Below, in pieces: positions 1 through 64,000 of a DNA stretch of 64,000 bases; the first letter of the stretch is position 1; the number at the start of each line of letters is the position of its first letter. Source of the stretch: Planctomycetota bacterium (GTDB taxonomy: Bacteria; Planctomycetota; PLA2; JAEUHO01); the NCBI GenBank assembly GCA_029259775.1, contig JAJDEN010000026.1, positions 60,059 to 124,058 on the forward strand, written 5' to 3'. A model generated the notes under the pieces. That model was not told where the DNA came from. It was given only the letters and a program-made list of their open reading frames with translations, and ran no database searches. The translations under genes and the position numbers were made by a program.

Positions 1-1064
1 CGCGCGTGCGCGTAGGCGAATCGCCCCGGGCGGCACGCGCTCGAGGCGGAAGGCACCCTTCTCGTCGGTCTCCGTCTCAGGAGCCCGTGCGAACCAGCTG
101 TCGTCCTGCCACGTGGCCCAACGGACTTCGACGTCGGCTTCGGGCTCGGGCCGTCCGTCGCTCCATGTCACCGAGCCCTCGATCGTGGCGGGCTCCAGCA
201 GCGTGAGCGTGACGTCGCCGCCGTCGGCGATGCGGATGGCCTTGCTCCATCGTCCGACCAGTCGCTCGTGGCTGGGGGCCAGGTGCAGGTCCCTGATCAT
301 GAGCGGGAAGCAGGCCAGCGAGAACGCCCCGTCGTCGCCGGTCTGGATGAGCGGCATCCGCTGCACCCATCCCGAGACCTCGCTGCCCAGGTCGCGCATG
401 GCGCCCCACATGGGCGTCTTCACGTGTACGGCGGCACCGGCGACCGGCGCCCCCGCACCGTCGACGACCCGGCCGTTCAGCCTGGCACCTGGTGCGAGGC
501 GGAGTTCGATGTGCGCTTCCGCGTCGGCTACGTCCACGGTCCCGCCGATCTCGGTGGCCTTCGCCCAGAGGGCCCGTCCCGGCGACCTGTTCGTGAACCG
601 GCTCGGGGCGAAGAGCAGGCCGTACAGGGGATGCGTGTAGTCCTTGTGGAAGGTCAGCACCATCCAGCGTCCCGCCGGCACGCGAGCGAAGCGGAACGAG
701 CCGTCCTTCGTGCTGAAGGCGACGCGCGGTTCGGATCCATCGGGCACACCCTCGTCGGGCCGCCGCAGCGCGAACAGCCGCACGCGGGCGATGCCTTCAC
801 CCGACGCCTCGTCGATCACGCGCCCGACGATCCCGCCGGTGGCCGGGGGAGCGGGCAGCTCGACCTGCGGCGCTTCCGCCTTGGCGTGGTCGCCGCGCCC
901 CTTGAGTCCGGTGGCGTCGAGCGGATCCAGCGGCGCGTTCGTGCCGGGCGTCTCGACGTCCTCGGACGCGCGCGGCGCGACGGATGGCGCGTCGCCGGAG
1001 CACAGCAGCCAACCGAGCCCCGCCGCCAAGATGATCAGCAGGGTCCACATCCAGGCTCGCGACA
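1..1064 (-). CDS. Carboxypeptidase-regulatory-like (CarbopepD_reg/transthyretin-fold) domain lipoprotein; C-terminus runs off the window start
   Basis: Reverse-complement reading from ATG (cat at 1062-1064) gives MSRAWMWTLLIILAAGLGWLLCSGD..., a signal peptide with a lipobox-like LLC, followed by GGIVGRVIDEASGEGIARVRLFAL and repeated VxDxxGxPVAGAAVHV-type beta-sandwich motifs. It is open to position 1, so it is absent from the ORF track (no stop in window). Confidence 0.6.
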
Positions 1065-1148
1065 TGGCGTCAGCGTACTCGCAAGAAGGCGGTCCTCTCC
1101 GCTACCCTGGTCGCGCGCGGCCCGAGGCCGGGTTGCGGAGGAGATCCC

Positions 1149-1676
1149 ATGCGTTCGTACACCGTCCTTGCGACCTTGATCCTCGCTCTCTCGGTACTCG
1201 GCCTCTCCGGGGTGATCCACGCACCCTCGACCCTGGCCGACGACGGCGGATCCAGATCCGGCCCCGGTGGCGCCGTGGCAGCGAAGAAGAAGCCCAAGAC
1301 GGATCCGGCGCTCTTTGCCATCGGCGCCGTCAGCGCGAGCGACGTGTGGACGGCCTACATGTTCGTGGCCGTGACCGCGGACCACTTCGTCAAGGACGGC
1401 TACACGCGCAAGCAGGTCGAGCAGTTGTTGAAGTCACGCGTCGGCTTCAATGGGAAGGCTGTCGAGGCGCTCGAGAAGGTCGCGACCCAGGTCAAGATCA
1501 CGTCCGGGGACAAGAATCACCTGCGCGGCCTGGTCGGCGCCTATCGGGCCCTTGATGCCTACAGCAAGTCCGTCCTGACCTACGCCGCCGACAAGAGCCG
1601 GGCCAACGCGCTAGCCTCGGAGGCCAAGCGCAAGGCCGCGTGGGCCAAGGTCCGGTCCGCGCTCGGCATCAAGTAG
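1149..1676 (+). CDS. Secreted hypothetical protein (signal peptide)
   Basis: GGAGGAG RBS precedes the ATG. N-terminal MRSYTVLATLILALSVLGLSGVIHA signal. GC3 is very high throughout. Confidence 0.6.
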   Translation: MRSYTVLATLILALSVLGLSGVIHAPSTLADDGGSRSGPGGAVAAKKKPKTDPALFAIGAVSASDVWTAYMFVAVTADHFVKDGYTRKQVEQLLKSRVGFNGKAVEALEKVATQVKITSGDKNHLRGLVGAYRALDAYSKSVLTYAADKSRANALASEAKRKAAWAKVRSALGIK

Positions 1677-1754
1677 CAGGGCAAAACGACAGAAGGCCGG
1701 CTCGCGCCGGCCCTCGCCCCGCGCGCCGAACCGGCGCGCGTCATCTTCCTAGCC

Positions 1755-2348
1755 TCAGCACCCGCCGCTGCGGGGGAGCGTCCGGCGCGCCGCAGTGCGC
1801 TTGACGGGCGCGCGCTGGACGGAGGCAGGCTTGATCCGCTTCGTCGCTGCGCGGCGCGTCGTCTTTTTCGGCGCCGACGTGAGCGTCGTCAGGCCGGCGG
1901 ACTCCAGGTCGTCATCGCGGAAGCTCACGGCGGGCTTGGCCCTCTGCGGCGTGCGGCGCGGCGCCGTGCGGGAGCGTGTCGGCGCCGCCCGGCGTGTCGT
2001 GTGCGTCCTCGGGGCGACGCGGCGAGCCGGGGCGCGGTACGTGCGGTTGAGGTCACGGTGGACCTTGGCGAGACGCGAGCGCATCTTGCCGAGCGTCACA
2101 GCGTGCTTCGTGAACTTGGCCATCAAGGAGGAGGCGCTGCGGATGTCACCCCGACGGATGGCCGACTGCGCGAGCTTGCGCAGCGAGTCCACGCTGCGAG
2201 CGTAGGAGGCGACGTCGGCCTCGACCGCGCGGACCTTGGCGCGGACGTCAGCCGGGATCCGGAGGCCACCGGCCTGCGCCTCGGAGGCGAAGCCGACCCA
2301 GCTCAGCGTGATGGCGAAGAAGGCGAAGAGCGGTGCGATGCGGGCCAT
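1755..2348 (-). CDS. Secreted basic (Arg/Thr-rich C-terminus) hypothetical protein
   Basis: AAGGAG RBS 6 nt upstream of the ATG on the minus strand. Signal peptide MARIAPLFAFFAITLSWVGFASEAQA. High GC3. Confidence 0.6.
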   Translation of the reverse strand: MARIAPLFAFFAITLSWVGFASEAQAGGLRIPADVRAKVRAVEADVASYARSVDSLRKLAQSAIRRGDIRSASSLMAKFTKHAVTLGKMRSRLAKVHRDLNRTYRAPARRVAPRTHTTRRAAPTRSRTAPRRTPQRAKPAVSFRDDDLESAGLTTLTSAPKKTTRRAATKRIKPASVQRAPVKRTAARRTLPRSGGC

Positions 2349-2506
2349 GATGAACTCCTTGGTGCGGGGCCGTGCGGGCGACCGTCAGGCCGCGTTCACC
2401 GGGCATGTACGGATTCGTCCCTGCGTATCGCCCACGCCACGCCAGAAACCCTGGGAGCCGCGCGAGAGCCCCGTAGGCTGCGCCCTCAGCCCCGGAGCAT
2501 CGATCC

Positions 2507-3313
2507 ATGCCGTCCTTCGACCAGACCGACATCGTCCGCTTGTTCGTGTTCAGCCATCCGAACCACGAACTCGGCATGTTCGGGCTCCTCAGCCGCCCCC
2601 AGGCGCACCTGCTGGTGTTCTCCGATGGCGGCGGACCGCAGCGGGTTGAGCAGACGAAGCGAGGCCTGGAGCGCATCGGCATGCTCGGCCGCACCACCCT
2701 CTTGCCCCACCCCGAGACGCGCTTCTACGAGGCGCTCCTGGCTCGGGAGCGGACGTTCTTCGACGACCTCATCGCCCACGTGCGCGCGACAGTGGAGCGC
2801 GTCCAACCGACCGAGATCTACTGCGACGCGGTGGAGCTCTACAACCCGGGCCACGACATGACGCTACCCGTCGTGCGCGCGGCTCTCGGACCGAATCCGA
2901 CGCAACGTCTGTTCGAGGTGCCGCTCATCCACAAGCGAGCGGACGACGAGGGCACGGGCTACCGGCTCCAGCAGACGCCACCGTCCCTAGCGAACCGCCG
3001 GCATGTCGTGGAACTCACACAAGCGGAGGTCGCCGTGAAGACGGCCGCACGCAGCGAGGTCTACTGCGACCTGCGGGCGCAGCTGGGCGACGACGTGATG
3101 GCCGCGCGCCAGGGCCAGCTCACACGCGAAGAGGTGATGGAGGCCCGCGAGCTTCCCCTCGAGCACCTGCCCTCGGATGTTGCGCTGCGCTACGAGGCGC
3201 GCGGCGCCCTGCTCAAGTCGCAGGGCGCATGCGACGAGGTCCTGACCTTGGAAGGCCACTGGCTGCCCATGGTCGAGACGCTCATCGCCGACGCCGGTGT
3301 GGCGGCGGGCTGA
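2507..3313 (+). CDS. Hypothetical protein, possibly a divergent LmbE/PIG-L-like deacetylase (weak)
   Basis: N-terminal LFVFSHPNHELGMFGLL resembles the hhhhAHPDDE-hGxGG motif of PIG-L/LmbE deacetylases, with D->N/H substitutions. It sits immediately upstream of a GT4 glycosyltransferase (stop 3313, next start 3325). High GC3. Confidence 0.5.
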   Translation: MPSFDQTDIVRLFVFSHPNHELGMFGLLSRPQAHLLVFSDGGGPQRVEQTKRGLERIGMLGRTTLLPHPETRFYEALLARERTFFDDLIAHVRATVERVQPTEIYCDAVELYNPGHDMTLPVVRAALGPNPTQRLFEVPLIHKRADDEGTGYRLQQTPPSLANRRHVVELTQAEVAVKTAARSEVYCDLRAQLGDDVMAARQGQLTREEVMEARELPLEHLPSDVALRYEARGALLKSQGACDEVLTLEGHWLPMVETLIADAGVAAG

Positions 3314-3324
3314 GGGCGCCAGCG

Positions 3325-4578
3325 ATGCCCGACGCCGTCGCTGCGACCACACGCTTGCGCATTCTCGTGATGCCCGGTGCCTACCCGGTCGCGACGCAGC
3401 CGTGGATCTCGGGTCTGGCCGAGGGACTGCTGGAAGCCGGGCACAGGGTGGAGGTCCTCGCAACACCTAGCGACGCACCAGGGTCCAAGGCCGGACCCGA
3501 GGCGCGGCGCCTGCTCCAAGGTCTGCATCGCGTCCCGACCCGGCCCGCGAACATGCTCCGCCGGCTCCTTGCCTCCTTCGCGCTCCTGCGTGCGGCACCC
3601 CAGGGCGTCCGACCGAGGATCGTCCGGACGCTCTACCCGTGGCGTGGCGGGCTGCGCGGCACGCTCCTGCGCGACATCTTCTTGGCGGGAGCCGCGCCGC
3701 ACGACGTGTTCTACGACATCATCCATGCGCACTTGGGCGTGAACGGCGTGCGTGCGAGCGTCTTGCTCGACGCTGGCCTGCTCCGCGGGCGACTCGTCGT
3801 GTCCTTCCACGGCAGCGATGCCACGCGTCCGCTCACGAGCCGGCGCGCGAAGCGCTACCGAAGACTCTTCGCGTGCGCAGCCCTGGTGACGGCCCCGTCC
3901 CGCTTCCTTGCCGACCGGCTTGAGGAGCTTGGTTGCCCGGCGCATAAGCTGATTGTGCAGCCGTCGGGTGTCGACCTCTCGCGGTTCGTGTTCCGAGCGC
4001 GACGTGAGCCCGAGGACGGCAGCGTTCGCATCCTGAGCGTCGGACGCCTCGCCGAACAGAAGGGGCACCGTATCGCCGTGGAGGCCGTGGCCGGTCTCCG
4101 TGTCCGCCGACCCAACGTGCGCTACGACATCGTCGGAGAGGGCTCGCAGCGCGAGCCGCTCGAAGCGCTGATCCGCGAGCGCGGCCTCGAGGCCCACGTT
4201 CGCCTGCTCGGCCAGCGATCCCATGCCGACGTGCACGCACGGCTCGAGGGAGCGCATGTGTTCCTGCAGCCGAGCGTGCGTGGACGTACGGGCTCGCGTG
4301 AGGCCTTGGGCGTCGCCGTCCTCGAGGCGCAGGCGTCAGGGGTCCCGGTGTTGGCGAGCGACCTCGGCGGGCTGCCCGAGGCGGTGACCCCGGAGGCGCT
4401 CGTTCCTGCCGGCGATGTGGAGGCTCTTCGCTGTCGATTGGACGCGCTGATCGGAGCACCCGACACGTGGGAGGCACGCGGGCGCGCGGGCTGCGACCTC
4501 GTCTCGAAGACATTCGATCAGCGCGCCCTCCTCGCGCGATGGCAGGAGCATTGCGTGCGACTTGCGCGCGGGTCGTAG
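3325..4578 (+). CDS. Glycosyltransferase family 4 (GT-B, group 1)
   Basis: C-terminal half carries LSVGRLAEQKGHRIAVEAV...RYDIVGEGSQREPLEALIRERGLEAHVRLLGQRSH...LQPSVRGRTGSREALGVAVLEAQASGVPVLASDLGGLPE, the GT4 EX7E region. Start at the in-frame ATG 3325, 12 nt after the upstream stop. Confidence 0.8.
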   Translation: MPDAVAATTRLRILVMPGAYPVATQPWISGLAEGLLEAGHRVEVLATPSDAPGSKAGPEARRLLQGLHRVPTRPANMLRRLLASFALLRAAPQGVRPRIVRTLYPWRGGLRGTLLRDIFLAGAAPHDVFYDIIHAHLGVNGVRASVLLDAGLLRGRLVVSFHGSDATRPLTSRRAKRYRRLFACAALVTAPSRFLADRLEELGCPAHKLIVQPSGVDLSRFVFRARREPEDGSVRILSVGRLAEQKGHRIAVEAVAGLRVRRPNVRYDIVGEGSQREPLEALIRERGLEAHVRLLGQRSHADVHARLEGAHVFLQPSVRGRTGSREALGVAVLEAQASGVPVLASDLGGLPEAVTPEALVPAGDVEALRCRLDALIGAPDTWEARGRAGCDLVSKTFDQRALLARWQEHCVRLARGS

Positions 4579-4643
4579 GCTCCGGGCGTGCCTCATCGCG
4601 GGGAAAGCCGGTGCAGCGGGGCACCCGCGCCGTTTGGATCTCC

Positions 4644-5489
4644 ATGAGGGCATGCATCGCAGGTCTGGGCGTGACGTTGGCGCTGGGCGCGGCGTTGGCG
4701 CTGGGGGCGTGCCGCGCCCGCCTCGCGGACGTCATGCCCGACCAACTCGATGCCGGCGCCGGCAGCACGTCGGCCGCACCCAAGCCCAAGGCGGCCACCT
4801 ACGGCCCGGGTGCCCAGCCCGGAGGCGCGACCAAGCCGGGCGGCTTCGTACCGCGCGGCTCCATGCGCAACTTCTACGCCGGAGCGCGTGGTCGCCTTTG
4901 GTACTACATGAACAACTACTACTGGGTGCCGCCGAAGTCGCCGCCCCGCGGCCTCTGGATCAAGGCCGATGTCATCGAGAAGTTCAGCGACCTCCGCACG
5001 TGGCCCGATGGCAAAGCCGTCACCGGACCGGCGCCGAAGACGACCGTCGAGTATTGGGAGGTCGGCAAATCCGGTCGCACGGTGTGGGTCGACAACCACA
5101 AGGACTTCCTCCTGCTGGCCGACCACTACACGGCCGGCGCCATCTCCGTCGACGTCACGCTGACGCTCGGACGTCTGATGGTGAAGAACAAGAAGGAGCA
5201 CTGGGCCTATCCCGAGGAGCCCTACATCCTCGAGGATCGCAACTACCGCAAGGACCGCGGCATTGGCGCTGCGCGCACGCGTTTCGAGCCGCTCGCCACG
5301 GAGGCGATCACGGTGTGGTCCTACACCGTGCCGTGGAACACGCACCCCCAGCGCCTCACCCGCAGCAACTGGAAGCGCATGAAGCTGCCCTCGTGGAAGC
5401 TGGTCGCGCGCACGCCGCCGCGTCCGGCGCCGGCCCGTCCCGCGACGCCGGTGACATCGGTCTCGCCAGGGCCGAGCTCCGGGCCGTAG
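4644..5489 (+). CDS. Lipoprotein, hypothetical (Trp/Tyr-rich)
   Basis: Internal ATG at 4644 gives MRACIAGLGVTLALGAALALGACRARL (lipobox LGAC). The body shows strong GC3 with AAG/GAG codons (WYYMNNYYWVPPKSPP...). Confidence 0.6.
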   Translation: MRACIAGLGVTLALGAALALGACRARLADVMPDQLDAGAGSTSAAPKPKAATYGPGAQPGGATKPGGFVPRGSMRNFYAGARGRLWYYMNNYYWVPPKSPPRGLWIKADVIEKFSDLRTWPDGKAVTGPAPKTTVEYWEVGKSGRTVWVDNHKDFLLLADHYTAGAISVDVTLTLGRLMVKNKKEHWAYPEEPYILEDRNYRKDRGIGAARTRFEPLATEAITVWSYTVPWNTHPQRLTRSNWKRMKLPSWKLVARTPPRPAPARPATPVTSVSPGPSSGP

Positions 5490-5499
5490 GATCCACGGC

Positions 5500-6270
5500 A
5501 TGAAGCACCGATCCCTCGCTTCCCTGTCCCTCGCTCTCCTGCTCGTTCTCGTGGGGTGCGGTGACGCGCCCACGAGGGACCCGGCCGTCGCGCTCTCGCC
5601 TGAAGCCGAAGGCTGGGTCGAGACGATGCTCACGTCCGAGGACAGTGACGAACGGATTGCGGCGCACAAGAAGCTGGCCGCACTCGGTGCGGTCGTCGTG
5701 CCCCGCATGATCGCGATCCTCGACGCGGACGCGGGCAACGAGGGGACCGGTGCCTGGGCGGCCGAGGTCTTGATCCTCCTCGGGCCGGCGGCCGAGCCCG
5801 CGGCCGCGGCGCTTGCGCAGCAGCTCATGGAGACGACCGTCTGCAACGCCACGACCGCGACGGCCCTTGCGGGGATCGGCAAGCCCGCGGTGCCGCACCT
5901 CATCCGAGCGCTCTCCGCCAAGATCCCCGCGGCGCGCCAGTGGGCGGCCGACGCGCTGGGGGACGTGGCGGAGCATGCCGGCGCTGCGACGCCTGCGCTG
6001 GTGGGGCTGCTCGACGACTCCAACGAGGGCGTGCGCAGTGCCGTGCTCTACGCGCTGCGCGATCTCGGACCAGCGGCGCATCCTCGCGCGACCGCTCCGC
6101 TGCTCGCCCTGCTGTCCAGCGACGACGAGGTGGTGCGCGCTGACGTCGTTGCTGCCCTGGCGGCGGCCGCGACGGACGCAGAGGTACGCAAGCGGCTCGA
6201 GGCCCTGGCGAAGGACGATCCGGATGACTACGTGCGCGAGTCGGCCCGCGAGGCGCTCCAGGGCGACTGA
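5500..6270 (+). CDS. HEAT-repeat (PBS-lyase-like) lipoprotein
   Basis: MKHRSLASLSLALLLVLVGCGD lipoprotein signal. Repeated xxVRxxAxxALGxxG HEAT-like units (SNEGVRSAVLYALRDLG, DDEVVRADVVAALA, DYVRESAREAL). Confidence 0.7.
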   Translation: MKHRSLASLSLALLLVLVGCGDAPTRDPAVALSPEAEGWVETMLTSEDSDERIAAHKKLAALGAVVVPRMIAILDADAGNEGTGAWAAEVLILLGPAAEPAAAALAQQLMETTVCNATTATALAGIGKPAVPHLIRALSAKIPAARQWAADALGDVAEHAGAATPALVGLLDDSNEGVRSAVLYALRDLGPAAHPRATAPLLALLSSDDEVVRADVVAALAAAATDAEVRKRLEALAKDDPDDYVRESAREALQGD

Positions 6271-6284
6271 GGTAGCGTGTCCTC

Positions 6285-6719
6285 ATGACAAGCGAAGACG
6301 TCGAGCGCATCCTCGCCGAGTTGACGGCCATCCAGGACGCGCCCGCGCTCGACGCGCTCTCTCTTCGGCGAGCCCGATCGCTGGTCGGCCACGCCGACAA
6401 CGACGTCCGCTGGCAGGCCCTGATTGCCGTCGGGAATTGGATCTGGACCGACCCGGAGCCCGTCTGGGAGGTCGTGCTCGAACACGGCGAGAGCGAGGAC
6501 GAGGACATGCGCACGGGTGTCGCCACGGTCCTCCTGGAGCATCTGCTGGAGCACCACTTCGACGCCTACTTCCCCCGCGTGCGCGAGCGCATCGAGGCGG
6601 GCGCGCCCCTGATGAAGGAGACGCTCGGCATGTGCGGGAGGTTCGGGCTCAGTCAGGACCGGTGGGCGGAGCTATGCCGCATGAGCGGCCAGGCGTGGAA
6701 GTTGGACTTGGGTTCGTAG
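6285..6719 (+). CDS. Hypothetical protein
   Basis: 144-aa ORF with GC3 >90%, directly downstream of the HEAT lipoprotein. No recognisable motif. Confidence 0.5.
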   Translation: MTSEDVERILAELTAIQDAPALDALSLRRARSLVGHADNDVRWQALIAVGNWIWTDPEPVWEVVLEHGESEDEDMRTGVATVLLEHLLEHHFDAYFPRVRERIEAGAPLMKETLGMCGRFGLSQDRWAELCRMSGQAWKLDLGS

Positions 6720-6830
6720 ACGCGGTCGGTGGCCCGAGTCCCGGTGGCCCGCGTCCCGGTGATCCCAACCCGGCACCGAGAGGCACAGCTGCGGTGACCG
6801 TGAACCTGGTGTGGTACGTCGGGACGAACT

Positions 6831-8288
6831 CTACTTCTTCTTGGCGGCGGCCTTGGCCTTCAGCGCGGCGACCTCGCCCTGGCGGGCGTAGTCGGCCGCG
6901 ATGCCGAGGATGCGTGCCGCCTCCTGCGGAGCGTGGAAGCCCATCGAGTTCTCGGCGGCGATGAAGTCCAAACGCCACTGTGCCTTCCGCTGGAACTCCA
7001 GCGCCGGCTTGATCGCCTCGTCCGTGGCCCCGGCCTTGCGGGCATCGATGATGGCGTCGATCAGATCCATCAGCGCCGCGCCGCCGCGCTGCAGCAACTC
7101 GTGGTTGCGGCTCTGGATGCTGTCCACGCGAGCCTTCAGCTCCTTCTCGTCGACGTGGTGGCACACCTGGCATGCCCGATTGACGTTGAGGAGCGGGCTG
7201 CGCACCCAGTGGTCGCTGATCTTCGTGGCGCCCTCACGCATGTAGGGCATGTGGCAGTCGGCGCACGAGACGCCGCTGCGCGCGTGAATGCCCTGGCTCC
7301 ACAGCTCGTACTCGGGGTGCTGCGCCTTCAGGATCGGCGCGCCCGTCTCCTTGTGCTTGTAGTCGTAGAGGCGCGTGCCGTCCTCGAAGCGAGTCGAGTC
7401 CCAGACCTTCTCCATGTCGTCGACGTTGAGCCCCTTCGCCCAGGGGAAGGTGAGCTTGAACTTGTCGGAGCAGTAGTACTCCACGTGGCACTGGCCGCAG
7501 ACGAAGCTGCGCATCTCCTGGCGCGATGAGTCCTTGTTCGGATCGTAGGGCTTCTTGCGCGAGCCCTTGCGCCAGAGCTCGATCGAGGGGATATGCGGCA
7601 CCTTGCCGTCGCCCGCGGCCAGCGCCTGGATGCCCTGGATGAAACCCGGACGTGTTACGCGCAGCATCATGGACTTGGGCTCGTGGCAATCGACGCAGGA
7701 CACGGGATGCGCATGACCCTCGTCGTGCAGCATCTTGTTGAGGTCCTGGTACGTCATCTTGTGGGTCTTCTCGAAGCCCTTCATCGCGTCGCCGTCGCCC
7801 AGCTTGCGGTAGACGGGCATCAGCGAGGCATGGCAGTGCAGGCACGAGCCGGTCTGCTGCACCTTGTGGCGAGCCGTCTCCTCCTGGTCCTGGAGCATGT
7901 AGGCGTGACCGCGGCGGTCGCGGTAGTCGATCGAGAACGCGTAACCACGGAACATCCGCTCGAGCCACGGGTCGCGCTTGATCTTCTGGGCCGGCAGGGC
8001 CTCGCTACCGCCGTGGCCGCCGAAGCGCGTTCGGGTGCTGAGGGCCGTGCGCAGGTAGGCGTCGTATTGCTTGGGCCAGTTGACACCCCATACCGCCGGA
8101 TCCGTCGTGTCTTCGGTCACCTCGTTCACACGGACGTAGGCTGTGCGCCCCTCGACCTTGCGCTCTGCGATGTTGGCGATAAGCATCGCGCCGCCGATGC
8201 CGACGGCCATCCCGAGTGCGAGGAGCAGAAGCGCCCTCCACGCGATGCCGCCACGGCTGCTGTTCGAGGGCGTCGGGTTCGAAGTCAT
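6831..8288 (-). CDS. nrfA: Cytochrome c nitrite reductase, pentaheme catalytic subunit NrfA
   Basis: Five CXXCH motifs (CLHCH, CVDCH, CGQCH, CADCH, CQVCH). Conserved NrfA blocks: YxxxxxxHxxM, [22 protein letters not shown]. The ATG at 8288 overlaps the nrfH stop by ATGA. The ORF-track 674-aa version includes a spurious N-terminal extension across nrfH. Confidence 0.85.
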
Positions 8289-8788
8289 CGGGTCTCCTGG
8301 CGGAGCTCGGCGTCCCTCATGGGACCACCGAGACCGGCCGTCGCGCCGTGGCCGGCGGAACGGTGGCAATGGGTACAGCGCATCGCATCGCCATCGTGGG
8401 ACGATCCGCGCCGCGTGTCGTGCGTGAGCTCGTTGTGACAGCGGACACAGTTCTCCTGCAGGGTCTTCGCGTTGGCTTCCGTGATCCGGATCGGCTCGGC
8501 GAAGTTCTGCAGTGTGAAAGCGACCGAGTGGTTCCACCCGTTGCGCGCCTTCGAGATGTACTTCTCGGGGAAGGACAGCGGCAGGTGGCAATCGTTGCAC
8601 GTGGCCACACCGTGATGGCTGGACTTCTGCCACGCGTCGAACTGCGGCCGCATGATGTGGCAGTTGAGGCACGCCTTCGGGTCGTTGCTCAGGTACGAGG
8701 CGCCCTCGGCATAGACGAAGGTGAATCCGGCCGCCCCGACGAGCACGCCGAAGAGGAGCACCAGGAGGCAGACTGTGCGATTCCGCAT
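8285..8788 (-). CDS. nrfH: NrfH (NapC/NirT-family tetraheme membrane cytochrome c quinol dehydrogenase)
   Basis: [24 protein letters not shown] anchor. Four CXXCH motifs (CLNCH, CNDCH, CVRCH, CTHCH). ATG at 8788; an in-frame GTG at 8812 is the alternative start used by the ORF track. Confidence 0.85.
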
Positions 8789-8899
8789 CGCGTGGTTCTT
8801 GCCCCCGCCCACGTCGCGCCCCTACGGCGCCACGGCCCTCTAGATAGGTCCGCAAGGGTACCGCGGTACCGAACCCGGTACTGAACCGGGTGCAGGTGC

Positions 8900-8913
8900 A
8901 TCACAATTGTGAT
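8900..8913. promoter_or_regulatory. Perfect 14-bp palindrome ATCACAATTGTGAT in the nrfHA upstream region (candidate regulator-binding site)
   Basis: Read directly at 8900-8913, ~90-115 bp upstream of the nrfH start. Neighbouring palindromes GGTACCGCGGTACC (8848-8861) and ACCCGGT-actga-ACCGGGT (8866-8884). Confidence 0.3.
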
Positions 8914-9106
8914 CGATCCGTGCCAGGTGATCTCTTGGTCGAGGCGGTTCGACGCTTCGCTGGCGCGTCCGTCCAGCGTCACCATGCACGTTGGCGGCTC
9001 GCAACAGGACTCGGTTCCCACCGCGCGTGACACCGACCGGCCCGGACGCAAGCCGGCCCGGCGGACGTGCGTCCGCCGGGCCAGAGGTGCCGTAGCTGCC
9101 CGAGTG

Positions 9107-10984
9107 CTAGCGGACCGTGCGGTAGCGGACGTCGGTGTGGTCCGTGGCGGCGTTTTCCTGGAACCAGACCAGCGTGCCCAGTCCCATGGCGTCGAGATGG
9201 ACCGCGGGCGCCTCGGCAACGTCCCCGGGCGTCGTGTTCAAGAAGTCCACCGACCCGACGAGGCCGTCGGGCGCGATGTGCACGCCGGGCAGCGTGCGCG
9301 CGGCGCCACCCAAGGCGGTGTCCGGCTCGGTCCAGACGACCAGGCCGCCGCCACCGGGACCCGCCGCAACGGCGATGTCGTTGATCGTCTCCGTACCGGT
9401 GATCCTGCGCAGCAGGAGGTTGGGGACGACGGTGCCGTCGCGACGGACGAGGCCCGCCTTGAGCGTGTCCTCGGGATCCGTCGTCGTCTCCGTCCAGGTT
9501 GCGAGGAGTTCGCCACCGGGGGTGAGGGACACCTCCAGGTCGCCGCCGTCGACGCCGACGATCTGGGGCGCCGAGAGCAGGATCGGCTCGATGGCCCCGG
9601 TCGCCGGGACGTAGCGCACAGCGCGGACGTAGCCGACGTCACTGGCGTCCTCCACGAGGGAGTAGACCGCGTAGAACCGGTTGTCGGCCGTCACGTACAT
9701 GCCGTAGTCGCTCAGCTCGCCGCGATCGGCGCTGACCGGAACGGGCGCCTGCCAACCGGGGTTCGGCTCGCCGCTCGGCACGTAGGTGGCCAGGTGGGGG
9801 ACCTCCTCGTAGCTGGTAGGACCGTCGTTCTGCGCCAGCAGTGCGACAGTCGTGCCGTTCGGCGCGACCGCGAGTCCGCGCATCCAGCAGGAGCGGGCGC
9901 TGAAGGTCTCGAGCAGGTGCTGGCTCTGCCAACCCGTGCCTGCCTCGTAGTAGGCGGCGTAGGCGCTGGTCACGCCGGTTGCATCGAGTTGCTGCCAGCT
10001 TACGGCAGCATCGCCGCGGGCGTTGGCGCGCACGAACATCGTCCCCGCGCTGCCCACTTCGTCGTCGAAGTAGGCGTAGTCCTCGAGGACACCGGCGGCG
10101 GTGCGTCGGCGTGCGCCCACGCGGGTGTCGCCCGTGTTCGTGTCCATCTCCTGCCAGCCGAAGAACGCGTTGCCATCGTCGTCGATCGCCACGCGCGGCG
10201 TGCCCATCGTGCGGCCCGACCAGGACTGAAAGAGGCCGACGTTGCTCCAGTCGTCGGTGGCGCGGTCGTAGACCATGTAGTAGCCCAGGTCGCCGTTGCT
10301 GTTCGCGCGCTTCCACGCCCAGACGGCGTCACCGCGCGCATTGACGGCAACGCTCTGCTCACCGAATCTCTCGCCGTTGACCTGCACGAGGGGCTTGCGT
10401 GCCTCGAAGTCCTCGCCGGCGGGCTTGAAGCGCGCGCTGTACTCGGTGTTGCCGGTGCTACGCACCACGCCGTAGAGCGCGATGCCGTTGCCGTTGGGAT
10501 GCGCCTTCACGATGGACGTGACGGCGGTATCCGAGACGGTCTCGAGGTACTTCGCATCCTCGAACGCCGGTGCGCGCGTCTCGAAGCCGAAGGCGAAGGA
10601 CTCGGCGCTGTGGCCGCCCGCGGCCAGCGGAAGGCCAGGCATCAGATCGACCGTGTGCTCGGAGCCAATGGGAAGCCCACTCGTGGGTACGAAGGTGAGG
10701 CGCCGCGTGGCGTCGTTGTAGCTCCACGTGCCCGCGACCGGGCCGCCGGAGGTGCGGACGCCGAGGTGGCTCGCCAGGTCGGCCGCCGGATCGATGTCCA
10801 CGGAGACGTCGATCCGGATCTCTGAGGACTCCATGACGTCTTGGGCGTTGTCCGCCGGGTAGGTCGCGAGGACTTCCAGCGGGGGAACGACGGGCGCCGC
10901 TCCACCGCCGCCTCCGCCGCAGGCGGCGAGGCAGAGGGTGAGCGAGAGGAGGGCGAGCAGGTTGTAGAGGGTGCGGGAGGGCAT
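9107..10984 (-). CDS. Lipoprotein with N-terminal SbsA-type Ig-like (Big_5) domain and repeated beta-propeller-like C-terminal region
   Basis: Internal ATG at 10984 preceded by GGAGAAG RBS. MPSRTLYNLLALLSLTLCLAACGGGGGG lipobox. LEVLATYPADNAQDV...IRIDVSVDID is typical of the SbsA_Ig/Big_5 domain. Repeated G(D/N)A(A/V)xxW motifs. Confidence 0.65.
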   Translation of the reverse strand: MPSRTLYNLLALLSLTLCLAACGGGGGGAAPVVPPLEVLATYPADNAQDVMESSEIRIDVSVDIDPAADLASHLGVRTSGGPVAGTWSYNDATRRLTFVPTSGLPIGSEHTVDLMPGLPLAAGGHSAESFAFGFETRAPAFEDAKYLETVSDTAVTSIVKAHPNGNGIALYGVVRSTGNTEYSARFKPAGEDFEARKPLVQVNGERFGEQSVAVNARGDAVWAWKRANSNGDLGYYMVYDRATDDWSNVGLFQSWSGRTMGTPRVAIDDDGNAFFGWQEMDTNTGDTRVGARRRTAAGVLEDYAYFDDEVGSAGTMFVRANARGDAAVSWQQLDATGVTSAYAAYYEAGTGWQSQHLLETFSARSCWMRGLAVAPNGTTVALLAQNDGPTSYEEVPHLATYVPSGEPNPGWQAPVPVSADRGELSDYGMYVTADNRFYAVYSLVEDASDVGYVRAVRYVPATGAIEPILLSAPQIVGVDGGDLEVSLTPGGELLATWTETTTDPEDTLKAGLVRRDGTVVPNLLLRRITGTETINDIAVAAGPGGGGLVVWTEPDTALGGAARTLPGVHIAPDGLVGSVDFLNTTPGDVAEAPAVHLDAMGLGTLVWFQENAATDHTDVRYRTVR

Positions 10985-11282
10985 CGGTCTTCTCCGAAGG
11001 GGGTGTTGCCCCGTGAACTCCCGAGAAGCTGATCCTGCGGACTGGGAATCGAAGACCGTCGACCGCACGAGGATCACCAAGGGCTCGAAGCTCCCACACG
11101 ACCTGCGGTCGTGGGGGTCCCGTCATCAGCTACGAACGCGAGCGCGCGCTCGCCGGCTCGCACACTGGCTCGTGCGCCCCACACGGTGGCCCCGGATGGC
11201 AGCGGGGTTGAGAAGGACTCGCCAACTCGGGTGCTAGCTCGCACGCGCTCTACGGAGGTCGGGAGTTGGCAGGCCAAAAATG

Positions 11283-11311
11283 GAACGGGCCCCGTCCGTC
11301 AGGACGGGGCC
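11283..11311 (-). terminator. Intrinsic terminator (GGGCCCCGUCC-loop-GGACGGGGCCC followed by a U-run on the minus strand) downstream of the displaced tRNA-Pro 3' end
   Basis: Perfect 11-bp inverted repeat at 11286-11311. Plus-strand AAAAA at 11278-11282 equals a UUUUU tail for a minus-strand transcript. Confidence 0.5.
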
Positions 11312-11317
11312 CGTAAG

Positions 11318-11364
11318 TGGTCGGGGCGAGAAGATTCGAACTTCCGACCTCCTGCTCCCGAAGC
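11318..11364 (-). repeat. 47-bp exact duplicate of the 3' part of tRNA-Pro(CGG) (anticodon stem to CCA): att-type direct repeat
   Basis: 11318-11364 is identical 47/47 to 15348-15394, the 3' portion of the intact tRNA. The sequence 5' of it does not form D-arm or acceptor pairing, so this copy is not a functional tRNA. Confidence 0.7.
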
Positions 11365-11424
11365 CCGGTGGCCATGTGAAGCGGGTGCGAGGGACAGGGC
11401 TCTGGGGGCGTTGGCGGTTTCACC

Positions 11425-11490
11425 TGGCCAACTGCCTGGCCACATTGTGCGCCGTTCGATGCCGCTCGTTGCTGTACGCGGCGACCCGAT
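11425..11490. repeat. Copy A of a ~65-bp imperfect repeat (CTGGCCA-N-CTGCCTGGCCAC...CGCCGTTCGATGC...CGCTCGTTGC)
   Basis: Aligns with copies at 13363-13440 and 15188-15262 at ~75-85% identity. It generates paralogous spurious ORFs on both strands (e.g. ...RGNERH..ASNGR.GGQ...). Confidence 0.5.
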
Positions 11491-11532
11491 ACATGCACTG
11501 TCGCCACCGCCATCCGGGCGAGCATGCGACGC

Positions 11533-12687
11533 CTAGGGAAGCCGAACGGGGAGCCCCTCGCGGATCGTGCGGACGAACCGGCGCCCTGCAATCTCGTACT
11601 CGATGATCAGGTCCTTCGTGATTCCGGGGAGCGGATCGCCTGCTAGTTCGTTGGTTGCCCGCGCACGAAGGCTGCCGCCTTCGACGAGCCTCCGAAGCAC
11701 CTTCGTCACATCTACGATCTTGCCGCGTGCGCCGTAGAGGGCGCTCCGAACGACCAGCGTCGCTCCCGCGTCCGCATCCAAAGTAGCGAGCCGCCTATGC
11801 GCGGCCTCGCGCACCCAGGGATCAGCGTGGGTTTCGGCCATCTGTTCGACGAGCCGCTTCAGCCTGTCGCTCTGCCGCAGCGCGGCTTCTTCCTTCTCTA
11901 GGATGTACCGCGCAAGTCCAGACGCCACGGTTTGCGCCTCCAGTGCTGCTTCTGCGAGAGCGGCACGCCCAGCAGCGTCCGCGCCGGTCGAGAGGAGCCC
12001 GTATGTCTCGGCGGAGAGTTCCCCTCGGCGCGCTGCTGCCAGGGCGAGCGCACGTCCCTCCCCGCCAAAGCGCGGCAGGATCGCCAGTGCGGTGTGCTGC
12101 ATGAGCGGGTCGCGGGTCCGCATGAGAGCCTCAAGATCCCGGCTGATCCGAGGGCGCGCGTCGGCATCGGAGGAGAGTGCCGCCAGCGCGGCAGCCGCAT
12201 GAACCCCTCGCGTCGGATCACGGGCGAGCCTCAACAACTCGTCGATAGGTGAAGGTGCAACCCGCAGAGCCCATCCGATTCCGCGACGAACCTCAGCAAG
12301 GTCGCGTGATCCCAGCCACGCCGAAACCTCATCGGCGTCCGGCTCGGGGCCGGTGGCCGCAGCAGCACACGCCTCCAAGACAAGGCGCACGGCACTCGAC
12401 AATGACGACTGCGTGGGCAGCGCCACCAAGCGCGCCTTGCCCCGGCGAGAGGCCTCGTCAGCCGTAGTGAAGTTACCTACTGAGGGGGGGGCGACCTCCG
12501 TGGCCGCGCCGCGCGGGCTGTTGCCCGTGAGCCCAGGACTATCTGGAACGAGCGATGGGGCGTCAGATCCGCGTTCCGGCGCCCGGGCTTCCAGGGGCGG
12601 AGCAGGATTGTCGCCTCGTGACAACAGGCTGGTGAGAACTGCCCCCGCAAGAACTCCACAGCCAAACCAGATGAGACCGTACCGCAT
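11533..12687 (-). CDS. Hypothetical N-terminally membrane-anchored protein with Ala/Leu-rich helical (HEAT/ARM-like) middle and conserved C-terminal domain
   Basis: MRYGLIWFGCGVLAGAVLTSLL TM anchor. C-terminus VVRSALYGARGKIVDVTKVLRRL...GDPLPGITKDLIIEYEIAGRRF looks like a conserved globular domain. Lies inside the islet. Confidence 0.5.
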   Translation of the reverse strand: MRYGLIWFGCGVLAGAVLTSLLSRGDNPAPPLEARAPERGSDAPSLVPDSPGLTGNSPRGAATEVAPPSVGNFTTADEASRRGKARLVALPTQSSLSSAVRLVLEACAAAATGPEPDADEVSAWLGSRDLAEVRRGIGWALRVAPSPIDELLRLARDPTRGVHAAAALAALSSDADARPRISRDLEALMRTRDPLMQHTALAILPRFGGEGRALALAAARRGELSAETYGLLSTGADAAGRAALAEAALEAQTVASGLARYILEKEEAALRQSDRLKRLVEQMAETHADPWVREAAHRRLATLDADAGATLVVRSALYGARGKIVDVTKVLRRLVEGGSLRARATNELAGDPLPGITKDLIIEYEIAGRRFVRTIREGLPVRLP

Positions 12688-12944
12688 AGGAGAATGCTAC
12701 TGGGTCACATGGGGCGTGGTCTGCAACCTGTGCCTGCGAGACGCCAGCGCCGGGGCTAGGGACCTCGGACCCGCCCAGTCGGGGCGATGACCACCTCCCG
12801 CCTCCTCGCCCTCGTCGGCGCCCCCCGCGTCTTGGCTGTCGTGCAACAAGTCTCGACCGCATGGATTGCCACCGTCCTTAGGACATCGCGCTAGGATGAT
12901 CTTGATGTCGCATCGCCATCCGGCGGGGCGACGGAGGAACGAGC

Positions 12945-13220
12945 ATGGGGTGGGACCAAGTTCTCGCACAAGTCGGCGTGGCTGGAGCGGCAGTCGCCGC
13001 GTTCGCATGGGTTGCGCGATCTTGGATCACGAGCAGCTTCGAAAAGGGCATTGAAACGCACAAGGCCCAACTCCGGCGCGAGGTAGATGTCGCGATCGAG
13101 CGACTTCGCCTTCACGATCCGGCGCGAACCGAGGTGCACAAGCGCCTGTTCGTCTCCAGCGGGAGCGAGTTGACGCAGAAGATCTTGCTCGTGATATGCG
13201 AGCGGCAGCCGCGAAGGTAG
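12945..13220 (+). CDS. Small hypothetical protein (91 aa), possible membrane helix
   Basis: ORF inside the islet with a hydrophobic N-terminal segment (VLAQVGVAGAAVAAFAWVA). GC3 is moderate (~70%), so the call is weak. Confidence 0.3.
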   Translation: MGWDQVLAQVGVAGAAVAAFAWVARSWITSSFEKGIETHKAQLRREVDVAIERLRLHDPARTEVHKRLFVSSGSELTQKILLVICERQPRR

Positions 13221-13362
13221 CCTCCGTCCACGAACAAGTACTTCGTTGTCGGCGGCGATCCGCCACCGCCGGACATCAGGGCCATCGAAGCCTCCAGAAC
13301 GCGAACGGTGGAGTATCGCGCGAAACAGGGACGCCACCGTTCCCCGTGGATCGTGACGCTCC

Positions 13363-13440
13363 CTGGCCAATCTCCTGGCCACCCTTGCGCCCGTTCGATG
13401 CACCCCGATGCCGCTCGTTGCCGCGACCGGATGCGCCGTG
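13363..13440. repeat. Copy B of the ~65-bp repeat, immediately upstream of the arsR-like gene
   Basis: CCTGGCCAATCTCCTGGCCACCCTTGCGCCCGTTCGATGCACCCCGATGCCGCTCGTTGCCGCGACCGG aligns with copies A and C. It lies ~110 bp upstream of the ArsR start and may carry its promoter/operator. Confidence 0.5.
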
Positions 13441-13550
13441 TCCGCACGCTCCCAAGAAACCGGAGCGGACTCTCGGTCCATTGCCGGGCTGCCCGAAAAT
13501 GCTCAACCATATGGTTGACAGTTGCGGGCTGGGTCGAGATACTCCGCCGC

Positions 13551-13931
13551 ATGGTTTCAGCTACAGCACCGGCTCTCGATGCCACCTTCCATGCACTTGC
13601 GCACCCGACGCGACGGGCAATGCTCGCAATGCTGGCGGACGGGCAGGAGTACACAGTTGGCGAGCTGGCCGCTCCTTTCGACGTCTCGCTCGCGGCTTCT
13701 TCCAAGCACCTGGTCGTGCTGGAGAAGGCCCGCCTGGTTCGCCGCAAGAAGCGAGGTCGAACTCATGCCTGCAGGCTCAATGCGAAGCCGCTGAAGCTCG
13801 TGATGGATTGGACCGAGGGGTTCAGCGCGACGTGGAAGCGCAACTTCGCGCAACTCGATGGCGTGCTGACGGAGCTGAAGGCTGCATCGACGAGGGCCAA
13901 GCGCAAACGCAAGGAAGCGAATCGGAAATGA
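13551..13931 (+). CDS. ArsR/SmtB-family metalloregulator-type HTH transcriptional regulator
   Basis: LAHPTRRAMLAMLADGQEYTVGELAAPFDVSLAASSKHLVVLEKARLVRRKKRGR is the ArsR wHTH signature. Start chosen at ATG 13551; the ORF-track upstream extension runs through repeat B. Confidence 0.8.
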   Translation: MVSATAPALDATFHALAHPTRRAMLAMLADGQEYTVGELAAPFDVSLAASSKHLVVLEKARLVRRKKRGRTHACRLNAKPLKLVMDWTEGFSATWKRNFAQLDGVLTELKAASTRAKRKRKEANRK

Positions 13932-14425
13932 ACCACGCTGAGTCTCTGACAGTGAGCGCGCACGGCGAACGGGAGATCGTAATCATGCGGCGCTTTGACG
14001 CCGCTTGTGCCGACGTGTTCGACGCCATGACGCGCGCTGAACTCTTGAGGAGTTGGTTGACTGGCCCGCCGAGCTGGTCAGTGACCGAGTGCGAGAGTGA
14101 TCTCTGCGTCGGTGGGAGGTACCGGATGGAGTGGCAGGGGGCCGACGATGCTCAGATGGCGATGAGCGGCGCGTACCAAGAAGTCGCGCCGCCGCTGCGA
14201 CTTGTACGCACGCAGACCTTCGAGTTCGGCTGTGAGCCACAGGCGGGCCAGCAACTTGAGACGCTGGTCCTCACGCCGGTCGATGACGGCGCGGCAACGG
14301 AGTTGCGGCTTACCGTGCAGTACCCCAGCAAGGAGGCTCGTGACGGAGCGCTCGCCTCCGGGATGGAGCAGGGAGTGGCTGAGAGCTACGCGGGCCTCGA
14401 CCGCGCACTTGACGAGGCGAAGTGA
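13928..14425 (+). CDS. SRPBCC-superfamily protein (Activator of Hsp90 ATPase homolog 1-like, AHSA1)
   Basis: ATGA overlap with the arsR stop (13928-13931). A 165-aa ArsR+AHSA1 pair is a common two-gene module. High GC3. Confidence 0.75.
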   Translation: MNHAESLTVSAHGEREIVIMRRFDAACADVFDAMTRAELLRSWLTGPPSWSVTECESDLCVGGRYRMEWQGADDAQMAMSGAYQEVAPPLRLVRTQTFEFGCEPQAGQQLETLVLTPVDDGAATELRLTVQYPSKEARDGALASGMEQGVAESYAGLDRALDEAK

Positions 14426-14498
14426 GCGCGAAGCCCACGCAGGCCGGTGGTCCCGTGCCAATCCGCGAGGTGCTCGCTTGGCTTGTGACCGGAGACTC

Positions 14499-14900
14499 AT
14501 GAAGAACGACGACGAGACCAAGATTCGCGCTCTGCTGGAAAACTGGACCAGCGCGACGAAGACGGGAAGGCACCACGATGTTCTCGCCCATCATGCGAAG
14601 GACGTTGTGATTTATGACGTGTTGCCGCCGCTGCGATACACGTCGGCGGCTGAGTACAGAGCAAGCTGGGACGAGTGGCAACCCGATGGACAGGGAGAAA
14701 TGAGGTTCGAGCTTGAGGACCTGAGCGTCATCTCAGGTGGAGATACCGCGTTTGCGTATGGAGTCCTTCAGTGTGGAGGCAACCTGCCAGACGGCGTAGA
14801 GTTCCGAGATACTGTTCGGGCAACCTTCTGTTTCAAGAAGGTCAGCAATGCCTGGGTCGTCGTCCATCAGCACATATCCAAGCCCTTTATCCGAGGTTAG
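14499..14900 (+). CDS. SnoaL-like / NTF2-like (DUF4440-type) small protein
   Basis: GGAG 4 nt before ATG 14499. ...IRALLENWTSATKTG...DVVIYDVLPPLRY...GDTAFAYGVLQCGG...SNAWVVVHQHIS is a typical NTF2-fold SnoaL-like polyketide-cyclase-like sequence. Confidence 0.7.
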   Translation: MKNDDETKIRALLENWTSATKTGRHHDVLAHHAKDVVIYDVLPPLRYTSAAEYRASWDEWQPDGQGEMRFELEDLSVISGGDTAFAYGVLQCGGNLPDGVEFRDTVRATFCFKKVSNAWVVVHQHISKPFIRG

Positions 14901-15187
14901 TTATCACGACCGCCCGTGTCGCCTAACCGGTCGCTCACGCGGAGGCGCGCGGCGACAGCGTCCTGCGGCGGGGATTGTGCCGCGCCGCTGGTCGTGTTCC
15001 CCTGGTCGGGGCGCAGCAGGTAGTCACCTGCGGTTGGGCGGGACCTTCGCCGGTTCCTTGCCACCGACCGACGCGACGTGGTGCGTCACAAGACTCCGAG
15101 ATTCTCGATGAGGAGGGCGTGTGAGTCAGTTGTACGGATGGCGACCGCTTGAGAGCGGACGCGCTCCGCAATACCTGTGAGCCCCCG

Positions 15188-15262
15188 ACCAATCTGGCCA
15201 CCTGCCTGGCCACCTTCACGCCCGTTCGATGCATCCGGATGCCGTTCGTTGCCGCGTTGGCC
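15188..15262. repeat. Copy C of the ~65-bp repeat, inside the islet next to the tRNA-proximal junction
   Basis: CCAATCTGGCCACCTGCCTGGCCACCTTCACGCCCGTTCGATGCATCCGGATGCCGTTCGTTGCCGCG. Followed by hairpin GAGAGCCCGGGAGG-tacca-CCTTCCGGGCTCTC (15304-15340), which on the minus strand lies just 3' of the tRNA. Confidence 0.5.
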
Positions 15263-15347
15263 TCGGGGGCGCGGCTCGTCGAAACGGGGCAATCCGCCCA
15301 CAGACATGGAGAGAGCCCGGAAGGCTGGTACCTCCCGGGCTCTCAAG

Positions 15348-15424
15348 TGGTCGGGGCGAGAAGATTCGAACTTCCGACCTCCTGCTCCCGAAGCAGGCGC
15401 GCTACCAAGCTGCGCTACGCCCCG
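15348..15424 (-). tRNA. tRNA-Pro (anticodon CGG), CCA encoded
   Basis: Reverse complement: CGGGGCG UA GCGCAGCUUGGUAGCGC G CCUGC UUCGGGA GCAGG AGGUC GGAAG UUCGAAU CUUCU CGCCCCG A CCA. 7-bp acceptor stem, D-arm, anticodon loop UUCGGGA (anticodon CGG), T-loop GGTTCGAAT-like, discriminator A. Very similar to E. coli tRNA-Pro(CGG). Confidence 0.85.
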
Positions 15425-15544
15425 ACATGGCGTTCAATCGGGGGGTGAGTCTACCCGCCCGGGGCGCGAGACAGACCAATTGGGGACCCGCACTTTCCAT
15501 CGCCCGTAAAGGGCGGAACTTCCCGGGCTGGATGTCAGGGTGGC

Positions 15545-16012
15545 ATGACCCCGCGTGCCTCGGACGGGGTATCCTCACGCCACATGGACGACCCCAGGAC
15601 CCGCGCACGCGACTATCTCGATCGGCGTACCGCCATCGCCATGCTCGCCACTGTGGATCCGCGCGGCAATCCAGAGGTCGCCCTCCTCATCGCCGCCGGC
15701 CAGATCGATGACGATCACGTCGCCGGGGGCGAAGAGAAAGACGTCGCAGGCGACACGTTCCGCAACCTGCGCCAGAACCCGCGCGCCACCATCGTCATCC
15801 TCGATCCGATCATGGATCCCCGCGCCCGGGACGGCGTACGCCTCACCGTCGAGTTCCTCGGCGCGGAAGAAGACGGCGACGAACTCGGCGCCCTCCGCGC
15901 CTGGCTTCAGAGCTTCGCACCCGGTCGCGAAGTCGTCAGGCGCCTGCTCTTCAAGGTGCTGACTGTCGAGAACTACCGCCCGCGCGACGACGGACCCGTC
16001 TTGCTGCAGTAG
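15545..16012 (+). CDS. Pyridoxamine 5'-phosphate oxidase-family (FMN-binding split-barrel) protein
   Basis: ...AIAMLATVDPRGNPEVALLIAAG...RNLRQNPRATIVILDP... is typical of the PNPOx-like split-barrel. The true start may be the internal ATG at 15584 (MDDPRTR...). Confidence 0.6.
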   Translation: MTPRASDGVSSRHMDDPRTRARDYLDRRTAIAMLATVDPRGNPEVALLIAAGQIDDDHVAGGEEKDVAGDTFRNLRQNPRATIVILDPIMDPRARDGVRLTVEFLGAEEDGDELGALRAWLQSFAPGREVVRRLLFKVLTVENYRPRDDGPVLLQ

Positions 16013-16047
16013 CCGTCGCGCCGGAGGAGCAGCCGGCACGCCGAGGA

Positions 16048-17046
16048 CTAGGCGTCGTCGTCGCCCTTGCGCACGAAGGCCTTGCGCAAGCGGATCTCGT
16101 TGCCGGTCTCGTTCCACGAGACCTCGTCCATGTAGTGACAGATCAGCGTGATGCCGCGACCATGAAGCGCCGTCGTGGCAGCCGGCGGACGCGCCACATG
16201 TCCCTCGTGATCGAAGCCCGGGCCCTCATCACGGATGGAGTACACCGCGCAGTCCTGCTGGTACTCGACCTGCACGAAGATGTGCCGCGCCGCCAGCTTG
16301 GGATCCTTCAGGCGCTTCTTCACCAACTTCAGGATGCCCTCCGGCTCCTGCAGCACACGCGTCTTCTCGTCGTAGGAGATCTCGAGGTTGCCGTGCTCGT
16401 AGGCGTTGGCCAACGCCTCGTAGAGCGCAAGCTTGATCTCCGTGATCGGCACGTCGTAGCCGGGGTAGCCGTACTGCAGTTCACGCCCCAGGTAGGCGAC
16501 CACCTTCGACAAGATGCCCGTGCCGCTCTGGAAGCTGAGGCTCGTCGCGCGACGATCCACCAGGTCGAGCACGTCATGGATGTCAGCCTGCTCCTCGATT
16601 GCCTTGTAGATCTGGTCGAGGACGAACTGGATCTCCTCGCGGTCGAACGGCTTGCGAAGCAGGTTGACCGCGCCGAGGGAGAGCGCTCGCTCCGTCGTCT
16701 CGGGATCCGTCGTCGAGGACACGATCACGACCGGCACCGAAGGATCGTGATCGCGGATGCGCGAGAGCGCCGCGAGCCCGCCCAGCCTCGGCATGTTGAG
16801 ATCGAGGATGATCAGATCCGGCACGACCGAGCGGGCCGCGGCCACGCCTTCCTCACCGTCGACGGCCTCCACGACCTCGAAACCGCGTTGCTCGGCAAGC
16901 CGACGCAGGAGCAGACGCGTCTCCGCGTCGTCGTCCGTAATCAGCGCCCGCGGCCGGCTTCGTCGTCGCTCGGTGATGGGACCATCCTCCGTCGGGCGGG
17001 TTCTCGCAGCCTGAGATACCGCCTCAGCCGCTCCGCGTGAAGGCAT
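16048..17046 (-). CDS. Response regulator receiver domain fused to GHKL/HATPase-like (RsbW/SpoIIAB-type anti-sigma-factor-like) domain
   Basis: REC motifs: ALITDDDAETRLLLRRL...VPDLIILDLNMPRLGG...LLRKPF. C-terminal GHKL region: ...YEALANAYEHGNLE...IRDEGPGFDH...GRGITLICHYMDEV. Divergent from the Ser/Thr kinase gene (100-bp intergenic). Confidence 0.75.
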   Translation of the reverse strand: MPSRGAAEAVSQAARTRPTEDGPITERRRSRPRALITDDDAETRLLLRRLAEQRGFEVVEAVDGEEGVAAARSVVPDLIILDLNMPRLGGLAALSRIRDHDPSVPVVIVSSTTDPETTERALSLGAVNLLRKPFDREEIQFVLDQIYKAIEEQADIHDVLDLVDRRATSLSFQSGTGILSKVVAYLGRELQYGYPGYDVPITEIKLALYEALANAYEHGNLEISYDEKTRVLQEPEGILKLVKKRLKDPKLAARHIFVQVEYQQDCAVYSIRDEGPGFDHEGHVARPPAATTALHGRGITLICHYMDEVSWNETGNEIRLRKAFVRKGDDDA

Positions 17047-17146
17047 TCCATGCGCGCAGCCGTTCTCGAGGGGTACAAGCGCCCGCCGTCCCGCGTATTC
17101 TCAGCGCCCGGCGGGGCCACCGCCATCAGGCCTGGGGAGGCCCCAC

Positions 17147-20002
17147 GTGAGCGAGGAGCAGGTCCGGATCGCTTGTCCCGCATGCGGGAAGCGCTTCAGT
17201 CTGAGCCCCGGCTCCGTCCCCGAGGGGGGGCGCGGCAAGAGCAGCCGCTGCAACGGCTGCGGCACGCCCTTCGTCGTCTTGCGCGAGGCCGGTGAGGTCC
17301 GCGCGGAAGCGGCCCCGGCCGCGAGACCTCCGCCCGCCCCCGCCGCGGAGCCCCCCGCGGCGGCGAGCGCGCCCAAGCGCGCACGCCGGAAGCCGCGCGG
17401 CGAGCGCAAGCCCGCGGCCGACCGGTCGCGCCGGCGCCCGCCCTCGGGTCAGAGCAGCGGCCTCAGCACCACCGGCCCGATCGAGGCACCGCTCCCGCCC
17501 AGCGGCGATACGGGCACACCCTTCGGCATCGGGGACCGCGTCGGGCGCTACGAGATCGAAGGCGTGCTCGCGCGCGGCGGTATGGGCAGCCTCTTCAAGG
17601 CCTACGACCCCGCCGGCAATCGCCACGTCGCGCTCAAGGTGCTCGTGAGCACGGCAACCGAGCTCGACAAGCTGCGCTTCCAGCGCGAGATCCAGGTGCA
17701 GGGCAACGTCCAACACCCGCACATCATGCCCATCTTCGACTCCGGCATGATCGGCCAGACGCGCTACTACACAATGGAACTGCTCAAGGACCCCGTCGAC
17801 CTCGTCGAGCTGACCGAGCTCGCACGTTCGGGCGAAGCGACCAAGGACCCCAAGCTGCGGCCCGTCGGCACGCTCGAGGGCCTCGTGCGCGGCGTGATGG
17901 TGCCCGTTTGCCAGGCCATCCACCACGCCAACGTGAACGAAGGCGTGCTGCACCGCGACCTCAAGCCGGGCAACGTCTTGCTCGATCGAGGCGGCCTCCG
18001 GCCCTTCGTGATCGACTTCGGCGTCGCGGGCATGCTCGACAAGAAGAACGCACGGCTTGCGCATCTCGACACGGAGCTGCCCGTCCCGCTGTCCGGCAAG
18101 GGCGTCAGCATCACCGGCACCCTGGTGTTCATGCCGCCCGAGCAGGCGCGCGGGCAGGCCGATCGCCGCGGCGATGTGTGGGCGCTGGGTTCGATCCTGC
18201 ACTACCTCGTGACGGGCGAGCCGCCGCTGCTTGGCGCCATCCGGCCTGTGGTCTCCAAGCAAGAGCGCATCGACGGTCTGAAGATGCTGATCGAGCAGTC
18301 CCACGCGGAGGGCCGCCACTGGGAAGTGCAGGAGTTCAAGGCGAAGCTCGCCGACATCGAATCGGGACGTGAGCGCACGCTCGAGCAGCTGCGGCACGAC
18401 GTGCTGAAGGGGCGCTACCAGGCCCGCCCGCCCGCCATGCCGCGCGCCCTCGACGCGATCATCAGCAAGGCGATGGCGCCCGATCCCACGAAGCGCTATC
18501 GGCATGCCATGGAGCTGCACGACGACCTGCTCGCATGGCTGGAGGGCCGTACGGTCACGGCGATGGTGCGCAGCTCGGGCGCGGCCGTGGGCACCCTCTA
18601 CCGCAGCAAGGTGTTCCTGCGCCGGCAGAAGGCGATGCTGGCGATCCTCGTAGGCCTCGCGCTGATCACCTACGCCGCGGTGACGTACTGGCCGACGGAT
18701 GCGGGGGTGGATCACGCCGCTCTGGCGCAGGCGAGCATGGACGAGGCGCTGGGCCACGAGCAGGCGGATCGCCGCGGCGCCGCGCGCACGGCCGCACGGG
18801 AGGCCTTGCGGCACGACCCCGAGCGCGGTGACGCCTTCGAGCTCATGGCGCGCTTGGATGCCGCCGAGCTCTTCTGGACGAGCGTGCGCCGCGCGCGCGC
18901 GCTCCGAGACAGAGCGAACGCGGCGTTCGACGCGGGTGACGCTTCGACCGGCATCCGCCGTCAAGCGGCCCTCGCCGAGGTGCTTCAGACCCGTATCCTG
19001 CCCACCCTCGATCCCGCGAAGGAGGAACTGCAGGCGGAGATGGCCCAGCTCATGGAGTTCGCCTCCGGCGTGCAGCCCCTGCGCGCGCCTGGCGCACCGA
19101 CGGGGTCGCACTTCACGATCTTCCCGGTCGAGGGCGCCGCGGGCGTGATCCTCTGGGGCCAGGGCATCGTGCTGCCCGCGACCGAGGCCGGCCTCTCCGA
19201 GAAGGCGCGCGTCATGCCGGGTGCTTGGATCCTGCGCGTGCGCCGTGGGCCTGGCGAGGTGTTCGTACCGTTCGCGGCCGCGCCGGGCGGCGCCGGTGTC
19301 ACCGTGACCTGTCCCTACGATCCGGCCAAGCTCGACGCGCGCTCGGTCTACGTGGGCTCCGGTCCAACGCGCGGTCCGGGACGCCCGCAGGCGTCGGGCG
19401 CGCTGCTCTGGGACCGCACCGAAGTCACGATGGCGGAGTACGCGGGCTTCCTCGCCACGCTCACGCCGGAGGAGCAGCGCCGGCGCGTGCCGCGGCGCGC
19501 GGGATCGCTGGGGGCGCTGGGCGAGCCGCTGTGGGATCGCTCGGGCACGAGCTTCCAGCCGCCCTCGGGCGCGCTGCGGCGTCCCGTCGAGGGCGTCTCG
19601 CTCTACGACGCCAAGGCCTATGCCGCCTACGCGAAGAAGCGCCTGCCGAGTGCCGCCGAGTGGGCGTGGGCCGCGAGCGGGCCCGACGGCCGCGTCTCGG
19701 CGATGGGCGGGCTACGCGACCTGCTGGCCGGCGGCGCGCATGTCGACCGCCCGCTGGCCGGCGCGACGGACATCCGCTCCGTCGAGGGCGATCGGAGTCC
19801 CTTTGGCGTCTACGACATGGCCGGAAACGTGGCGGAGTTCACGTCGACGCTGGGGACGCTCCGCGGGGAGAACGGGTGGTTCGTGATGGGCGGCTCCTAC
19901 CTCGGCCCGCCTGCGGATGCGCTCGTGCAGGACGCCCGTCTGGTCGCTGGGTGGATGCCACGGCAGGGCGTCGGCATCCGCTGTGTCCGCGAGGCGCGCT
20001 AG
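17147..20002 (+). CDS. Ser/Thr protein kinase with N-terminal zinc-ribbon and C-terminal FGE-sulfatase (SUMF1/formylglycine-generating-enzyme-like) domain
   Basis: GTG start at 17147 with GGGAGG RBS 6 nt upstream. CPACGKRF...CNGCGTPF zinc ribbon. Hanks kinase motifs: GRYEIEGVLARGGMGSLFKA, ALKVL, HRDLKPGNVLL, DFGVA, PPEQ. Single TM (AILVGLALITYAAV). FGE-domain motifs: LLWDRTEVTMAEYAGFL, LPSAAEWAWAASG, GVYDMAGNVAEFT. Confidence 0.85.
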   Translation: MSEEQVRIACPACGKRFSLSPGSVPEGGRGKSSRCNGCGTPFVVLREAGEVRAEAAPAARPPPAPAAEPPAAASAPKRARRKPRGERKPAADRSRRRPPSGQSSGLSTTGPIEAPLPPSGDTGTPFGIGDRVGRYEIEGVLARGGMGSLFKAYDPAGNRHVALKVLVSTATELDKLRFQREIQVQGNVQHPHIMPIFDSGMIGQTRYYTMELLKDPVDLVELTELARSGEATKDPKLRPVGTLEGLVRGVMVPVCQAIHHANVNEGVLHRDLKPGNVLLDRGGLRPFVIDFGVAGMLDKKNARLAHLDTELPVPLSGKGVSITGTLVFMPPEQARGQADRRGDVWALGSILHYLVTGEPPLLGAIRPVVSKQERIDGLKMLIEQSHAEGRHWEVQEFKAKLADIESGRERTLEQLRHDVLKGRYQARPPAMPRALDAIISKAMAPDPTKRYRHAMELHDDLLAWLEGRTVTAMVRSSGAAVGTLYRSKVFLRRQKAMLAILVGLALITYAAVTYWPTDAGVDHAALAQASMDEALGHEQADRRGAARTAAREALRHDPERGDAFELMARLDAAELFWTSVRRARALRDRANAAFDAGDASTGIRRQAALAEVLQTRILPTLDPAKEELQAEMAQLMEFASGVQPLRAPGAPTGSHFTIFPVEGAAGVILWGQGIVLPATEAGLSEKARVMPGAWILRVRRGPGEVFVPFAAAPGGAGVTVTCPYDPAKLDARSVYVGSGPTRGPGRPQASGALLWDRTEVTMAEYAGFLATLTPEEQRRRVPRRAGSLGALGEPLWDRSGTSFQPPSGALRRPVEGVSLYDAKAYAAYAKKRLPSAAEWAWAASGPDGRVSAMGGLRDLLAGGAHVDRPLAGATDIRSVEGDRSPFGVYDMAGNVAEFTSTLGTLRGENGWFVMGGSYLGPPADALVQDARLVAGWMPRQGVGIRCVREAR

Positions 20003-20196
20003 CGCGCCTCGCGGCGTTCGGCCGTCGTCAGCACCCGCGTAGGGGCGAGGTGGATTGGAAGGAGGGGCTCGCAGCCCCTCCTTGCCGGAGCGGCGGACGC
20101 GGCAGAGCCGCGCGCCGCGACGAACAGGCCGCGCGGGAGCGCGGAACGCCAACCAGCTGCCTGCCTGCGGGATCGCGCGTCACGTGGCGGGGCCTT

Positions 20197-20256
20197 GTGT
20201 CCGTGTCCGTGTCCGAGTCCGTGTCCGTGTCCGTGTCCGTGTCCGTGTCCGTGTGC
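20197..20256. repeat. (GTGTCC)n hexanucleotide microsatellite, ~10 units with 2 variant units
   Basis: Read directly: gtgtcc gtgtcc gtgtcc gagtcc gtgtcc x5 gtgtgc. Confidence 0.9.
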
Positions 20257-20345
20257 GTGAGAGGTAGTGAGAGGTCGTGCTCGTGTTGCTCGTGCAAGTG
20301 TGGGTGCGCTAGGGGGCGTGGGAGGTGGGCTGGGAGTGGGCGTGC
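20257..20345. repeat. GT-rich ~90-bp intergenic element, copy 1 (second copy at 28948-29043)
   Basis: gtgagaggtagtgagaggtcgtgctcgtgttgctcgtgcaagtgtgggtgcgctagggggcgtgggaggtgggctgggagtgggcgtg aligns at ~85% with 28948-29043. Both copies sit between convergent genes. Confidence 0.6.
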
Positions 20346-20381
20346 AAAAAGGCGCGAGGCCGGGATTGCTCCCGGCCTCGC
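20345..20381 (-). terminator. Rho-independent terminator for the minus-strand HEAT-protein gene
   Basis: GCGAGGCCGGG-agcaat-CCCGGCCTCGC hairpin, followed on the minus strand by a UUUUU run (plus-strand AAAAA at 20346-20350). It lies 25 bp after the stop at 20409. Confidence 0.6.
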
Positions 20382-20408
20382 AAGGGTTCCGAACAGAACG
20401 GGCGCGAC

Positions 20409-22469
20409 CTAGAGGATGCTGAGCACCTCGTTGATCATGTCGCCCGAAGCGCGGTAGTTGATGTCCCGGCCGATCATCGACAAGGACGGCGTCCAGGCGA
20501 GGTCGCCCACGATGCCCAGACCCGCGCACGCCAGCGCACGCGTCAAGTCCTGCTCACGGACGTTCTTCAGAAGCTTGATGAGTGGAGCCACAGCGCGCTC
20601 GTCACCGACCTTCGCCAACGCCACGACAACCTGGCCCTTCGCGCTCTGGCTGCGGGCACGCAGGAGCTCTTCCTGAAGCACCTTCACCGCCTCGCGGTCG
20701 CTCAGCATGCCGAGCGCCGACGCCGTCGCACGACGCAGCTTCTCCGAGCGACGCTCGCGAAGCGCCTTGCGGATCGCGACGAGGACCCTCTTCTGGTTGT
20801 TGCCGATGTGGCCCAGTCCGATGGCCGCGTAGCCGCGCAGCTCGTCATCCTCGCGCGAGTCGTTCACGATCTCGATCAGATCGCTCATGCTCGTCGAGTC
20901 CCGGGCGAGGCCCAGCGACACCGCGAACGCGGCACGGGAACGAGCCGCGTTCTTCTTGGTCCGCAAGCCGTTGCGCAGCACCTCGCGTGCGCGCGCCTGG
21001 TACTCGCCGTAGAGCCGTACCGTGGTCTCCTCTCCGATCGCGCGGCAGGCTACGCCCAGCGCGAGCGCGCCGTAGGGACGCGAGCCGAACGAACCACTCT
21101 CCGTCACCTTGATGAGCCAGTCACCGATCTTGCTGCCGCCGAGCACGTCCGTTTCCTCCGCCTTCACATCAGCGGCGATCAGGTAGGCGACGCTCATCAC
21201 GGCGAAGTTGCGCGCCGTCAGGTCGCGGATCTTCTTCGAGTCCACACCCTGCTGCAACTCCTTGGCGAGTTCCAGGCGCGTGGCCGAGGTGCAACGCGCA
21301 CCGAGCTTGCCCACGGCGATTGCCGCGGAGCGCAGTACGTTCAGGCTCGTGCGACGCGACGACAGCACGCGGCGGAGCACGTGCAGGTCCACGTCCTTGT
21401 CACCCACACGCCCGAGGGCCTGGGCGGCGTAGCTCGCCACGTAGGCGGGCACCTTCTGCTTGCAGAGGGTCCCCTTGGTGACGCACGTACGCAGGATGCT
21501 GAAGTGCTCGGGCGTGATGGTGTCGCGGTGCTGGAGGCTGACCGCGTTGAGGAGCGCCACCGGGAGGTCCGGGTGCTCGTAGTTGGCCTGCATCAGCTCG
21601 AACAGACGCGCCGTCGTCGCGACCGCGTGGCTCGCCGTGCCGGTGCCCGAGGGCTGATCACCGAGCATGCCGATCGACAGCGCCGCGAAACCGCGCTCGC
21701 GGGCGCGAAGCTTGTCGTTCGAGAACATGTCGAAGAGGACCTCGCGCACCTTGTCGAGGCTCGCGCCGTCGAACTGGTCGTCGGTGACCTCGCGGCGGAG
21801 GAGACCCAGGGCCAGCGCGGCGGACTCACGTGTGATGCCGTCCTTGCTGTTCAAGCCCTTGGTGAGCAGCTCGATGTGCACGGGGTTGTCCGTGATCTTG
21901 GCCAACGCGATGTAGGCGGCGGACTCGGTGTCCTGGTGCTTGGCGTTCGCGGGATTCATCGTCCACAGCAAGGCCGGGATGATGTGCGAGTTGACCGCGG
22001 CGCGGATCGCGTGCCGGCTGGCGTTGCGCGCGCCGGCGTTGGACTTCGAGAGGGTACCGAAGATGTGGTTCGAGCCCTGGAACTTGTAGATGCCGCGCTT
22101 GACCTGCTGCAGCACGTCCTTGTTGTACTCGTACCAGAACATCCAGCTGTCGGCTGTGATGCTGGAGTTGCGCGTCGGGCGCTTCGTGTCCCCGCCCCTG
22201 AAGGGGTCGGTCGCCGGCGCCGGGGGCTGGCCGCCGTCGGGCGTGACCGGTGTCGGGGTCTTGCCGGGCCTGCCATCGGGCGTCGTCGGTGTCGTGGGCT
22301 GACCGGTCGGCGGCGGGGGGCTCGGGGGCGTGGGGTCGAGGGGTTCCTTCAGGCCCGGCGGCAGTGCGCCTCCGGGGCCGCGGTATTGACCGCCATGCGC
22401 GAAGGCCTCGGTCGCTCCGATCGGGAGCGCGAGCGCCGCGAACAGCATCCACATCGTTGTCTTACGCAT
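20409..22469 (-). CDS. Secreted HEAT-repeat protein with Pro/Thr-rich linker (paralog of 22896-24962)
   Basis: Signal peptide MRKTTMWMLFAALALPIGATEAFA. AHGGQYRGPGG, then PTPPSPPPPTGQPTTPTTP linker. Many HEAT-like units (RxxAAxALGxxG...). C-terminal ...INEVLSIL. Confidence 0.75.
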   Translation of the reverse strand: MRKTTMWMLFAALALPIGATEAFAHGGQYRGPGGALPPGLKEPLDPTPPSPPPPTGQPTTPTTPDGRPGKTPTPVTPDGGQPPAPATDPFRGGDTKRPTRNSSITADSWMFWYEYNKDVLQQVKRGIYKFQGSNHIFGTLSKSNAGARNASRHAIRAAVNSHIIPALLWTMNPANAKHQDTESAAYIALAKITDNPVHIELLTKGLNSKDGITRESAALALGLLRREVTDDQFDGASLDKVREVLFDMFSNDKLRARERGFAALSIGMLGDQPSGTGTASHAVATTARLFELMQANYEHPDLPVALLNAVSLQHRDTITPEHFSILRTCVTKGTLCKQKVPAYVASYAAQALGRVGDKDVDLHVLRRVLSSRRTSLNVLRSAAIAVGKLGARCTSATRLELAKELQQGVDSKKIRDLTARNFAVMSVAYLIAADVKAEETDVLGGSKIGDWLIKVTESGSFGSRPYGALALGVACRAIGEETTVRLYGEYQARAREVLRNGLRTKKNAARSRAAFAVSLGLARDSTSMSDLIEIVNDSREDDELRGYAAIGLGHIGNNQKRVLVAIRKALRERRSEKLRRATASALGMLSDREAVKVLQEELLRARSQSAKGQVVVALAKVGDERAVAPLIKLLKNVREQDLTRALACAGLGIVGDLAWTPSLSMIGRDINYRASGDMINEVLSIL

Positions 22470-22786
22470 CGTTCTGTACCTCGTTCATCTCCGGCCGCGG
22501 CGAGCCGGACTGGTGCCTGCCGCGACCGAGTAGAAGCACGTCCGGGGCCCTTCGCGCCGGGCGGGGCGCGCGGGAGACGGAGCGGTCCCCCCGGCGGGTC
22601 ACCTGTCCCCGGAGCGGGACGGGGGAATCGCCCAGGTGGTGTGCGTACGGCACGGAGAGGGGCGTTGGCCGAGCACCAGGGCGCTACGTGCCCGTAGCGC
22701 ATCGGCACGCGTGGAAACGGCCCGTCCACGCTGCGGGGCGCGAGCCGGCAACGCGCGGCGCAGCAGGCAGAGCCCGGAGCCGCGCG

Positions 22787-22826
22787 GCAAAACGAACGAA
22801 GGCCGGCCTCTTGCGAGGCCGGCCTT
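22787..22826 (-). terminator. Rho-independent terminator downstream of the second HEAT paralog
   Basis: AAGGCCGGCCTC-ttgc-GAGGCCGGCCTT hairpin, followed on the minus strand by CGUUCGUUUUG. Confidence 0.55.
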
Positions 22827-22855
22827 CTGATGAAGCGTGAGGCGTGAAGCGCTCT

Positions 22856-22907
22856 GCGAGATATCTCAGCTAGATATCTCTGCTAGATGTCTCTGCTAGA
22901 TAAGCGA
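22856..22907. repeat. Tandem 13-bp repeat GCTAGATRTCTCT (~3.5 units) overlapping the stop codon of the HEAT paralog
   Basis: gagatatctca gctagatatctct gctagatgtctct gctagataagcga read directly. The TAG stop of the minus-strand gene lies within the last unit. Confidence 0.7.
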
Positions 22908-24962
22908 GAGGACCTCGTTGATCGCGTCGGTCGACGCGCGGTAGTTCACGTCCAAGCTGATGCGCGAGAGCGAGGGCAGCCACTCGAGGTCGCCGATGAC
23001 GCCGAGGCCGGCGCAGGCGAGAGCACGAGTGAGGTCCTGCTCCTTGGTGCTCTTGAGCAGAGCGACGAGGGGATCTACCGCGCGAGCATCGCCAATCTTG
23101 GCGAGCGCGAGGACGACCTGGCCCTTGACGTTCTGGCTCTTGGCACGCTTCAGCTCATCGAGAAGGAGCTTCACACCATCCTTGTCCTGCAAGAGGCCAA
23201 GGGCGGTCGCGGTCTGCTGACGCAACTCCTCCGAGCGACGCTCCTTGAGCGCTTCGCGGATGGGGTTGAGCACGTCACGCGTAGCCTGGCCGATGAGGCC
23301 AAGGGCGAGCGCGGCGTAACCACGGAACTCCGTGTCTTCCTTCTTGTTGCCGATGATCTTGACGAGCGCCTTGACCGAGGACATGTCCTTGATGATGCCC
23401 AGCGATGTCGCGAACGCGGCACGGCCGCGCTTGTCGAGCTTCTTCGAGTGAAGACCGTTGCGCAGCACCTCGAGGGACTTCGAGCGGAACTCGCCGTAGA
23501 CGGGAACCGTAGTCTCGTCTGTGATGGCGGCGCCGACCAGGCCGAGCGCGAGCGCACCGAAGGGGCGCTGGATGTACTTGCCATCCTCAGCCATATCGAG
23601 CAGGAACTCACGCACCTTCGTGCCACCGACGACGTCGGTCTTGCCCTGCTTGACGTCAGCGATGATGAGATCGCTGAGGCTGATGATCGCGAAGTTCTTC
23701 GTGCTCGGGTCCTTGAGCTTGCTCATGGAGTCGAGCAAGGTCTTGGCGACGGCGACACGGTCCTCACCACTGACGAGACGACCGAGCTGACCCAGGCCGA
23801 TGGCGCAGGAGCGACGGACGTTCTTGTCCTTGATACGGCGGTTCGTCAGCGCGCGCTGCATGACCATGAGGTCCTTGGCAGTGCCGATACGACCCAACGT
23901 GAGGGCGGCGTACCCCTGGTGCAGCGACTGGACGTCGAGGCGACCGAAGCGGCCCTTCGTGACACAGTTGCGCAGGAGGTCGCGCTGACCGTCCGTGATC
24001 GACGGGGGCGGCTGCAGGCCGATGGCCATGAGCAGCGAGATCATCAGGTCCGGGTGACCGTACTTCGCCTTGGCAAGCGTGAAGAGGCGCTCGGTCGTGG
24101 CAGCGTGGCCCGAGTAGGAGCCGGAGCCGCTGGGCTGGTCGCCCAGGAGACCGATGGCCATCGCGGCGAACGCTCGCGTACGGGCCTGGTACTTGTCGTC
24201 TGCGTCCTCGAAGATACCGAAGAGGAAGTCACGAACCTTGTCGAGCTCGCCAGCATCGAACTGCTGGCTCGGCTCGGCGCGACGCAGCATGCCGAGACCG
24301 ATCGCAGCCGACTCCTGCACGATGAGGTCGTGCTTGAGCTTCGGGTCGAGACCCTTCTGGATCAGCTCGATCTGAGCGGGGTCCTTCGCCATCTTGGCGA
24401 GCGCGATGTACGAAGCGGACTCGGTATCCTGGTGCTTCGAGTTCTTCGGGTCCATGGCCCACAGGAGGGCGGGGACGACCGTGGTCTCGACCTTCGCGCG
24501 AATGTCGTGCGTCGCGTCGGAGCGGTTCGAGCGGTTCTTGCCGCCGATCTGGAATAGCGGGTTCTCCGAGGAGACGCGCGTGTAAAGCGCCTTCTTCAGG
24601 TTCTCGATGTCCGCCTTGTTGCTGTGGTACCAGAACACCCAGTTCTCGAAGCCGAGGGAGCCGCGGGCGCCCTTCGTCTTCTCACCCATGCCGGGCGTCG
24701 TGGGCGACGGAGCCGGCGTGGTCGGCATCGGCGTCGACGGCGTCGGTGCACTCGGGGGACCGTCCGGCGTCGTCGGAGGCGGCGTCACCGGAGGGCCCGA
24801 GGGGGGCGGGGGGCTGGGGGGCGTGGGATCGGTGGGCTCGCGCTGGCCGGGCGGAACTGCGCCGCCGGGGCCGCGGTACTGACCACCATGCGCCCACAGG
24901 TCGCCGGCGAAGATCATCAGCGCCACGGAAACCGCCAGGGTCCCGAATACGATTCGCTTCAT
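22896..24962 (-). CDS. Secreted HEAT-repeat protein with Pro/Thr/Ser-rich linker (tandem paralog of 20409-22469)
   Basis: MKRIVFGTLAVSVALMIFAGDLWA signal. Same AHGGQYRGPGG box and PTPPSPPPPSGPP linker. Roughly 45-50% identical (by eye) to its neighbour across the full length. C-terminal ...INEVLSLI. Confidence 0.75.
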   Translation of the reverse strand: MKRIVFGTLAVSVALMIFAGDLWAHGGQYRGPGGAVPPGQREPTDPTPPSPPPPSGPPVTPPPTTPDGPPSAPTPSTPMPTTPAPSPTTPGMGEKTKGARGSLGFENWVFWYHSNKADIENLKKALYTRVSSENPLFQIGGKNRSNRSDATHDIRAKVETTVVPALLWAMDPKNSKHQDTESASYIALAKMAKDPAQIELIQKGLDPKLKHDLIVQESAAIGLGMLRRAEPSQQFDAGELDKVRDFLFGIFEDADDKYQARTRAFAAMAIGLLGDQPSGSGSYSGHAATTERLFTLAKAKYGHPDLMISLLMAIGLQPPPSITDGQRDLLRNCVTKGRFGRLDVQSLHQGYAALTLGRIGTAKDLMVMQRALTNRRIKDKNVRRSCAIGLGQLGRLVSGEDRVAVAKTLLDSMSKLKDPSTKNFAIISLSDLIIADVKQGKTDVVGGTKVREFLLDMAEDGKYIQRPFGALALGLVGAAITDETTVPVYGEFRSKSLEVLRNGLHSKKLDKRGRAAFATSLGIIKDMSSVKALVKIIGNKKEDTEFRGYAALALGLIGQATRDVLNPIREALKERRSEELRQQTATALGLLQDKDGVKLLLDELKRAKSQNVKGQVVLALAKIGDARAVDPLVALLKSTKEQDLTRALACAGLGVIGDLEWLPSLSRISLDVNYRASTDAINEVLSLI

Positions 24963-25233
24963 CGTTCTGACTCCTCAGTGATCGCCCCGAAACAGCCTGC
25001 CGGGTCGCGTCTGCGGTCAGACGTCGCGTCTGAGGCCAGACGCAAATGGCAGGGAGCTGCGGGGCGGAACTTGTCCGTCCGAGATTCAAGCACACCGGGT
25101 GCCTCAGGGATACGGTTCCGGCACAATCTCGGACCTGGGTCCGGCCATGCGCCGAACACCATGTCTCTCCATAGGTTACGCCGATATGGGGGCGCCGCGG
25201 GCACAGCCGGGCCCGAGCCCTGGGGGCGGGCGA

Positions 25234-25255
25234 AACGCTACCCCTGGGTAGCGTT
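25234..25255. promoter_or_regulatory. 10-bp inverted repeat AACGCTACCC-ct-GGGTAGCGTT upstream of the LOG-domain gene (candidate operator)
   Basis: Read directly, ~95 bp upstream of ATG 25351 in the divergent intergenic region. Also nearby: tandem hairpins GCGTCTG-cggt-CAGACGT / CGCGTCTG-aggc-CAGACGC at ~25002-25040. Confidence 0.3.
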
Positions 25256-25350
25256 CGGCGGGACCCGTGACAAAACGCTTCGGCGCCGCCTCGGCAGGGG
25301 CGGGCGGCCGGCGGGCCCGGTACCTTCACCAGCCCCCTCCGGAGAGCCCC

Positions 25351-27336
25351 ATGCACATCGCCCCGCAGACCCCCGACGGCCGCATCACGGCCGTGCGCCC
25401 CGCCCCCGGGGGAGCGCTGGGGATCGACATCGCCTTCCCCGTCGATCCGGCCTTCCGGGCCCTGGTCACCGGTCGCGAGGCCGAGGTGATCTTCGCGGCT
25501 CGCAGCCGGATCGCCCGCCTGGGGATCGATGTGACACCCTCGGGGCCCATGACCTGGGACGGCGACCGGCTGTGCCTCGCCGCCACGGTGACGTGCAACG
25601 TCCCCGCCTACGGCGTCGAGCCCTTCCTCGAGCGCGTCCTGCTGCCGGGGATCCGCATCGGCCGCCTCGTCTTCTGCCCGGCCGAGCGCCGGCTGGGCTC
25701 GGACGAGATCGACGAGGCCGTGCGGGACAACCTGCTGCAGTTGCCCGCGGCGTACTCGATCGACTACGAAGGCCGCTTCCGCATCCGGCCTGAAGGCTGG
25801 GTCTACGACCTGTCGGAGCCGATGTCGCTGGCGTCGCTCACCACGATCCTCACGCGCGCGGACGGGAAGGACCTGCTGAACCGCATCCAGACACGCCGTG
25901 CGGTCGACCGCATCGTGCTCGAGCCCGGCAAGGGCGTGATCACGTCCTGTTCGATGTTCTTGCACAAGCACTACGTCGTGCTCGAGAGCGAAGACACCTC
26001 GCTTGGCCATCATCTGGAAGCCGTGTGCATGGACCCGATCAGCACGCGCGGCACGAACATCTTCCTCGAGTTCGCCAACCGCAGCGACCGCCGCATCGTG
26101 AACCCGACTGTTGCCGCGGCGCTCTACCACGCGGTGCCGGAGGACCTGGAGCCGCGACGATGGTACGGCTCGGTCGACCTCCAGCCCGCCGCTCCGGATC
26201 CCGTGTCCGAGGCGACCGCCGAGTACGAGCGGCTCGCGCCGGTGTTCGATCGCCTCGAGGTCGCGAGCGAGGACGAGCACTACGCCCACCGCATGATCGC
26301 CGTCGTCACCGACCTGCCGGCCCTTCTCGATGGAGGTGCCCCCGACCTGCTCTGGCGTCGACCGAGCGACGGCTGCGAGCCGACCGAAGGGGAGGACCTC
26401 TCCGCGGAGCAGATCCGCCATCGCGTGATCACCAACGCAGTCGACGCCTCGTACGGCACGTGCGTGCTCAACGACGTGCCTGCCGGAGCGGGCATCACCC
26501 TGCTGCTTGGCTACTTCCCGAACCTGATCGAGCACACCCAGATTTGCCAAGCTGCGCTCGAGCGCAAGATCGCGCGCATCATCTTCCGCCGTGCCTCGTT
26601 CGAGCACGGGAGCTTCTTCTCCGCGCGCGATCACGGTCGGCTCGCCGACTACGAGACCCTTGGCATGGAAGTGTTCTGGTGCCATGACGAGCGGCGGCAC
26701 GTGGTGAGGCACGTCTTTCGCGGCCTGCGCGGCTACTTCATGGAGCCGCACACGGTCGATCGCTTCAAGTCGGCACTCATCTTCGCGGCGTACGGCTCGG
26801 CGCGTCCCCTCGGCGACGACGAGGTCGCCAAGGTCTCGCGCTTGCTCGAGAACCTCCAGGCGTTCTTCGGCAGCGACATCGCGATCATGACGGGCGGTGG
26901 TCCCGGCGCGATGCAGCAGGCCACGGACATCGCGCAGGGCATGGGCATGCTGGTTGGCGCGAGCTTCATCGAGACCGTCGACCAACAGACCAACCAGACC
27001 GCCGAGTTCTATCAGACCTTCCAAGGCCGCAGCCGTCAGGCGCGCCAGCGCTGGTTCGAGGTGGCCGCCTTCCACTGGTTCTTCATGGGCGGTGTCGGCA
27101 CGCTCGAGGAGGTCGGCCTCACGCTGACCGACATGAAGCTGGGCGTCATCGAGCGCTCGCCGCTCGTGTTCTTCGGTCGCCACGACGGCCAGACGTACTG
27201 GGACAGCCTCCAGCGCCAATTCGCGACGATGGTCGAGGTTGGCCGCGCCCCGGCCTGGCTCACGGAAAACGTCCTCGTCACCGACGATCCCGATGAGGTG
27301 CCTCGGTTCTACAAGCGCATCCTCGAGCTCGGTTGA
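25351..27336 (+). CDS. Large (661 aa) protein with C-terminal LOG-family (TIGR00730/lysine-decarboxylase-like, PpnN/SLOG-type Rossmann) domain; N-terminal ~440 aa uncharacterised
   Basis: C-terminal motifs IAIMTGGGPGAMQQATDIAQGMG (GGGxGxM) and FMGGVGTLEEVGLTLTD (PGGxGTxEE) match LOG-family signatures. GGAGAG RBS before ATG 25351. The longer antisense ORF 24682-27351 has no motifs. Confidence 0.75.
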   Translation: MHIAPQTPDGRITAVRPAPGGALGIDIAFPVDPAFRALVTGREAEVIFAARSRIARLGIDVTPSGPMTWDGDRLCLAATVTCNVPAYGVEPFLERVLLPGIRIGRLVFCPAERRLGSDEIDEAVRDNLLQLPAAYSIDYEGRFRIRPEGWVYDLSEPMSLASLTTILTRADGKDLLNRIQTRRAVDRIVLEPGKGVITSCSMFLHKHYVVLESEDTSLGHHLEAVCMDPISTRGTNIFLEFANRSDRRIVNPTVAAALYHAVPEDLEPRRWYGSVDLQPAAPDPVSEATAEYERLAPVFDRLEVASEDEHYAHRMIAVVTDLPALLDGGAPDLLWRRPSDGCEPTEGEDLSAEQIRHRVITNAVDASYGTCVLNDVPAGAGITLLLGYFPNLIEHTQICQAALERKIARIIFRRASFEHGSFFSARDHGRLADYETLGMEVFWCHDERRHVVRHVFRGLRGYFMEPHTVDRFKSALIFAAYGSARPLGDDEVAKVSRLLENLQAFFGSDIAIMTGGGPGAMQQATDIAQGMGMLVGASFIETVDQQTNQTAEFYQTFQGRSRQARQRWFEVAAFHWFFMGGVGTLEEVGLTLTDMKLGVIERSPLVFFGRHDGQTYWDSLQRQFATMVEVGRAPAWLTENVLVTDDPDEVPRFYKRILELG

Positions 27337-27535
27337 GGCCGACGATGCCATCGCGAATCCGGGCCCCGGCTCGGCGTCGCGTCCTCAACGTGCAGGAAGC
27401 ACGCCTGCGGCGCGACGCCTCGCCGTGACGCCGGCTCGCTTCGGCCTCCTCGGCCTCAACAGCCAACCGACGATGCCATCGCAGTGCGGCCGACGATGCC
27501 ATCGCGATTCCGGGCCCCGGCTCGCTTCGGCCTCC
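27333..27535. repeat. Tandem direct repeats (CGACGATGCCATCGCG x3; GATTCCGGGCCCCGGCTCGCTTCGGCCTC x2) upstream of the NHL lipoprotein gene
   Basis: ggccgacgatgccatcgcgaatccgggccccggctcg at 27333-27369 is repeated as ggccgacgatgccatcgcgattccgggccccggctcgcttcggcctc at 27488-27534. A third cgacgatgccatcgc lies at 27467-27481. Confidence 0.55.
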
Positions 27536-27652
27536 CGGAATGGTGGAGCCAGGAGAGGCTCGGATGCAGGGCTGGCCGAGTTGGACGACTCGGGCGTTGG
27601 CGTCGATATGGGCTTCGGGCTACCGTCTTGCATGCGGTGGTGGAGGCCCTGG

Positions 27653-28879
27653 ATGCGAGCGAGAACGTGGACGGCTGCTGCCCTGCTGTGCGTCTTCGCC
27701 TGCGGTGCGTGCCTCGCGGCCTGCGGCGGAGCAGGCGGGGGCCCGCCGTCGGTCGACACCTCGTTCGTGGACCTCTCGACGTTCAGCCCGGCCGCGCTCG
27801 TCCTCGGGCAGCCCATCTTCGCGCTGGGCGACGCCAACCAGGGTCAGCTCGTCCCCGGCCCCAGCACGATGGCGCGGCCCGGCATGCCGGCCGTCGGGCC
27901 GTTCTACCTGCCCGACATCAGCAACCACCGCGTGCTCGGCTACAACCAGCCGCCGGTCTTCAGCAACATCGCCGCCAACTTCGCCCTGGGCCAGCCGGGT
28001 CTCGCCTTCAACATCCAGGGGGTGGGGCCGACGGCGCTCAGACGCCCGACGTGCGCCGCCGTCTCCGGCGGCCGCCTCTTCGTCAGCGACAGCGGCAACC
28101 ACCGCGTGCTCATCTGGCGCACGCTCCCGGACCGCAACGCCGCACCGGCCGACATCGCGCTCGGCCAGCCCGACCTCGTGACGGCAGGGGTCGGTGCGGG
28201 CGCGGCCGACATGCAGGAGCCGGCCGGTCTGTGCGTTGCCGGGGACAAGCTGCTCGTGTGCGATCGCCTCAACCACCGCGTGCTGATCTGGACGACCGCA
28301 CCCAGCGCCAGCGGCGCGCCGGCCGATCTCGTGCTCGGGCAGGCGGACTTCGACGTCAACCTGCGCAATGCGGGTGGGCGCGCCGGCGCCTCGACCTTGG
28401 CCGATCCGACGTCGGTATGGACCGACGGCGCGCGCGTCCTCGTGGCCGACCGCGGCAACCACCGCGTGCTCGTGTGGACGAGCTTCCCGACGCAGAGCGG
28501 GCAGCCGGCGGATCTGGTGCTGGGCCAGCAGTCCTTCGACCGCGCAGCACCCGGGGTGGGGCCGACGCGCTTGTTCTTGCCGAGCGACGTCACGTCCAAC
28601 GGCCGGCAGGTCTTCGTGGCCGATGCCGGCAACCACCGCGTGCTGGCATGGCACGAGTTCCCCGAAGTGGATGGGGCGCCTGCGCGCGCCGTCCTGGGGC
28701 AGGCGACCTTCGAGCACAGCGTCCCCAACGACGAAGACCAGGACGGCACACCGGACGCCGGGCCGGGGCCACGCACGTTCCGGAGCGTGGACGCGATGCT
28801 CACCGTGAGGGTGTTCGAGAACCTGCTCTACGTCGGTGATACCGGCAACCACCGCCTGCTCGTCTTCCGCGGAGAGTAG
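27653..28879 (+). CDS. NHL-repeat (six-bladed beta-propeller) lipoprotein
   Basis: MRARTWTAAALLCVFACGACLAACGG lipobox (alternative ATG 27632). Six repeats of (S/D)xGNHRVLxW...LGQ. The 546-aa ORF-track version has an unlikely N-terminal extension across the tandem repeats. Confidence 0.75.
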   Translation: MRARTWTAAALLCVFACGACLAACGGAGGGPPSVDTSFVDLSTFSPAALVLGQPIFALGDANQGQLVPGPSTMARPGMPAVGPFYLPDISNHRVLGYNQPPVFSNIAANFALGQPGLAFNIQGVGPTALRRPTCAAVSGGRLFVSDSGNHRVLIWRTLPDRNAAPADIALGQPDLVTAGVGAGAADMQEPAGLCVAGDKLLVCDRLNHRVLIWTTAPSASGAPADLVLGQADFDVNLRNAGGRAGASTLADPTSVWTDGARVLVADRGNHRVLVWTSFPTQSGQPADLVLGQQSFDRAAPGVGPTRLFLPSDVTSNGRQVFVADAGNHRVLAWHEFPEVDGAPARAVLGQATFEHSVPNDEDQDGTPDAGPGPRTFRSVDAMLTVRVFENLLYVGDTGNHRLLVFRGE

Positions 28880-28947
28880 TTCGCCCTAGCCCATCCCCAG
28901 CCGCCGCCCCTGACGCACGCAGGTGCGAGGTTGTGCGAGGTGCCAGG

Positions 28948-29043
28948 TGAGAGGTGGTGAGAGGTGGTGCGAGGTCGTGCTCGTGTGTCTCGTGCGAGTG
29001 TGCGTGCGCTCGTGGGTGTGGGAGTTGGGGTGGGTGTGAGAGG
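28948..29043. repeat. GT-rich ~90-bp intergenic element, copy 2
   Basis: gtgagaggtggtgagaggtggtgcgaggtcgtgctcgtgtgtctcgtgcgagtgtgcgtgcgctcgtgggtgtgggagttggggtgggtgtgagagg lies between the NHL gene (stop 28879) and the convergent histidine kinase (stop 29055). Confidence 0.6.
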
Positions 29044-29054
29044 GCTCAGAGCAC

Positions 29055-29873
29055 CTACCCCGGCACGGTCGCCGGGATGTCGAAGCGGATCGTCGTCCCC
29101 GCCGGTGACGTGATCACGCGGATCACGCCGCCCAACCTGCGTATCGTCTGACGCACGAGGAAGAGCCCCAGGCCGTTGCCGCCCTTCGCGGCGCGACCCG
29201 TCACGAACGGGCGCCAGAGGCGCGGCCTCAGGTACTCGGGGATGCCCAAACCATCGTCCTGCACCTCGACGCGGCACGTGCTGCCGTCCACGATGGACGC
29301 GCGCATGGCGACGTTGCCGGGTCCGCCATCGCACGCCGTGACCGCGTTCGTACCGAGGTTCACAAGCGCTTGGACGAGCAAACGTTGTTCGCCCATGAGT
29401 ACGGCGTCCTGCTCGACCTGATGGACCAGCGAGATGTCCTCACTCGCTGCGAGCGGACGCACGAGGCGCGCTGCCTCGCGCAACACCTCCGACACGCGGA
29501 AGGACTCGAGCTCGGACTCTTCCTGACGGCCTGCGAATGCGAGCACGGTCCGGATCGTCTCGGAGATCTCCTCGCACCGCGAGGGGACCTCCTTCAGCGC
29601 GTCGCGCCAGACCGTCGGATCGCTGCTGCGCGACGCCATGTAGGCGTCGCCGCTGATGAGCATCGAGTAGTTGGCGACCTCGTGCACGAGGCCAGCCGTG
29701 ATGAGCCCGGTGTGGGCGAGGCGCTGCTGCTGCGCGAGCATGACGAGCAGGCGCTCACGCTCCTTGCGCCAGGCGGCTCGCTCGAGCTCGATGTCCGAGA
29801 GCGCGTCGCGGGGGCCGGTCTGTGCCGCGCCACCGCCGCTCGGACCCATGTTGTTCAGGAAGGGCTGGGTCAT
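29055..29873 (-). CDS. Cytoplasmic sensor histidine kinase (HisKA + HATPase_c; no TM segment)
   Basis: Start at ATG 29873 (MTQPFLNNMG...), overlapping the upstream stop by ATGA. H-box LITAGLVHEVANYSM. G-boxes QALVNLGTNAV, DDGLGIP, GGNGLGLFLVRQ. The 356-aa ORF-track version adds an Arg-rich spurious extension. Confidence 0.8.
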   Translation of the reverse strand: MTQPFLNNMGPSGGGAAQTGPRDALSDIELERAAWRKERERLLVMLAQQQRLAHTGLITAGLVHEVANYSMLISGDAYMASRSSDPTVWRDALKEVPSRCEEISETIRTVLAFAGRQEESELESFRVSEVLREAARLVRPLAASEDISLVHQVEQDAVLMGEQRLLVQALVNLGTNAVTACDGGPGNVAMRASIVDGSTCRVEVQDDGLGIPEYLRPRLWRPFVTGRAAKGGNGLGLFLVRQTIRRLGGVIRVITSPAGTTIRFDIPATVPG

Positions 29874-30235
29874 CGGGTGCCCCCTTCGTTGGGTACGCTG
29901 CAGACGAGCGCGAGAGGACCGGAGCCGACGTGCAAGGTCTGCGCGCCGTCGACGTGCAGCGCACTGACGGAGAACTGGCCGAAGGCGTCGGTCTCGACGG
30001 GGTCCGCGTCGCCGCCCAGCCGCACGGTCGCGCCCGGGACGCCGCGTTCGCACGCCTCCTCGATCACCTGGCCGTGGGCCACCTGCAGGCCGCCGGAGGG
30101 CGGCAGCACGAGCATGTCGACGCACAGGCCATCCGCGCGGAACAGCAGGCTGCGCTCCGCCGCCGCAACCGAGCGGAAGCCCGGTAGGGCGCCGACGCGC
30201 GCCGAATCAAACACGAGCTTGGCTTGAAGCGACAT
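29870..30235 (-). CDS. Small (121 aa) CarbopepD_reg-like/transthyretin-like beta-sandwich protein
   Basis: ...VRLGGDADPVETDAFGQFSVSAL... matches the VxTDxxGxFxL motif of carboxypeptidase-regulatory-like domains. The stop overlaps the HK start (ATGA). Start at 30235 overlaps the upstream gene by 29 nt. Confidence 0.55.
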   Translation of the reverse strand: MSLQAKLVFDSARVGALPGFRSVAAAERSLLFRADGLCVDMLVLPPSGGLQVAHGQVIEEACERGVPGATVRLGGDADPVETDAFGQFSVSALHVDGAQTLHVGSGPLALVCSVPNEGGTR

Positions 30236-30632
30236 GGGCGCCTCCTTCGTAGATCAAGAGGCAGGGCGCCGCGCGGCTCGCACCGAGCGCGAGCACGTAG
30301 CGGCCCGAGGCCTTGCCATGCAACTGAAACTCGCCGAACGCATCCGTCTCGGCACGGGCGACGCACGTGAGGCCGCCTGTCTCGTAGAGCGCGAGCGGAA
30401 GCTGTGCGATCGCCTCCTGGATGCGTTCCGCGCCCGTTACCTGGCCGACGATCTCGATCCGTCCCTCACCCAGCATGCGGATGAGGACATCGATCTCGTA
30501 GGGCCCGACGCCGGCGATGAGCTGCAGATCGGGGATCGATCCGGAGCGCAGGTCCGTGCGCCGGGGCGCCGGCCGCGGCCGTGTTGGGTGGTCGAGGTGC
30601 AAGGGCCGCGTGGTGATGGCGAGGTGGTTCAT
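30207..30632 (-). CDS. Small (141 aa) CarbopepD_reg-like/transthyretin-like beta-sandwich protein
   Basis: ATG 30632 overlaps the S8 peptidase stop (ATGA). ...CVARAETDAFGEFQLHGKASGRYVLAL... motif. No signal peptide. Confidence 0.6.
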   Translation of the reverse strand: MNHLAITTRPLHLDHPTRPRPAPRRTDLRSGSIPDLQLIAGVGPYEIDVLIRMLGEGRIEIVGQVTGAERIQEAIAQLPLALYETGGLTCVARAETDAFGEFQLHGKASGRYVLALGASRAAPCLLIYEGGAHVASSQARV

Positions 30633-31771
30633 CGCGTCACCGCCTTCCACAGGTTGAGGGAGCCATGCCAGAGGTAGCGTCCGTCCGCGCCGCGCACAGG
30701 GTCCGCAGCATGGCGCAGGCGCCACATCAGCTCGGTGGAGGACTTGTCCGGGTGCAGCGAGCGCAGCAGCGCCGCCGCCCCGCTGACGAGACCGGCGGAG
30801 AACGAAGTGCCGCTCCAGTAGCCGCTGCTGTGGTCCCAGCCGAGGCCGAGCGGGCCATAGAGATCGACGCCAGGCGCGTAGATCACGATGCGCGACGGGT
30901 CCTTCGAGGCATTGGAGAACTCGGCGACGCGGTTGTGGCGATCCACCGAGCCGACCGTGATCGTGTCGTTCCAGTCACCCAACTGGGAGACTTCCTCCAC
31001 CCCGTCGTTGCCGGCCGAGTTCACGATGACGACGCCGGAAGCGCGCATGTCCGCGATGAGGCGCGCGATCCTCTGCTTGCGGCCGGTCGTGGGCATGGCG
31101 GAGACGTTCACGATCTGGGCGCCCATGGCCCACGCGAAGCGCAGCCCGTACTCCAGTTCCTTGTCCGTGCCCCAGCCCTCGTCGTCCCGCACGCGGATCG
31201 GAAGGATCGTCGCGTCGGGCGCGGCCAAGAGGACCATGCCCGCAACGAACGTGCCGTGGCCGACACCGCTGTCCGTGATCCCGTCCCGGTCGTCGTCGTA
31301 GCCGTCACCGAGGTCATGCGGGTCGAAGTCCAGGTCCACCGCGTCGAAGCCCCACGGCAAGACCCGGCCCGCGATCTCGGGGTGATCCAGGTTGAAGCCG
31401 CCGTCGAGCACCGCCACGAGGACGCCGCCGCCGCGCGTCAGGCGGTGGGCGTCGCGGCTGCGTAGCTGCTCTTGGGTCGTGTGCACGCTGAACAGCAGGT
31501 CGCCGTCGAGGATCGGGGTCGTCGTCGGGTCGCTGTCCGAGCGATGCTCGAGCAAGCGCGCCGGCAGCGTGCCCGGATGCGTCGATCCGGGCTTGGCGTA
31601 ACGCGCTTCGTAGGCACGGCGGAGGCGGTCGAACTGCTGGAGCTTGCGCACCCAGCCGGGTGTGGCATCACCCTCAGCGGAGACAGTAGGCGCCGTACCA
31701 AGGAAGAACAGCAGGGCCGCGAGCAGCGCGGCGACCCAGCGCCCAGGCTGGTGGCGTGTGGCAATCATCAT
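30629..31771 (-). CDS. Secreted S8-family (subtilisin-like) serine peptidase
   Basis: Signal peptide MMIATRHQPGRWVAALLAALLFFLGTAPTVSA. Catalytic Asp (VAVLDGG), His (GVGHGTFVAG) and Ser (GTSFSAG) in canonical order, with N oxyanion (NSAGN). Start 3 nt after the CHAT gene stop. Confidence 0.85.
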   Translation of the reverse strand: MMIATRHQPGRWVAALLAALLFFLGTAPTVSAEGDATPGWVRKLQQFDRLRRAYEARYAKPGSTHPGTLPARLLEHRSDSDPTTTPILDGDLLFSVHTTQEQLRSRDAHRLTRGGGVLVAVLDGGFNLDHPEIAGRVLPWGFDAVDLDFDPHDLGDGYDDDRDGITDSGVGHGTFVAGMVLLAAPDATILPIRVRDDEGWGTDKELEYGLRFAWAMGAQIVNVSAMPTTGRKQRIARLIADMRASGVVIVNSAGNDGVEEVSQLGDWNDTITVGSVDRHNRVAEFSNASKDPSRIVIYAPGVDLYGPLGLGWDHSSGYWSGTSFSAGLVSGAAALLRSLHPDKSSTELMWRLRHAADPVRGADGRYLWHGSLNLWKAVTR

Positions 31772-31774
31772 CGG

Positions 31775-34714
31775 TCAATTTCCTTCGAGGGTCGTGGGGA
31801 GCACGGACTTCGCCGTGGCCTGGTGGGATGCCGCGCCTGTGCTGGCGTGCAAGGAACGCGCGGCGGTGCGGGGAGTCGTGGCGCCCATCAGGAAGAAGGG
31901 CGCCCAGTAGTACGGGTGCGGGTAGTCGGCGCGGACGACGGCCATCGCGTCGCGTTGGGCGGCGGCCGCGTCCCGGCCATCGCGCAGCGCCTCGTAGAAG
32001 GCCTGCATGAACGTCGCCGCGGCGCCGTCGTGCACGCGCCACTGGCTGCAGAGCAGGGCGGGCGCGCCCGCGGAGAGGAAGCCGCGTGCGAGGCCCTGGA
32101 TTTCGTTGCCGGCATTCCAACCGGCCACACCGCTCTCGCAGGAGGAGACGACGACCAGCTCGCCCGTCACGCAGAGGGAGCCCAGGTCGTAGGGCGTCAC
32201 CCAGCCGTCGCCCAGCCGGATCGCGGAGAGTCGCGGGTTCGAGCGCCGGAACATGCCGTGGGTGGCGATGTGCAGGATGCGCGCTCGGCCTGCTGCCTCG
32301 CGCAGCTTCGCGAAGCTCGCGTCGGCGCCGAGCTTGAGGTCGCGCGTGCCGAGGAGGGCGGCGACGGCGCGCGACTCGCTCTCGACCTGCGGTACGCCCT
32401 CGTCCGGCACGCCGAAGACCGCCGCGTCCCCCGTGGCCTGCGGCACCCGGCTCTTGCAGTGGTGGTAGACCGCTGCGCTCGGCGTATAGAGCACCTCGAA
32501 GCGATCGCAGAGCCAGCCGTCGCCCCACGGCAGGGCGTGGAAGGGAAGACCATGCAGCGGGCCGTGGGGCGAAATCACCAGGCGCTTGCCGCGCAGCGTG
32601 TCCGCGATCGGGTCCAGCACCATCTCGGCCAGGCGAGACAGGTTGTCGCGCGTTGCGCGTAGCACCAGGTCTTCTGCTACGACCGAGGGGCGCTCGTGCT
32701 TGGCGAGATGGAATCGGAAGCGTCCGAGCCGCTCCTCGATCTCCCCCGCCCCGACGGCGATGCACTGGGCGCGAACTTCCTCGCGCGTCACGACGAAGGC
32801 CACGAGGCCCGTCTTGGTGACCAGGTAGTCGATCAGTACCGTGTCCGCCGCGAGGTGCCGGCGCAGCGTCCGGGGTGACGGTACCGCGACCGCGCCCGCC
32901 GTCGTGCCGCCCCGGCCTTGGGCACGCAGCAGGGACTGCAACTCGCCCTCGAGTTCACCCGCGCGCGTGTTCACGGTCGCGGCGGTCTCGACGGCGTCCT
33001 GCTCCGCGCCGCCGCCGCTACGGAGCAGTTTCCAGTACAGCGCGTTCAGCGCTTCGCGCACCACGCGGATCCGGGTCGCGTGCAGACCGTCCGTCGGCGC
33101 TTCGACGCTCTCGCCGGCAAGCATGTCGAGCAGCGCGCGTGACTTGGCGCGCTCGGTGTAGGCGAACGCCTGCTCGACGTCGCCCGCATCGCACAGCAGC
33201 TGCACGAGCGCCTCGTACATCTCGGCGCGCGCACCAAGGAAGGCGGTCATGTACTCGTCCGGCGGGACGCCTGCGCGCTGACGCTCCAGCACGTCGATCG
33301 CGATCTGGTAGGAGGCGATGGCCAGCTTGGCGTTGCCGCCGGATGCGTAGGCACGGGCCTCGACGCGCCGGGCTTCGATCACCATCCAGGGTGCGTGCAC
33401 CCGTCGGCAGCGCACCAGCACCATGCGGGCGTGGCTCAGGGCGTCCGTGTACTGCTTGGCGGCCAGGGCGAGGTTCGCCCGGAGAAGGCTGACCGTGGCG
33501 TTCTCGAGTGGGTTCGTGCTGCCCTCGACCAACGCACGCGCCTCGAGGGTGAACCGCCGCGCAGCGGAGCGCAGGCCCAGGCGCTGCGCCGTGTAGGCCT
33601 GCTGCACGGCGCACCCGACTTCGCGCGCCGCGAGACCCAGGCCGGCGAAGAGCTCGCGCGCCAGCGCGTACCCGGATGCGGCGGCCTGCAGCTCACCCGT
33701 CATGGCGGCGGCGCGGGCCGCGAAGTAGGCGGCTTGCGCACGGTCCTTGTCGAGACCCAGCTCCTCGAAGGCGGCCGAGGCGCGCTCGGCGAAGCCGCGG
33801 GCGTCCTCGGGCAGGTTGAGGAAGAGATGCACCTCCGCCCGGTCGAGGTCGATGTGGGCCAGACGCATGCCGTCGCCCAGCTCCGTCAAGCGCTCTTCGA
33901 TGGCAGCGTAGCGGTCCAGCGCCTCGTCGTAACGACCGCGCAGGACCGCGGAGTAGGCGAGGTTGTAGTCCATGCTCGCCGTCGTGTGGTCGCAGCCCTC
34001 CGCCTCGAACATGTCGCGTGCGATCTGGAACCAGCGCGCGGCCGCCCGGAAGCGGTTGCACGCCTGGAGCGCGGCGGCACGGTTGGCCGCGACGGTTGCC
34101 CGCAGGCGCACGGGGCTGTCGTGGGGGAGCAGCCACTCGACCTGACGGAACTGGCGCAGGGCGTCGCGCGGCTTGTCGAGCTGCTTCGCCAGGTTGGCCA
34201 AGGCGAGCCGGATGCGGATGACGCCGCGAACATCGTTTCGTTCCTCGAACGTGCGCAGGACCTGCCGGCCGACCTCCTCGGCCTCGGCGAAGCGCTCGAG
34301 CTGGGTGAGCGCCTGCACACGGAGCGCGCGAAGCTCGGCGCGCTCCTGGGCACCGCCGGCGGGACGCAGCAGGGCGAGAGCGTCGTCGATCGCGCGGAGC
34401 GACTCGGGGAAGCGACCGATGAGAAGCGCTGCCTGGGAAAGCGTGCGGAGGGCGCGTCCCTCCATCGCGACGTCTTCGAGGCGGCGGGCGACGTGCAGGG
34501 CGAGCCGTGCGCGCTGGCGTGCCTCCGCGGGGTCCGTGCGCATGCAGGCGGTCGCTGCGCCGAGCAGGCCTTCACCCAACGACGCCGAGAAGAACGGCCG
34601 CCCTGCCCTCAGATCCCGGGCGCGCGACGCGTACGTCGGCCGCTCGAGCACGGACGTGAGCAGCTGCTCTGCCTGCAAGGAACCCCACCGCACCGCGACG
34701 CGAGAGCGGCCCAA
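31775..34714 (-). CDS. TPR-repeat protein with C-terminal CHAT (caspase-like) peptidase domain
   Basis: N-terminal ~650 aa are Ala/Leu-rich TPR-like repeats. The C-terminal domain carries the CHAT catalytic dyad context: ARILHIATHGMF (His) and GELVVVSSCESG (Cys), plus FLSAGAPALLCSQW. The true start may be downstream of 34714. Confidence 0.8.
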   Translation of the reverse strand: MGRSRVAVRWGSLQAEQLLTSVLERPTYASRARDLRAGRPFFSASLGEGLLGAATACMRTDPAEARQRARLALHVARRLEDVAMEGRALRTLSQAALLIGRFPESLRAIDDALALLRPAGGAQERAELRALRVQALTQLERFAEAEEVGRQVLRTFEERNDVRGVIRIRLALANLAKQLDKPRDALRQFRQVEWLLPHDSPVRLRATVAANRAAALQACNRFRAAARWFQIARDMFEAEGCDHTTASMDYNLAYSAVLRGRYDEALDRYAAIEERLTELGDGMRLAHIDLDRAEVHLFLNLPEDARGFAERASAAFEELGLDKDRAQAAYFAARAAAMTGELQAAASGYALARELFAGLGLAAREVGCAVQQAYTAQRLGLRSAARRFTLEARALVEGSTNPLENATVSLLRANLALAAKQYTDALSHARMVLVRCRRVHAPWMVIEARRVEARAYASGGNAKLAIASYQIAIDVLERQRAGVPPDEYMTAFLGARAEMYEALVQLLCDAGDVEQAFAYTERAKSRALLDMLAGESVEAPTDGLHATRIRVVREALNALYWKLLRSGGGAEQDAVETAATVNTRAGELEGELQSLLRAQGRGGTTAGAVAVPSPRTLRRHLAADTVLIDYLVTKTGLVAFVVTREEVRAQCIAVGAGEIEERLGRFRFHLAKHERPSVVAEDLVLRATRDNLSRLAEMVLDPIADTLRGKRLVISPHGPLHGLPFHALPWGDGWLCDRFEVLYTPSAAVYHHCKSRVPQATGDAAVFGVPDEGVPQVESESRAVAALLGTRDLKLGADASFAKLREAAGRARILHIATHGMFRRSNPRLSAIRLGDGWVTPYDLGSLCVTGELVVVSSCESGVAGWNAGNEIQGLARGFLSAGAPALLCSQWRVHDGAAATFMQAFYEALRDGRDAAAAQRDAMAVVRADYPHPYYWAPFFLMGATTPRTAARSLHASTGAASHQATAKSVLPTTLEGN

Positions 34715-35014
34715 TCCGCTGCGTCACCCATGCCCTGCCCGGACGCTAGGAACCCCCCGGAATGCGCACAAGGGGGGAAAGTCGTCCTCCCGGACGCCTC
34801 ACGGCGCAATCGGCCCAAAGCGCCCGAAAGTGCGTGCCAATGTGACAATTCGACCCCCCTCGATCCGTACAGCTACCTCACAAAGTGTGTGGATCTCTTA
34901 ACGACTCGAGACCTGGAGTTGGGTGTGCGACGAGCGCGTCTCACCGATGCCCTCAAGAGACCACATCGCCCACGCGATGTCGGTTCGCAGCGTGAGGGGA
35001 GCTAGCATCTGCGC

Positions 35015-36217
35015 ATGCGCACCCTCACATTGATCTTCGCTCTCCTCTTCGCGGTCGGCTGCGGCTCCAGCATCGGGGCCCTCCTCAGCAACCAGGTACT
35101 GCTCTTCGCGACGTTCCAACCCATGACGTATCAGCTCGGCCAGCCGAGCTTCACGTCGGGCACCGCGAACCAAGGCAACGCGAATCCGTCCGCGACGTCG
35201 CTTCGGTTCCCGGGCGCGGGCATGGCAGGCGGTACCAACTTCTACGTACCCGACGCGGGCAACAACCGCGTGCTGGGCTACACGAGCGTGCCCAATGTCT
35301 CGATGCGGGCCGCCGACTTCCCGATCGGTCAGGCCACCCTCGCCACCGCCGCGACGGGGACGTCCTCGGGCGCGATGAACAACCCCCTCGCCCTATGGGC
35401 CACGAGCTCGCACCTGTTCGTGAGCGACACGGGCAACAACCGCGTCCTCATCTTCGCGGGTGCGCCCGTGAGCTCGGGCTCGACGGCCAGCTTCGTGCTG
35501 GGCCAGACGGGCTTCGGGCTGAACGGCACGGGTGGGACCGCCACGACGATGGACAGCCCGGTCGGGATCTGCAGCGCGAACGGCAAGCTGCTCGTCTGCG
35601 ATCGCGACAACAACCGCGTGCTGATCTGGAACTCGATCCCGAGCGCCAACGGCGTGGCGGCGGACCTCGTCTTGGGGCAGGCGAATCTCTCGAGTGTGCT
35701 GCCCAACCGTGGGGCTACCCCCGCGGCGAACACGCTGAACTGGCCGTGGGGCGTCTGGACCGACGGCACGATCGTGGCGGTCGCCGACGCGGCAAACCAT
35801 CGCGTGCTGATCTGGAACTCGTTCCCCACGACGAACGGCCAGCCGGCGGACGTGGTGTTGGGTCAAGCCGGCTTCACGACGTCAGGGGCCGGTCTCACGG
35901 CGACGTCCTTCAACGTGCCGACGGACGTGACGTCGAACGGGATCCAGCTCTTCGTGGGCGACTGCGAGAACAACCGCGTCCTCCTCTGGGACACGTTCCC
36001 GACCGTCAACCAGGCCGCGCCGAACAAGGTGCTTGGTCAGGGTGACTTCACGCACGGCCGCCAGAATGACGACGACCAGAACACGGTGGACGACGGGCAG
36101 CCCTCGCAGCGGACGCTCAACAGCGCAGGTGGCTTCCTGTTCGTCCGTCTGGACCAGAGCAATCTGTTCGTCGGCGACCACCGCAACCACCGCGTGGGCA
36201 TCTGGCGCGGCAACTGA
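35015..36217 (+). CDS. NHL-repeat beta-propeller lipoprotein (paralog of 27653-28879)
   Basis: MRTLTLIFALLFAVGCGSS lipobox. Repeated DxGNNRVLIW...LGQ blades. Divergent from the CHAT gene. Confidence 0.75.
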   Translation: MRTLTLIFALLFAVGCGSSIGALLSNQVLLFATFQPMTYQLGQPSFTSGTANQGNANPSATSLRFPGAGMAGGTNFYVPDAGNNRVLGYTSVPNVSMRAADFPIGQATLATAATGTSSGAMNNPLALWATSSHLFVSDTGNNRVLIFAGAPVSSGSTASFVLGQTGFGLNGTGGTATTMDSPVGICSANGKLLVCDRDNNRVLIWNSIPSANGVAADLVLGQANLSSVLPNRGATPAANTLNWPWGVWTDGTIVAVADAANHRVLIWNSFPTTNGQPADVVLGQAGFTTSGAGLTATSFNVPTDVTSNGIQLFVGDCENNRVLLWDTFPTVNQAAPNKVLGQGDFTHGRQNDDDQNTVDDGQPSQRTLNSAGGFLFVRLDQSNLFVGDHRNHRVGIWRGN

Positions 36218-36227
36218 GCCGCTGACT

Positions 36228-36475
36228 CTTCAAGAAGAGAAGAAGACCAACCACAGAGGCACAGAGGACACGGAGGGCCGCAGGCGACCATGCGCGGTGT
36301 TTCACGTGCGCTCGTCGTTGGCTCTCAAGAAGCAAGGAACCGCAGAGGCGCAGAGGGCCAACCCGTCGCTCGGGGGCCGCGCACGAGGCTTCTGCTCCTC
36401 AGACTCAGCCGATCGCACTTCGAGCGCCAAGCCTGATCAGAGGCACACCTCTGTGTCCTCTGCGCCTCTGTGGTT
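36228..36475. mobile_element. MITE-like element: ~40-bp terminal inverted repeats flanking a ~170-bp non-coding core
   Basis: Left end caagaagagaagaagaccaaccacagaggcacagaggacac (36231-36270) is the near-perfect reverse complement of the right end gtgtcctctgcgcctctgtggttcaattctcttctcttgg (36447-36486 region). It lies between the convergent NHL and typA genes. No ORF. Confidence 0.45.
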
Positions 36476-36520
36476 CAATTCTCTTCTCTTGGGGCCTGCA
36501 GCGTGCGCGCGTAGCTCGAG

Positions 36521-38353
36521 CTACTTCTTGCCCGACTCGGCGTTGCGGCGGCGGCGGATCTCCTTGCGGCGCAGGACCTCCTTGAGCACGCGCTTGCGCA
36601 TGCGCAGGAAGTTCGGCGTCACCTCGAGCAGCTCGTCATCCGCCAGGAACTCGAGCGACTCCTCGATGCCCTTGCGGATCGGCGGCGGGAACGACGCCTT
36701 CTCGTCCGTGCCGGACGAGCGGACGTTCGTGAGGTTCTTGCGGCGGCACACGTTGACGAGGCACTCCTCGTCACGGCGATGCTCGCCCGTCACCTGGCCT
36801 TCGTAGACCTGCTCGCCGGCGTCGACGAAGAACGGGCCACGGTCCGTGAGACCGTTCAGCGCGTACGCCGTGACCATGCCGGCCTCGCTCGACACCTGGC
36901 TTCCCGTGCGGCGGTGGGGGAGCTCGCCTCGGTGCTTGCCGTAGCGCTTGAAGACCGAGCTCAGGACCGCTTCGCCCTTCGTCGCCGAGAGCAGGCGCGT
37001 GCGCAAGCCGATCAGGCCGCGCGACGGCGCCTCGAACTCGAGGAGCGTGAGGTCGCTCTTCGTCTCCATGTTGAGCATCTCGCCCTTGCGGCGGCCCATC
37101 ATCTCGATGACCGTGCCGGCGTCGACCGCGGGCACTTCGACGTGCACCGTCTCGAACGGCTCTTCGAGGCCCTCGTCCGTCTCGTGAAACAGCACGCGCG
37201 GGCGGCCGACCGCGAACTCGAAGCCTTCGCGCCGGAGCGTCTCGATGAGGATGCCCAGGTGCAGGATGCCGCGGCCGCGGACCTCGAAGGCATCCGTCGC
37301 CTCGCCGAAGAGCACGTGCAGGGCCACGTCTTCCTGGTGCGCGCGCTCGAGGCGCTCGCGCAGGCGGCGGGACGTGACGTGCTTGCCGTCCTCGCCGGCG
37401 CGCGGTGAGTCGTTGACGCGGAACTCCATGGCGAGGGTCGGCTCTTCGACCTTCATCTCCCAGGGCTCGACGGGGTCTTCGATCGACGTGATCGTGTCGC
37501 CGATCTCGACACCCTCCATGCCACCAATGGCGACGCAGTCGCCCGCCGTGACGTGCTCCGTCTCCGTACGGCCCATGCCCGAGAAGACGAACGGCGTCGC
37601 CGGTACCTTCGCGCGCACCGTGCCGTCGGGCGCGAGGATGAGCAGACGATCGCCGCGGGCGATCTTGCCCTGCTCGAGGCGGCCGATGGCGATGCGACCC
37701 ACGAAGCGATCCACCTCGACATCGCAGACCGGCAGCGCGAGCGGGAGCTCCGGGTCGCCCCGGGGCGGCGGGACGTGCTCGAGGATGCCGTCGAGGATCG
37801 GCAGCAGGTTGGGCTGCAGGGCGTCGGGCTCGAAGCCGGAGATGCCCTGGCGGCCCGAGGCGTAGAAGACGGGGAAGTCGAGGTCCTCGTCCTCGGCACC
37901 GAGATCGATGAAGAGGTCGTAGACGAGGTCGAGGACTTCCTTCGGACGCGCGTCACGGCGATCGCACTTGTTGATCACGACGATGGGCTTCAGCTTGCCC
38001 TCGAGCGACTTGCGCAGCACGAAGCGCGTCTGCGGCAGCGGGCCTTCGTAGGCGTCGACGAGCAAGAGCACGCCGTCCGCCATGCGCAACACGCGCTCGA
38101 CCTGGCCGCCGAAGTCGGCGTGGCCGGGCGTGTCGATGATGTTGATCTTCTTGTCCCGGTACTGGATGGCGCAGGACTTGGAGAAGATGGTGATACCGCG
38201 CTCGCGCTCGAGGTCGAAGCTGTCCATGACGAGGGCTTCGTCGTCGGGCAGGGAGCCCAGGACACCTGCGGTCACGAGGAGCTTGTCCACGAGGGTGGTC
38301 TTCCCGTGGTCCACGTGGGCGATGACGGCGACATTTCGTACGTTTTCGTTCAT
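36521..38353 (-). CDS. typA: Translational GTPase TypA/BipA
   Basis: [12 protein letters not shown] (G1), DTPGHADF (G3), NKCD (G4), then EF-G-like domains. Start at ATG 38353 ([13 protein letters not shown]...). The ORF-track 671-aa version has an N-terminal extension. Confidence 0.9.
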
Positions 38354-38429
38354 GAAGCCCGCGAGGTTACGTCCGCCCTGGGCCGCACCACCGCAATTTG
38401 CGCGCCTCCTGGGCGTATCTTGTCGGGCC

Positions 38430-39863
38430 ATGGAACCCTCCCGAACCTCGATCACAGCCACCGTGGGACCCGCCTGCGCCTCCGCCGCCGAACTCACGGC
38501 CATGGCCCACGCCGGAGCCGACGTCTTTCGCGTCAATGGCGCCCACGCCGGGCCCGAGAGCTACGCCACCTGGAACCGCAAGATCCGGGCGGCCGGCCGA
38601 GCCGCGAGGCGCAACGTCGCCCTGATGGTGGACCTGCCTGGCATCAAGCTACGGACCGGCACCATGCATGGCGGCCATCCGGTCACGCTCGCTGCCGGTG
38701 CCCGGCTCACCCTGACCGCGGGCAAGCGAGGGGGCACCGCAACCCGGGTCTTCGTCGACCCGTGGCCGGACATCACGGGCGTTCGGAAGGGCGCCCTCGT
38801 CCTGCTGGACGACGGGCGCCTTCGCCTGCGCGTCGTCCGACGCCGGGGGGCGGAGATCGAGGCGGTGGTCGAGGACGGCGGCGTGCTGGCCTCAGGCAAG
38901 GGCGTGGCCTTTCCCGGGGTGCCGCTCGCACTCGAGGTGCCGACGGCGCGCGATCGCCGACTCGCCCGCGCGGCGATCGAGGCCGGCGCGGACTGGCTGA
39001 GCCTCTCGTTCGTGGGCTGCGCGGACGACGTGCGGCGCTTGCGGCGCCTCACGAAGCGCGCGGGCCGTCCCGACATCCCGATCGTCTCGAAGATCGAGCG
39101 GGCCGATGCGATCCCGCACCTGGCCTCGATCCTGGCAGCGTCGGACGCCGTCATCGTCGCGCGCGGCGATCTCGGTGTGGATGTCGGCGGCGAGAATGTG
39201 CCTGCGCTGCAGAAGATCATCGTCGAACACGCGCAGCGCGCGGGCGTGCCCGCGATCATCGCCACCGAGATGCTCGACTCGATGACGCGCCGCGCCCGGC
39301 CGACGCGCGCCGAGGTCAGCGACGTCGCGGGCGCCGTGTTCGAGGGCGCCGACGGCGTGTTGCTCTCCAGCGAGACGGCGGTCGGCGTCCACCCGGCGCA
39401 CGCCGTCGCCACGCTGGACCGGATCCTCGCCTCCGCCGAGGCCGACGCCCATGCTCCCTACGCCGGCGCGAGCGGCCGGGCCGTGCTCGATTCGTTGCCT
39501 GGACGGCCGGACCAGCACGTCGTGCACGCAGCCGTACTGCTCGCTGAGGAAACCGGCGCAGAGGCGATCGTCGTGTTCACACGTGGCGGCGCCTCGGCGA
39601 TCCGCTTGTCGAAGGAGCGGCCGCGCGCGCGCATCCACGCCTTCAGCCCGGATGCGGCCGTTTGCCGGCAGCTCGCCTTGGCGTGGGGGGTGTGCGCGGA
39701 GAACCTGCCTGCGGGGCGTGGCACCGACGCCGTCGTGGAGCGCGCCCGCCGGCGGTTGTGCGAGCACACCGAGCTGGTGCCCGGCGACCGCGCCGTACTC
39801 GTCATGGGCAGTGCGCAGGACCCCGAAGGGGCCACGACGCTGATCAAACTGCTCACCATCTGA
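38430..39863 (+). CDS. pyk: Pyruvate kinase
   Basis: ...TVGPA..., MVDLPGIKLRTG, IVSKIERADA, VARGDLGVD, ATEMLDSM, SSETAVG are conserved PK blocks. Start at ATG 38430. Confidence 0.85.
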   Translation: MEPSRTSITATVGPACASAAELTAMAHAGADVFRVNGAHAGPESYATWNRKIRAAGRAARRNVALMVDLPGIKLRTGTMHGGHPVTLAAGARLTLTAGKRGGTATRVFVDPWPDITGVRKGALVLLDDGRLRLRVVRRRGAEIEAVVEDGGVLASGKGVAFPGVPLALEVPTARDRRLARAAIEAGADWLSLSFVGCADDVRRLRRLTKRAGRPDIPIVSKIERADAIPHLASILAASDAVIVARGDLGVDVGGENVPALQKIIVEHAQRAGVPAIIATEMLDSMTRRARPTRAEVSDVAGAVFEGADGVLLSSETAVGVHPAHAVATLDRILASAEADAHAPYAGASGRAVLDSLPGRPDQHVVHAAVLLAEETGAEAIVVFTRGGASAIRLSKERPRARIHAFSPDAAVCRQLALAWGVCAENLPAGRGTDAVVERARRRLCEHTELVPGDRAVLVMGSAQDPEGATTLIKLLTI

Positions 39864-40424
39864 CCTGGGCAAGCTCGGCAGAGGCCCATTTCGCGGCGTT
39901 TCAGGCAAAGGCCCGGCCAATTGTCAGCCAGATGCTAAGGACCGGCTCCTGGGGCGACAGGTCGCGCCGCCGCCCCGTCGATGGGGTCTCCGGACTGGTG
40001 AAAGGAGCAGGCACAGGGACCAAGACCAGACACCGACAGGACCTGCTGGCTTCAAGGGATTTTGGCCGGCAGCTGTCAAGGGTGTGACAACGGAGCGAGC
40101 CCGTCTTGTGAGAGCGGATGGCGAGCTTCGGACATGGGTACGACGAGCACCTGGGGGGGACGACTCCGCGGGAAGCTTCCTGCACGAGTCGCCTGAGTGT
40201 GCCTTGTCGATGTCCACTAGCATTGTCCATCCGTTTGGCGGGAGGGTGTCGCCGCGTGCGGCGCACACCAGGACAGGAACCGCGCGACACGACGAGCGAT
40301 CGGGCTGGGGAGTCCGAATGCTGGGGAGCAGCTCGTCGCATGTCGTCGCGGTCGGAGGGGCTGGGTCCCTTCGCTCTGAATCAGGCATGGCCGTGAGGTC
40401 GCGCTACCACGCTCCGACCTGTTT

Positions 40425-40458
40425 CGCGGGACGCGCAAGCGTCCCGCCTCCTTTTTTG
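40425..40458 (+). terminator. Strong rho-independent terminator (GCGGGACGC-gcaa-GCGUCCCGC + CUCCUUUUUUGG)
   Basis: Read directly. It ends a ~560-bp ORF-poor, lower-GC stretch (39864-40424) downstream of pyk. Confidence 0.6.
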
Positions 40459-40463
40459 GACCG

Positions 40464-40679
40464 CTAGGGGAGGACGCCGAGCATCCAGCATCCGAGCGCG
40501 GCGAGGCCCAGCCCGACGGCCAGCCCGCTGCCGCCGCGCTTCGCGGCGCCCTCGGTCATCGCGATCAGGCCCATGAACGCCGTGGCCAGCCCGGCGAGGC
40601 CGAGCAGCACACCGCCAATCGAGCCGAGCGTGTCCGAGAACGCGCCGGCGGCAAGCCACGAGAGGCAGGCGGTCGTCAT
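40464..40679 (-). CDS. Small hydrophobic membrane protein (71 aa)
   Basis: MTTACLSWLAAGAFSDTLGSIGGVLLGLAGLATAFMGLIAMTEGAAKRGGSGLAVGLGLAALGCWMLGVLP gives two predicted TM helices. The start overlaps the AI-2E gene stop (ATGA). Confidence 0.5.
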   Translation of the reverse strand: MTTACLSWLAAGAFSDTLGSIGGVLLGLAGLATAFMGLIAMTEGAAKRGGSGLAVGLGLAALGCWMLGVLP

Positions 40680-42292
40680 GAGGCGATTCCTTCGGAGGGT
40701 GCGGCCTTCCCCTCGGCGGGCGCGGCGCGCTTCGAGAAGCGGGACGTGACCTTCTGCCACAGCACGGTGAACATCCCGCCGTGTCCGTCGTCGTCCTCAT
40801 CCTTCGGGTGTCCCTCGATCTCGTGCAGGTAGAAGCGGAAGCAGCTCTGCACGATGCTCATCGTCGGCACGGCGAGCAGGGCACCCCAGATCCCGAACGT
40901 GTGCTCGCCCGCGAGCAGCGAGAAGATGATGATCACCGGATGCATGCGTGCGTGCGTCCCCATGATCATGGGGTTGAAGATGTTGGCCTCCAGCACGTGG
41001 ATCAGGACGATCCAGCCCAGCGCGAAGAGCGCGGTGTCGAGCCCCTCCGTAGCGCCCACCAGCACGATCGGGATGGACGACACGATCGTGCCGAACACGG
41101 GGATGAGGCTCAGCACGGCGGCGACGCAGGCCAGCACCAGGGCATAGGGCACGCCAAAGACGAGCAGGCCGATGTACGTCAGGAGGCCGTTGACGCCGCA
41201 GATCACCAACTGGCCGCGAATCACACCGGCGAGGCCGTCGTCCACGTACTTCACCAGTGCGTGATAGGCCGACTCGTGGCGGGGCGGCGGCAGGCTCGCG
41301 AAGAAGCCGGCGATCACGCGGCGGTCCATCACGATGAAGGCCGTGAGCATCAGGATCAGGAAGAACTCGTAGATCGAGAACACGAGCTTGCCGGCCAGCG
41401 CCACGGCGCCCTTGCCGACTTTCTCGGGCAGGTCTTCCTTGAGCGTCTCACCTTGGATCGCAACGAAGTCGCGGACGAGCGTCGGCTCGACCTCGAAGCC
41501 GACGTCGGCGAGGTTCTCGACGATGGGGCTGATGAAGCGCCGCTCAACGAAGTACTCGAGGCCGGTCGCGGCCGCGCCGGCCGTGAGCTCGAGTCGCTCC
41601 GCGTCAGCGAACGTGACCTTCGTACCGTCCGCGTACGTGAGCCCCATCACGTCGGTGAACTCGGCCACGAGAACTTCCGGTGGCTTGCCATCCTTGGCGT
41701 GCTTGTGCTCGGGGCCGCTCTCGTGCTCGAGCAGCACCGTGACACGGCGCTCTTCGGGCGAGACCTTGATCTGGTAGAGCGTCGAGTACTTGCCGCCCTG
41801 CACGTCGAGGATCGTGCCCTTGGGGATCACGATCGTGCGCTCCACGGGGAGCACCTTCGGCGCGCCCTTGCTCTCGGCGCCCTTCGGTGCCTCGAGCTCC
41901 GGCAGGTAGAAGGTCGCCTTGTGGCCCTCCTCCTGGAGCGCCCGGCTGACGGATTGGGACGTCGATGTGATCGTCTTCGCGAGCTTCGTGATGCCGACCC
42001 AGCCGAGGACGGCGAGGCCGCCGAGCACGAGGACGTAGAGCGTCACGATCGTGGGGCCGCGCGTCCACTTGAGGCCAAGCAGTCGGCTGCGCACCACGCG
42101 CTGGACGATGGGCTCCACCAGGTAGGCGATGTAGATCGCCATCAGGAAGGGGAACAGCACCTTGTTGAAGACGACCAGCAGCAGCACGAAGACCACGGCG
42201 AAGGCCAGCAGGATGCGCACCCGCGGCTTGCGCAGCGAGGTCGGGGCCGCGTCGGGGCCCGCGGCCTCCTGCTCCGGTTTGTCTTCTGCCAT
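40676..42292 (-). CDS. AI-2E family transporter (PerM/UPF0118) with inserted soluble domain
   Basis: Multiple TM helices and the characteristic C-terminal block GVIRGQLVICGVNGLLTYIGLLVFGVPYALVLACVAAVLSLIPVFG...LLAVP of the AI-2E family. Confidence 0.85.
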   Translation of the reverse strand: MAEDKPEQEAAGPDAAPTSLRKPRVRILLAFAVVFVLLLVVFNKVLFPFLMAIYIAYLVEPIVQRVVRSRLLGLKWTRGPTIVTLYVLVLGGLAVLGWVGITKLAKTITSTSQSVSRALQEEGHKATFYLPELEAPKGAESKGAPKVLPVERTIVIPKGTILDVQGGKYSTLYQIKVSPEERRVTVLLEHESGPEHKHAKDGKPPEVLVAEFTDVMGLTYADGTKVTFADAERLELTAGAAATGLEYFVERRFISPIVENLADVGFEVEPTLVRDFVAIQGETLKEDLPEKVGKGAVALAGKLVFSIYEFFLILMLTAFIVMDRRVIAGFFASLPPPRHESAYHALVKYVDDGLAGVIRGQLVICGVNGLLTYIGLLVFGVPYALVLACVAAVLSLIPVFGTIVSSIPIVLVGATEGLDTALFALGWIVLIHVLEANIFNPMIMGTHARMHPVIIIFSLLAGEHTFGIWGALLAVPTMSIVQSCFRFYLHEIEGHPKDEDDDGHGGMFTVLWQKVTSRFSKRAAPAEGKAAPSEGIAS

Positions 42293-42363
42293 GAGCGGTA
42301 CGATACGGAGCAGCCCCGGGGGGCGAAAGGCGGCAACGGCATTCCCGCGGCGTTTGGAATCTT

Positions 42364-43779
42364 GTGCACCGCATGCGAACCCCGCCCCGGACGCTCCTGG
42401 CCGTCCTGCTGGCCGCGACCCTCACGGCGTCGCTGGGCGCCGGGGCCCCGGTGTGGGCCGAGCCGCCTGCCGGCAAGGTCAGCCCGGAGGCCTTGCGCGA
42501 CACCCTCGCGGGCCTGACGGCGCGCGGAGCGCCGGCGCGCATGGAGGCGCTCGGCCACCTGGACAGCCTGCTCTCGGTGGATCCGGCGGTGGGGCTCCAA
42601 GCGCTCTCGAGGCTCCGGGGCATCCTGCGGCTACGACGACCCGCCGAGGTCGCCCGCGTGCTCGGACTCCTCGTGCGGATCCCCGACAAGGAGGCGCGGG
42701 CGCTCTGGCTGGCACGGCTGGACCCGGCTGAGGAGCCCGATGACCGCGTTCTCGCCGCGGCCGTGGCCTCGACGAGGCAGGTCCGGAACGACGCAGCCGT
42801 CCTGCGTCTGCTGCTCGCGGCCGTGCGCGAGAAGGCCGTCCGCGACGGTCGCCTGACGCCGGCCCGTCGCGCGGTGCTGCTCGAGGCCCTGGGCCACCTC
42901 GAGAGCCCGGCGGTCGATCTGCTGCTGCTCCGTCCGCGGGCCGGCGAGCATTGGGTCGAGGCCAGCGCACGTGCCTTGGCGCTGGGCCACCGCGCTGCGC
43001 CGAGCTCCGTGCCGGCGTTGCTCGCGATCCTCGACCACAAGGAACTGGCCCCCCGGGTCCATGCCTGGGAGTCGCTCGTGCGCCTGACCCATCGGAACTT
43101 CCCGGCCAAGCTGGCGCCATGGAAGGCCTGGTGGGCCAAGCAGGACAACACGAAGCTCCCCGCGCGGCCGGCGCCCCCCCAAGCGGGCAAGCGCTATGCG
43201 ACGAAGAAGCCCGTCCACGTCCCACACTACTACGACATCCCGATTCCGCGCCCGGGCAGCCATGTGGTCTTCTGCCTCGACGCGAGCCAGAGCATGTACG
43301 GCCCGGGCATCGAGCAAGCGCGGCGCGAGTTGACGAAGACGATCATGGACCTGCCCTCGGCGCACGCGTTCGAGATCGTGGTGTTCAACGAGAAGGTGCT
43401 GCCCTGGGCCAAGCGCCTCGTGCGCGCCCATCCCGTCCAGAAGCACCTGGCGATCGAGCACCTGAAGCGGGTCGAGCCGACGAGCTACACCAACCTCTAC
43501 GGCGCCGTCGAGATGGCCTTCCGCCACGCGGGGCGGGGGATCCGCGAAATGCCCGCGACCGTCGAACTGGATGCGATCTTCCTCTTGTCGGACGGCGCGC
43601 CGAACCGCGGCCAGTTCCGCAGTCCCGAGCGCGTGGTCAAGCACATCGCCCGCATGGCCAAGCGCGGCACGGACCGCGAGATCCCGGTGCACACCATCGG
43701 CGCCGGCGAGGAGGTCTTCCCGCTGCTGCGCGCCATCGCGCGCGAGACGGGCGGCACCTTCGTGGACGCCTTCGATTGA
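42364..43779 (+). CDS. Secreted HEAT-repeat protein with C-terminal von Willebrand factor A (vWA) domain
   Basis: Signal peptide. vWA MIDAS-like HVVFCLDASQSMYG...LSDGAPN...TIGAG. Antisense ORF 42631-45012 rejected. Confidence 0.75.
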   Translation: MHRMRTPPRTLLAVLLAATLTASLGAGAPVWAEPPAGKVSPEALRDTLAGLTARGAPARMEALGHLDSLLSVDPAVGLQALSRLRGILRLRRPAEVARVLGLLVRIPDKEARALWLARLDPAEEPDDRVLAAAVASTRQVRNDAAVLRLLLAAVREKAVRDGRLTPARRAVLLEALGHLESPAVDLLLLRPRAGEHWVEASARALALGHRAAPSSVPALLAILDHKELAPRVHAWESLVRLTHRNFPAKLAPWKAWWAKQDNTKLPARPAPPQAGKRYATKKPVHVPHYYDIPIPRPGSHVVFCLDASQSMYGPGIEQARRELTKTIMDLPSAHAFEIVVFNEKVLPWAKRLVRAHPVQKHLAIEHLKRVEPTSYTNLYGAVEMAFRHAGRGIREMPATVELDAIFLLSDGAPNRGQFRSPERVVKHIARMAKRGTDREIPVHTIGAGEEVFPLLRAIARETGGTFVDAFD

Positions 43780-43840
43780 CCCGCAGGCGAGACGGGGGCC
43801 GCCATGCTTGCGCCAGCCGCGCGCGCGCGTAGCTTGCATC

Positions 43841-44949
43841 CATGAGCACCGATGCTGCCGAGATCCGCAAGCGCCTGAAGGCCCTCCGAGACCGCTTCGA
43901 GCGGCTCCGGGGGCGGCTTTGACCTCGATACCAAGCGCGAAGAACGATCCGATCTCGAGAAGCTCATGCTCGCGTCCGACTTCTGGGGCAACCAGGAGAA
44001 GGCGCAGCAGGTCGTCGCGCAGCTGAAGATCGTCAAGGCGGCCGTCGAGCCCTTCGACGACTTCCTGGCCAAGCTCGACGACGCGGACATCCTGTTCGGT
44101 CTCGGCGAAGAAGCCAGCGATGAGGAGACCCTGGTCGAGGCGGAAGCCGAGGCTGCGACGCTCGATGGCGAGATGGAGAGCCTCGAGTTCCGCACGCTCC
44201 TCTCGGGGCCCAACGACCAACTCGGGGCGTTCCTGCAAGTGAACGCGGGCGCCGGCGGCACCGAGTCGTGCGACTGGGCCGAGATGCTGCTGCGCATGTA
44301 CCGGCGCTGGGCCGAGCGCATGGACTTCAAGGCCGCGGACATCGAGATCCAAGCCAACGACGAGGCGGGCATCCGCTCGGCGCTGATCGAGATCCGGGGG
44401 CCGTACGTCTACGGGTACCTGAAGCACGAGGCGGGCGTGCACCGTCTCGTGCGCATCAGCCCGTTCGACGCCCAGAGCCGTCGCCAGACGACCTTTGCCT
44501 CGCTCGACGTGACGCCGCTGGTCGACGACTCGGTCGTCATCGACATCAAGGACGCGGACATCGAGATCGAGACCTTCAAGGCCGGTGGGGCGGGTGGCCA
44601 GCACGTCAACAAGACCGAGTCGGCCGTGCGCATCCGCCACCTCCCGACGGGCGCCGTCGTCTCCTGCCAGAACGAGCGTTCCCAGCACCGCAACCGCAAG
44701 GTCGCGATGCAGATGCTCAAGGCCAAGCTGATGCGTCTCGAGGAAGAGAAGCGCTCGGCTGCGGCGTCGAGCCGCTACGACGAGAAGGGCGAGATCGCCT
44801 GGGGCAACCAGATCCGCTCCTACGTCCTGAACCCGTACCAGCTCGTGAAGGACCACCGCACGGCGCACGAGACGGGCAACATCATCGCTGTCCTCGACGG
44901 CGACCTCACCCCGTTCATGGAGGCCGCCCTGCGCGAGCTGGAGACCTAG
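43841..44949 (+). CDS. prfB: Peptide chain release factor 2 with programmed +1 ribosomal frameshift (join 43841..43918, 43920..44949)
   Basis: Frame 0 [26 protein letters not shown] ends at CTT TGA C (43916-43922), preceded by an SD-like GGGGG. The +1 frame continues [22 protein letters not shown]... into the RF2 body ([17 protein letters not shown] with the GGQ motif). This is the canonical RF2 autoregulatory frameshift site. Confidence 0.9.
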
Positions 44950-45821
44950 CCCTTCGCGACCATCCGCTCGAACGCTGCCCAGCCGGCCAGCTGGGCGTCG
45001 GTCAGCGAGCACGTGCCCGTCGTCGCCTTCTTGTGGCGAACGGCGCGCAGCCAGCGGCGCGTCGCACGCGGCAGCTGCAGCTTGTCGTTCACGACGAGGC
45101 CCGTCACGCGCTGGAGGCGGTGGCGGTAGAGGATCTTCAGCTTCGTGTTGCGGTGCGCCACGTAGTCGTGCGCCTTCAGGATGCGCGCGGCCTTTTGCAC
45201 CGTGCCGCGCACGCGCCGCCCTTGCAACTCGCCGTAGGGGTGGCGGTCGAAGCTGATGGTGATGTCGTCGGCATAGCGCGTGTAGAAGCCATCGCGCTTC
45301 GTGATCATCTGCAGCAACATCGCGTCGAGCCCGACGTTGACCAGGTTGCTGAGCCGGGGGCTCGTGGGCGCGCCCTGGGGCAGGGCACCGTCGTGGGTCG
45401 TCATGCGGGTGAGCAGCGCCGCCGCCTTCTTGCTCCAGCCGATGCGCCGGAAGTAGCTCTCGACGCGCGACGAAGGCGTCGCCGGGAAGAACTCGATCAC
45501 GTCCATCTTGATGACGACGTCACGGCCCACGTGCGGCCGCGCGTTGTCGACGATGGAGCGACCCTTTTCGAAGCCCGTGGCGGCGGGGTGGGCGCGCAGC
45601 TTGGCCAGCACGCGGCGCAGGATCCGGCGCTGGATCTCCTTGGTCTCGTCGTTGGGGATCAGCAGCGTGCGGGTCCCGCCGCGCCGCTTGGGGATCCGCA
45701 CCTCCGCGTAGCGGATGCGCGCGCCATGCAGGACTTCGATGGGCATGCCCAGCCGCACGGCGAGCGTCTTGAGCCCCAGGCCCCAGCCGAGCGACGCGCG
45801 CAAGCGATGCCACATCCCCAT
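44946..45821 (-). CDS. Reverse transcriptase, compact (291 aa), retron-type (YADD + VTG motifs)
   Basis: RT domains: [14 protein letters not shown] (1), FFPATPSS (2), [15 protein letters not shown] (4), [12 protein letters not shown] (5, YADD), then [11 protein letters not shown] (the VTG motif typical of retron RTs). No RNase H, maturase or endonuclease domains. Confidence 0.85.
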
Positions 45822-46123
45822 GCGCCTACGCCTCCCTGTTCGCGTGAAGAAACGCGGGCGGAGACCCGGAGGTCTCCACCCGCGCCGGCCTTGCTACGGC
45901 AGCGCGGCTGCGTTGAGCTAGCCGTCCGGCCGCTCAACGCAGCCGGACTGCCGATCGAGTGAGTCTCAGGGACGCCCTTGCGGCCCGGACGACGAAGCAT
46001 CGCCCTGCATGGCTTCACACACCGCCAAGGCACGGCGGACGCATTCTGCCGCCCGGGGACCCCAGCCATCGGCCGGGCTGATGGCCGCATTCCGTGGGCG
46101 CCGTCGGTGGGCGCGGCTAGATC
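45822..46123 (-). ncRNA. Candidate retron msr-msd-like structured non-coding region upstream of the RT
   Basis: The 300-bp RT-proximal region contains a 14-bp perfect hairpin CGGCTGCGTTGAGC-N13-GCTCAACGCAGCCG (45905-45945), a ~13-bp bulged hairpin CGCGGGCGGAGACC-cgga-GGTCTCCACCCGCG (45853-45884) and a flanking inverted repeat GTGAAG/CTTCAC (45843-45849 / 46012-46019, a1/a2-like). Boundaries are not determined. Confidence 0.35.
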
Positions 46124-47719
46124 ATGGCCATGAACGACCTCGTCCGCGTCCAGCGCGCCTTGCTCTCCGTCTTCGACAAGACCGGCCTCGCCGAACTGGG
46201 CCAGGCCCTGGCCGCGCGCGGCGTCGAGCTCCTCTCCACCGGCGGCTCCGCGAGGACCCTGCGCGCAGCGGGCCTCGAGGTGAAGGACGTCGCCGAAGAG
46301 ACGGGCTTCCCCGAGATGATGGACGGCCGCGTCAAGACGCTGCACCCGCGCGTCCACGGTGCGCTGCTCGGACGCCGGGACGTCGATGCGGACGTCATGG
46401 CCGAGCACGGCATCCGTGGCATCGACCTCGTCGTCTGCAATCTCTATCCGTTCGAGGCCACGATCCAGCGTGAGGGCGTCACCTTCGCGGAGGTCATCGA
46501 ACAGATCGACATCGGTGGCCCCTCGATGGTGCGCAGCGCGGCGAAGAACCACCGCTGGGTCTCGATCGTCACCGACCCCGCGCAGTACGCCGATCTGCTC
46601 GCCGACCTCGACGCTCACGACGGCGCCACGACCATGGGCCTGCGTCGCAAGCTCGCCGCCGCCGCCTACGCGCGCACCGGCGCCTACGACGGCTCGATCG
46701 GTCGCTGGTTCGCCGCGCAGGAAGGCGAGACGCTGCCGCTCACCATGGGCCCGGCCGTCCGGACCGACACCCTCCGCTACGGCGAGAACCCGCACCAGGA
46801 AGCCGCCATCTACGTCGACCCGATGGCGCCGGCAGGCTCGCTGGCCGCGTCGAAGCTGCTCGGCGGCAAGGCCATTTCCTTCAACAACTACGGTGACGTC
46901 GACGCGGCGTGGGCGCTCGTGCGCGAGTTCGATCAGCCGGCATGCGTCGTCATCAAGCACGCCAATCCCTGCGGCGCAGCCCTCGGAGCGACGCAGGCCG
47001 AGGCCTACGAACGGGCCGTCGCCTGCGATCCGCGCAGCGCCTTCGGCGGCGTCGTCGCGTTCAACCGTCCGCTCGAGGCCGGCGTCGCCCGGGCGATGGC
47101 GGTGAAGGAGCGCTTCTTCGAGGTGGCGATCGCACCGGGCGTCGAGGACGGCGTGCCAGAGGTCTTCACCGGCGAGGGCGCGCCGAAGTGGGGCAAGAGC
47201 CTGCGACTGCTCGACGCGGGCACGGCCGGGACGCCGCCGCATGGCTTCGACATCCGCAGCATCGACGGCGGCCTGCTCGTGCAGACGCGCGACCGCGCCC
47301 CGTTCGGCGAGGGCGCGCCCACGAGCGTCAGCGCACGCGCGCCCACGGAGCAGGAGGCGGTCGACCTCGACTTCGCGTGGCGCGTCTGCAAGCACACGCG
47401 CAGCAACGCCATCGTCCTGGCGAAGGGCGGCCGCGCCGTCGGTGTGGGCGCCGGCCAGATGAGCCGGGTCGAAGCGACCGAAATCGCCGTCACCCGCGCG
47501 CGCCGCTGGGCCGAAGAGACCGGCGAGAGCCTCGAGGGCTGCGTCGTGGCGAGCGACGCCTTCTACCCCTTCAACGATGCCATTGAGACCGCCTTGGAGG
47601 CGGGCGCGAAGGCGATCGTGCAGCCTGGTGGGTCGCGCAACGACGAGCGGGCCATCACGCTCTGCGATGAACGCGGCATCGCCATGTGGTTCGCGGGCCA
47701 CCGACACTTCCGGCACTAG
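46124..47719 (+). CDS. purH: Bifunctional AICAR transformylase / IMP cyclohydrolase
   Basis: MGS-like N-terminal domain (ALLSVFDKTGL...LLSTGGSA...GRVKTLHP) and AICARFT domain (KHANPCG, ...GGTA...). 531 aa. Confidence 0.9.
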   Translation: MAMNDLVRVQRALLSVFDKTGLAELGQALAARGVELLSTGGSARTLRAAGLEVKDVAEETGFPEMMDGRVKTLHPRVHGALLGRRDVDADVMAEHGIRGIDLVVCNLYPFEATIQREGVTFAEVIEQIDIGGPSMVRSAAKNHRWVSIVTDPAQYADLLADLDAHDGATTMGLRRKLAAAAYARTGAYDGSIGRWFAAQEGETLPLTMGPAVRTDTLRYGENPHQEAAIYVDPMAPAGSLAASKLLGGKAISFNNYGDVDAAWALVREFDQPACVVIKHANPCGAALGATQAEAYERAVACDPRSAFGGVVAFNRPLEAGVARAMAVKERFFEVAIAPGVEDGVPEVFTGEGAPKWGKSLRLLDAGTAGTPPHGFDIRSIDGGLLVQTRDRAPFGEGAPTSVSARAPTEQEAVDLDFAWRVCKHTRSNAIVLAKGGRAVGVGAGQMSRVEATEIAVTRARRWAEETGESLEGCVVASDAFYPFNDAIETALEAGAKAIVQPGGSRNDERAITLCDERGIAMWFAGHRHFRH

Positions 47720-47904
47720 CTGCCTCATTTGGGGCGTGGATGCCCCGCATCGCTTGGGCGTCCCGCGCCCTGTGCTAGCCTGAAACCCCGATACGGCTGT
47801 CATCGACGTGGCCTGCTGCTCCGAGCAAGGTGCCTTCCCAGGCCGGGCCCCGCCGACGGTCGCCGTCTCTTCGAACCGCGCAGACACGCTGCTGTGTCGC
47901 GCTT

Positions 47905-49680
47905 ATGCATTCGACGGAAGACGACATCTTGAAATCCACGGACCGCCGGCTGGCCGAGTGCCAGCGTGTGATTGGCTACTACTTCTCCAACCCGAAGCTC
48001 ATCGAGACGGCGCTCACGCACTCCTCGCTGCGCACGCCGGACCGCGAGTGCAACGAGCGGCTCGAGTTCCTCGGGGACTCGGTGCTCGGCCTCGTGATCA
48101 CCGAGGACCTCTACCACCTGCTGCCCGACCAGAGCGAAGGCGAGCTGACGCGGATCAAGTCCGCGGTCGTCTCGCGCAGCGCCCTGCTCGTCACGTCCCA
48201 GGCGCTCGACCTGCAGCGCTTCGCAGAGTTCGCACGCGGCGTGGGCAAGCGTGACACGCTGCCTGCCAGCGTCGTCGCCAACCTGGTCGAGGCCGTCATC
48301 GGCGCGATCTACCTCGATGCCGGCTACTACCCCGCCCGCGAGTTCGTACTCCGGCACATGGGTGCGGCCATCGACGACGAGCTCAACGACCGCGGCGCCA
48401 AGAACTACAAGAGCCTGCTTCAGCACGAGGCGCAGCAGTCGGTCGGCGTCACGCCGACCTACCGCACCGTCGATGCCGACGGCCCCGACCACGCCAAGGA
48501 GTTCGTCGTCGCGGCGATCATCCGTGGCCAGGAGTGGGGCCGTGCCAGCGGCACGACCAAGAAGGATGCCGAGCAGGACGCCGCACGTCTCGCGCTCGAG
48601 GCCTGGGGCCGCCGGGGGCGTGGTCGTCGCCGGCGCCGCAAGCGCAAGGGCGAGACCGTCGCCGACCTTGGGGGATCGACACCCGACATCGAGATCGACC
48701 TGGAAGTCGACAGCGACGACCGCGACGTCACCGTCGACACGCGTCCGCCGGACGCCAAGCCCGCGGCGATCGACGCGGCCTCCGAGCGCAGCGTTGCTCC
48801 CCGAGAGGCTGCTCCCCGAGAGGCTGGCCCCCGGAAGGCCGCCCCCCGGAAGGCCGCCCCCCGAAAGGCTGCTCCCGCACCTGTAGATCCCGTCGCCGAA
48901 GCGCCGCGTGGCGGCTTCGGCGCCGGCATCGACGAGGCTGTGGCCGTCACGCCCGAGGCCAGCACGCCCGAAGCGAAGACGTCCGAGGCGGCACCCTCCG
49001 ACGCCGCATCCTCAGATCCGGCTTCGCCCGAGACCGAGAAGCGACCGCGTCGGCGCAAGCGCGCCCGTCGTCGTCGCCGTTCGGACGTCAAGGTCGAAGG
49101 TGCTGACGCCGCGGCCGGCGATGCCGCGCCGACAAAGGAGCCCGTCGACAAACCTTCCGTGGAGCCCGCTGTCCCCGAGCGCGCGCCGAAGATCGCACGG
49201 ACCCCCGCACCGCCGCCCGCCCCGGCGCCGGATCCGGCCCCCGTCCCCGAAGGGGAGAAGGCGCCTCGCCGTTCACGTCGCCGTTCGCGACGTCGCCCCG
49301 ACGCCGCCGCCGAGGCGCCCGCGCCGGCCGCCAGCGCGCGCAAGGTGCCTGTCGCCCGCCACGACGAGCCGCCGACGCAGGCAGCGCCTGCGCCGAAGGC
49401 AGGTGCGCCCGAGGCGGATGCTCCGAAGGCAGCCACGCCGAAGGCAGCCACGCCGAAGGCAGCCCCTCGAAAGGCATCGCCCCCGAAGACGCCTACGCCC
49501 AAGCCCGACCATGCCGGGTTCGGTGTGGGCATCGACGTCCCTGCCTCGAAGGGGCGCGCACCGAAACGGCCCGCGCCCGTGAAGGTCAAGAAGCTCGAAG
49601 CTCCCGGCCGCAAGCGCGCTCCCTCCACTGCCGCCCGCAAGCCGAAGAGCGACAAGGGCGGCTTCGGCAGCGGGATCTGA
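47905..49680 (+). CDS. rnc: Ribonuclease III with ~370-aa Ala/Pro/Lys/Arg-rich low-complexity C-terminal extension
   Basis: RNase III signature ERLEFLGDSVLGLVITEDLY and dsRBD (PTYRTVDADGPDHAKEFVVAAIIRG...DAEQDAARLALEAW). A long tail follows with repeats (KAAPRKAAPRKAAP; KAATPKAATPKAAPRKASPPKTPTPKP). Start at ATG 47905. Confidence 0.85.
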   Translation: MHSTEDDILKSTDRRLAECQRVIGYYFSNPKLIETALTHSSLRTPDRECNERLEFLGDSVLGLVITEDLYHLLPDQSEGELTRIKSAVVSRSALLVTSQALDLQRFAEFARGVGKRDTLPASVVANLVEAVIGAIYLDAGYYPAREFVLRHMGAAIDDELNDRGAKNYKSLLQHEAQQSVGVTPTYRTVDADGPDHAKEFVVAAIIRGQEWGRASGTTKKDAEQDAARLALEAWGRRGRGRRRRRKRKGETVADLGGSTPDIEIDLEVDSDDRDVTVDTRPPDAKPAAIDAASERSVAPREAAPREAGPRKAAPRKAAPRKAAPAPVDPVAEAPRGGFGAGIDEAVAVTPEASTPEAKTSEAAPSDAASSDPASPETEKRPRRRKRARRRRRSDVKVEGADAAAGDAAPTKEPVDKPSVEPAVPERAPKIARTPAPPPAPAPDPAPVPEGEKAPRRSRRRSRRRPDAAAEAPAPAASARKVPVARHDEPPTQAAPAPKAGAPEADAPKAATPKAATPKAAPRKASPPKTPTPKPDHAGFGVGIDVPASKGRAPKRPAPVKVKKLEAPGRKRAPSTAARKPKSDKGGFGSGI

Positions 49681-49813
49681 CCCGGATCCCGTTCATCGCG
49701 TAGTCTTGCGGCGCTCAGCCGTCGGGCGCCGGCCCGTTCTCGGGCCGCGGTCCGACCGCTGAGCAGGCTCACCGCTGAAGCAAGCCGCCGACTCCCTTCC
49801 GCCGATCGGAAGC

Positions 49814-52800
49814 GTGGCGGGCCGTATCCAGGCCCTCCTCGGTGGAGAGAGGTCTGCCCACGTCGCCGGGCTGCATGGCGCGTCGCTCGGCCTCGTGCTG
49901 GCCCACGTCGCCGCCGCCGGCACGCCGCTGCTCGTCGTGGCCAGCGACCCCAAGTCCGTCGACGTGATCCGCCTGGACGTCGAGACGCTGCTGGGCACAC
50001 CGGCGCTGGCGCTGCCGATCTGGCCGCGGGAGGAGCGTGGTGGCCCGCCCGACAGCGAGGTCTTACAGGGCCGGGCCGCCGTGCTCGAACGCCTGCACCG
50101 CGCGCGTGGCGCAACCACACGCGAGGGCCCCGCGCCAGTCGTCGTCACGACCCTCGCGGCGCTGGCCCAGCGCGTGCCGGGTCCTGAGGTGCTCGAGGCG
50201 GCGACGCTCGCCCTCGCGCGCGGCGCGCAGCATCCCCTGCCCGTGCTGCTCGAGCATCTTGCCTCCGCAGGCTATGGCCGCGTCGGCGCCGTCGAAGCGC
50301 CCGGCGAGTTCGCCAGCCGCGGCGGCCTGCTCGACGTCTGGCCGTGGGGGTCGCCGGACCCGTCCCGTCTGGACTTCTTCGGCGACGAGCTCGAGAGCGT
50401 GCGTGCGCTCGATCCGGCCACGCAGCGCAGCGGCGAGGAGCGTGAGGAGATGCAGGTACTCGCCCTTGGGGCCGAGCGCTTTCGCGACCCGCACGGCGAC
50501 GAGGGTGCCACCTTCCTCACGGCCCACCTGCCGGACCACGCGCGCGTCGCGCTCGTCGAACAGGAAGCGCTGGTCGGCGCGGCGACATCGCTGCGCACGG
50601 GCGGCGCGGCCTCCGAGCGTGACGACGTCGCCCGCTTGGAGCGTGAGTTGGGCGCGCGCCCGGTGCTCGTCCTCTCGGAGCTGGCCCACGGCGGCGACGC
50701 GCTCGACGTCAAGGTCGGCGGCGTGGACCTGCTGCGCGGCATCGCCATGCGCAAGCGCACCGAGAAGGAGGCGCCGCGCGAGCGCGCCGAACGGATCGCC
50801 GCGGCCTTCGCCGAGCTCGGCCAGCGCGTGGAGCGCCTGGTGATCTACCGCCGCGCGGTGGGCGAGGAGGAGCGCATGCGCGAGGTGTTCGAGGAGCACC
50901 CACCTGGGCTGCCCATCGCCTGGCATACGGGTTCGCTCTCCCGCTCCTTCGTCTGGCACGCGACGAAGACGGCGCACGTCGCCTACGACGATCTGCTCGA
51001 TCTGCCGCTGCGGGAGCGACGCGGACCGCGCCAGGCCACGCCGAGCCGTCCGATCCAGGACTTCCTCGAGCTGGTCGAGGGTGGCCCGGTCGTGCACCTG
51101 CATCACGGCATCGGGCTCTACCGTGGGCTCGTCGAGCTCGAGGGCAACGAGGGCACGGGCGAGTACCTGAAGGTCGAGTTCGCCGAGGGCACGATCGTCT
51201 ACGTGCCCGTCGCGCGCATCGACCTCGTGCAGCGCTACATCGGCACGGGTCGCCGTCCGAAGCTCAGCAAGCTGGGCGGGCAGGACTGGACCAAGCGCAA
51301 GAAGAAGGTCTCAGCTGCGGTCGAGGAGCTGGCCGACCAACTGCTCGCGACACAGGCCTTGCGTGCGAAACGCCGCGGCGCCGCTCTGCCCGCCGACAGC
51401 GAGTGGCAGCTCGAGTTCGAGCACGCGTTTCCGCACCCGGCGACGCCCGACCAGACGTCGGCCGTGCGGTCGATCAAGGACGATCTCGAGGGCGACCAGC
51501 CCATGGACCGGCTGCTGTGCGGCGACGTGGGCTACGGCAAGACCGAGGTCGCGCTGCGTGCCGTGTTCAAGGTGGTCACCAACGGCCGGCAGGCCGCGAT
51601 CCTGGTGCCCACCAAGGTGCTCGCTGAGCAGCATGTGCGCGTCTTCACGCAGCGCTTGGCGCCCTATCCCCTGACCGTGCGGGCGCTCTCGGGCCTGCAC
51701 TCCGCGGCGGACAACCGCGCGACGATCGAGGGGCTCAAGGACGGCACGGTCGACCTCGTCGTCGGCACGCACCGGCTGCTCAGCAAGGACGTGGGCTTCC
51801 ACAACCTGGGCCTTGTCTGCATCGACGAGGAGCAGCGCTTCGGCGTCCAGCACAAGGAACGCCTCAAGGAGCTGCGCAGCCAGATCGACATCCTGGCACT
51901 CAGCGCGACGCCCATCCCGCGCACGCTGCACATGGCCTTGCTCGGCATTCGCGACATCAGCAACCTCACGACACCGCCCCTGGGTCGGCATCCGATCGAG
52001 ACGAAGGTGGCGCGCGAGAGCGACGAACTCGTCCAGCATGCCATTCGGCGTGAGCTCGGACGCGGCGGTCAGGTGTTCATGGTGAGCAGTCGCATCCGCG
52101 AGCTGCCGATGATCGCGAGCAACCTGATGCAGCTCGTGCCGGAGCTGCGCGTCGTCGTCATCCACGGCCAGATGGACAAGGACCTCATCGAGCAGCGCAT
52201 GCTGCGGTTCGTACGCGGCGAGGCCGACCTGATGCTCGCGACGACGATCATCGAGAGCGGGCTCGACATCCCGAACGCCAACACGATCATCCTGCGCGAC
52301 GCGGATCGCTACGGCCTGTCTGAGCTGCACCAGCTGCGCGGACGCGTCGGGCGCGAGCGCCGGCATGCGCACGCGCTAGTGCTCCTGCCCAAGGGGCGTC
52401 CGCTGCGCGACGAGGCCGCCGAGCGCCTGCGCGCCATCGAGGAGTACAGCGAGCTGGGGGCGGGCTTCCGCATCGCCATGCGGGATCTCGAGATCCGCGG
52501 CGCGGGCAATCTCCTCGGGCCGCAGCAGTCGGGGCACATCGCGGCCGTCGGCTACGACCTCTACTGCAAGTTGCTGGGCGAGGCCGTCGAGGTGGCGCGT
52601 GGCCGCTCCCAGGATGAACGCTACGAGCCCGCGTTCCTCGCCATCGACGTGCCGGGGGCCGTGCCCGACGACTACGTCGGCGACGTGCGCGAGAAGTTCC
52701 GCATCTTCCGCCGTGTTGCGGCCGCCTCGACGCGCGAGGACTTCGAGGATCTGCGCGAGGAACTCACCGACCGCTTCGGCAAGCCGCCCAAGCAGGTGCG

Positions 52801-53047
52801 CCGGTTGTTGCTCTGCCAGCGCACGCGCATCGAAGCGGGCGCGGTCGGCATCGAACGCATTGCTCCGGCGCCGAGCGATCAGCCGGGCGTCGTGTTGCAC
52901 GGTCCCGAGCCGTCCCTCGCCAAGCTACGCCGCGACGGGATCAAGCTGCGCGCGATCCAGCCGGGTCAGGCGTTCCTGCCCGTGCCGCAGGCCAAGACCG
53001 AGGAAGAAGCGCTGCAGTTCCTGGTGCGGGTGTTGCGCGCGACGTAG
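49814..53047 (+). CDS. mfd: Transcription-repair coupling factor Mfd
   Basis: GTG start. UvrB-homology N-terminal region, RNAP-interacting domain, and superfamily-2 translocase motifs: CGDVGYGKTEVALRA (Walker A), DEEQRFGV (DExx), TATPIPRTL, HGQM, ATTIIESGLDIPNANT, QLRGRVGR. TRG region present. Confidence 0.9.
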   Translation: MAGRIQALLGGERSAHVAGLHGASLGLVLAHVAAAGTPLLVVASDPKSVDVIRLDVETLLGTPALALPIWPREERGGPPDSEVLQGRAAVLERLHRARGATTREGPAPVVVTTLAALAQRVPGPEVLEAATLALARGAQHPLPVLLEHLASAGYGRVGAVEAPGEFASRGGLLDVWPWGSPDPSRLDFFGDELESVRALDPATQRSGEEREEMQVLALGAERFRDPHGDEGATFLTAHLPDHARVALVEQEALVGAATSLRTGGAASERDDVARLERELGARPVLVLSELAHGGDALDVKVGGVDLLRGIAMRKRTEKEAPRERAERIAAAFAELGQRVERLVIYRRAVGEEERMREVFEEHPPGLPIAWHTGSLSRSFVWHATKTAHVAYDDLLDLPLRERRGPRQATPSRPIQDFLELVEGGPVVHLHHGIGLYRGLVELEGNEGTGEYLKVEFAEGTIVYVPVARIDLVQRYIGTGRRPKLSKLGGQDWTKRKKKVSAAVEELADQLLATQALRAKRRGAALPADSEWQLEFEHAFPHPATPDQTSAVRSIKDDLEGDQPMDRLLCGDVGYGKTEVALRAVFKVVTNGRQAAILVPTKVLAEQHVRVFTQRLAPYPLTVRALSGLHSAADNRATIEGLKDGTVDLVVGTHRLLSKDVGFHNLGLVCIDEEQRFGVQHKERLKELRSQIDILALSATPIPRTLHMALLGIRDISNLTTPPLGRHPIETKVARESDELVQHAIRRELGRGGQVFMVSSRIRELPMIASNLMQLVPELRVVVIHGQMDKDLIEQRMLRFVRGEADLMLATTIIESGLDIPNANTIILRDADRYGLSELHQLRGRVGRERRHAHALVLLPKGRPLRDEAAERLRAIEEYSELGAGFRIAMRDLEIRGAGNLLGPQQSGHIAAVGYDLYCKLLGEAVEVARGRSQDERYEPAFLAIDVPGAVPDDYVGDVREKFRIFRRVAAASTREDFEDLREELTDRFGKPPKQVRRLLLCQRTRIEAGAVGIERIAPAPSDQPGVVLHGPEPSLAKLRRDGIKLRAIQPGQAFLPVPQAKTEEEALQFLVRVLRAT

Positions 53048-53069
53048 GGGCGGACGCCTCGCGGCCGCA

Positions 53070-53256
53070 CCGTGGTAGGGGCGACCCTTGTGGTCGCCCG
53101 GTACGCCATCTCCGTCGTGTGCCATTACGGGTAGGGGCGACCCTTGTGGTCGCCCGCGTACCGCCTGACTCGTTGGGCGGGGACAAGCCCCGCCCCTACG
53201 TGGTACGTCCCGATGTCGCTGCACGCGCTCGGGCGGGGACAAGCGCCGCCCCTACG
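53070..53256. repeat. Cluster of four REP-like palindromic hairpin repeats (GTAGGGGCGACCCTTGTGGTCGCCC family) in alternating orientation
   Basis: gtaggggcgacccttgtggtcgcccg at 53078-53103 and 53132-53157. Inverted-orientation relatives gggcggggacaagccccgcccctacg at 53174-53200 and gggcggggacaagcgccgcccctacg at 53229-53255. Located between convergent mfd and the 53252 (-) gene. A related copy is at 62053-62075. Confidence 0.65.
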
Positions 53257-54424
53257 GCACCTCCAGCACGCGGTCGGTCGCCGGACTCGCGAGCGTGTGC
53301 TCGAAGTCGAGGTCCGCGTAGCCCTTCAGGCGCACCTGCACCTGGATCGGGATGTCGCGGAAGCCGGGCTCGCGGCCGTTCTGCGGCACCAGCACCGGCG
53401 TGCACGTCGCGGTCAGCGTGGCGCCGGCGTCGACCGCACGTCGACCGTCCGGCAGGCGCACCGTGTCGTGCAGGTCGTTCAGCGGAGGCACCACCGCGAC
53501 GTAGGTGAGGTCGCGCGTCGTGTCGCGGCCCGCATGGATCGAGAACTTCGTGCCGTGGGCGTGTACGTACCACGTCGAGGAGCGGCTGTTGTAGCGCTCA
53601 GGCTCGCGCGCCCTCAGCACGTGGAAGGTTCCGTTCACTGCCGTGATGTCCTTCTTCGCACCGAGGCCGGGACCACAGCCGCACCCGATCCAGCTGCTGT
53701 AGTCGCGGTCCAGGAGGCCCTTGCGCAGGGCGCGCTCCTTCACCCAGTCTGGCGTGTCCGGCTGGGTCGACGAGCTGCCGCCACCACCGGACTGCTTCTG
53801 GGCGCGCTCGACGAGCCGTCCGGCCACGTCGTAGATGCGTAGCCGGACGTCGAAGCGGCGGGGCACGGGGAGTACGAGGCGCACCTCGGTACGATCGCCG
53901 CCGACCTCGAACGCAGCCGGGTCCTCGGAACCCTTGCGCTGCCGATGGGCGTGGATCCGGTAGCGGCCGGGCGCAAGACGCGGCACGTCCACGCGGCCCT
54001 TCGTGGCCTCGACGTTCTCGATCTTGCGGTCGCCGGCCAGCCAGCCGGCGTTGCCCGGCTCCCCGATGCGGTAGAGGTCCAACTGCGTGTCGAACGGCGT
54101 CTCGTCGGTGTCGGACACGAGTTCGAGCGCCAGGACGCAGGTGCCGCGCTGGACGGGATCCGGCGGCGCGGCGTCCAGCGTGATGAGTTCGTCGTCCTCG
54201 ATCTCTTCCATCTCCGGGCTCGGGACGAGGGGGCCGTCCTCGGCCGTCTCCTTGCTCGGTTCGACGGGCCGGATGCCGCGCAGCAGCGGCGGCGGCGTGG
54301 CGGTGGGGGCCCCGGACTCCGCGGTGCGGAGCAGGGGGACACCGGCGTCCGACGGCTGAAGGACGACGGCCAGCACACCGGCGAGGCTGAGCAGGGCGGC
54401 GAGCGCGATGAACATGCGACTCAT
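53252..54424 (-). CDS. Secreted hypothetical protein
   Basis: Signal peptide MSRMFIALAALLSLAGVLAVVLQPSDA. High GC3, no recognisable domain. The C-terminal codons overlap the last REP-like hairpin. Confidence 0.6.
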   Translation of the reverse strand: MSRMFIALAALLSLAGVLAVVLQPSDAGVPLLRTAESGAPTATPPPLLRGIRPVEPSKETAEDGPLVPSPEMEEIEDDELITLDAAPPDPVQRGTCVLALELVSDTDETPFDTQLDLYRIGEPGNAGWLAGDRKIENVEATKGRVDVPRLAPGRYRIHAHRQRKGSEDPAAFEVGGDRTEVRLVLPVPRRFDVRLRIYDVAGRLVERAQKQSGGGGSSSTQPDTPDWVKERALRKGLLDRDYSSWIGCGCGPGLGAKKDITAVNGTFHVLRAREPERYNSRSSTWYVHAHGTKFSIHAGRDTTRDLTYVAVVPPLNDLHDTVRLPDGRRAVDAGATLTATCTPVLVPQNGREPGFRDIPIQVQVRLKGYADLDFEHTLASPATDRVLEVP

Positions 54425-54493
54425 GACCCCGTCAACGCGGAACCGCTCCGGAGGTTCACGGGCGTTGTCGCGCGCGGGAACCGCTGCGCCTGC

Positions 54494-55525
54494 CTACTGC
54501 ACATGCTCCTTGTGCGTCAGAGCGGCCACGTTGTTCCTGTAGAGCCACACGTACTGAGGGCCGGCGTACGAGGCGAGCATGGTCAAGGCCGTGGTCAGCG
54601 GGACGTCCTTCAGCTCTAGAACGCTGATGGGGTTGCGCTCGACCTCTGCAACGCTCCGAGGGTCGATCATGAGGTTGAAGCCCGTCTGGATCTGCAGCGT
54701 GCGGATCACGTCGCGAAGCGATTGGCCCCGGACCGACAGGTTCACGTTGGTCTTGGCGAACTTGGCCTGCAGCGCCTTGCCGGCGTCATTCACGGCCCGC
54801 CGCTCGCGTTCGGACGCGAGCCAGCGATCGATCGCGTCGTGCACGGCCTTGGAGCCGCGCACGATCAGGATGCCGTTGCGGACCTCGATCGTGACGTCCT
54901 CGCGATCCCAGTACGTGGGGTGGACTGCCTTGCGGATGTCATCGGCCAGGTCTCGAGCCGGCGGGCCACTGGGGGCCTTGACGGGTTCGTCGATGAATTT
55001 GTTGTAGCTGAAGTTCTGGATGTTCACCGACAGGTCCTTCACATCGAAGTAGCGCAGCCGGATGTCCCCGTCGATCTCCTCGTTCGTGAGGATCCAGATC
55101 ACGCCCTTGCGCACCTCCCAGCGCATCTCGAAGGGCTCGGTCACCACGGATTCCAGGATCGTCTTGACCGACACGTCATCCAGTTGCGCACTGATGATGA
55201 CGTCTTCGAACATCTCCTCGCGCACCTTGGGCGATATGTGGAACTTGTGGCCCGTGATCGCCTGCAAGTACGTGACGGCTGCGTCGAGGTTCACCTCTTC
55301 CCAGTCCAGCCCCTTCACGCGCTTCTTCGACAGCGCGACCACGATGCGGTCATCAGGCGTGAGGTAGGACGCCGCATCCCGCTTCGCGCGGGCGGGCGGC
55401 GCTAGCTCGACCGCCGTGGGCCCGCGATCCTGGGCGCACGGGTTGGAGTCGGGCGGCGGACAGCAGCACCCGGCCGTATTGGAGAGCAGGAGGCATACGA
55501 GCACGCAGCACGACAGGGTCTTCAT
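54494..55525 (-). CDS. Lipoprotein with two STN-like (secretin/TonB N-terminal short) domains
   Basis: Start at ATG 55525 (MKTLSCCVLVCLLLSNTAGCC). AVTYLQAITGHKFHISPKV and VNLSVRGQSLRDVIRTLQIQTGFNLMIDP resemble STN-domain motifs. The 566-aa ORF-track version has a long improbable N-terminal extension. Confidence 0.6.
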   Translation of the reverse strand: MKTLSCCVLVCLLLSNTAGCCCPPPDSNPCAQDRGPTAVELAPPARAKRDAASYLTPDDRIVVALSKKRVKGLDWEEVNLDAAVTYLQAITGHKFHISPKVREEMFEDVIISAQLDDVSVKTILESVVTEPFEMRWEVRKGVIWILTNEEIDGDIRLRYFDVKDLSVNIQNFSYNKFIDEPVKAPSGPPARDLADDIRKAVHPTYWDREDVTIEVRNGILIVRGSKAVHDAIDRWLASERERRAVNDAGKALQAKFAKTNVNLSVRGQSLRDVIRTLQIQTGFNLMIDPRSVAEVERNPISVLELKDVPLTTALTMLASYAGPQYVWLYRNNVAALTHKEHVQ

Positions 55526-55672
55526 GGGGCCAGCGTGCTCCGCGGGCGTAATCCTCGCATCACGCGGCCAGGCGAGGCGCCCCGGGCCACCGACTCGGGG
55601 CCTGGTCACCTCGCGGTCACCCCCCGTAGAGCGGTTCGTGAGGACGGCCCCCGGCGCAGCTATTCTGCTCGG

Positions 55673-56878
55673 ATGGTCATCCGGTGGGTCGTCGTTCTCG
55701 GGTTCGTCTGCACGCTCTGCCTTCCGGGCTGCAGCTCCGACGACGAGGTGCGTCCGTCGCCCATCCCTGCGGACTACGCCCAGCGCCTCCGGGCACGTGG
55801 CCAGCAGCCGACGGCCCGCACGACGGGCGGTCGCACGGTAGATGCCGTGCTCGCTGTGGTCGACGGTGAGGTCCTGACCCGCCGCAAGGTGCTGCGCCGC
55901 CTGCGCCTGACCGAAGCCGATGTGGCCAAGGGGGACGTCGAAGAGGAGATCAAGGGCGCGCGCAAGGACTGGGCGCGCCAGCGCTTGATCATGGCCGCCG
56001 CCCGCCGGCGCGGTCTGAACATCCCGCCGCAGGCCGTCGACGACATCGCCGAGGAGCAGCTCGAGGGCGAGATGAAGAAGAACGTCGAGGCGACCGGCGA
56101 GGTCCTCGACCGGGACAGTTACCTCAAGGCGCGCAATCTCTCGTGGCGCGAGTACCGCGAGCAGATCAAGGGGCTCGTCATCGACGAGTACCACCTGCGC
56201 ATGATCACGCGCGGCATCGGCGGCGCCCGACCCGAGCTGGACTACGCCGTCTCACCGGCCGAGGTGCGGCGCATCTACTACGACAACCGCGCGGGCTTCG
56301 ATCAGCCGCACGGCGTGCGCATGGCGATCCTGCGTTTCCCGCTGGAGCGCTTCGAGCGGGAGGGTTTGGACCTGATCGAGGTCGAGACGATGGCGATGCG
56401 CGCGGCCGAGGCCGCGCGGGCCGACCTGCAGCGCGGCGTGGCGGTCGAGGACGTGATCCAACGCCACGGCCTGCGCGAGGCCGACCACCAGGTCTCGCCC
56501 AAGGACGCCTTCATCCCCAAGCCGGAGGCCCAGCCGGGCCGTCCCCCGGGCGACGACGTGAAGTTCCTCTTCGATCCCCGCCGCCGCCCCGGCGACGCGC
56601 AGGTCTTCCCGCTGGGGGACGGACCTCACGTCATCGGCGTCGTCGAGATCCAGGACGCCCGCCGACGCGAGCTGTCTGAGGTCTACGACCAGATCGTCGG
56701 TTTCGTGCAGCAGGGCAAGATGCTCCGGGCGCGCTCACAGCTCGTCATCCACCAGCTCAGTCGCGGCGAGAGCGTCGTCTGGCCGCAGGACCTTGCGGAC
56801 GAACTGCTGGCCGACGCCCGCGACAAGATGGCGCAGATGGCGAAGGACCCCGTACTCGGCAAGGCCCGCCTGCGGTGA
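55673..56878 (+). CDS. SurA-N-terminal-domain-like periplasmic chaperone-type lipoprotein
   Basis: MVIRWVVVLGFVCTLCLPGCSS lipobox. ...VDAVLAVVDGEVLTRRKV... is typical of the SurA_N chaperone domain. No clear PPIase signature. Confidence 0.6.
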   Translation: MVIRWVVVLGFVCTLCLPGCSSDDEVRPSPIPADYAQRLRARGQQPTARTTGGRTVDAVLAVVDGEVLTRRKVLRRLRLTEADVAKGDVEEEIKGARKDWARQRLIMAAARRRGLNIPPQAVDDIAEEQLEGEMKKNVEATGEVLDRDSYLKARNLSWREYREQIKGLVIDEYHLRMITRGIGGARPELDYAVSPAEVRRIYYDNRAGFDQPHGVRMAILRFPLERFEREGLDLIEVETMAMRAAEAARADLQRGVAVEDVIQRHGLREADHQVSPKDAFIPKPEAQPGRPPGDDVKFLFDPRRRPGDAQVFPLGDGPHVIGVVEIQDARRRELSEVYDQIVGFVQQGKMLRARSQLVIHQLSRGESVVWPQDLADELLADARDKMAQMAKDPVLGKARLR

Positions 56879-57948
56879 GGGGTGTCGCGCTCACGACGGC
56901 GCTGGCCTTGCTGCTTGCGCTGGCGAGCGCCTTCTTCGCCGTCCGCTCGCTGGATGTCGAGACCGGACCGCGCGTGCTGCAGGGGGTGTACACGTCCGGC
57001 GACGCGGGAGAGGCCCGTGCGTTGATCGTGAAGCTCGCCCAGGGCCTCATGGGCATGCAGGCGAGCGACGGCGGCTACACCCTCCGGGATGGCGAGCACT
57101 TCAACGCCAACATCGAGCGTGTGGCGGCCGCGTCGTTCGCCACGATGGCGCTCGGGCGCGTGCGCAACCTGGCTCCCGACGTGACGGTCGACGGCATCGA
57201 TGCGGCGATCGCGCGCGGGCTCGACTTCATCAAGAAGCAGCAGACGTCCGCCGGCGCGATCGGCATCGAGGAACCGCACGACCGCTGGTCGCAGGTCGAT
57301 GCCACGTCAGCCGCCGTGCTCGCGCTGACGCTCGGCGGTCGACCTGACGACGAGACGGCGCTGCTCGCGGCGGGCAAGGCGCTCAAGCGCTTTGCCCGCG
57401 CGGGCTTGCGCAACGGCTGGACACGCGCACTGGGCACGATGGCCGTCGAGCGCATCGCCGCCCTCGGTCGGGACGACGTCTTCGACGGCAACCCGCGCGG
57501 CCTCGCGGACCTCCGCGATCTCAAGAAGGTGCGCGACGGCCCGCTGCAGACGAGCGACTGGAACATCGCCGAGGGCATTTCGCGGGTGGTGCTGGGACTG
57601 CGCAAGGGCGCGGACCCGTTCCCGGCCCGCCTGGTGCTCGCGATCCTGGACGATCCGCCTGTCTGGGACGCCCAGAGCGGCGACTGCCAGAGCCTCTGGA
57701 TGCAGTCCTGGCTCGTCGCTCGGTCCGGCGCGGGACGCTCCCGAGGGTGGTTCGCCGACCTCCTCGAGGCCTTCCAGAAGGAGGCCGTGGAGGCCGACGG
57801 GACCATCCACGGGGGCTACTATGCGAACGGGATCAGCCAGACGGCCGGCGCCATCCTGGCGCTCACCGAGGGCCTGATGACGCAAGTCGTTGCCCTGGAT
57901 GGGGTTGGGGCGATCCCGGGGAAGAGCGAGAAATCTGCGGAGCGGTGA
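56875..57948 (+). CDS. Prenyltransferase/squalene-oxidase-repeat (alpha/alpha-toroid, terpene-cyclase-like) secreted protein
   Basis: GTG start overlapping the upstream stop (GTGA). Signal peptide. QxxxGGY/QxxxGxW-type repeats (MQASDGGYT, QQTSAGAIG). Confidence 0.6.
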   Translation: MRGVALTTALALLLALASAFFAVRSLDVETGPRVLQGVYTSGDAGEARALIVKLAQGLMGMQASDGGYTLRDGEHFNANIERVAAASFATMALGRVRNLAPDVTVDGIDAAIARGLDFIKKQQTSAGAIGIEEPHDRWSQVDATSAAVLALTLGGRPDDETALLAAGKALKRFARAGLRNGWTRALGTMAVERIAALGRDDVFDGNPRGLADLRDLKKVRDGPLQTSDWNIAEGISRVVLGLRKGADPFPARLVLAILDDPPVWDAQSGDCQSLWMQSWLVARSGAGRSRGWFADLLEAFQKEAVEADGTIHGGYYANGISQTAGAILALTEGLMTQVVALDGVGAIPGKSEKSAER

Positions 57949-57969
57949 ACCGCTCCGGCCCGTCCCCGT

Positions 57970-57997
57970 TTGATTGGACGTAGGCAAACCCTACAAT
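57970..57997 (+). promoter_or_regulatory. Sigma70-like promoter TTGATT-N16-TACAAT
   Basis: Read directly. Located 140 bp upstream of the 58139 gene start. Confidence 0.3.
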
Positions 57998-58138
57998 GCG
58001 GCGCGGCTGCCGCATGCCGTGTGGCCCGTTCGCTTGCGAGCGGTCCACCGGAGCGATCCCGATCCACGGCAGTCCAGATAGACCCGGCATGCAGCTACGA
58101 CCTGCCATGCCGCCAGACCTTGCGAAGCGGAGAGACCG

Positions 58139-59743
58139 ATGTCCAGGAACGAGCGCTACCAGCACGACTACGCCTTCGCCCAGCAAGGGGACTTCAACGA
58201 GCAGCTCTACCTCGCGCTCAAGCAGAGCCCTTGGTGGATGATCTCGATCGCGATCCACGTGCTCATCTTCTTCATCATGACCCTGTTCGATACGTCGGAC
58301 GGCTCCGGCAAGAAGAAGAAGGTCATCCAGACCAACATGGCCGCCGAGACGGTCGAAGAGGATCTGGAGGACACCGAAGAGGACACCGAAGAGGTCCACG
58401 AGCAGGAGATCGTCGCCGAGGAGCCCGTCATCAAGGACGAGGAGATCGCCGACCACGTCGAGACCGACAACGACCTCCCGTACGAGGAGAGCTTCGGTCA
58501 GAGCGAGGGTCTCAGCGACGCGCCCTTCGAGGGTCCGGCCAACAACGGCACGATCGGCATCGGCGGCGGCGCCGGTGGTGCGTTCAAGGGCCGCGGTGGC
58601 GGACGTGACCTCGGCACAGGTGGCGGTGGTCGCAAGAAGTTCGACGACGCCGTCGATGACGCCCTGCGCTGGCTGGCTGCGCACCAGTCGTCCAACGGTG
58701 GCTGGGAAGCCGCCGGCTTCAACCAGTGGTGTGACGGCAAGCCCGTCGGCGACGCCAGCAAGCGCCCCGACGGTCTCGGCAAGGCGCTTTATGATCCGGG
58801 CGTCACCGGGCTCGCGCTCTGCGCGTTCCTGGGCGCCGGCTACACGAACCGCGGCAAGCACCCCTTCGCCAAGGTCGTCTCGCGCGGTCTCCGCTACCTG
58901 AAGAACATCCAGGACCCGGAGGGCTGCTTCGGCCCGCGTTCGACGCAGCAGTACATCTACAACCACGCGACGGCCGCCCTGGCCATGGTCGAGGCGTACG
59001 GCATGACCGGCAGCCCGATCTTCAAGGGCTCGGCCCAGCGTTGCCTGGACTTCATCGCCCTGGCTCGCAACCCGTACTTCGCTTGGCGCTACGGCATCAA
59101 GCCGGGTGACAACGACACGTCGGTGTCGGGCTGGATGATGATGGCGCTCAAGAGCGCGCAGCTGATCAACGGGGACTCGGTCAAGCGCGGCAAGCCTGCG
59201 CCGCTGACGATCGACGAGTCCGCGTTCGACGGCCTCAAGGCCTGGCTCGACAAGGTCACAGACCCGGACTACGGCCGCGTCGGCTACGTCCAGCGCGGTA
59301 CGGGCCCGGCTCGCCCGCAGGAGCTGGTCGACCGCTTCCCCGGTGAGAAGTCGGAGTCGATGACGGCTGCCGCGATGCTGGCCCGCACCTTCATGGGGGA
59401 GGATCCCCGCAAGAGCAAGATGATCAAGCTGGGTGCAGATCTCTGCGCCAAGCTGGCCCCGACCTGGAACAAGGCCGACGGCTCGATCGACATGTACTAC
59501 TGGTACTACGCCACGCTCGCGATGTTCCAGGTCGGCGGCAAGCACTGGGACATCTGGAAGAAGGGCATGGAGAAGGCCATGGTCGAGACCCAGCGGAAGG
59601 ACTCGGACTACTGCCAGTACAAGGGCAGTTGGGATCCGGTCGGCCCGTGGGGTCCGGACGGCGGTCGCGTGTACAGCACGGCGATCCTCGCTCTCTGCCT
59701 CGAGGTGTTCTACCGCTATGACCGGGTGTTCGGAGCCAAGTAG
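58139..59743 (+). CDS. Membrane-anchored terpene-cyclase/prenyltransferase-like (alpha/alpha-toroid) protein with acidic and Gly-rich linker
   Basis: TM helix WWMISIAIHVLIFFIMTLF. Acidic EEDLEDTEEDTEE and GGGAGGAFKGRGGG linkers. Then QW-type repeats QSSNGGWE, QDPEGCF, plus NPYFAWRYG and DYGRVGYVQ. Confidence 0.65.
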   Translation: MSRNERYQHDYAFAQQGDFNEQLYLALKQSPWWMISIAIHVLIFFIMTLFDTSDGSGKKKKVIQTNMAAETVEEDLEDTEEDTEEVHEQEIVAEEPVIKDEEIADHVETDNDLPYEESFGQSEGLSDAPFEGPANNGTIGIGGGAGGAFKGRGGGRDLGTGGGGRKKFDDAVDDALRWLAAHQSSNGGWEAAGFNQWCDGKPVGDASKRPDGLGKALYDPGVTGLALCAFLGAGYTNRGKHPFAKVVSRGLRYLKNIQDPEGCFGPRSTQQYIYNHATAALAMVEAYGMTGSPIFKGSAQRCLDFIALARNPYFAWRYGIKPGDNDTSVSGWMMMALKSAQLINGDSVKRGKPAPLTIDESAFDGLKAWLDKVTDPDYGRVGYVQRGTGPARPQELVDRFPGEKSESMTAAAMLARTFMGEDPRKSKMIKLGADLCAKLAPTWNKADGSIDMYYWYYATLAMFQVGGKHWDIWKKGMEKAMVETQRKDSDYCQYKGSWDPVGPWGPDGGRVYSTAILALCLEVFYRYDRVFGAK

Positions 59744-59840
59744 CGAAGCGGAGCTTCGCTACTTGCAGGTTCGCGCAGCGAACCTGTCCGCTCCGAACAA
59801 TCATTGCTAGGGGGCTGACGCCCCCTGCGGCGATGCGCTT

Positions 59841-60229
59841 CGCGCCGCCGCACCCCCGCTGGGGCGTCCTGATGTTCGGGACGCCCCGGTGTCGTTTTGG
59901 GGTTGGGTCGGCGGTCGCTGTGCGAGGGTACGCGGTGGCGTGACGCTACGCGCGAGCGGGAGCTCGCGCATATCGCGTTCGCCGGACACGTGCATCGGAG
60001 CGGGACCCGCCGGGCAGGCGCCGGCGAAGCCGGCGCTCTGTCTGGCGGGGCGCGCCGGGCGCCGCCGCACCCCCCGCTGGGGCGTCCTGATGTTCGGGAC
60101 GCCCCGGTGTCGTTTTGGGGTTGGGTCGGCGGTCGCCGTGCCAGGGTGCGCGGTGGCGTGACGCTACGCGCGAGCGGGAGCTCGCGCATATCGCGTTCGC
60201 CGGACACGTGCATCGGAGCGGGACCCGCC
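59841..60229. repeat. Tandem duplication (2 x ~172 bp, ~95% identical, 45-bp spacer), each unit containing a terminator-like hairpin plus U-run
   Basis: Unit: cgccgccgcaccccc(c)gctggggcgtcctgatgttcgggacgccccggtgtcgttttggggttgggtcggcggtcgc...cgcgagcgggagctcgcgcatatcgcgttcgccggacacgtgcatcggagcgggacccgccggg at 59841-60012 and 60058-60229. Hairpin GGGGCGUCC-ugauguucg-GGACGCCCC followed by GUCGUUUUGGGG. Confidence 0.7.
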
Positions 60230-60391
60230 GGGGTCGCCTCGCGTACTGGAATCGTAGGGGCAGCCTGAGCGACGGCTTGGCCGGAGCGGTTGGCTGCCCA
60301 CCCGGCTGACAGGGGCCGTTCCCGGTACCACCGTTGGGGGGACTCCCAGCCCCCAATTGCCGCCCGGGCCGCACGGCGGTACACCGGATGC

Positions 60392-61585
60392 ATGACGATC
60401 AGCCGTGCTGTTGAAGAGGCCATGACCGGCGCCTCGTGGATCCGCAAGATGTTCACGCAGGGCCTGCGTCTCAAGGCCGAGCACGGGCCCGAGAACGTCG
60501 CCGACCTGAGCCTGGGCAACCCCGTGATCGAGCCGCCCGCCGCGGTCCAGGCGCGCCTGCTGGAACTCGCCTCGCAGCCGCCCATCGGTTCGCACCGCTA
60601 CATGCCCAACGCCGGCTTCCGCACGACGCGCGAGGCCGTCGCCCAGCACCTGAGCCGCAAGACAGGCATCCCCTACACCTACGACCGTGCCGTCATGACC
60701 GTCGGGGCCGGCGGTGCGCTGAACGTCGTCTTCAAAGGCCTGCTCGACGCGGGCGACGAGGTCATCTGCCTCACGCCCTTCTTCGTCGAGTACCGCTACT
60801 ACATCACCAACCATGGCGGCCGCATGGTGCTCGTGCCGACCGACGAGCAGTTCCGGCCCGACCCGGTCGCGATTGCCGCCGCGATCACCCCCCGCACGCG
60901 CGCCGTGATCGTCAACTCGCCGAACAACCCCTCCGGCGTCGTCTACTCGGCCGAGGACTACGACAAGCTGGCTGCCGTCCTCGAGCAGGCCTCCAAGGAC
61001 CAGGGCCGGCCGGTCTACCTCGTCACCGACGAGCCCTACCGCGCCATCTCCTACGACGGTGTCCACGTGCCGTGGGTGCAGAAGCACTACCGCGACACGA
61101 TCCACGTGACGTCCTTCTCGAAGGATCTCGCCATGCCCGGCGAACGCATTGGCTACATCGCGGTGAATCCGGCCTCGGAAGGCTCGGACCAGATGACGGC
61201 CGCTTTCACCTTCGCGAACCGGGTCCTCGGCTTCGTCAACGCACCCGCCCTCCAACAGCTCCTCGTGCAGGAGCTGTTGGACGTCACGGTCGACATGGCC
61301 GGCTACGAGGCCAAGCGCGCCGTGCTGCTGGGCACGCTCGAGGAGGCCGGCTACGAGCTTGTGAAGCCCGAGGGCGCCTTCTACATGTTTCCCCGCGTCC
61401 CCGGCGGCATGGACGACATCGAGTTCGTGGGCGTCTGCTTGGAGGAGCGCCTGCTGGTCGTTCCGGGCTCCGGCTTCGGCACCCCGGGCCATTTCCGCAT
61501 GTCCTACGCCGTCACGGATCGGGACGTAGAGTTGGCTGTGGGGGCCCTGAAGCGGGTGGCGGAGCGTCTCGGCGCTCCCCAGTAG
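60392..61585 (+). CDS. PLP-dependent aminotransferase, class I/II (aspartate-aminotransferase-like)
   Basis: ...LSLGNP..., NSPNNPSGVVY, TSFSKDLAMPGERIGY (PLP-binding Lys in SFSK) and the C-terminal R...GxxxxRxS are typical fold-type-I AAT blocks. Start at ATG 60392. Confidence 0.85.
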   Translation: MTISRAVEEAMTGASWIRKMFTQGLRLKAEHGPENVADLSLGNPVIEPPAAVQARLLELASQPPIGSHRYMPNAGFRTTREAVAQHLSRKTGIPYTYDRAVMTVGAGGALNVVFKGLLDAGDEVICLTPFFVEYRYYITNHGGRMVLVPTDEQFRPDPVAIAAAITPRTRAVIVNSPNNPSGVVYSAEDYDKLAAVLEQASKDQGRPVYLVTDEPYRAISYDGVHVPWVQKHYRDTIHVTSFSKDLAMPGERIGYIAVNPASEGSDQMTAAFTFANRVLGFVNAPALQQLLVQELLDVTVDMAGYEAKRAVLLGTLEEAGYELVKPEGAFYMFPRVPGGMDDIEFVGVCLEERLLVVPGSGFGTPGHFRMSYAVTDRDVELAVGALKRVAERLGAPQ

Positions 61586-61689
61586 GCATTCGTTGTCCCG
61601 GCGACGCCGGGAATTCGCTCGACGGATCCCCGCAGTCCGAGACCATAGGCGGCTTCCCGATCACCGGGACCCCTCGCGAGAGAGACACG

Positions 61690-61953
61690 ATGCCGAACAC
61701 CGCCTCCACCAAGAAGCGCGTCCGCCAGACCGAGACCCGCACCGAGCGCAACAAGTTCCGTCGCTCGACCATGCGCGGCTGGATCCGCAAGGTCCGTGAG
61801 AGCGTCGAGGCCGGCGACAAGGCCGCTGCCGAGGCCGCCCTCGTGAAGGCCTACAAGCACATCGACAAGTGCGCCATGAAGCACATCATGCATGAGAACA
61901 AGGCCGCCAACATGAAGCGCAAGCTGACGGCCCAGGTCAACGCGATCGGGTAG
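61690..61953 (+). CDS. rpsT: 30S ribosomal protein S20
   Basis: MPNTASTKKRVRQTETRTERNKFRRSTMRGWIRKV...KAANMKRKLTAQVNAIG is a typical S20. The ORF track shows only a long out-of-context 505-aa fusion artefact. Confidence 0.9.
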   Translation: MPNTASTKKRVRQTETRTERNKFRRSTMRGWIRKVRESVEAGDKAAAEAALVKAYKHIDKCAMKHIMHENKAANMKRKLTAQVNAIG

Positions 61954-62039
61954 ACGCGTCTCACTGACGCGCGCGAGAGATGAAGGCCGGGGTAACCCGG
62001 CCTTCGTTCGTTTTGGGGGGCAGCGCGCTCGCCCACGCC

Positions 62040-62130
62040 AGCGGCGTGGACGGGCGACCCTTGTAGTCGCCCGCACGCTTCGTGGGCGCGTGTCCGTATC
62101 GGTGTCCGCCGACGGCTGCGAAGGCAGCCC
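62040..62130. repeat. REP-like hairpin (GGGCGACCCTTGTAGTCGCCC) related to the 53070-53256 cluster
   Basis: acgggcgacccttgtagtcgcccgcacg at ~62050-62077, ending gcagcccctacg at ~62119-62130. Lies between convergent rpsT and the TPR gene. Confidence 0.45.
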
Positions 62131-63468
62131 CTACGAACTCAGCGCGCTCAGGCGGTTGAGGACGTCCTTGTAGGCCGCGTCCTCCTCCACGATGCGCTCG
62201 AAGATCCCACGCGCCTTCTCGGTCTCACCGGCGCGCTCGAGCAGGTTGGCGTAGTCGTAGTAGACGGCCTTGGCCTTGGGGCTCGTGAGCGTCGGGAACT
62301 CCGCGACAGCCTCCTCAAGCTTCTTGGCCGCGAGCGTCGTGATGTTCTTCTTCTCGAAGCACTTGGCCTGGAGAAGGAGGCTGTCGACCTTGCGGGACGG
62401 ATCGCGCACGGTCTGCTGGAACTCGGCCAGCGCCTCGTCGACCTTGCCCGACTGGAACAGCCACTGCCCCAGACGGAAGCGCTCGATGAGGTCCATCGGG
62501 TGCTCCTGCACACGGCGGCCGTACTCCTCGAGGCTCGCGCCGATCAGTTCCTGGTAGGCCGCGTCGTGCTGGGCCTTGAGGCCGGCATCGTCCGGCGCGG
62601 TGGCGAGCAGGTCCTTCACCTTCTTGTAGGAGCGCTTGACCATGGTCAGCTCCATGTCGCCGATGCGGACGGAGAGTTCGTAGTTGGCCGGGTCGAGCGC
62701 GAGCGCCTCGCGCAGCGTGGCCATCGCACTCACCTCATCGCCCTGCTGCAGCTGCAGATCGGCCATGCGCACACGGAGCCTGGAGTCGTCCGGTGCCGCT
62801 TCGACCTGTCCCTTGACGAGGCCGAGCTCCGTCGCCGCGTGCTCCGCGGTGAGCTGGAGGCGCGTCTCGGTCTCCAGCCTCTGGGCAACGTCCTTGTCCT
62901 TGATCAGGTCGCGGCTCGACTCCGCCGTCTCGAAGCCGGAGATCTTGAGGGCGCCTTCGGCTGCCAGGTTCTTGCGCAGCTTCTGCGCCTCCTGATCACG
63001 CGGCATGATGCGCACGGCCTCGCGCAGCGCGTCGAGCGCCTCCGGGATCCTGCCCTGCTTGCCGAGTGCCTCGCCCAAGCGCTTCCACGGCTCGTTGTCC
63101 TCCGGGTCGATCTCGGCCGCGCGCTTGTAGGCGACGCTGCCGCTGCCGAATGCGTTGGCCTGCAAGGCCGCGTCGCCGAGTTGCATGCACACGCCCTTGT
63201 CGTCGGGCTTCTTGGCCAGGGCACGCAGGCAGGCGGCCATGCGCTTGGCCGGGTCCTTGCCGCTGATGGACGCCTTGGAGAGCATGCCGCCGAAGAGGCT
63301 CTTGCCGCGCGACTCGCGCAGCTTGATCGCCGCCTGGAAGAAGCCCTCGACGGCTTCCGCGTCGTCCAGCTGGAACTTCAAGTACTCCTGGTAGGCCTCG
63401 ATCGCGAGCTCGTAGCGCTTGCGCTTGAGGGACTCCTTGGCCTTGGTCTTCAGGTCGGCGACGGCCAT
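62131..63468 (-). CDS. TPR-repeat protein
   Basis: Start at internal ATG 63468 (MAVADLKTKAKESLKRKRYELAIEAYQEYL...). Multiple 34-aa TPR-like units (AxxxYxxAxxxxP...). Confidence 0.7.
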   Translation of the reverse strand: MAVADLKTKAKESLKRKRYELAIEAYQEYLKFQLDDAEAVEGFFQAAIKLRESRGKSLFGGMLSKASISGKDPAKRMAACLRALAKKPDDKGVCMQLGDAALQANAFGSGSVAYKRAAEIDPEDNEPWKRLGEALGKQGRIPEALDALREAVRIMPRDQEAQKLRKNLAAEGALKISGFETAESSRDLIKDKDVAQRLETETRLQLTAEHAATELGLVKGQVEAAPDDSRLRVRMADLQLQQGDEVSAMATLREALALDPANYELSVRIGDMELTMVKRSYKKVKDLLATAPDDAGLKAQHDAAYQELIGASLEEYGRRVQEHPMDLIERFRLGQWLFQSGKVDEALAEFQQTVRDPSRKVDSLLLQAKCFEKKNITTLAAKKLEEAVAEFPTLTSPKAKAVYYDYANLLERAGETEKARGIFERIVEEDAAYKDVLNRLSALSS

Positions 63469-63584
63469 GCGTGCTCTCCGGTCCGGGCGGTGTGGGGGCA
63501 TGATCCTAAACCCGCGTGGGCATGCGGTCTACGCGCCCTCCGGACCCAAGGGGAAGGGCCGCCGCGGAGTGCTAAACTGGGGGA

Positions 63585-64000
63585 ATGGCCTTGGACATCG
63601 TTCTCTACCCCGCTCCCGTCCTCCTCGAAGGCACCGCGCCGATCGTCGAGGTGACGGACGACCTGCGGCAGATCGTTGGAGAGATGCGGCGCATTCTCTT
63701 CGAGGAGCGCGGTGTGGGCCTCGCGGCGCCCCAGGTCGGCATCGCCCAGCGCCTGATGCTGGTCTGCCCCACGGGCGAGCCAGGCGATGAGATCGTCGTG
63801 ATCAACCCCGAGATCCTCACGGCCGAAGGCGAGGAGATCGGCGAGGAGGGCTGCCTTTCCTTCCCGAGCATTTTCGGCAAGGTGCCCCGCGCCGTCGCCA
63901 TCAAGGTCCGGTACCAGGACCTCGAGCTGCGCGAGCGCGAGTTCGAGCTCTCGGGATGGGTCGCGCGGATCTTCCAGCACGAGCTCGATCACCTGAACGG
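63585..64000 (+). CDS. def: Peptide deformylase (3' end beyond window)
   Basis: MALDIVLYPAPVLL...GVGLAAPQVG (motif I), EGCLSFP (motif II), QHELDHLNG (motif III). Open to the window end, so absent from the ORF track. Confidence 0.85.
   Translation, partial: MALDIVLYPAPVLLEGTAPIVEVTDDLRQIVGEMRRILFEERGVGLAAPQVGIAQRLMLVCPTGEPGDEIVVINPEILTAEGEEIGEEGCLSFPSIFGKVPRAVAIKVRYQDLELREREFELSGWVARIFQHELDHLN

Follow-up and report, generated by a model that had tools for sequence, protein, structure and literature searches.

The locus between prfB and purH

The window (the whole 64-kb stretch of DNA analyzed here) carries a compact reverse transcriptase (RT) gene that converges with prfB and diverges from purH, preceded on its own strand by a predicted msr-msd RNA (Table 1). 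The stop codons of prfB and the RT gene overlap within CTAG (44946-44949), and there is no further in-frame start upstream of the RT ATG. RVT_1 is the sole Pfam domain in the protein. Two regions mark a retron RT (PMC7736814): region X, with NAxxH, separates RT2 from RT3, and region Y, with VTG, is part of RT7. The translation contains NARPH at residues 93-97, YADD at 183-186, and VTG at 239-241, motifs that are invariant in 19 orthologs (in regions X and Y, the unchanging residues are A94, P96, H97, V239, T240, and G241). An initial reading made from the sequence alone (the sequence-only reading) had described just such a minus-strand RT with YADD, VTG, and no extra domain, flanked by a convergent prfB and a divergent purH, and our analysis bears out both descriptions. 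The dN/dS of the RT against orthologs is ~0.2-0.3; judged by this comparison, the gene is under purifying selection.

Table 1. Genes and predicted RNA elements at the retron locus, ordered by window position.
Feature	Position	Strand	Details
prfB	43966-44949	plus	Convergent with RT
RT ORF	44946-45821	minus	291 aa; ATG start; intact retron reverse transcriptase; no fused domain
Terminator-like element	45846-45883	minus	13-bp GC-rich hairpin (45854-45883), then GUUUCUUC (45846-45853); between a1 and RT start
a1 inverted repeat, CAAGGCCGGC	45884-45893	minus	Pairs with a2; MFE structure and covariation
Opposing G	45894	minus	Directly 5' of a1; faces candidate branching G46025
Predicted msd (msDNA template)	45895-45968	minus	Between CUGAGACUC and the opposing G
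msd stem-loop	45897-45953	minus	57 nt; 22-nt arms 45897-45918/45932-45953, 91% complementary; exact 14-bp core
Conserved linker, CUGAGACUC	45961-45969	minus	At msr/msd junction; conserved across orthologs
msr hairpin P3, GGGCCGCAAGGGCGUCCC	45969-45986	minus	Folds in each sequence; register varies
msr hairpin P2, GGGCGAUG CUU CGUCGUCC	45987-46005	minus	8-bp stem and CUU triloop
msr hairpin P1, GUGUG...CAUGC	46006-46022	minus	Covariation; loop holds the GTGAAG of the sequence-only reading
Candidate branching G	46025	minus	Second G of conserved YUUGG, directly 3' of a2
a2 inverted repeat, GCCGUGCCUUG	46026-46036	minus	U46032 bulged; covariation and MFE structure
-10-like box for ncRNA, CAGAAT	46043-46048	minus	Aligns with TAnAAT-like boxes of relatives
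purH	46124-47719	plus	Divergent from RT

Assignment of the RT to the retrons

The RT was compared with retron, DGR, Abi, UG, and group II models, as the sequence-only reading had proposed, and retron models were favored throughout. The best 25 PADLOC matches were all retron RT models, led by RT_XIII (231 bits) and RT_X (213.5 bits), with the RT_Ec107-like model lower than RT_XIII at 193.5 bits. The RT_XIII match is split into two stretches on the window RT, while the RT_X match covers residues 28-290 and spans the full length of its profile. Three NCBIfam retron RT families also ranked at the top, far above the group II RT/maturase model (41.7 bits, its cut-off being 300) and Drt2 (37.8 bits across 58 residues), and the nearest solved structure is the Ec86 RT (7v9u, E = 2.7e-32). 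A different RT class, which the sequence-only reading had left as an option, is thus disfavored. No DGR RT model occurs among the best PADLOC matches listed or the NCBIfam matches, and between 40000 and 52000 the RT gene takes part in no direct repeat of ≥30 nt, so the template/variable repeat pair of a DGR is missing. The single repeat family that touches the spacer (D7, 31 nt, pairing 46093-46123 with 50281-50311 inside mfd at 77% identity) looks like a chance match. Rfam gave no group II intron match, and no Rfam family, the retron msr family included, matched the spacer RNA even at E up to 10.

Within the retrons, type XIII is the nearest described type, and the window RT falls well short of it. 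The RT_XIII scores of the type XIII RT cores checked are 474 bits in Hyalangium, 481 in Chitinophaga, and 419 in Archangium, two myxobacterial relatives score 351 and 343, and the window RT, at 231 versus 419-481 bits, scores below the family level with a small margin over other retron types. The N-terminal ~140 residues of the type XIII profile have no counterpart in it. In a rough neighbor-joining tree, the window RT clade adjoins the type XIII group. As for type X, the gene upstream of the RT is purH, and no cluster 2273 (IHF-like/TM/VHL-beta) neighbor occurs in the clade. Altogether, the locus is a real retron from a large unclassified family, chiefly of Planctomycetota.

Structure of the msr-msd RNA

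The spacer between the RT and purH starts is 302 nt long and has a folding z score of -6.5. The predicted RNA unit within it (45846-46037, 192 nt) is more extreme (z = -8.7; 0 of 200 shuffles as stable), and its MFE fold matches the comparative model described below. Upstream of this RNA, the TAnAAT-like boxes of relatives are accompanied by a TTGACA-like -35. The window promoter is a poor sigma-70 match, and we regard its CAGAAT box as a weak one because a consensus promoter scan does not call it. The column of G46025 is nearly invariant, and in the MFE fold this residue opposes G45894 where the a1/a2 stem ends. By analogy with Ec86, branching would occur at G46025. Two opposing G residues are a described feature of retron RNAs (PMC7736814), and a G is found at the position equivalent to 45894 in the loci where a1 is correctly located.

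Among the msr hairpins, P2 is the most conserved RNA element and is the probable RT recognition hairpin. Modeled in one register, P3 has 49% of cells paired, and therefore we treat it as a per-sequence hairpin only. The linker CUGAGACUC is probably the stop region for reverse transcription, by comparison with Ec86, which carries UCUGAGUUACU at the equivalent place (sequence verified in E. coli genomes). With its extent set by analogy with Ec86, the predicted msDNA would be the plus strand of 45895-45968, ~74 nt, which folds at -30.5 kcal/mol (z = -5.6). The msd stem-loop differs in both sequence and length among orthologs. Its core is the exact 14-bp-stem hairpin that had been noticed at 45905-45945, and the complementarity extends outward into the longer arms of Table 1.

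Two other elements of the sequence-only reading are present, with different roles. The GC hairpin at 45853-45884 is where it was placed (arms 45853-45866/45871-45884, 14 nt, 93% complementary), yet it is not part of the msd: since its position is 3' of a1 and UUUCUUC comes directly after it, it resembles an intrinsic terminator. Scripted scoring found a hairpin and T-tract at the terminator position in 21 of 33 related loci, and by eye most of the remaining 12 also have a GC hairpin there, with L030 and L070 lacking one. The RNA is a unit with its own promoter and a terminator-like hairpin ahead of the RT gene. The GTGAAG/CTTCAC inverted repeat likewise exists (pair I6, 73% over 15 nt), but the same 381 bases hold seven exact 7-nt pairs that are just as good, orthologs do not conserve it, and it is not a1/a2, GUGUG being part of P1. 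The pairing of GUGUGAAG with CUUCACGC as a2 and a1 was dropped for this reason: orthologs pair GUGUG locally in P1, and the true a1 starts with CAAG.

Comparative evidence for the RNA

An upstream block of ~50 nt is nearly identical among loci whose RTs are only 65% identical. Across loci, P1 is paired in 92% of cells, with compensatory changes in four of five pairs, and P2 in 99.3%, with compensatory changes in four of eight; together they hold 85 compensatory cells versus 31 in shuffles, a value that 0 of 500 shuffles reached. The a1/a2 stem has 7-13 pairs with at most one mismatch and locus-specific sequences, and under a bias-free position rule its covariation was reached by 2 of 5000 permutations. 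The sequence-only reading had expected an msr-msd on the RT strand, upstream of the gene, and the covarying P1, P2, and a1/a2 of orthologous loci support this placement, as does the conservation in those loci of an a1/a2 pair and the branching-G context. The general sequence hallmarks of a retron are found here: besides regions X and Y of the RT, there is a structured, same-strand upstream ncRNA with msr hairpins (retrons have one to three), a long msd stem-loop, and a1/a2 with opposing Gs.

A covariance model built from the clade (R1) finds its RNA in 34 of 34 clade loci and at a single site in the window; of the covariance search for msr/msd that had been suggested, this part succeeded, and the Rfam msr family gave no match. 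R1 had no match in 54 other retron loci, in 80 viral retron loci, or in the type XIII loci searched. A metagenome pattern scan based on the RNA alone recovered three loci, each with a clade RT downstream (3/3), and a metagenome scan with peptides from the exact window RT protein gave no match. The P2 sub-model matches the Ec86 msr hairpin GGAUGUUGUUUCGGCAUCC, a short match with E = 0.1. The RNA tracks the RT rather than purH, being present at loci with quite different neighbors. The proposal that this is a candidate novel or minimal retron is therefore backed by comparative evidence, and the locus is no one-off; it is a member of a large clade.

Search for an effector

Neither an effector gene nor an RT-fused effector domain is found at the locus, where the RT has prfB and purH as neighbors (search scope, the 64-kb window), and this matches what the sequence-only reading had noted. 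Among 29 clade loci, with 5 kb examined on each side, no gene cluster is common to more than three. The same neighbor method, applied as a positive control to the type XIII-like sister group, recovered two partner genes, in 17 of 26 and 14 of 26 loci; these encode proteins of ~550-600 aa and ~1000-1100 aa upstream of the RT and, from size and position, are taken as the type XIII partners, the SWIM/winged-helix (cluster 114) and HEAT/ARM-repeat (cluster 216) genes. At 29 of 29 clade loci, neither of these two genes lies within 5 kb. Two candidates were rejected: VWA-domain proteins near the RT (window, L006, L004), whose cluster joins just 3 of 29 loci, and an HD/dGTPase gene beside the RT in L004, found in no other locus compared. 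This is thus a retron without a cis partner toxin gene, unlike nearly all known retrons.

Distribution and retention of the clade

Members of the clade occur in eight phyla or more, a spread that implies deep horizontal transfer. No member was found among 72,556 plasmids and 50,697 phages, nor among the 548 confirmed viral-contig RT matches listed. Closer to the window, the order prfB-RT-rnc-mfd is retained in L089 and partially in L006 and L091, where contigs end; among the window, L089, and L006, RF2 is 78-81% and the RT 66-78% identical. The label Planctomycetota_JAEUHO01 is attached to two close relatives, of which one is syntenic; the host is therefore probably a planctomycete and not a myxobacterium. 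On these sequence comparisons, the lineage keeps the retron at a syntenic housekeeping site, vertically and under purifying selection.

Of the 120 closest RT homologs, 91 have an N-terminal transmembrane helix, and the 19 closest do not. The window RT also has none, and the helix is lost in the window lineage. The window N-terminus was considered as a membrane-binding amphipathic helix replacing it, and this was not supported (hydrophobic moment 0.39, below the background mean of 0.77).

Proposed mechanism and alternative explanations

The account that we consider the most probable, with reasonable though far from complete confidence, is a functional retron of two parts, namely an msr-msd RNA of ~190 nt with a promoter and terminator of its own (46037-45846, minus strand) and a compact RT, in an unclassified clade that adjoins type XIII on the rough tree. 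The RNA would fold so that a2 pairs with a1 and brings G46025 opposite G45894. The RT would bind the msr, mainly via the P2 hairpin with its UUU-type triloop, and prime on the 2'-OH of G46025. Copying would run from 45895 towards ~45968 and stop at the conserved linker, which would yield a branched molecule of RNA and DNA, the ~74-nt DNA part folding into a long hairpin. Our best guess, by analogy with other retrons, is that the RT-msDNA particle may serve as a phage-sensing module. For most relatives, the N-terminal transmembrane helix of the RT itself is the probable output; because this helix is lost in the window lineage, the retron there would have to act via a partner encoded elsewhere or via the particle itself. 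A defense role sits uneasily with the fixed housekeeping position and the missing toxic module. More tentatively, and with the odds against it, the clade may be a new retron type that lacks a separate effector, with a membrane-anchored RT in most members and, in the helix-less window lineage, a bare RT-msDNA particle long kept at a housekeeping locus. If this is true, either the retron would have been domesticated for a cellular role, or it would be the first in which the RT-msDNA particle itself serves as output.

That domestication is a possibility of its own, slightly less likely again, in which an active RT-msDNA would act in a cellular, nondefense role (e.g., nucleic acid or stress physiology) with no toxin partner anywhere in the genome. 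Mestre et al. raised domestication as an option for both orphan and vertically inherited retrons (PMC7736814). It would account for a core-gene position that is stable across genomes with RF2 only ~80% identical, for purifying selection on the RT that is stronger still on the RNA, for the 29 loci without a cis effector, for the loss of the helix, and for the absence of clade members from the plasmids, phages, and viral-contig matches listed above. Against it, the spread over at least eight phyla implies deep horizontal transfer, the sequence and length of the msd hairpin vary freely, a trait also of defense retrons, and the neighboring genes suggest no cellular role. Moreover, every retron of known function is, to our knowledge, an anti-phage system.

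Two explanations in which there would be no working retron fare considerably worse. We consider it very unlikely that the locus is the decayed, functionless remnant of a type XIII retron after loss of the SWIM/winged-helix and HEAT-repeat partners. RT_XIII is indeed the top PADLOC model and the clade does adjoin the type XIII group in the rough tree, but the score is low (231 bits versus 419-481, with even the myxobacterial relatives at 351 and 343) and little above other types, the ~140-residue N-terminal part of the profile is unmatched, the partner genes are missing clade-wide and not just here, and the R1 RNA model has no match in type XIII loci. The intact catalytic motifs, the dN/dS, and the nearly invariant RNA also argue against decay. 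Least plausible of all is that the hairpins are ordinary regulatory elements (terminators or attenuators) between purH and a solitary RT of a DGR, Abi/UG, or group II-like class. One of the two hairpins is terminator-like, and the failure of every Rfam family, retron msr included, could be read the same way; however, the RNA accompanies the RT, not purH, amid differing neighbors, models of other RT classes trail far behind (41.7 bits for group II, 37.8 bits for Drt2), no DGR-type repeat pair lies at the RT gene, and group II intron RNA was not found.

Significance

Retrons are now viewed as three-part, toxin/antitoxin-like defense systems. The locus described here is a clean case for the role of effector-less, vertically inherited retrons, a question that dates from the description of the myxobacterial retrons. 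It offers an RNA family with a predicted promoter, branch site, template, and terminator, a 291-aa RT, and no partner in 29 loci, together with a natural contrast between relatives with a membrane-anchored RT and the helix-less window lineage. For the production of DNA with retrons, the small RT and the short templates of ~30 nt predicted in relatives are of practical interest too. HMM-based surveys appear to place such Planctomycetota RTs as low-confidence type XIII (10.64898/2026.05.14.725207); a separate class and covariance model would therefore improve annotation.

Comparison with known systems

Effector-less defense systems of the UG/DRT class (e.g., DRT2) consist of an RT and a structured ncRNA, with no separate toxin gene. 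The window locus resembles them in this two-component design, whereas the RT class is unrelated, the window RNA has the retron layout of a1/a2 and branch G, and the window locus has no sign of rolling-circle templating or a cDNA ORF. Type IV retrons (Retron-Eco6/Ec48, with a two-TM effector) are similar to the relatives only, in that a membrane segment is the sole plausible output module. In Ec48, however, the membrane protein is a separate gene and the RT belongs to clade 3, while the relatives have a single helix fused to the RT N-terminus and the window RT has no helix.

Retron-Eco1 (Ec86, type II-A3), besides having the closest solved RT, shares the RNA plan of a2, branch G, msr hairpins, msd stem-loop, opposing G, and a1, as well as an msr hairpin with an 8-bp stem and UUU-type triloop, and a CUGAG motif at the Ec86 msr/msd junction. 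It differs in having an adjacent NDT-type effector and sitting in a prophage, whereas the window locus is effector-less and lies among housekeeping genes, with a terminator-like hairpin that parts the RNA from the RT gene.

Type XIII corresponds to RT clade 10 and comprises Retron-Mxa1/Mx162, Mxa2/Mx65, Nex2/Ne144, and Sau1/Sa163 (Mestre et al. 2020, PMC7736814), and vertical inheritance has been reported for it (PMC7736814). The likeness lies in the best RT model, the neighboring tree group, and the msr-msd upstream of the RT. The differences are that the window RT scores ~190-250 bits below the three members checked and lacks the ~140-residue N-terminal extension, that its clade has no SWIM/winged-helix or HEAT-repeat partners, and that its RNA family is distinct, as judged by the R1 search of type XIII loci.

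Orphan retrons with an RT and ncRNA and no specifically associated protein are known from the Retron-Eco5 (Ec107)-like branch of clade 2 and from clade 11 (PMC7736814). The window locus shares with them the combination of RT and ncRNA alone. They belong to other RT clades, and their hosts are Bacillota and Actinobacteria, whereas those of the window clade are mainly Planctomycetota; most window-clade members are further set apart by their N-terminal transmembrane helix.

Identity of the reverse transcriptase

The sequence-only reading had described a minus-strand, 291-aa retron reverse transcriptase (RT) with YADD and VTG motifs and no extra domains, and the ORF, its motifs, and its Pfam content (RVT_1 only) bear this out. 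The best 25 PADLOC matches listed were all retron RT models, including RT_XIII (231 bits, split over two stretches of the protein), RT_X (213.5 bits over the full model length), RT_III-A (213 bits), and RT_II-A (204 bits). Three retron RT families also top the NCBIfam ranking, in which Group II RT/maturase and Drt2 reach only 41.7 and 37.8 bits, and the nearest solved structure is the RT of Ec86 (Retron-Eco1; 7v9u, E = 2.7e-32). The motifs NARPH (residues 93-97), YADD, and VTG (239-241) are invariant across 19 orthologues; the first and last of them correspond to NAxxH and VTG, which mark regions X and Y in retron RTs (PMC7736814). The RT shows a dN/dS of ~0.2-0.3 against orthologues, at nearly saturated dS.

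A strongly hydrophobic N-terminal segment is present in 91 of the 120 closest RT homologues (at least 54% identical; those with the helix fall within P0020-P0120 and include loci L007, L009, L010, L013, L017, and L022). Behind the helix, these relatives have basic residues and then W.RLRA.LGWGLG, the motif at the window protein's own N-terminus. The 19 closest homologues of the window RT have no helix. In a rough neighbour-joining tree, helix-bearing relatives surround the window lineage, so the loss looks derived. An amphipathic substitute at the window RT N-terminus was not supported. We found no description of a transmembrane helix-RT fusion in the retron literature searched.

A conserved RNA upstream of the RT

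The spacer upstream of the RT is structured well beyond shuffles (z = -6.5), and the minimum free energy (MFE) fold of 46037-45846 matches the comparative model exactly (z = -8.7). Both hairpins noted earlier lie where they had been placed. The flanking GTGAAG/CTTCAC repeat is not the closing a1/a2 pair, since the MFE fold puts GTGAAG inside the P1 loop and not in a2.

Features of the RT and its upstream RNA (window positions)
Feature	Position	Strand	Remark
RT ORF	44946-45821	minus	291 aa; no in-frame start further 5'
-10-like box CAGAAT	46043-46048	minus	weak match; missed by consensus scan
a2	46026-46036	minus	MFE fold
Branch candidate G46025	46025	minus	MFE fold; second G of YUUGG
P1	46006-46022	minus	MFE fold
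P2	45987-46005	minus	MFE fold
P3	45969-45986	minus	MFE fold
msd hairpin	45897-45953	minus	MFE fold
Opposing G	45894	minus	MFE fold
a1	45884-45893	minus	MFE fold

Among close orthologues (62-80% RT identity, retrieved individually), a ~50-nt block 5' of the RT stays nearly unchanged between loci whose RTs are only 65% identical, and the same RNA layout extends throughout the clade, down to ~41% RT identity. It begins with a locus-specific stretch ending in YUUG, followed by GG, P1, RGG, P2 (consensus GGN-YGRYG-NUU-CGYCR-NCC), P3, CYUGAGA, a variable hairpin, G, CAAG plus the complement of the first stretch, and a GC hairpin. Both P1 and P2 are predicted by RNAalifold, each with compensatory changes. 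In a 34-sequence alignment that was fitted to the model and hence is biased in its favour (MAFFT-only counts agree), 92% of P1 cells and 99.3% of P2 cells are paired, and double-change cells number 85 vs 31 in shuffles, with 0 of 500 shuffles matching the observed count and slid controls collapsing. P3, modelled in one register, has only 49% of cells paired.

The closing stem covaries as well, as in the pairs GCGCCGUCUUG/CAAGACGGUAC, AUAGACGUUCUG/CAGAACGUCUA, and GUGAUCCUG/CAGGAUCA. A locus's own a2 strand binds more strongly than a swapped-in a2 strand (-17.6 vs -15.2 kcal/mol), and when pairing is defined by position alone, 2 of 5000 permutations equal the observed value. The base 5' of a1 is a G, opposite the second G of YUUGG, and this context is conserved in orthologues; the pair corresponds to the opposing Gs of retron RNAs (PMC7736814). 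Altogether, the clade-wide layout and the covariation of P1, P2, and the closing stem identify the upstream RNA as an msr-msd, 5' of the RT on the same strand as had been expected.

In most relatives, a TTGACA-like -35 and a TAnAAT-like -10 are spaced for transcription to start at a2. A GC-rich hairpin lies immediately 3' of a1; a script scored a hairpin plus T-tract after a1 in 21 of 33 loci, with T runs of 5-7 in lower-GC genomes, and the GC hairpin is visible by eye in most of the remainder. In the window, this is the GC hairpin noted earlier; it is followed by UUUCUUC, was flagged by a terminator scan, and is read here as a terminator-like element. With its own promoter-like boxes 5' and a terminator-like hairpin 3', the RNA looks like a discrete ~190-nt unit, and RT expression would need read-through or an internal promoter. 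We know of no earlier description of such an arrangement in retrons. A 25-nt imperfect palindrome at 46050-46100, whose arms are 72% complementary and separated by 1 nt, lies between the RNA promoter and the purH start; it may be part of the purH leader.

An unclassified clade with no conserved partner gene

R1, a covariance model of the upstream RNA, matched 34 of 34 clade loci, 0 of 54 other retron loci in a genome scan, 0 of 80 viral retron loci, and a single site in the window. An RNA-only pattern scan of metagenomes yielded three loci, all three with a clade RT after the RNA. A rough neighbour-joining tree, built without bootstrap support, covered 33 RNA-positive RTs; 31 of them cluster together next to type XIII, and L030 and L070 lie apart. 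With RT_XIII, scores are 419-481 bits for three type XIII RT cores and 351 and 343 for two myxobacterial relatives, with margins of ~34 to 180 bits over the next model, whereas clade RTs score 231-280 bits with margins of only ~5-25 bits and have no counterpart of the profile's N-terminal part.

When the ORFs within 5 kb of the RT were compared all against all in 29 clade loci, nothing besides the RT recurred in more than three of them. The same procedure recovered a pair of upstream genes, present in 17 and 14 of 26 type XIII-like sister-group loci, which fit the SWIM/winged-helix and HEAT-repeat partners (PMC7736814) by size and position alone. The earlier remark that no effector is evident therefore stands. 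We therefore did not assign the locus to type XIII, to type X, or to any of the remaining established types (13 in all). Orphan retron branches have been described only in clades 2 and 11 (PMC7736814). Type XIII calls in Planctomycetota appear in a 2026 survey, which notes separately that low-confidence calls make up a high fraction in this phylum (10.64898/2026.05.14.725207); the type XIII calls may include this clade. We conclude that the locus is an effector-less retron from an unclassified clade that has an RNA family of its own.

Genomic context and distribution

As previously read, the RT lies between convergent prfB and divergent purH. The prfB and RT stop codons overlap by 4 nt in the palindrome CTAG (44946-44949), which leaves no room for a terminator; in L006, prfB and the RT gene share 29 nt, and in L089 a gap of 141 nt separates them. 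Gene order in L089 is mfd-rnc-RT-prfB-VWA; L091 has mfd-rnc-RT before its contig ends, and L006 starts at the RT and retains RT-prfB and downstream genes. Pairwise identities among the window, L089, and L006 are 78-81% for RF2 and 66-78% for the RT. The window has the L089 order with purH (46124-47719) between RT and rnc, the result of a local insertion or rearrangement; synteny is conserved otherwise. In L089 and L091, the retron RNA faces rnc directly.

Contigs of the close relatives L006 (syntenic) and L090 are labelled Planctomycetota_JAEUHO01; the window (69% GC) probably belongs to this lineage and not to the myxobacteria. Further clade members come from Verrucomicrobiota, Armatimonadota, Acidobacteriota, Methylomirabilota, and other phyla, which implies transfer at depth. 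Searches of 72,556 plasmids and 50,697 phages found no clade member (best identity 37%); Planctomycetota elements are poorly sampled in these collections.

Several neighbouring features were also recorded. The prfB gene carries a classical programmed +1 frameshift (43843-43925, plus strand), in which a short ORF from ATG 43843 runs into CTT TGA C (43917-43923), preceded by a Shine-Dalgarno-like GGGGG run; the 327-aa ORF from 43966 is thus only the downstream frame. The RNase III gene (47830-49680, plus strand; 616 aa) has the ERLEFLGDS signature, a dsRBD by homology with L089, and a ~350-residue Pro/Ala/Lys/Arg-rich C-terminal tail with short tandem repeats such as APRKAAPRKAAPRK (families D1 and D9); orthologues have 542 and 671 aa. 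A tRNA-Pro (CGG; 15348-15424, minus strand) is the only Rfam or ARAGORN match in the 64-kb window. In L004 (RT 65% identical), the gene convergent with the RT (11049-12221) encodes an HD/HD_assoc dGTPase-like protein. HD/dGTPase-type enzymes can act in phage defence; this neighbour is not conserved in the other loci compared.

Possible functions

The earlier proposal of a candidate novel or minimal retron is supported, with corrections to a1/a2 and to the role of the GC hairpin. The locus is probably an active retron, with a branched msDNA of ~74 nt as its predicted product. Its biological output is uncertain. We rank first a defence sensor with an unlinked partner, or a self-contained particle. 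Next comes a domesticated role in the cell, also a serious candidate in view of the housekeeping synteny and the missing toxin. It is unlikely that the locus is a decayed type XIII remnant, as RT and RNA are both conserved and the pattern is clade-wide rather than confined to one locus. That same joint, clade-wide conservation makes a non-retron RT beside ordinary regulatory hairpins improbable, as does the finding of neither a direct repeat involving the RT gene nor an intron RNA.

Comparison with Ec86 and the predicted msDNA

Exact copies of the Ec86 ncRNA sequence (100% identity) adjoin retron genes in 48 E. coli genomes. With filters off, the best R1 match on the Ec86 locus was the P2 sub-model on the msr hairpin GGAUGUUGUUUCGGCAUCC (short, E = 0.1), which has an 8-bp stem and UUU loop, the same as clade P2. 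Ec86 also carries UCUGAGUUACU at the msr/msd junction, comparable to the clade's CYUGAGA. In Ec86, the msDNA starts across from the nucleotide 5' of the opposing G and ends across from the junction motif. On this pattern, the predicted msDNA here would be the plus strand of 45895-45968 (~74 nt), which folds into a stable hairpin, and those of relatives would be ~50 nt (L089-L091) or only ~30 nt (Phycisphaerae-type loci). In the latter (L011, L012, L014, L015, L020, L024, and L026-L029), the very short predicted msd lies between P3 and a1 and comprises a hairpin of 6-8 bp with a conserved loop, UCGCA or a near variant in almost all cases; its predicted product would rank among the shortest msDNAs known.
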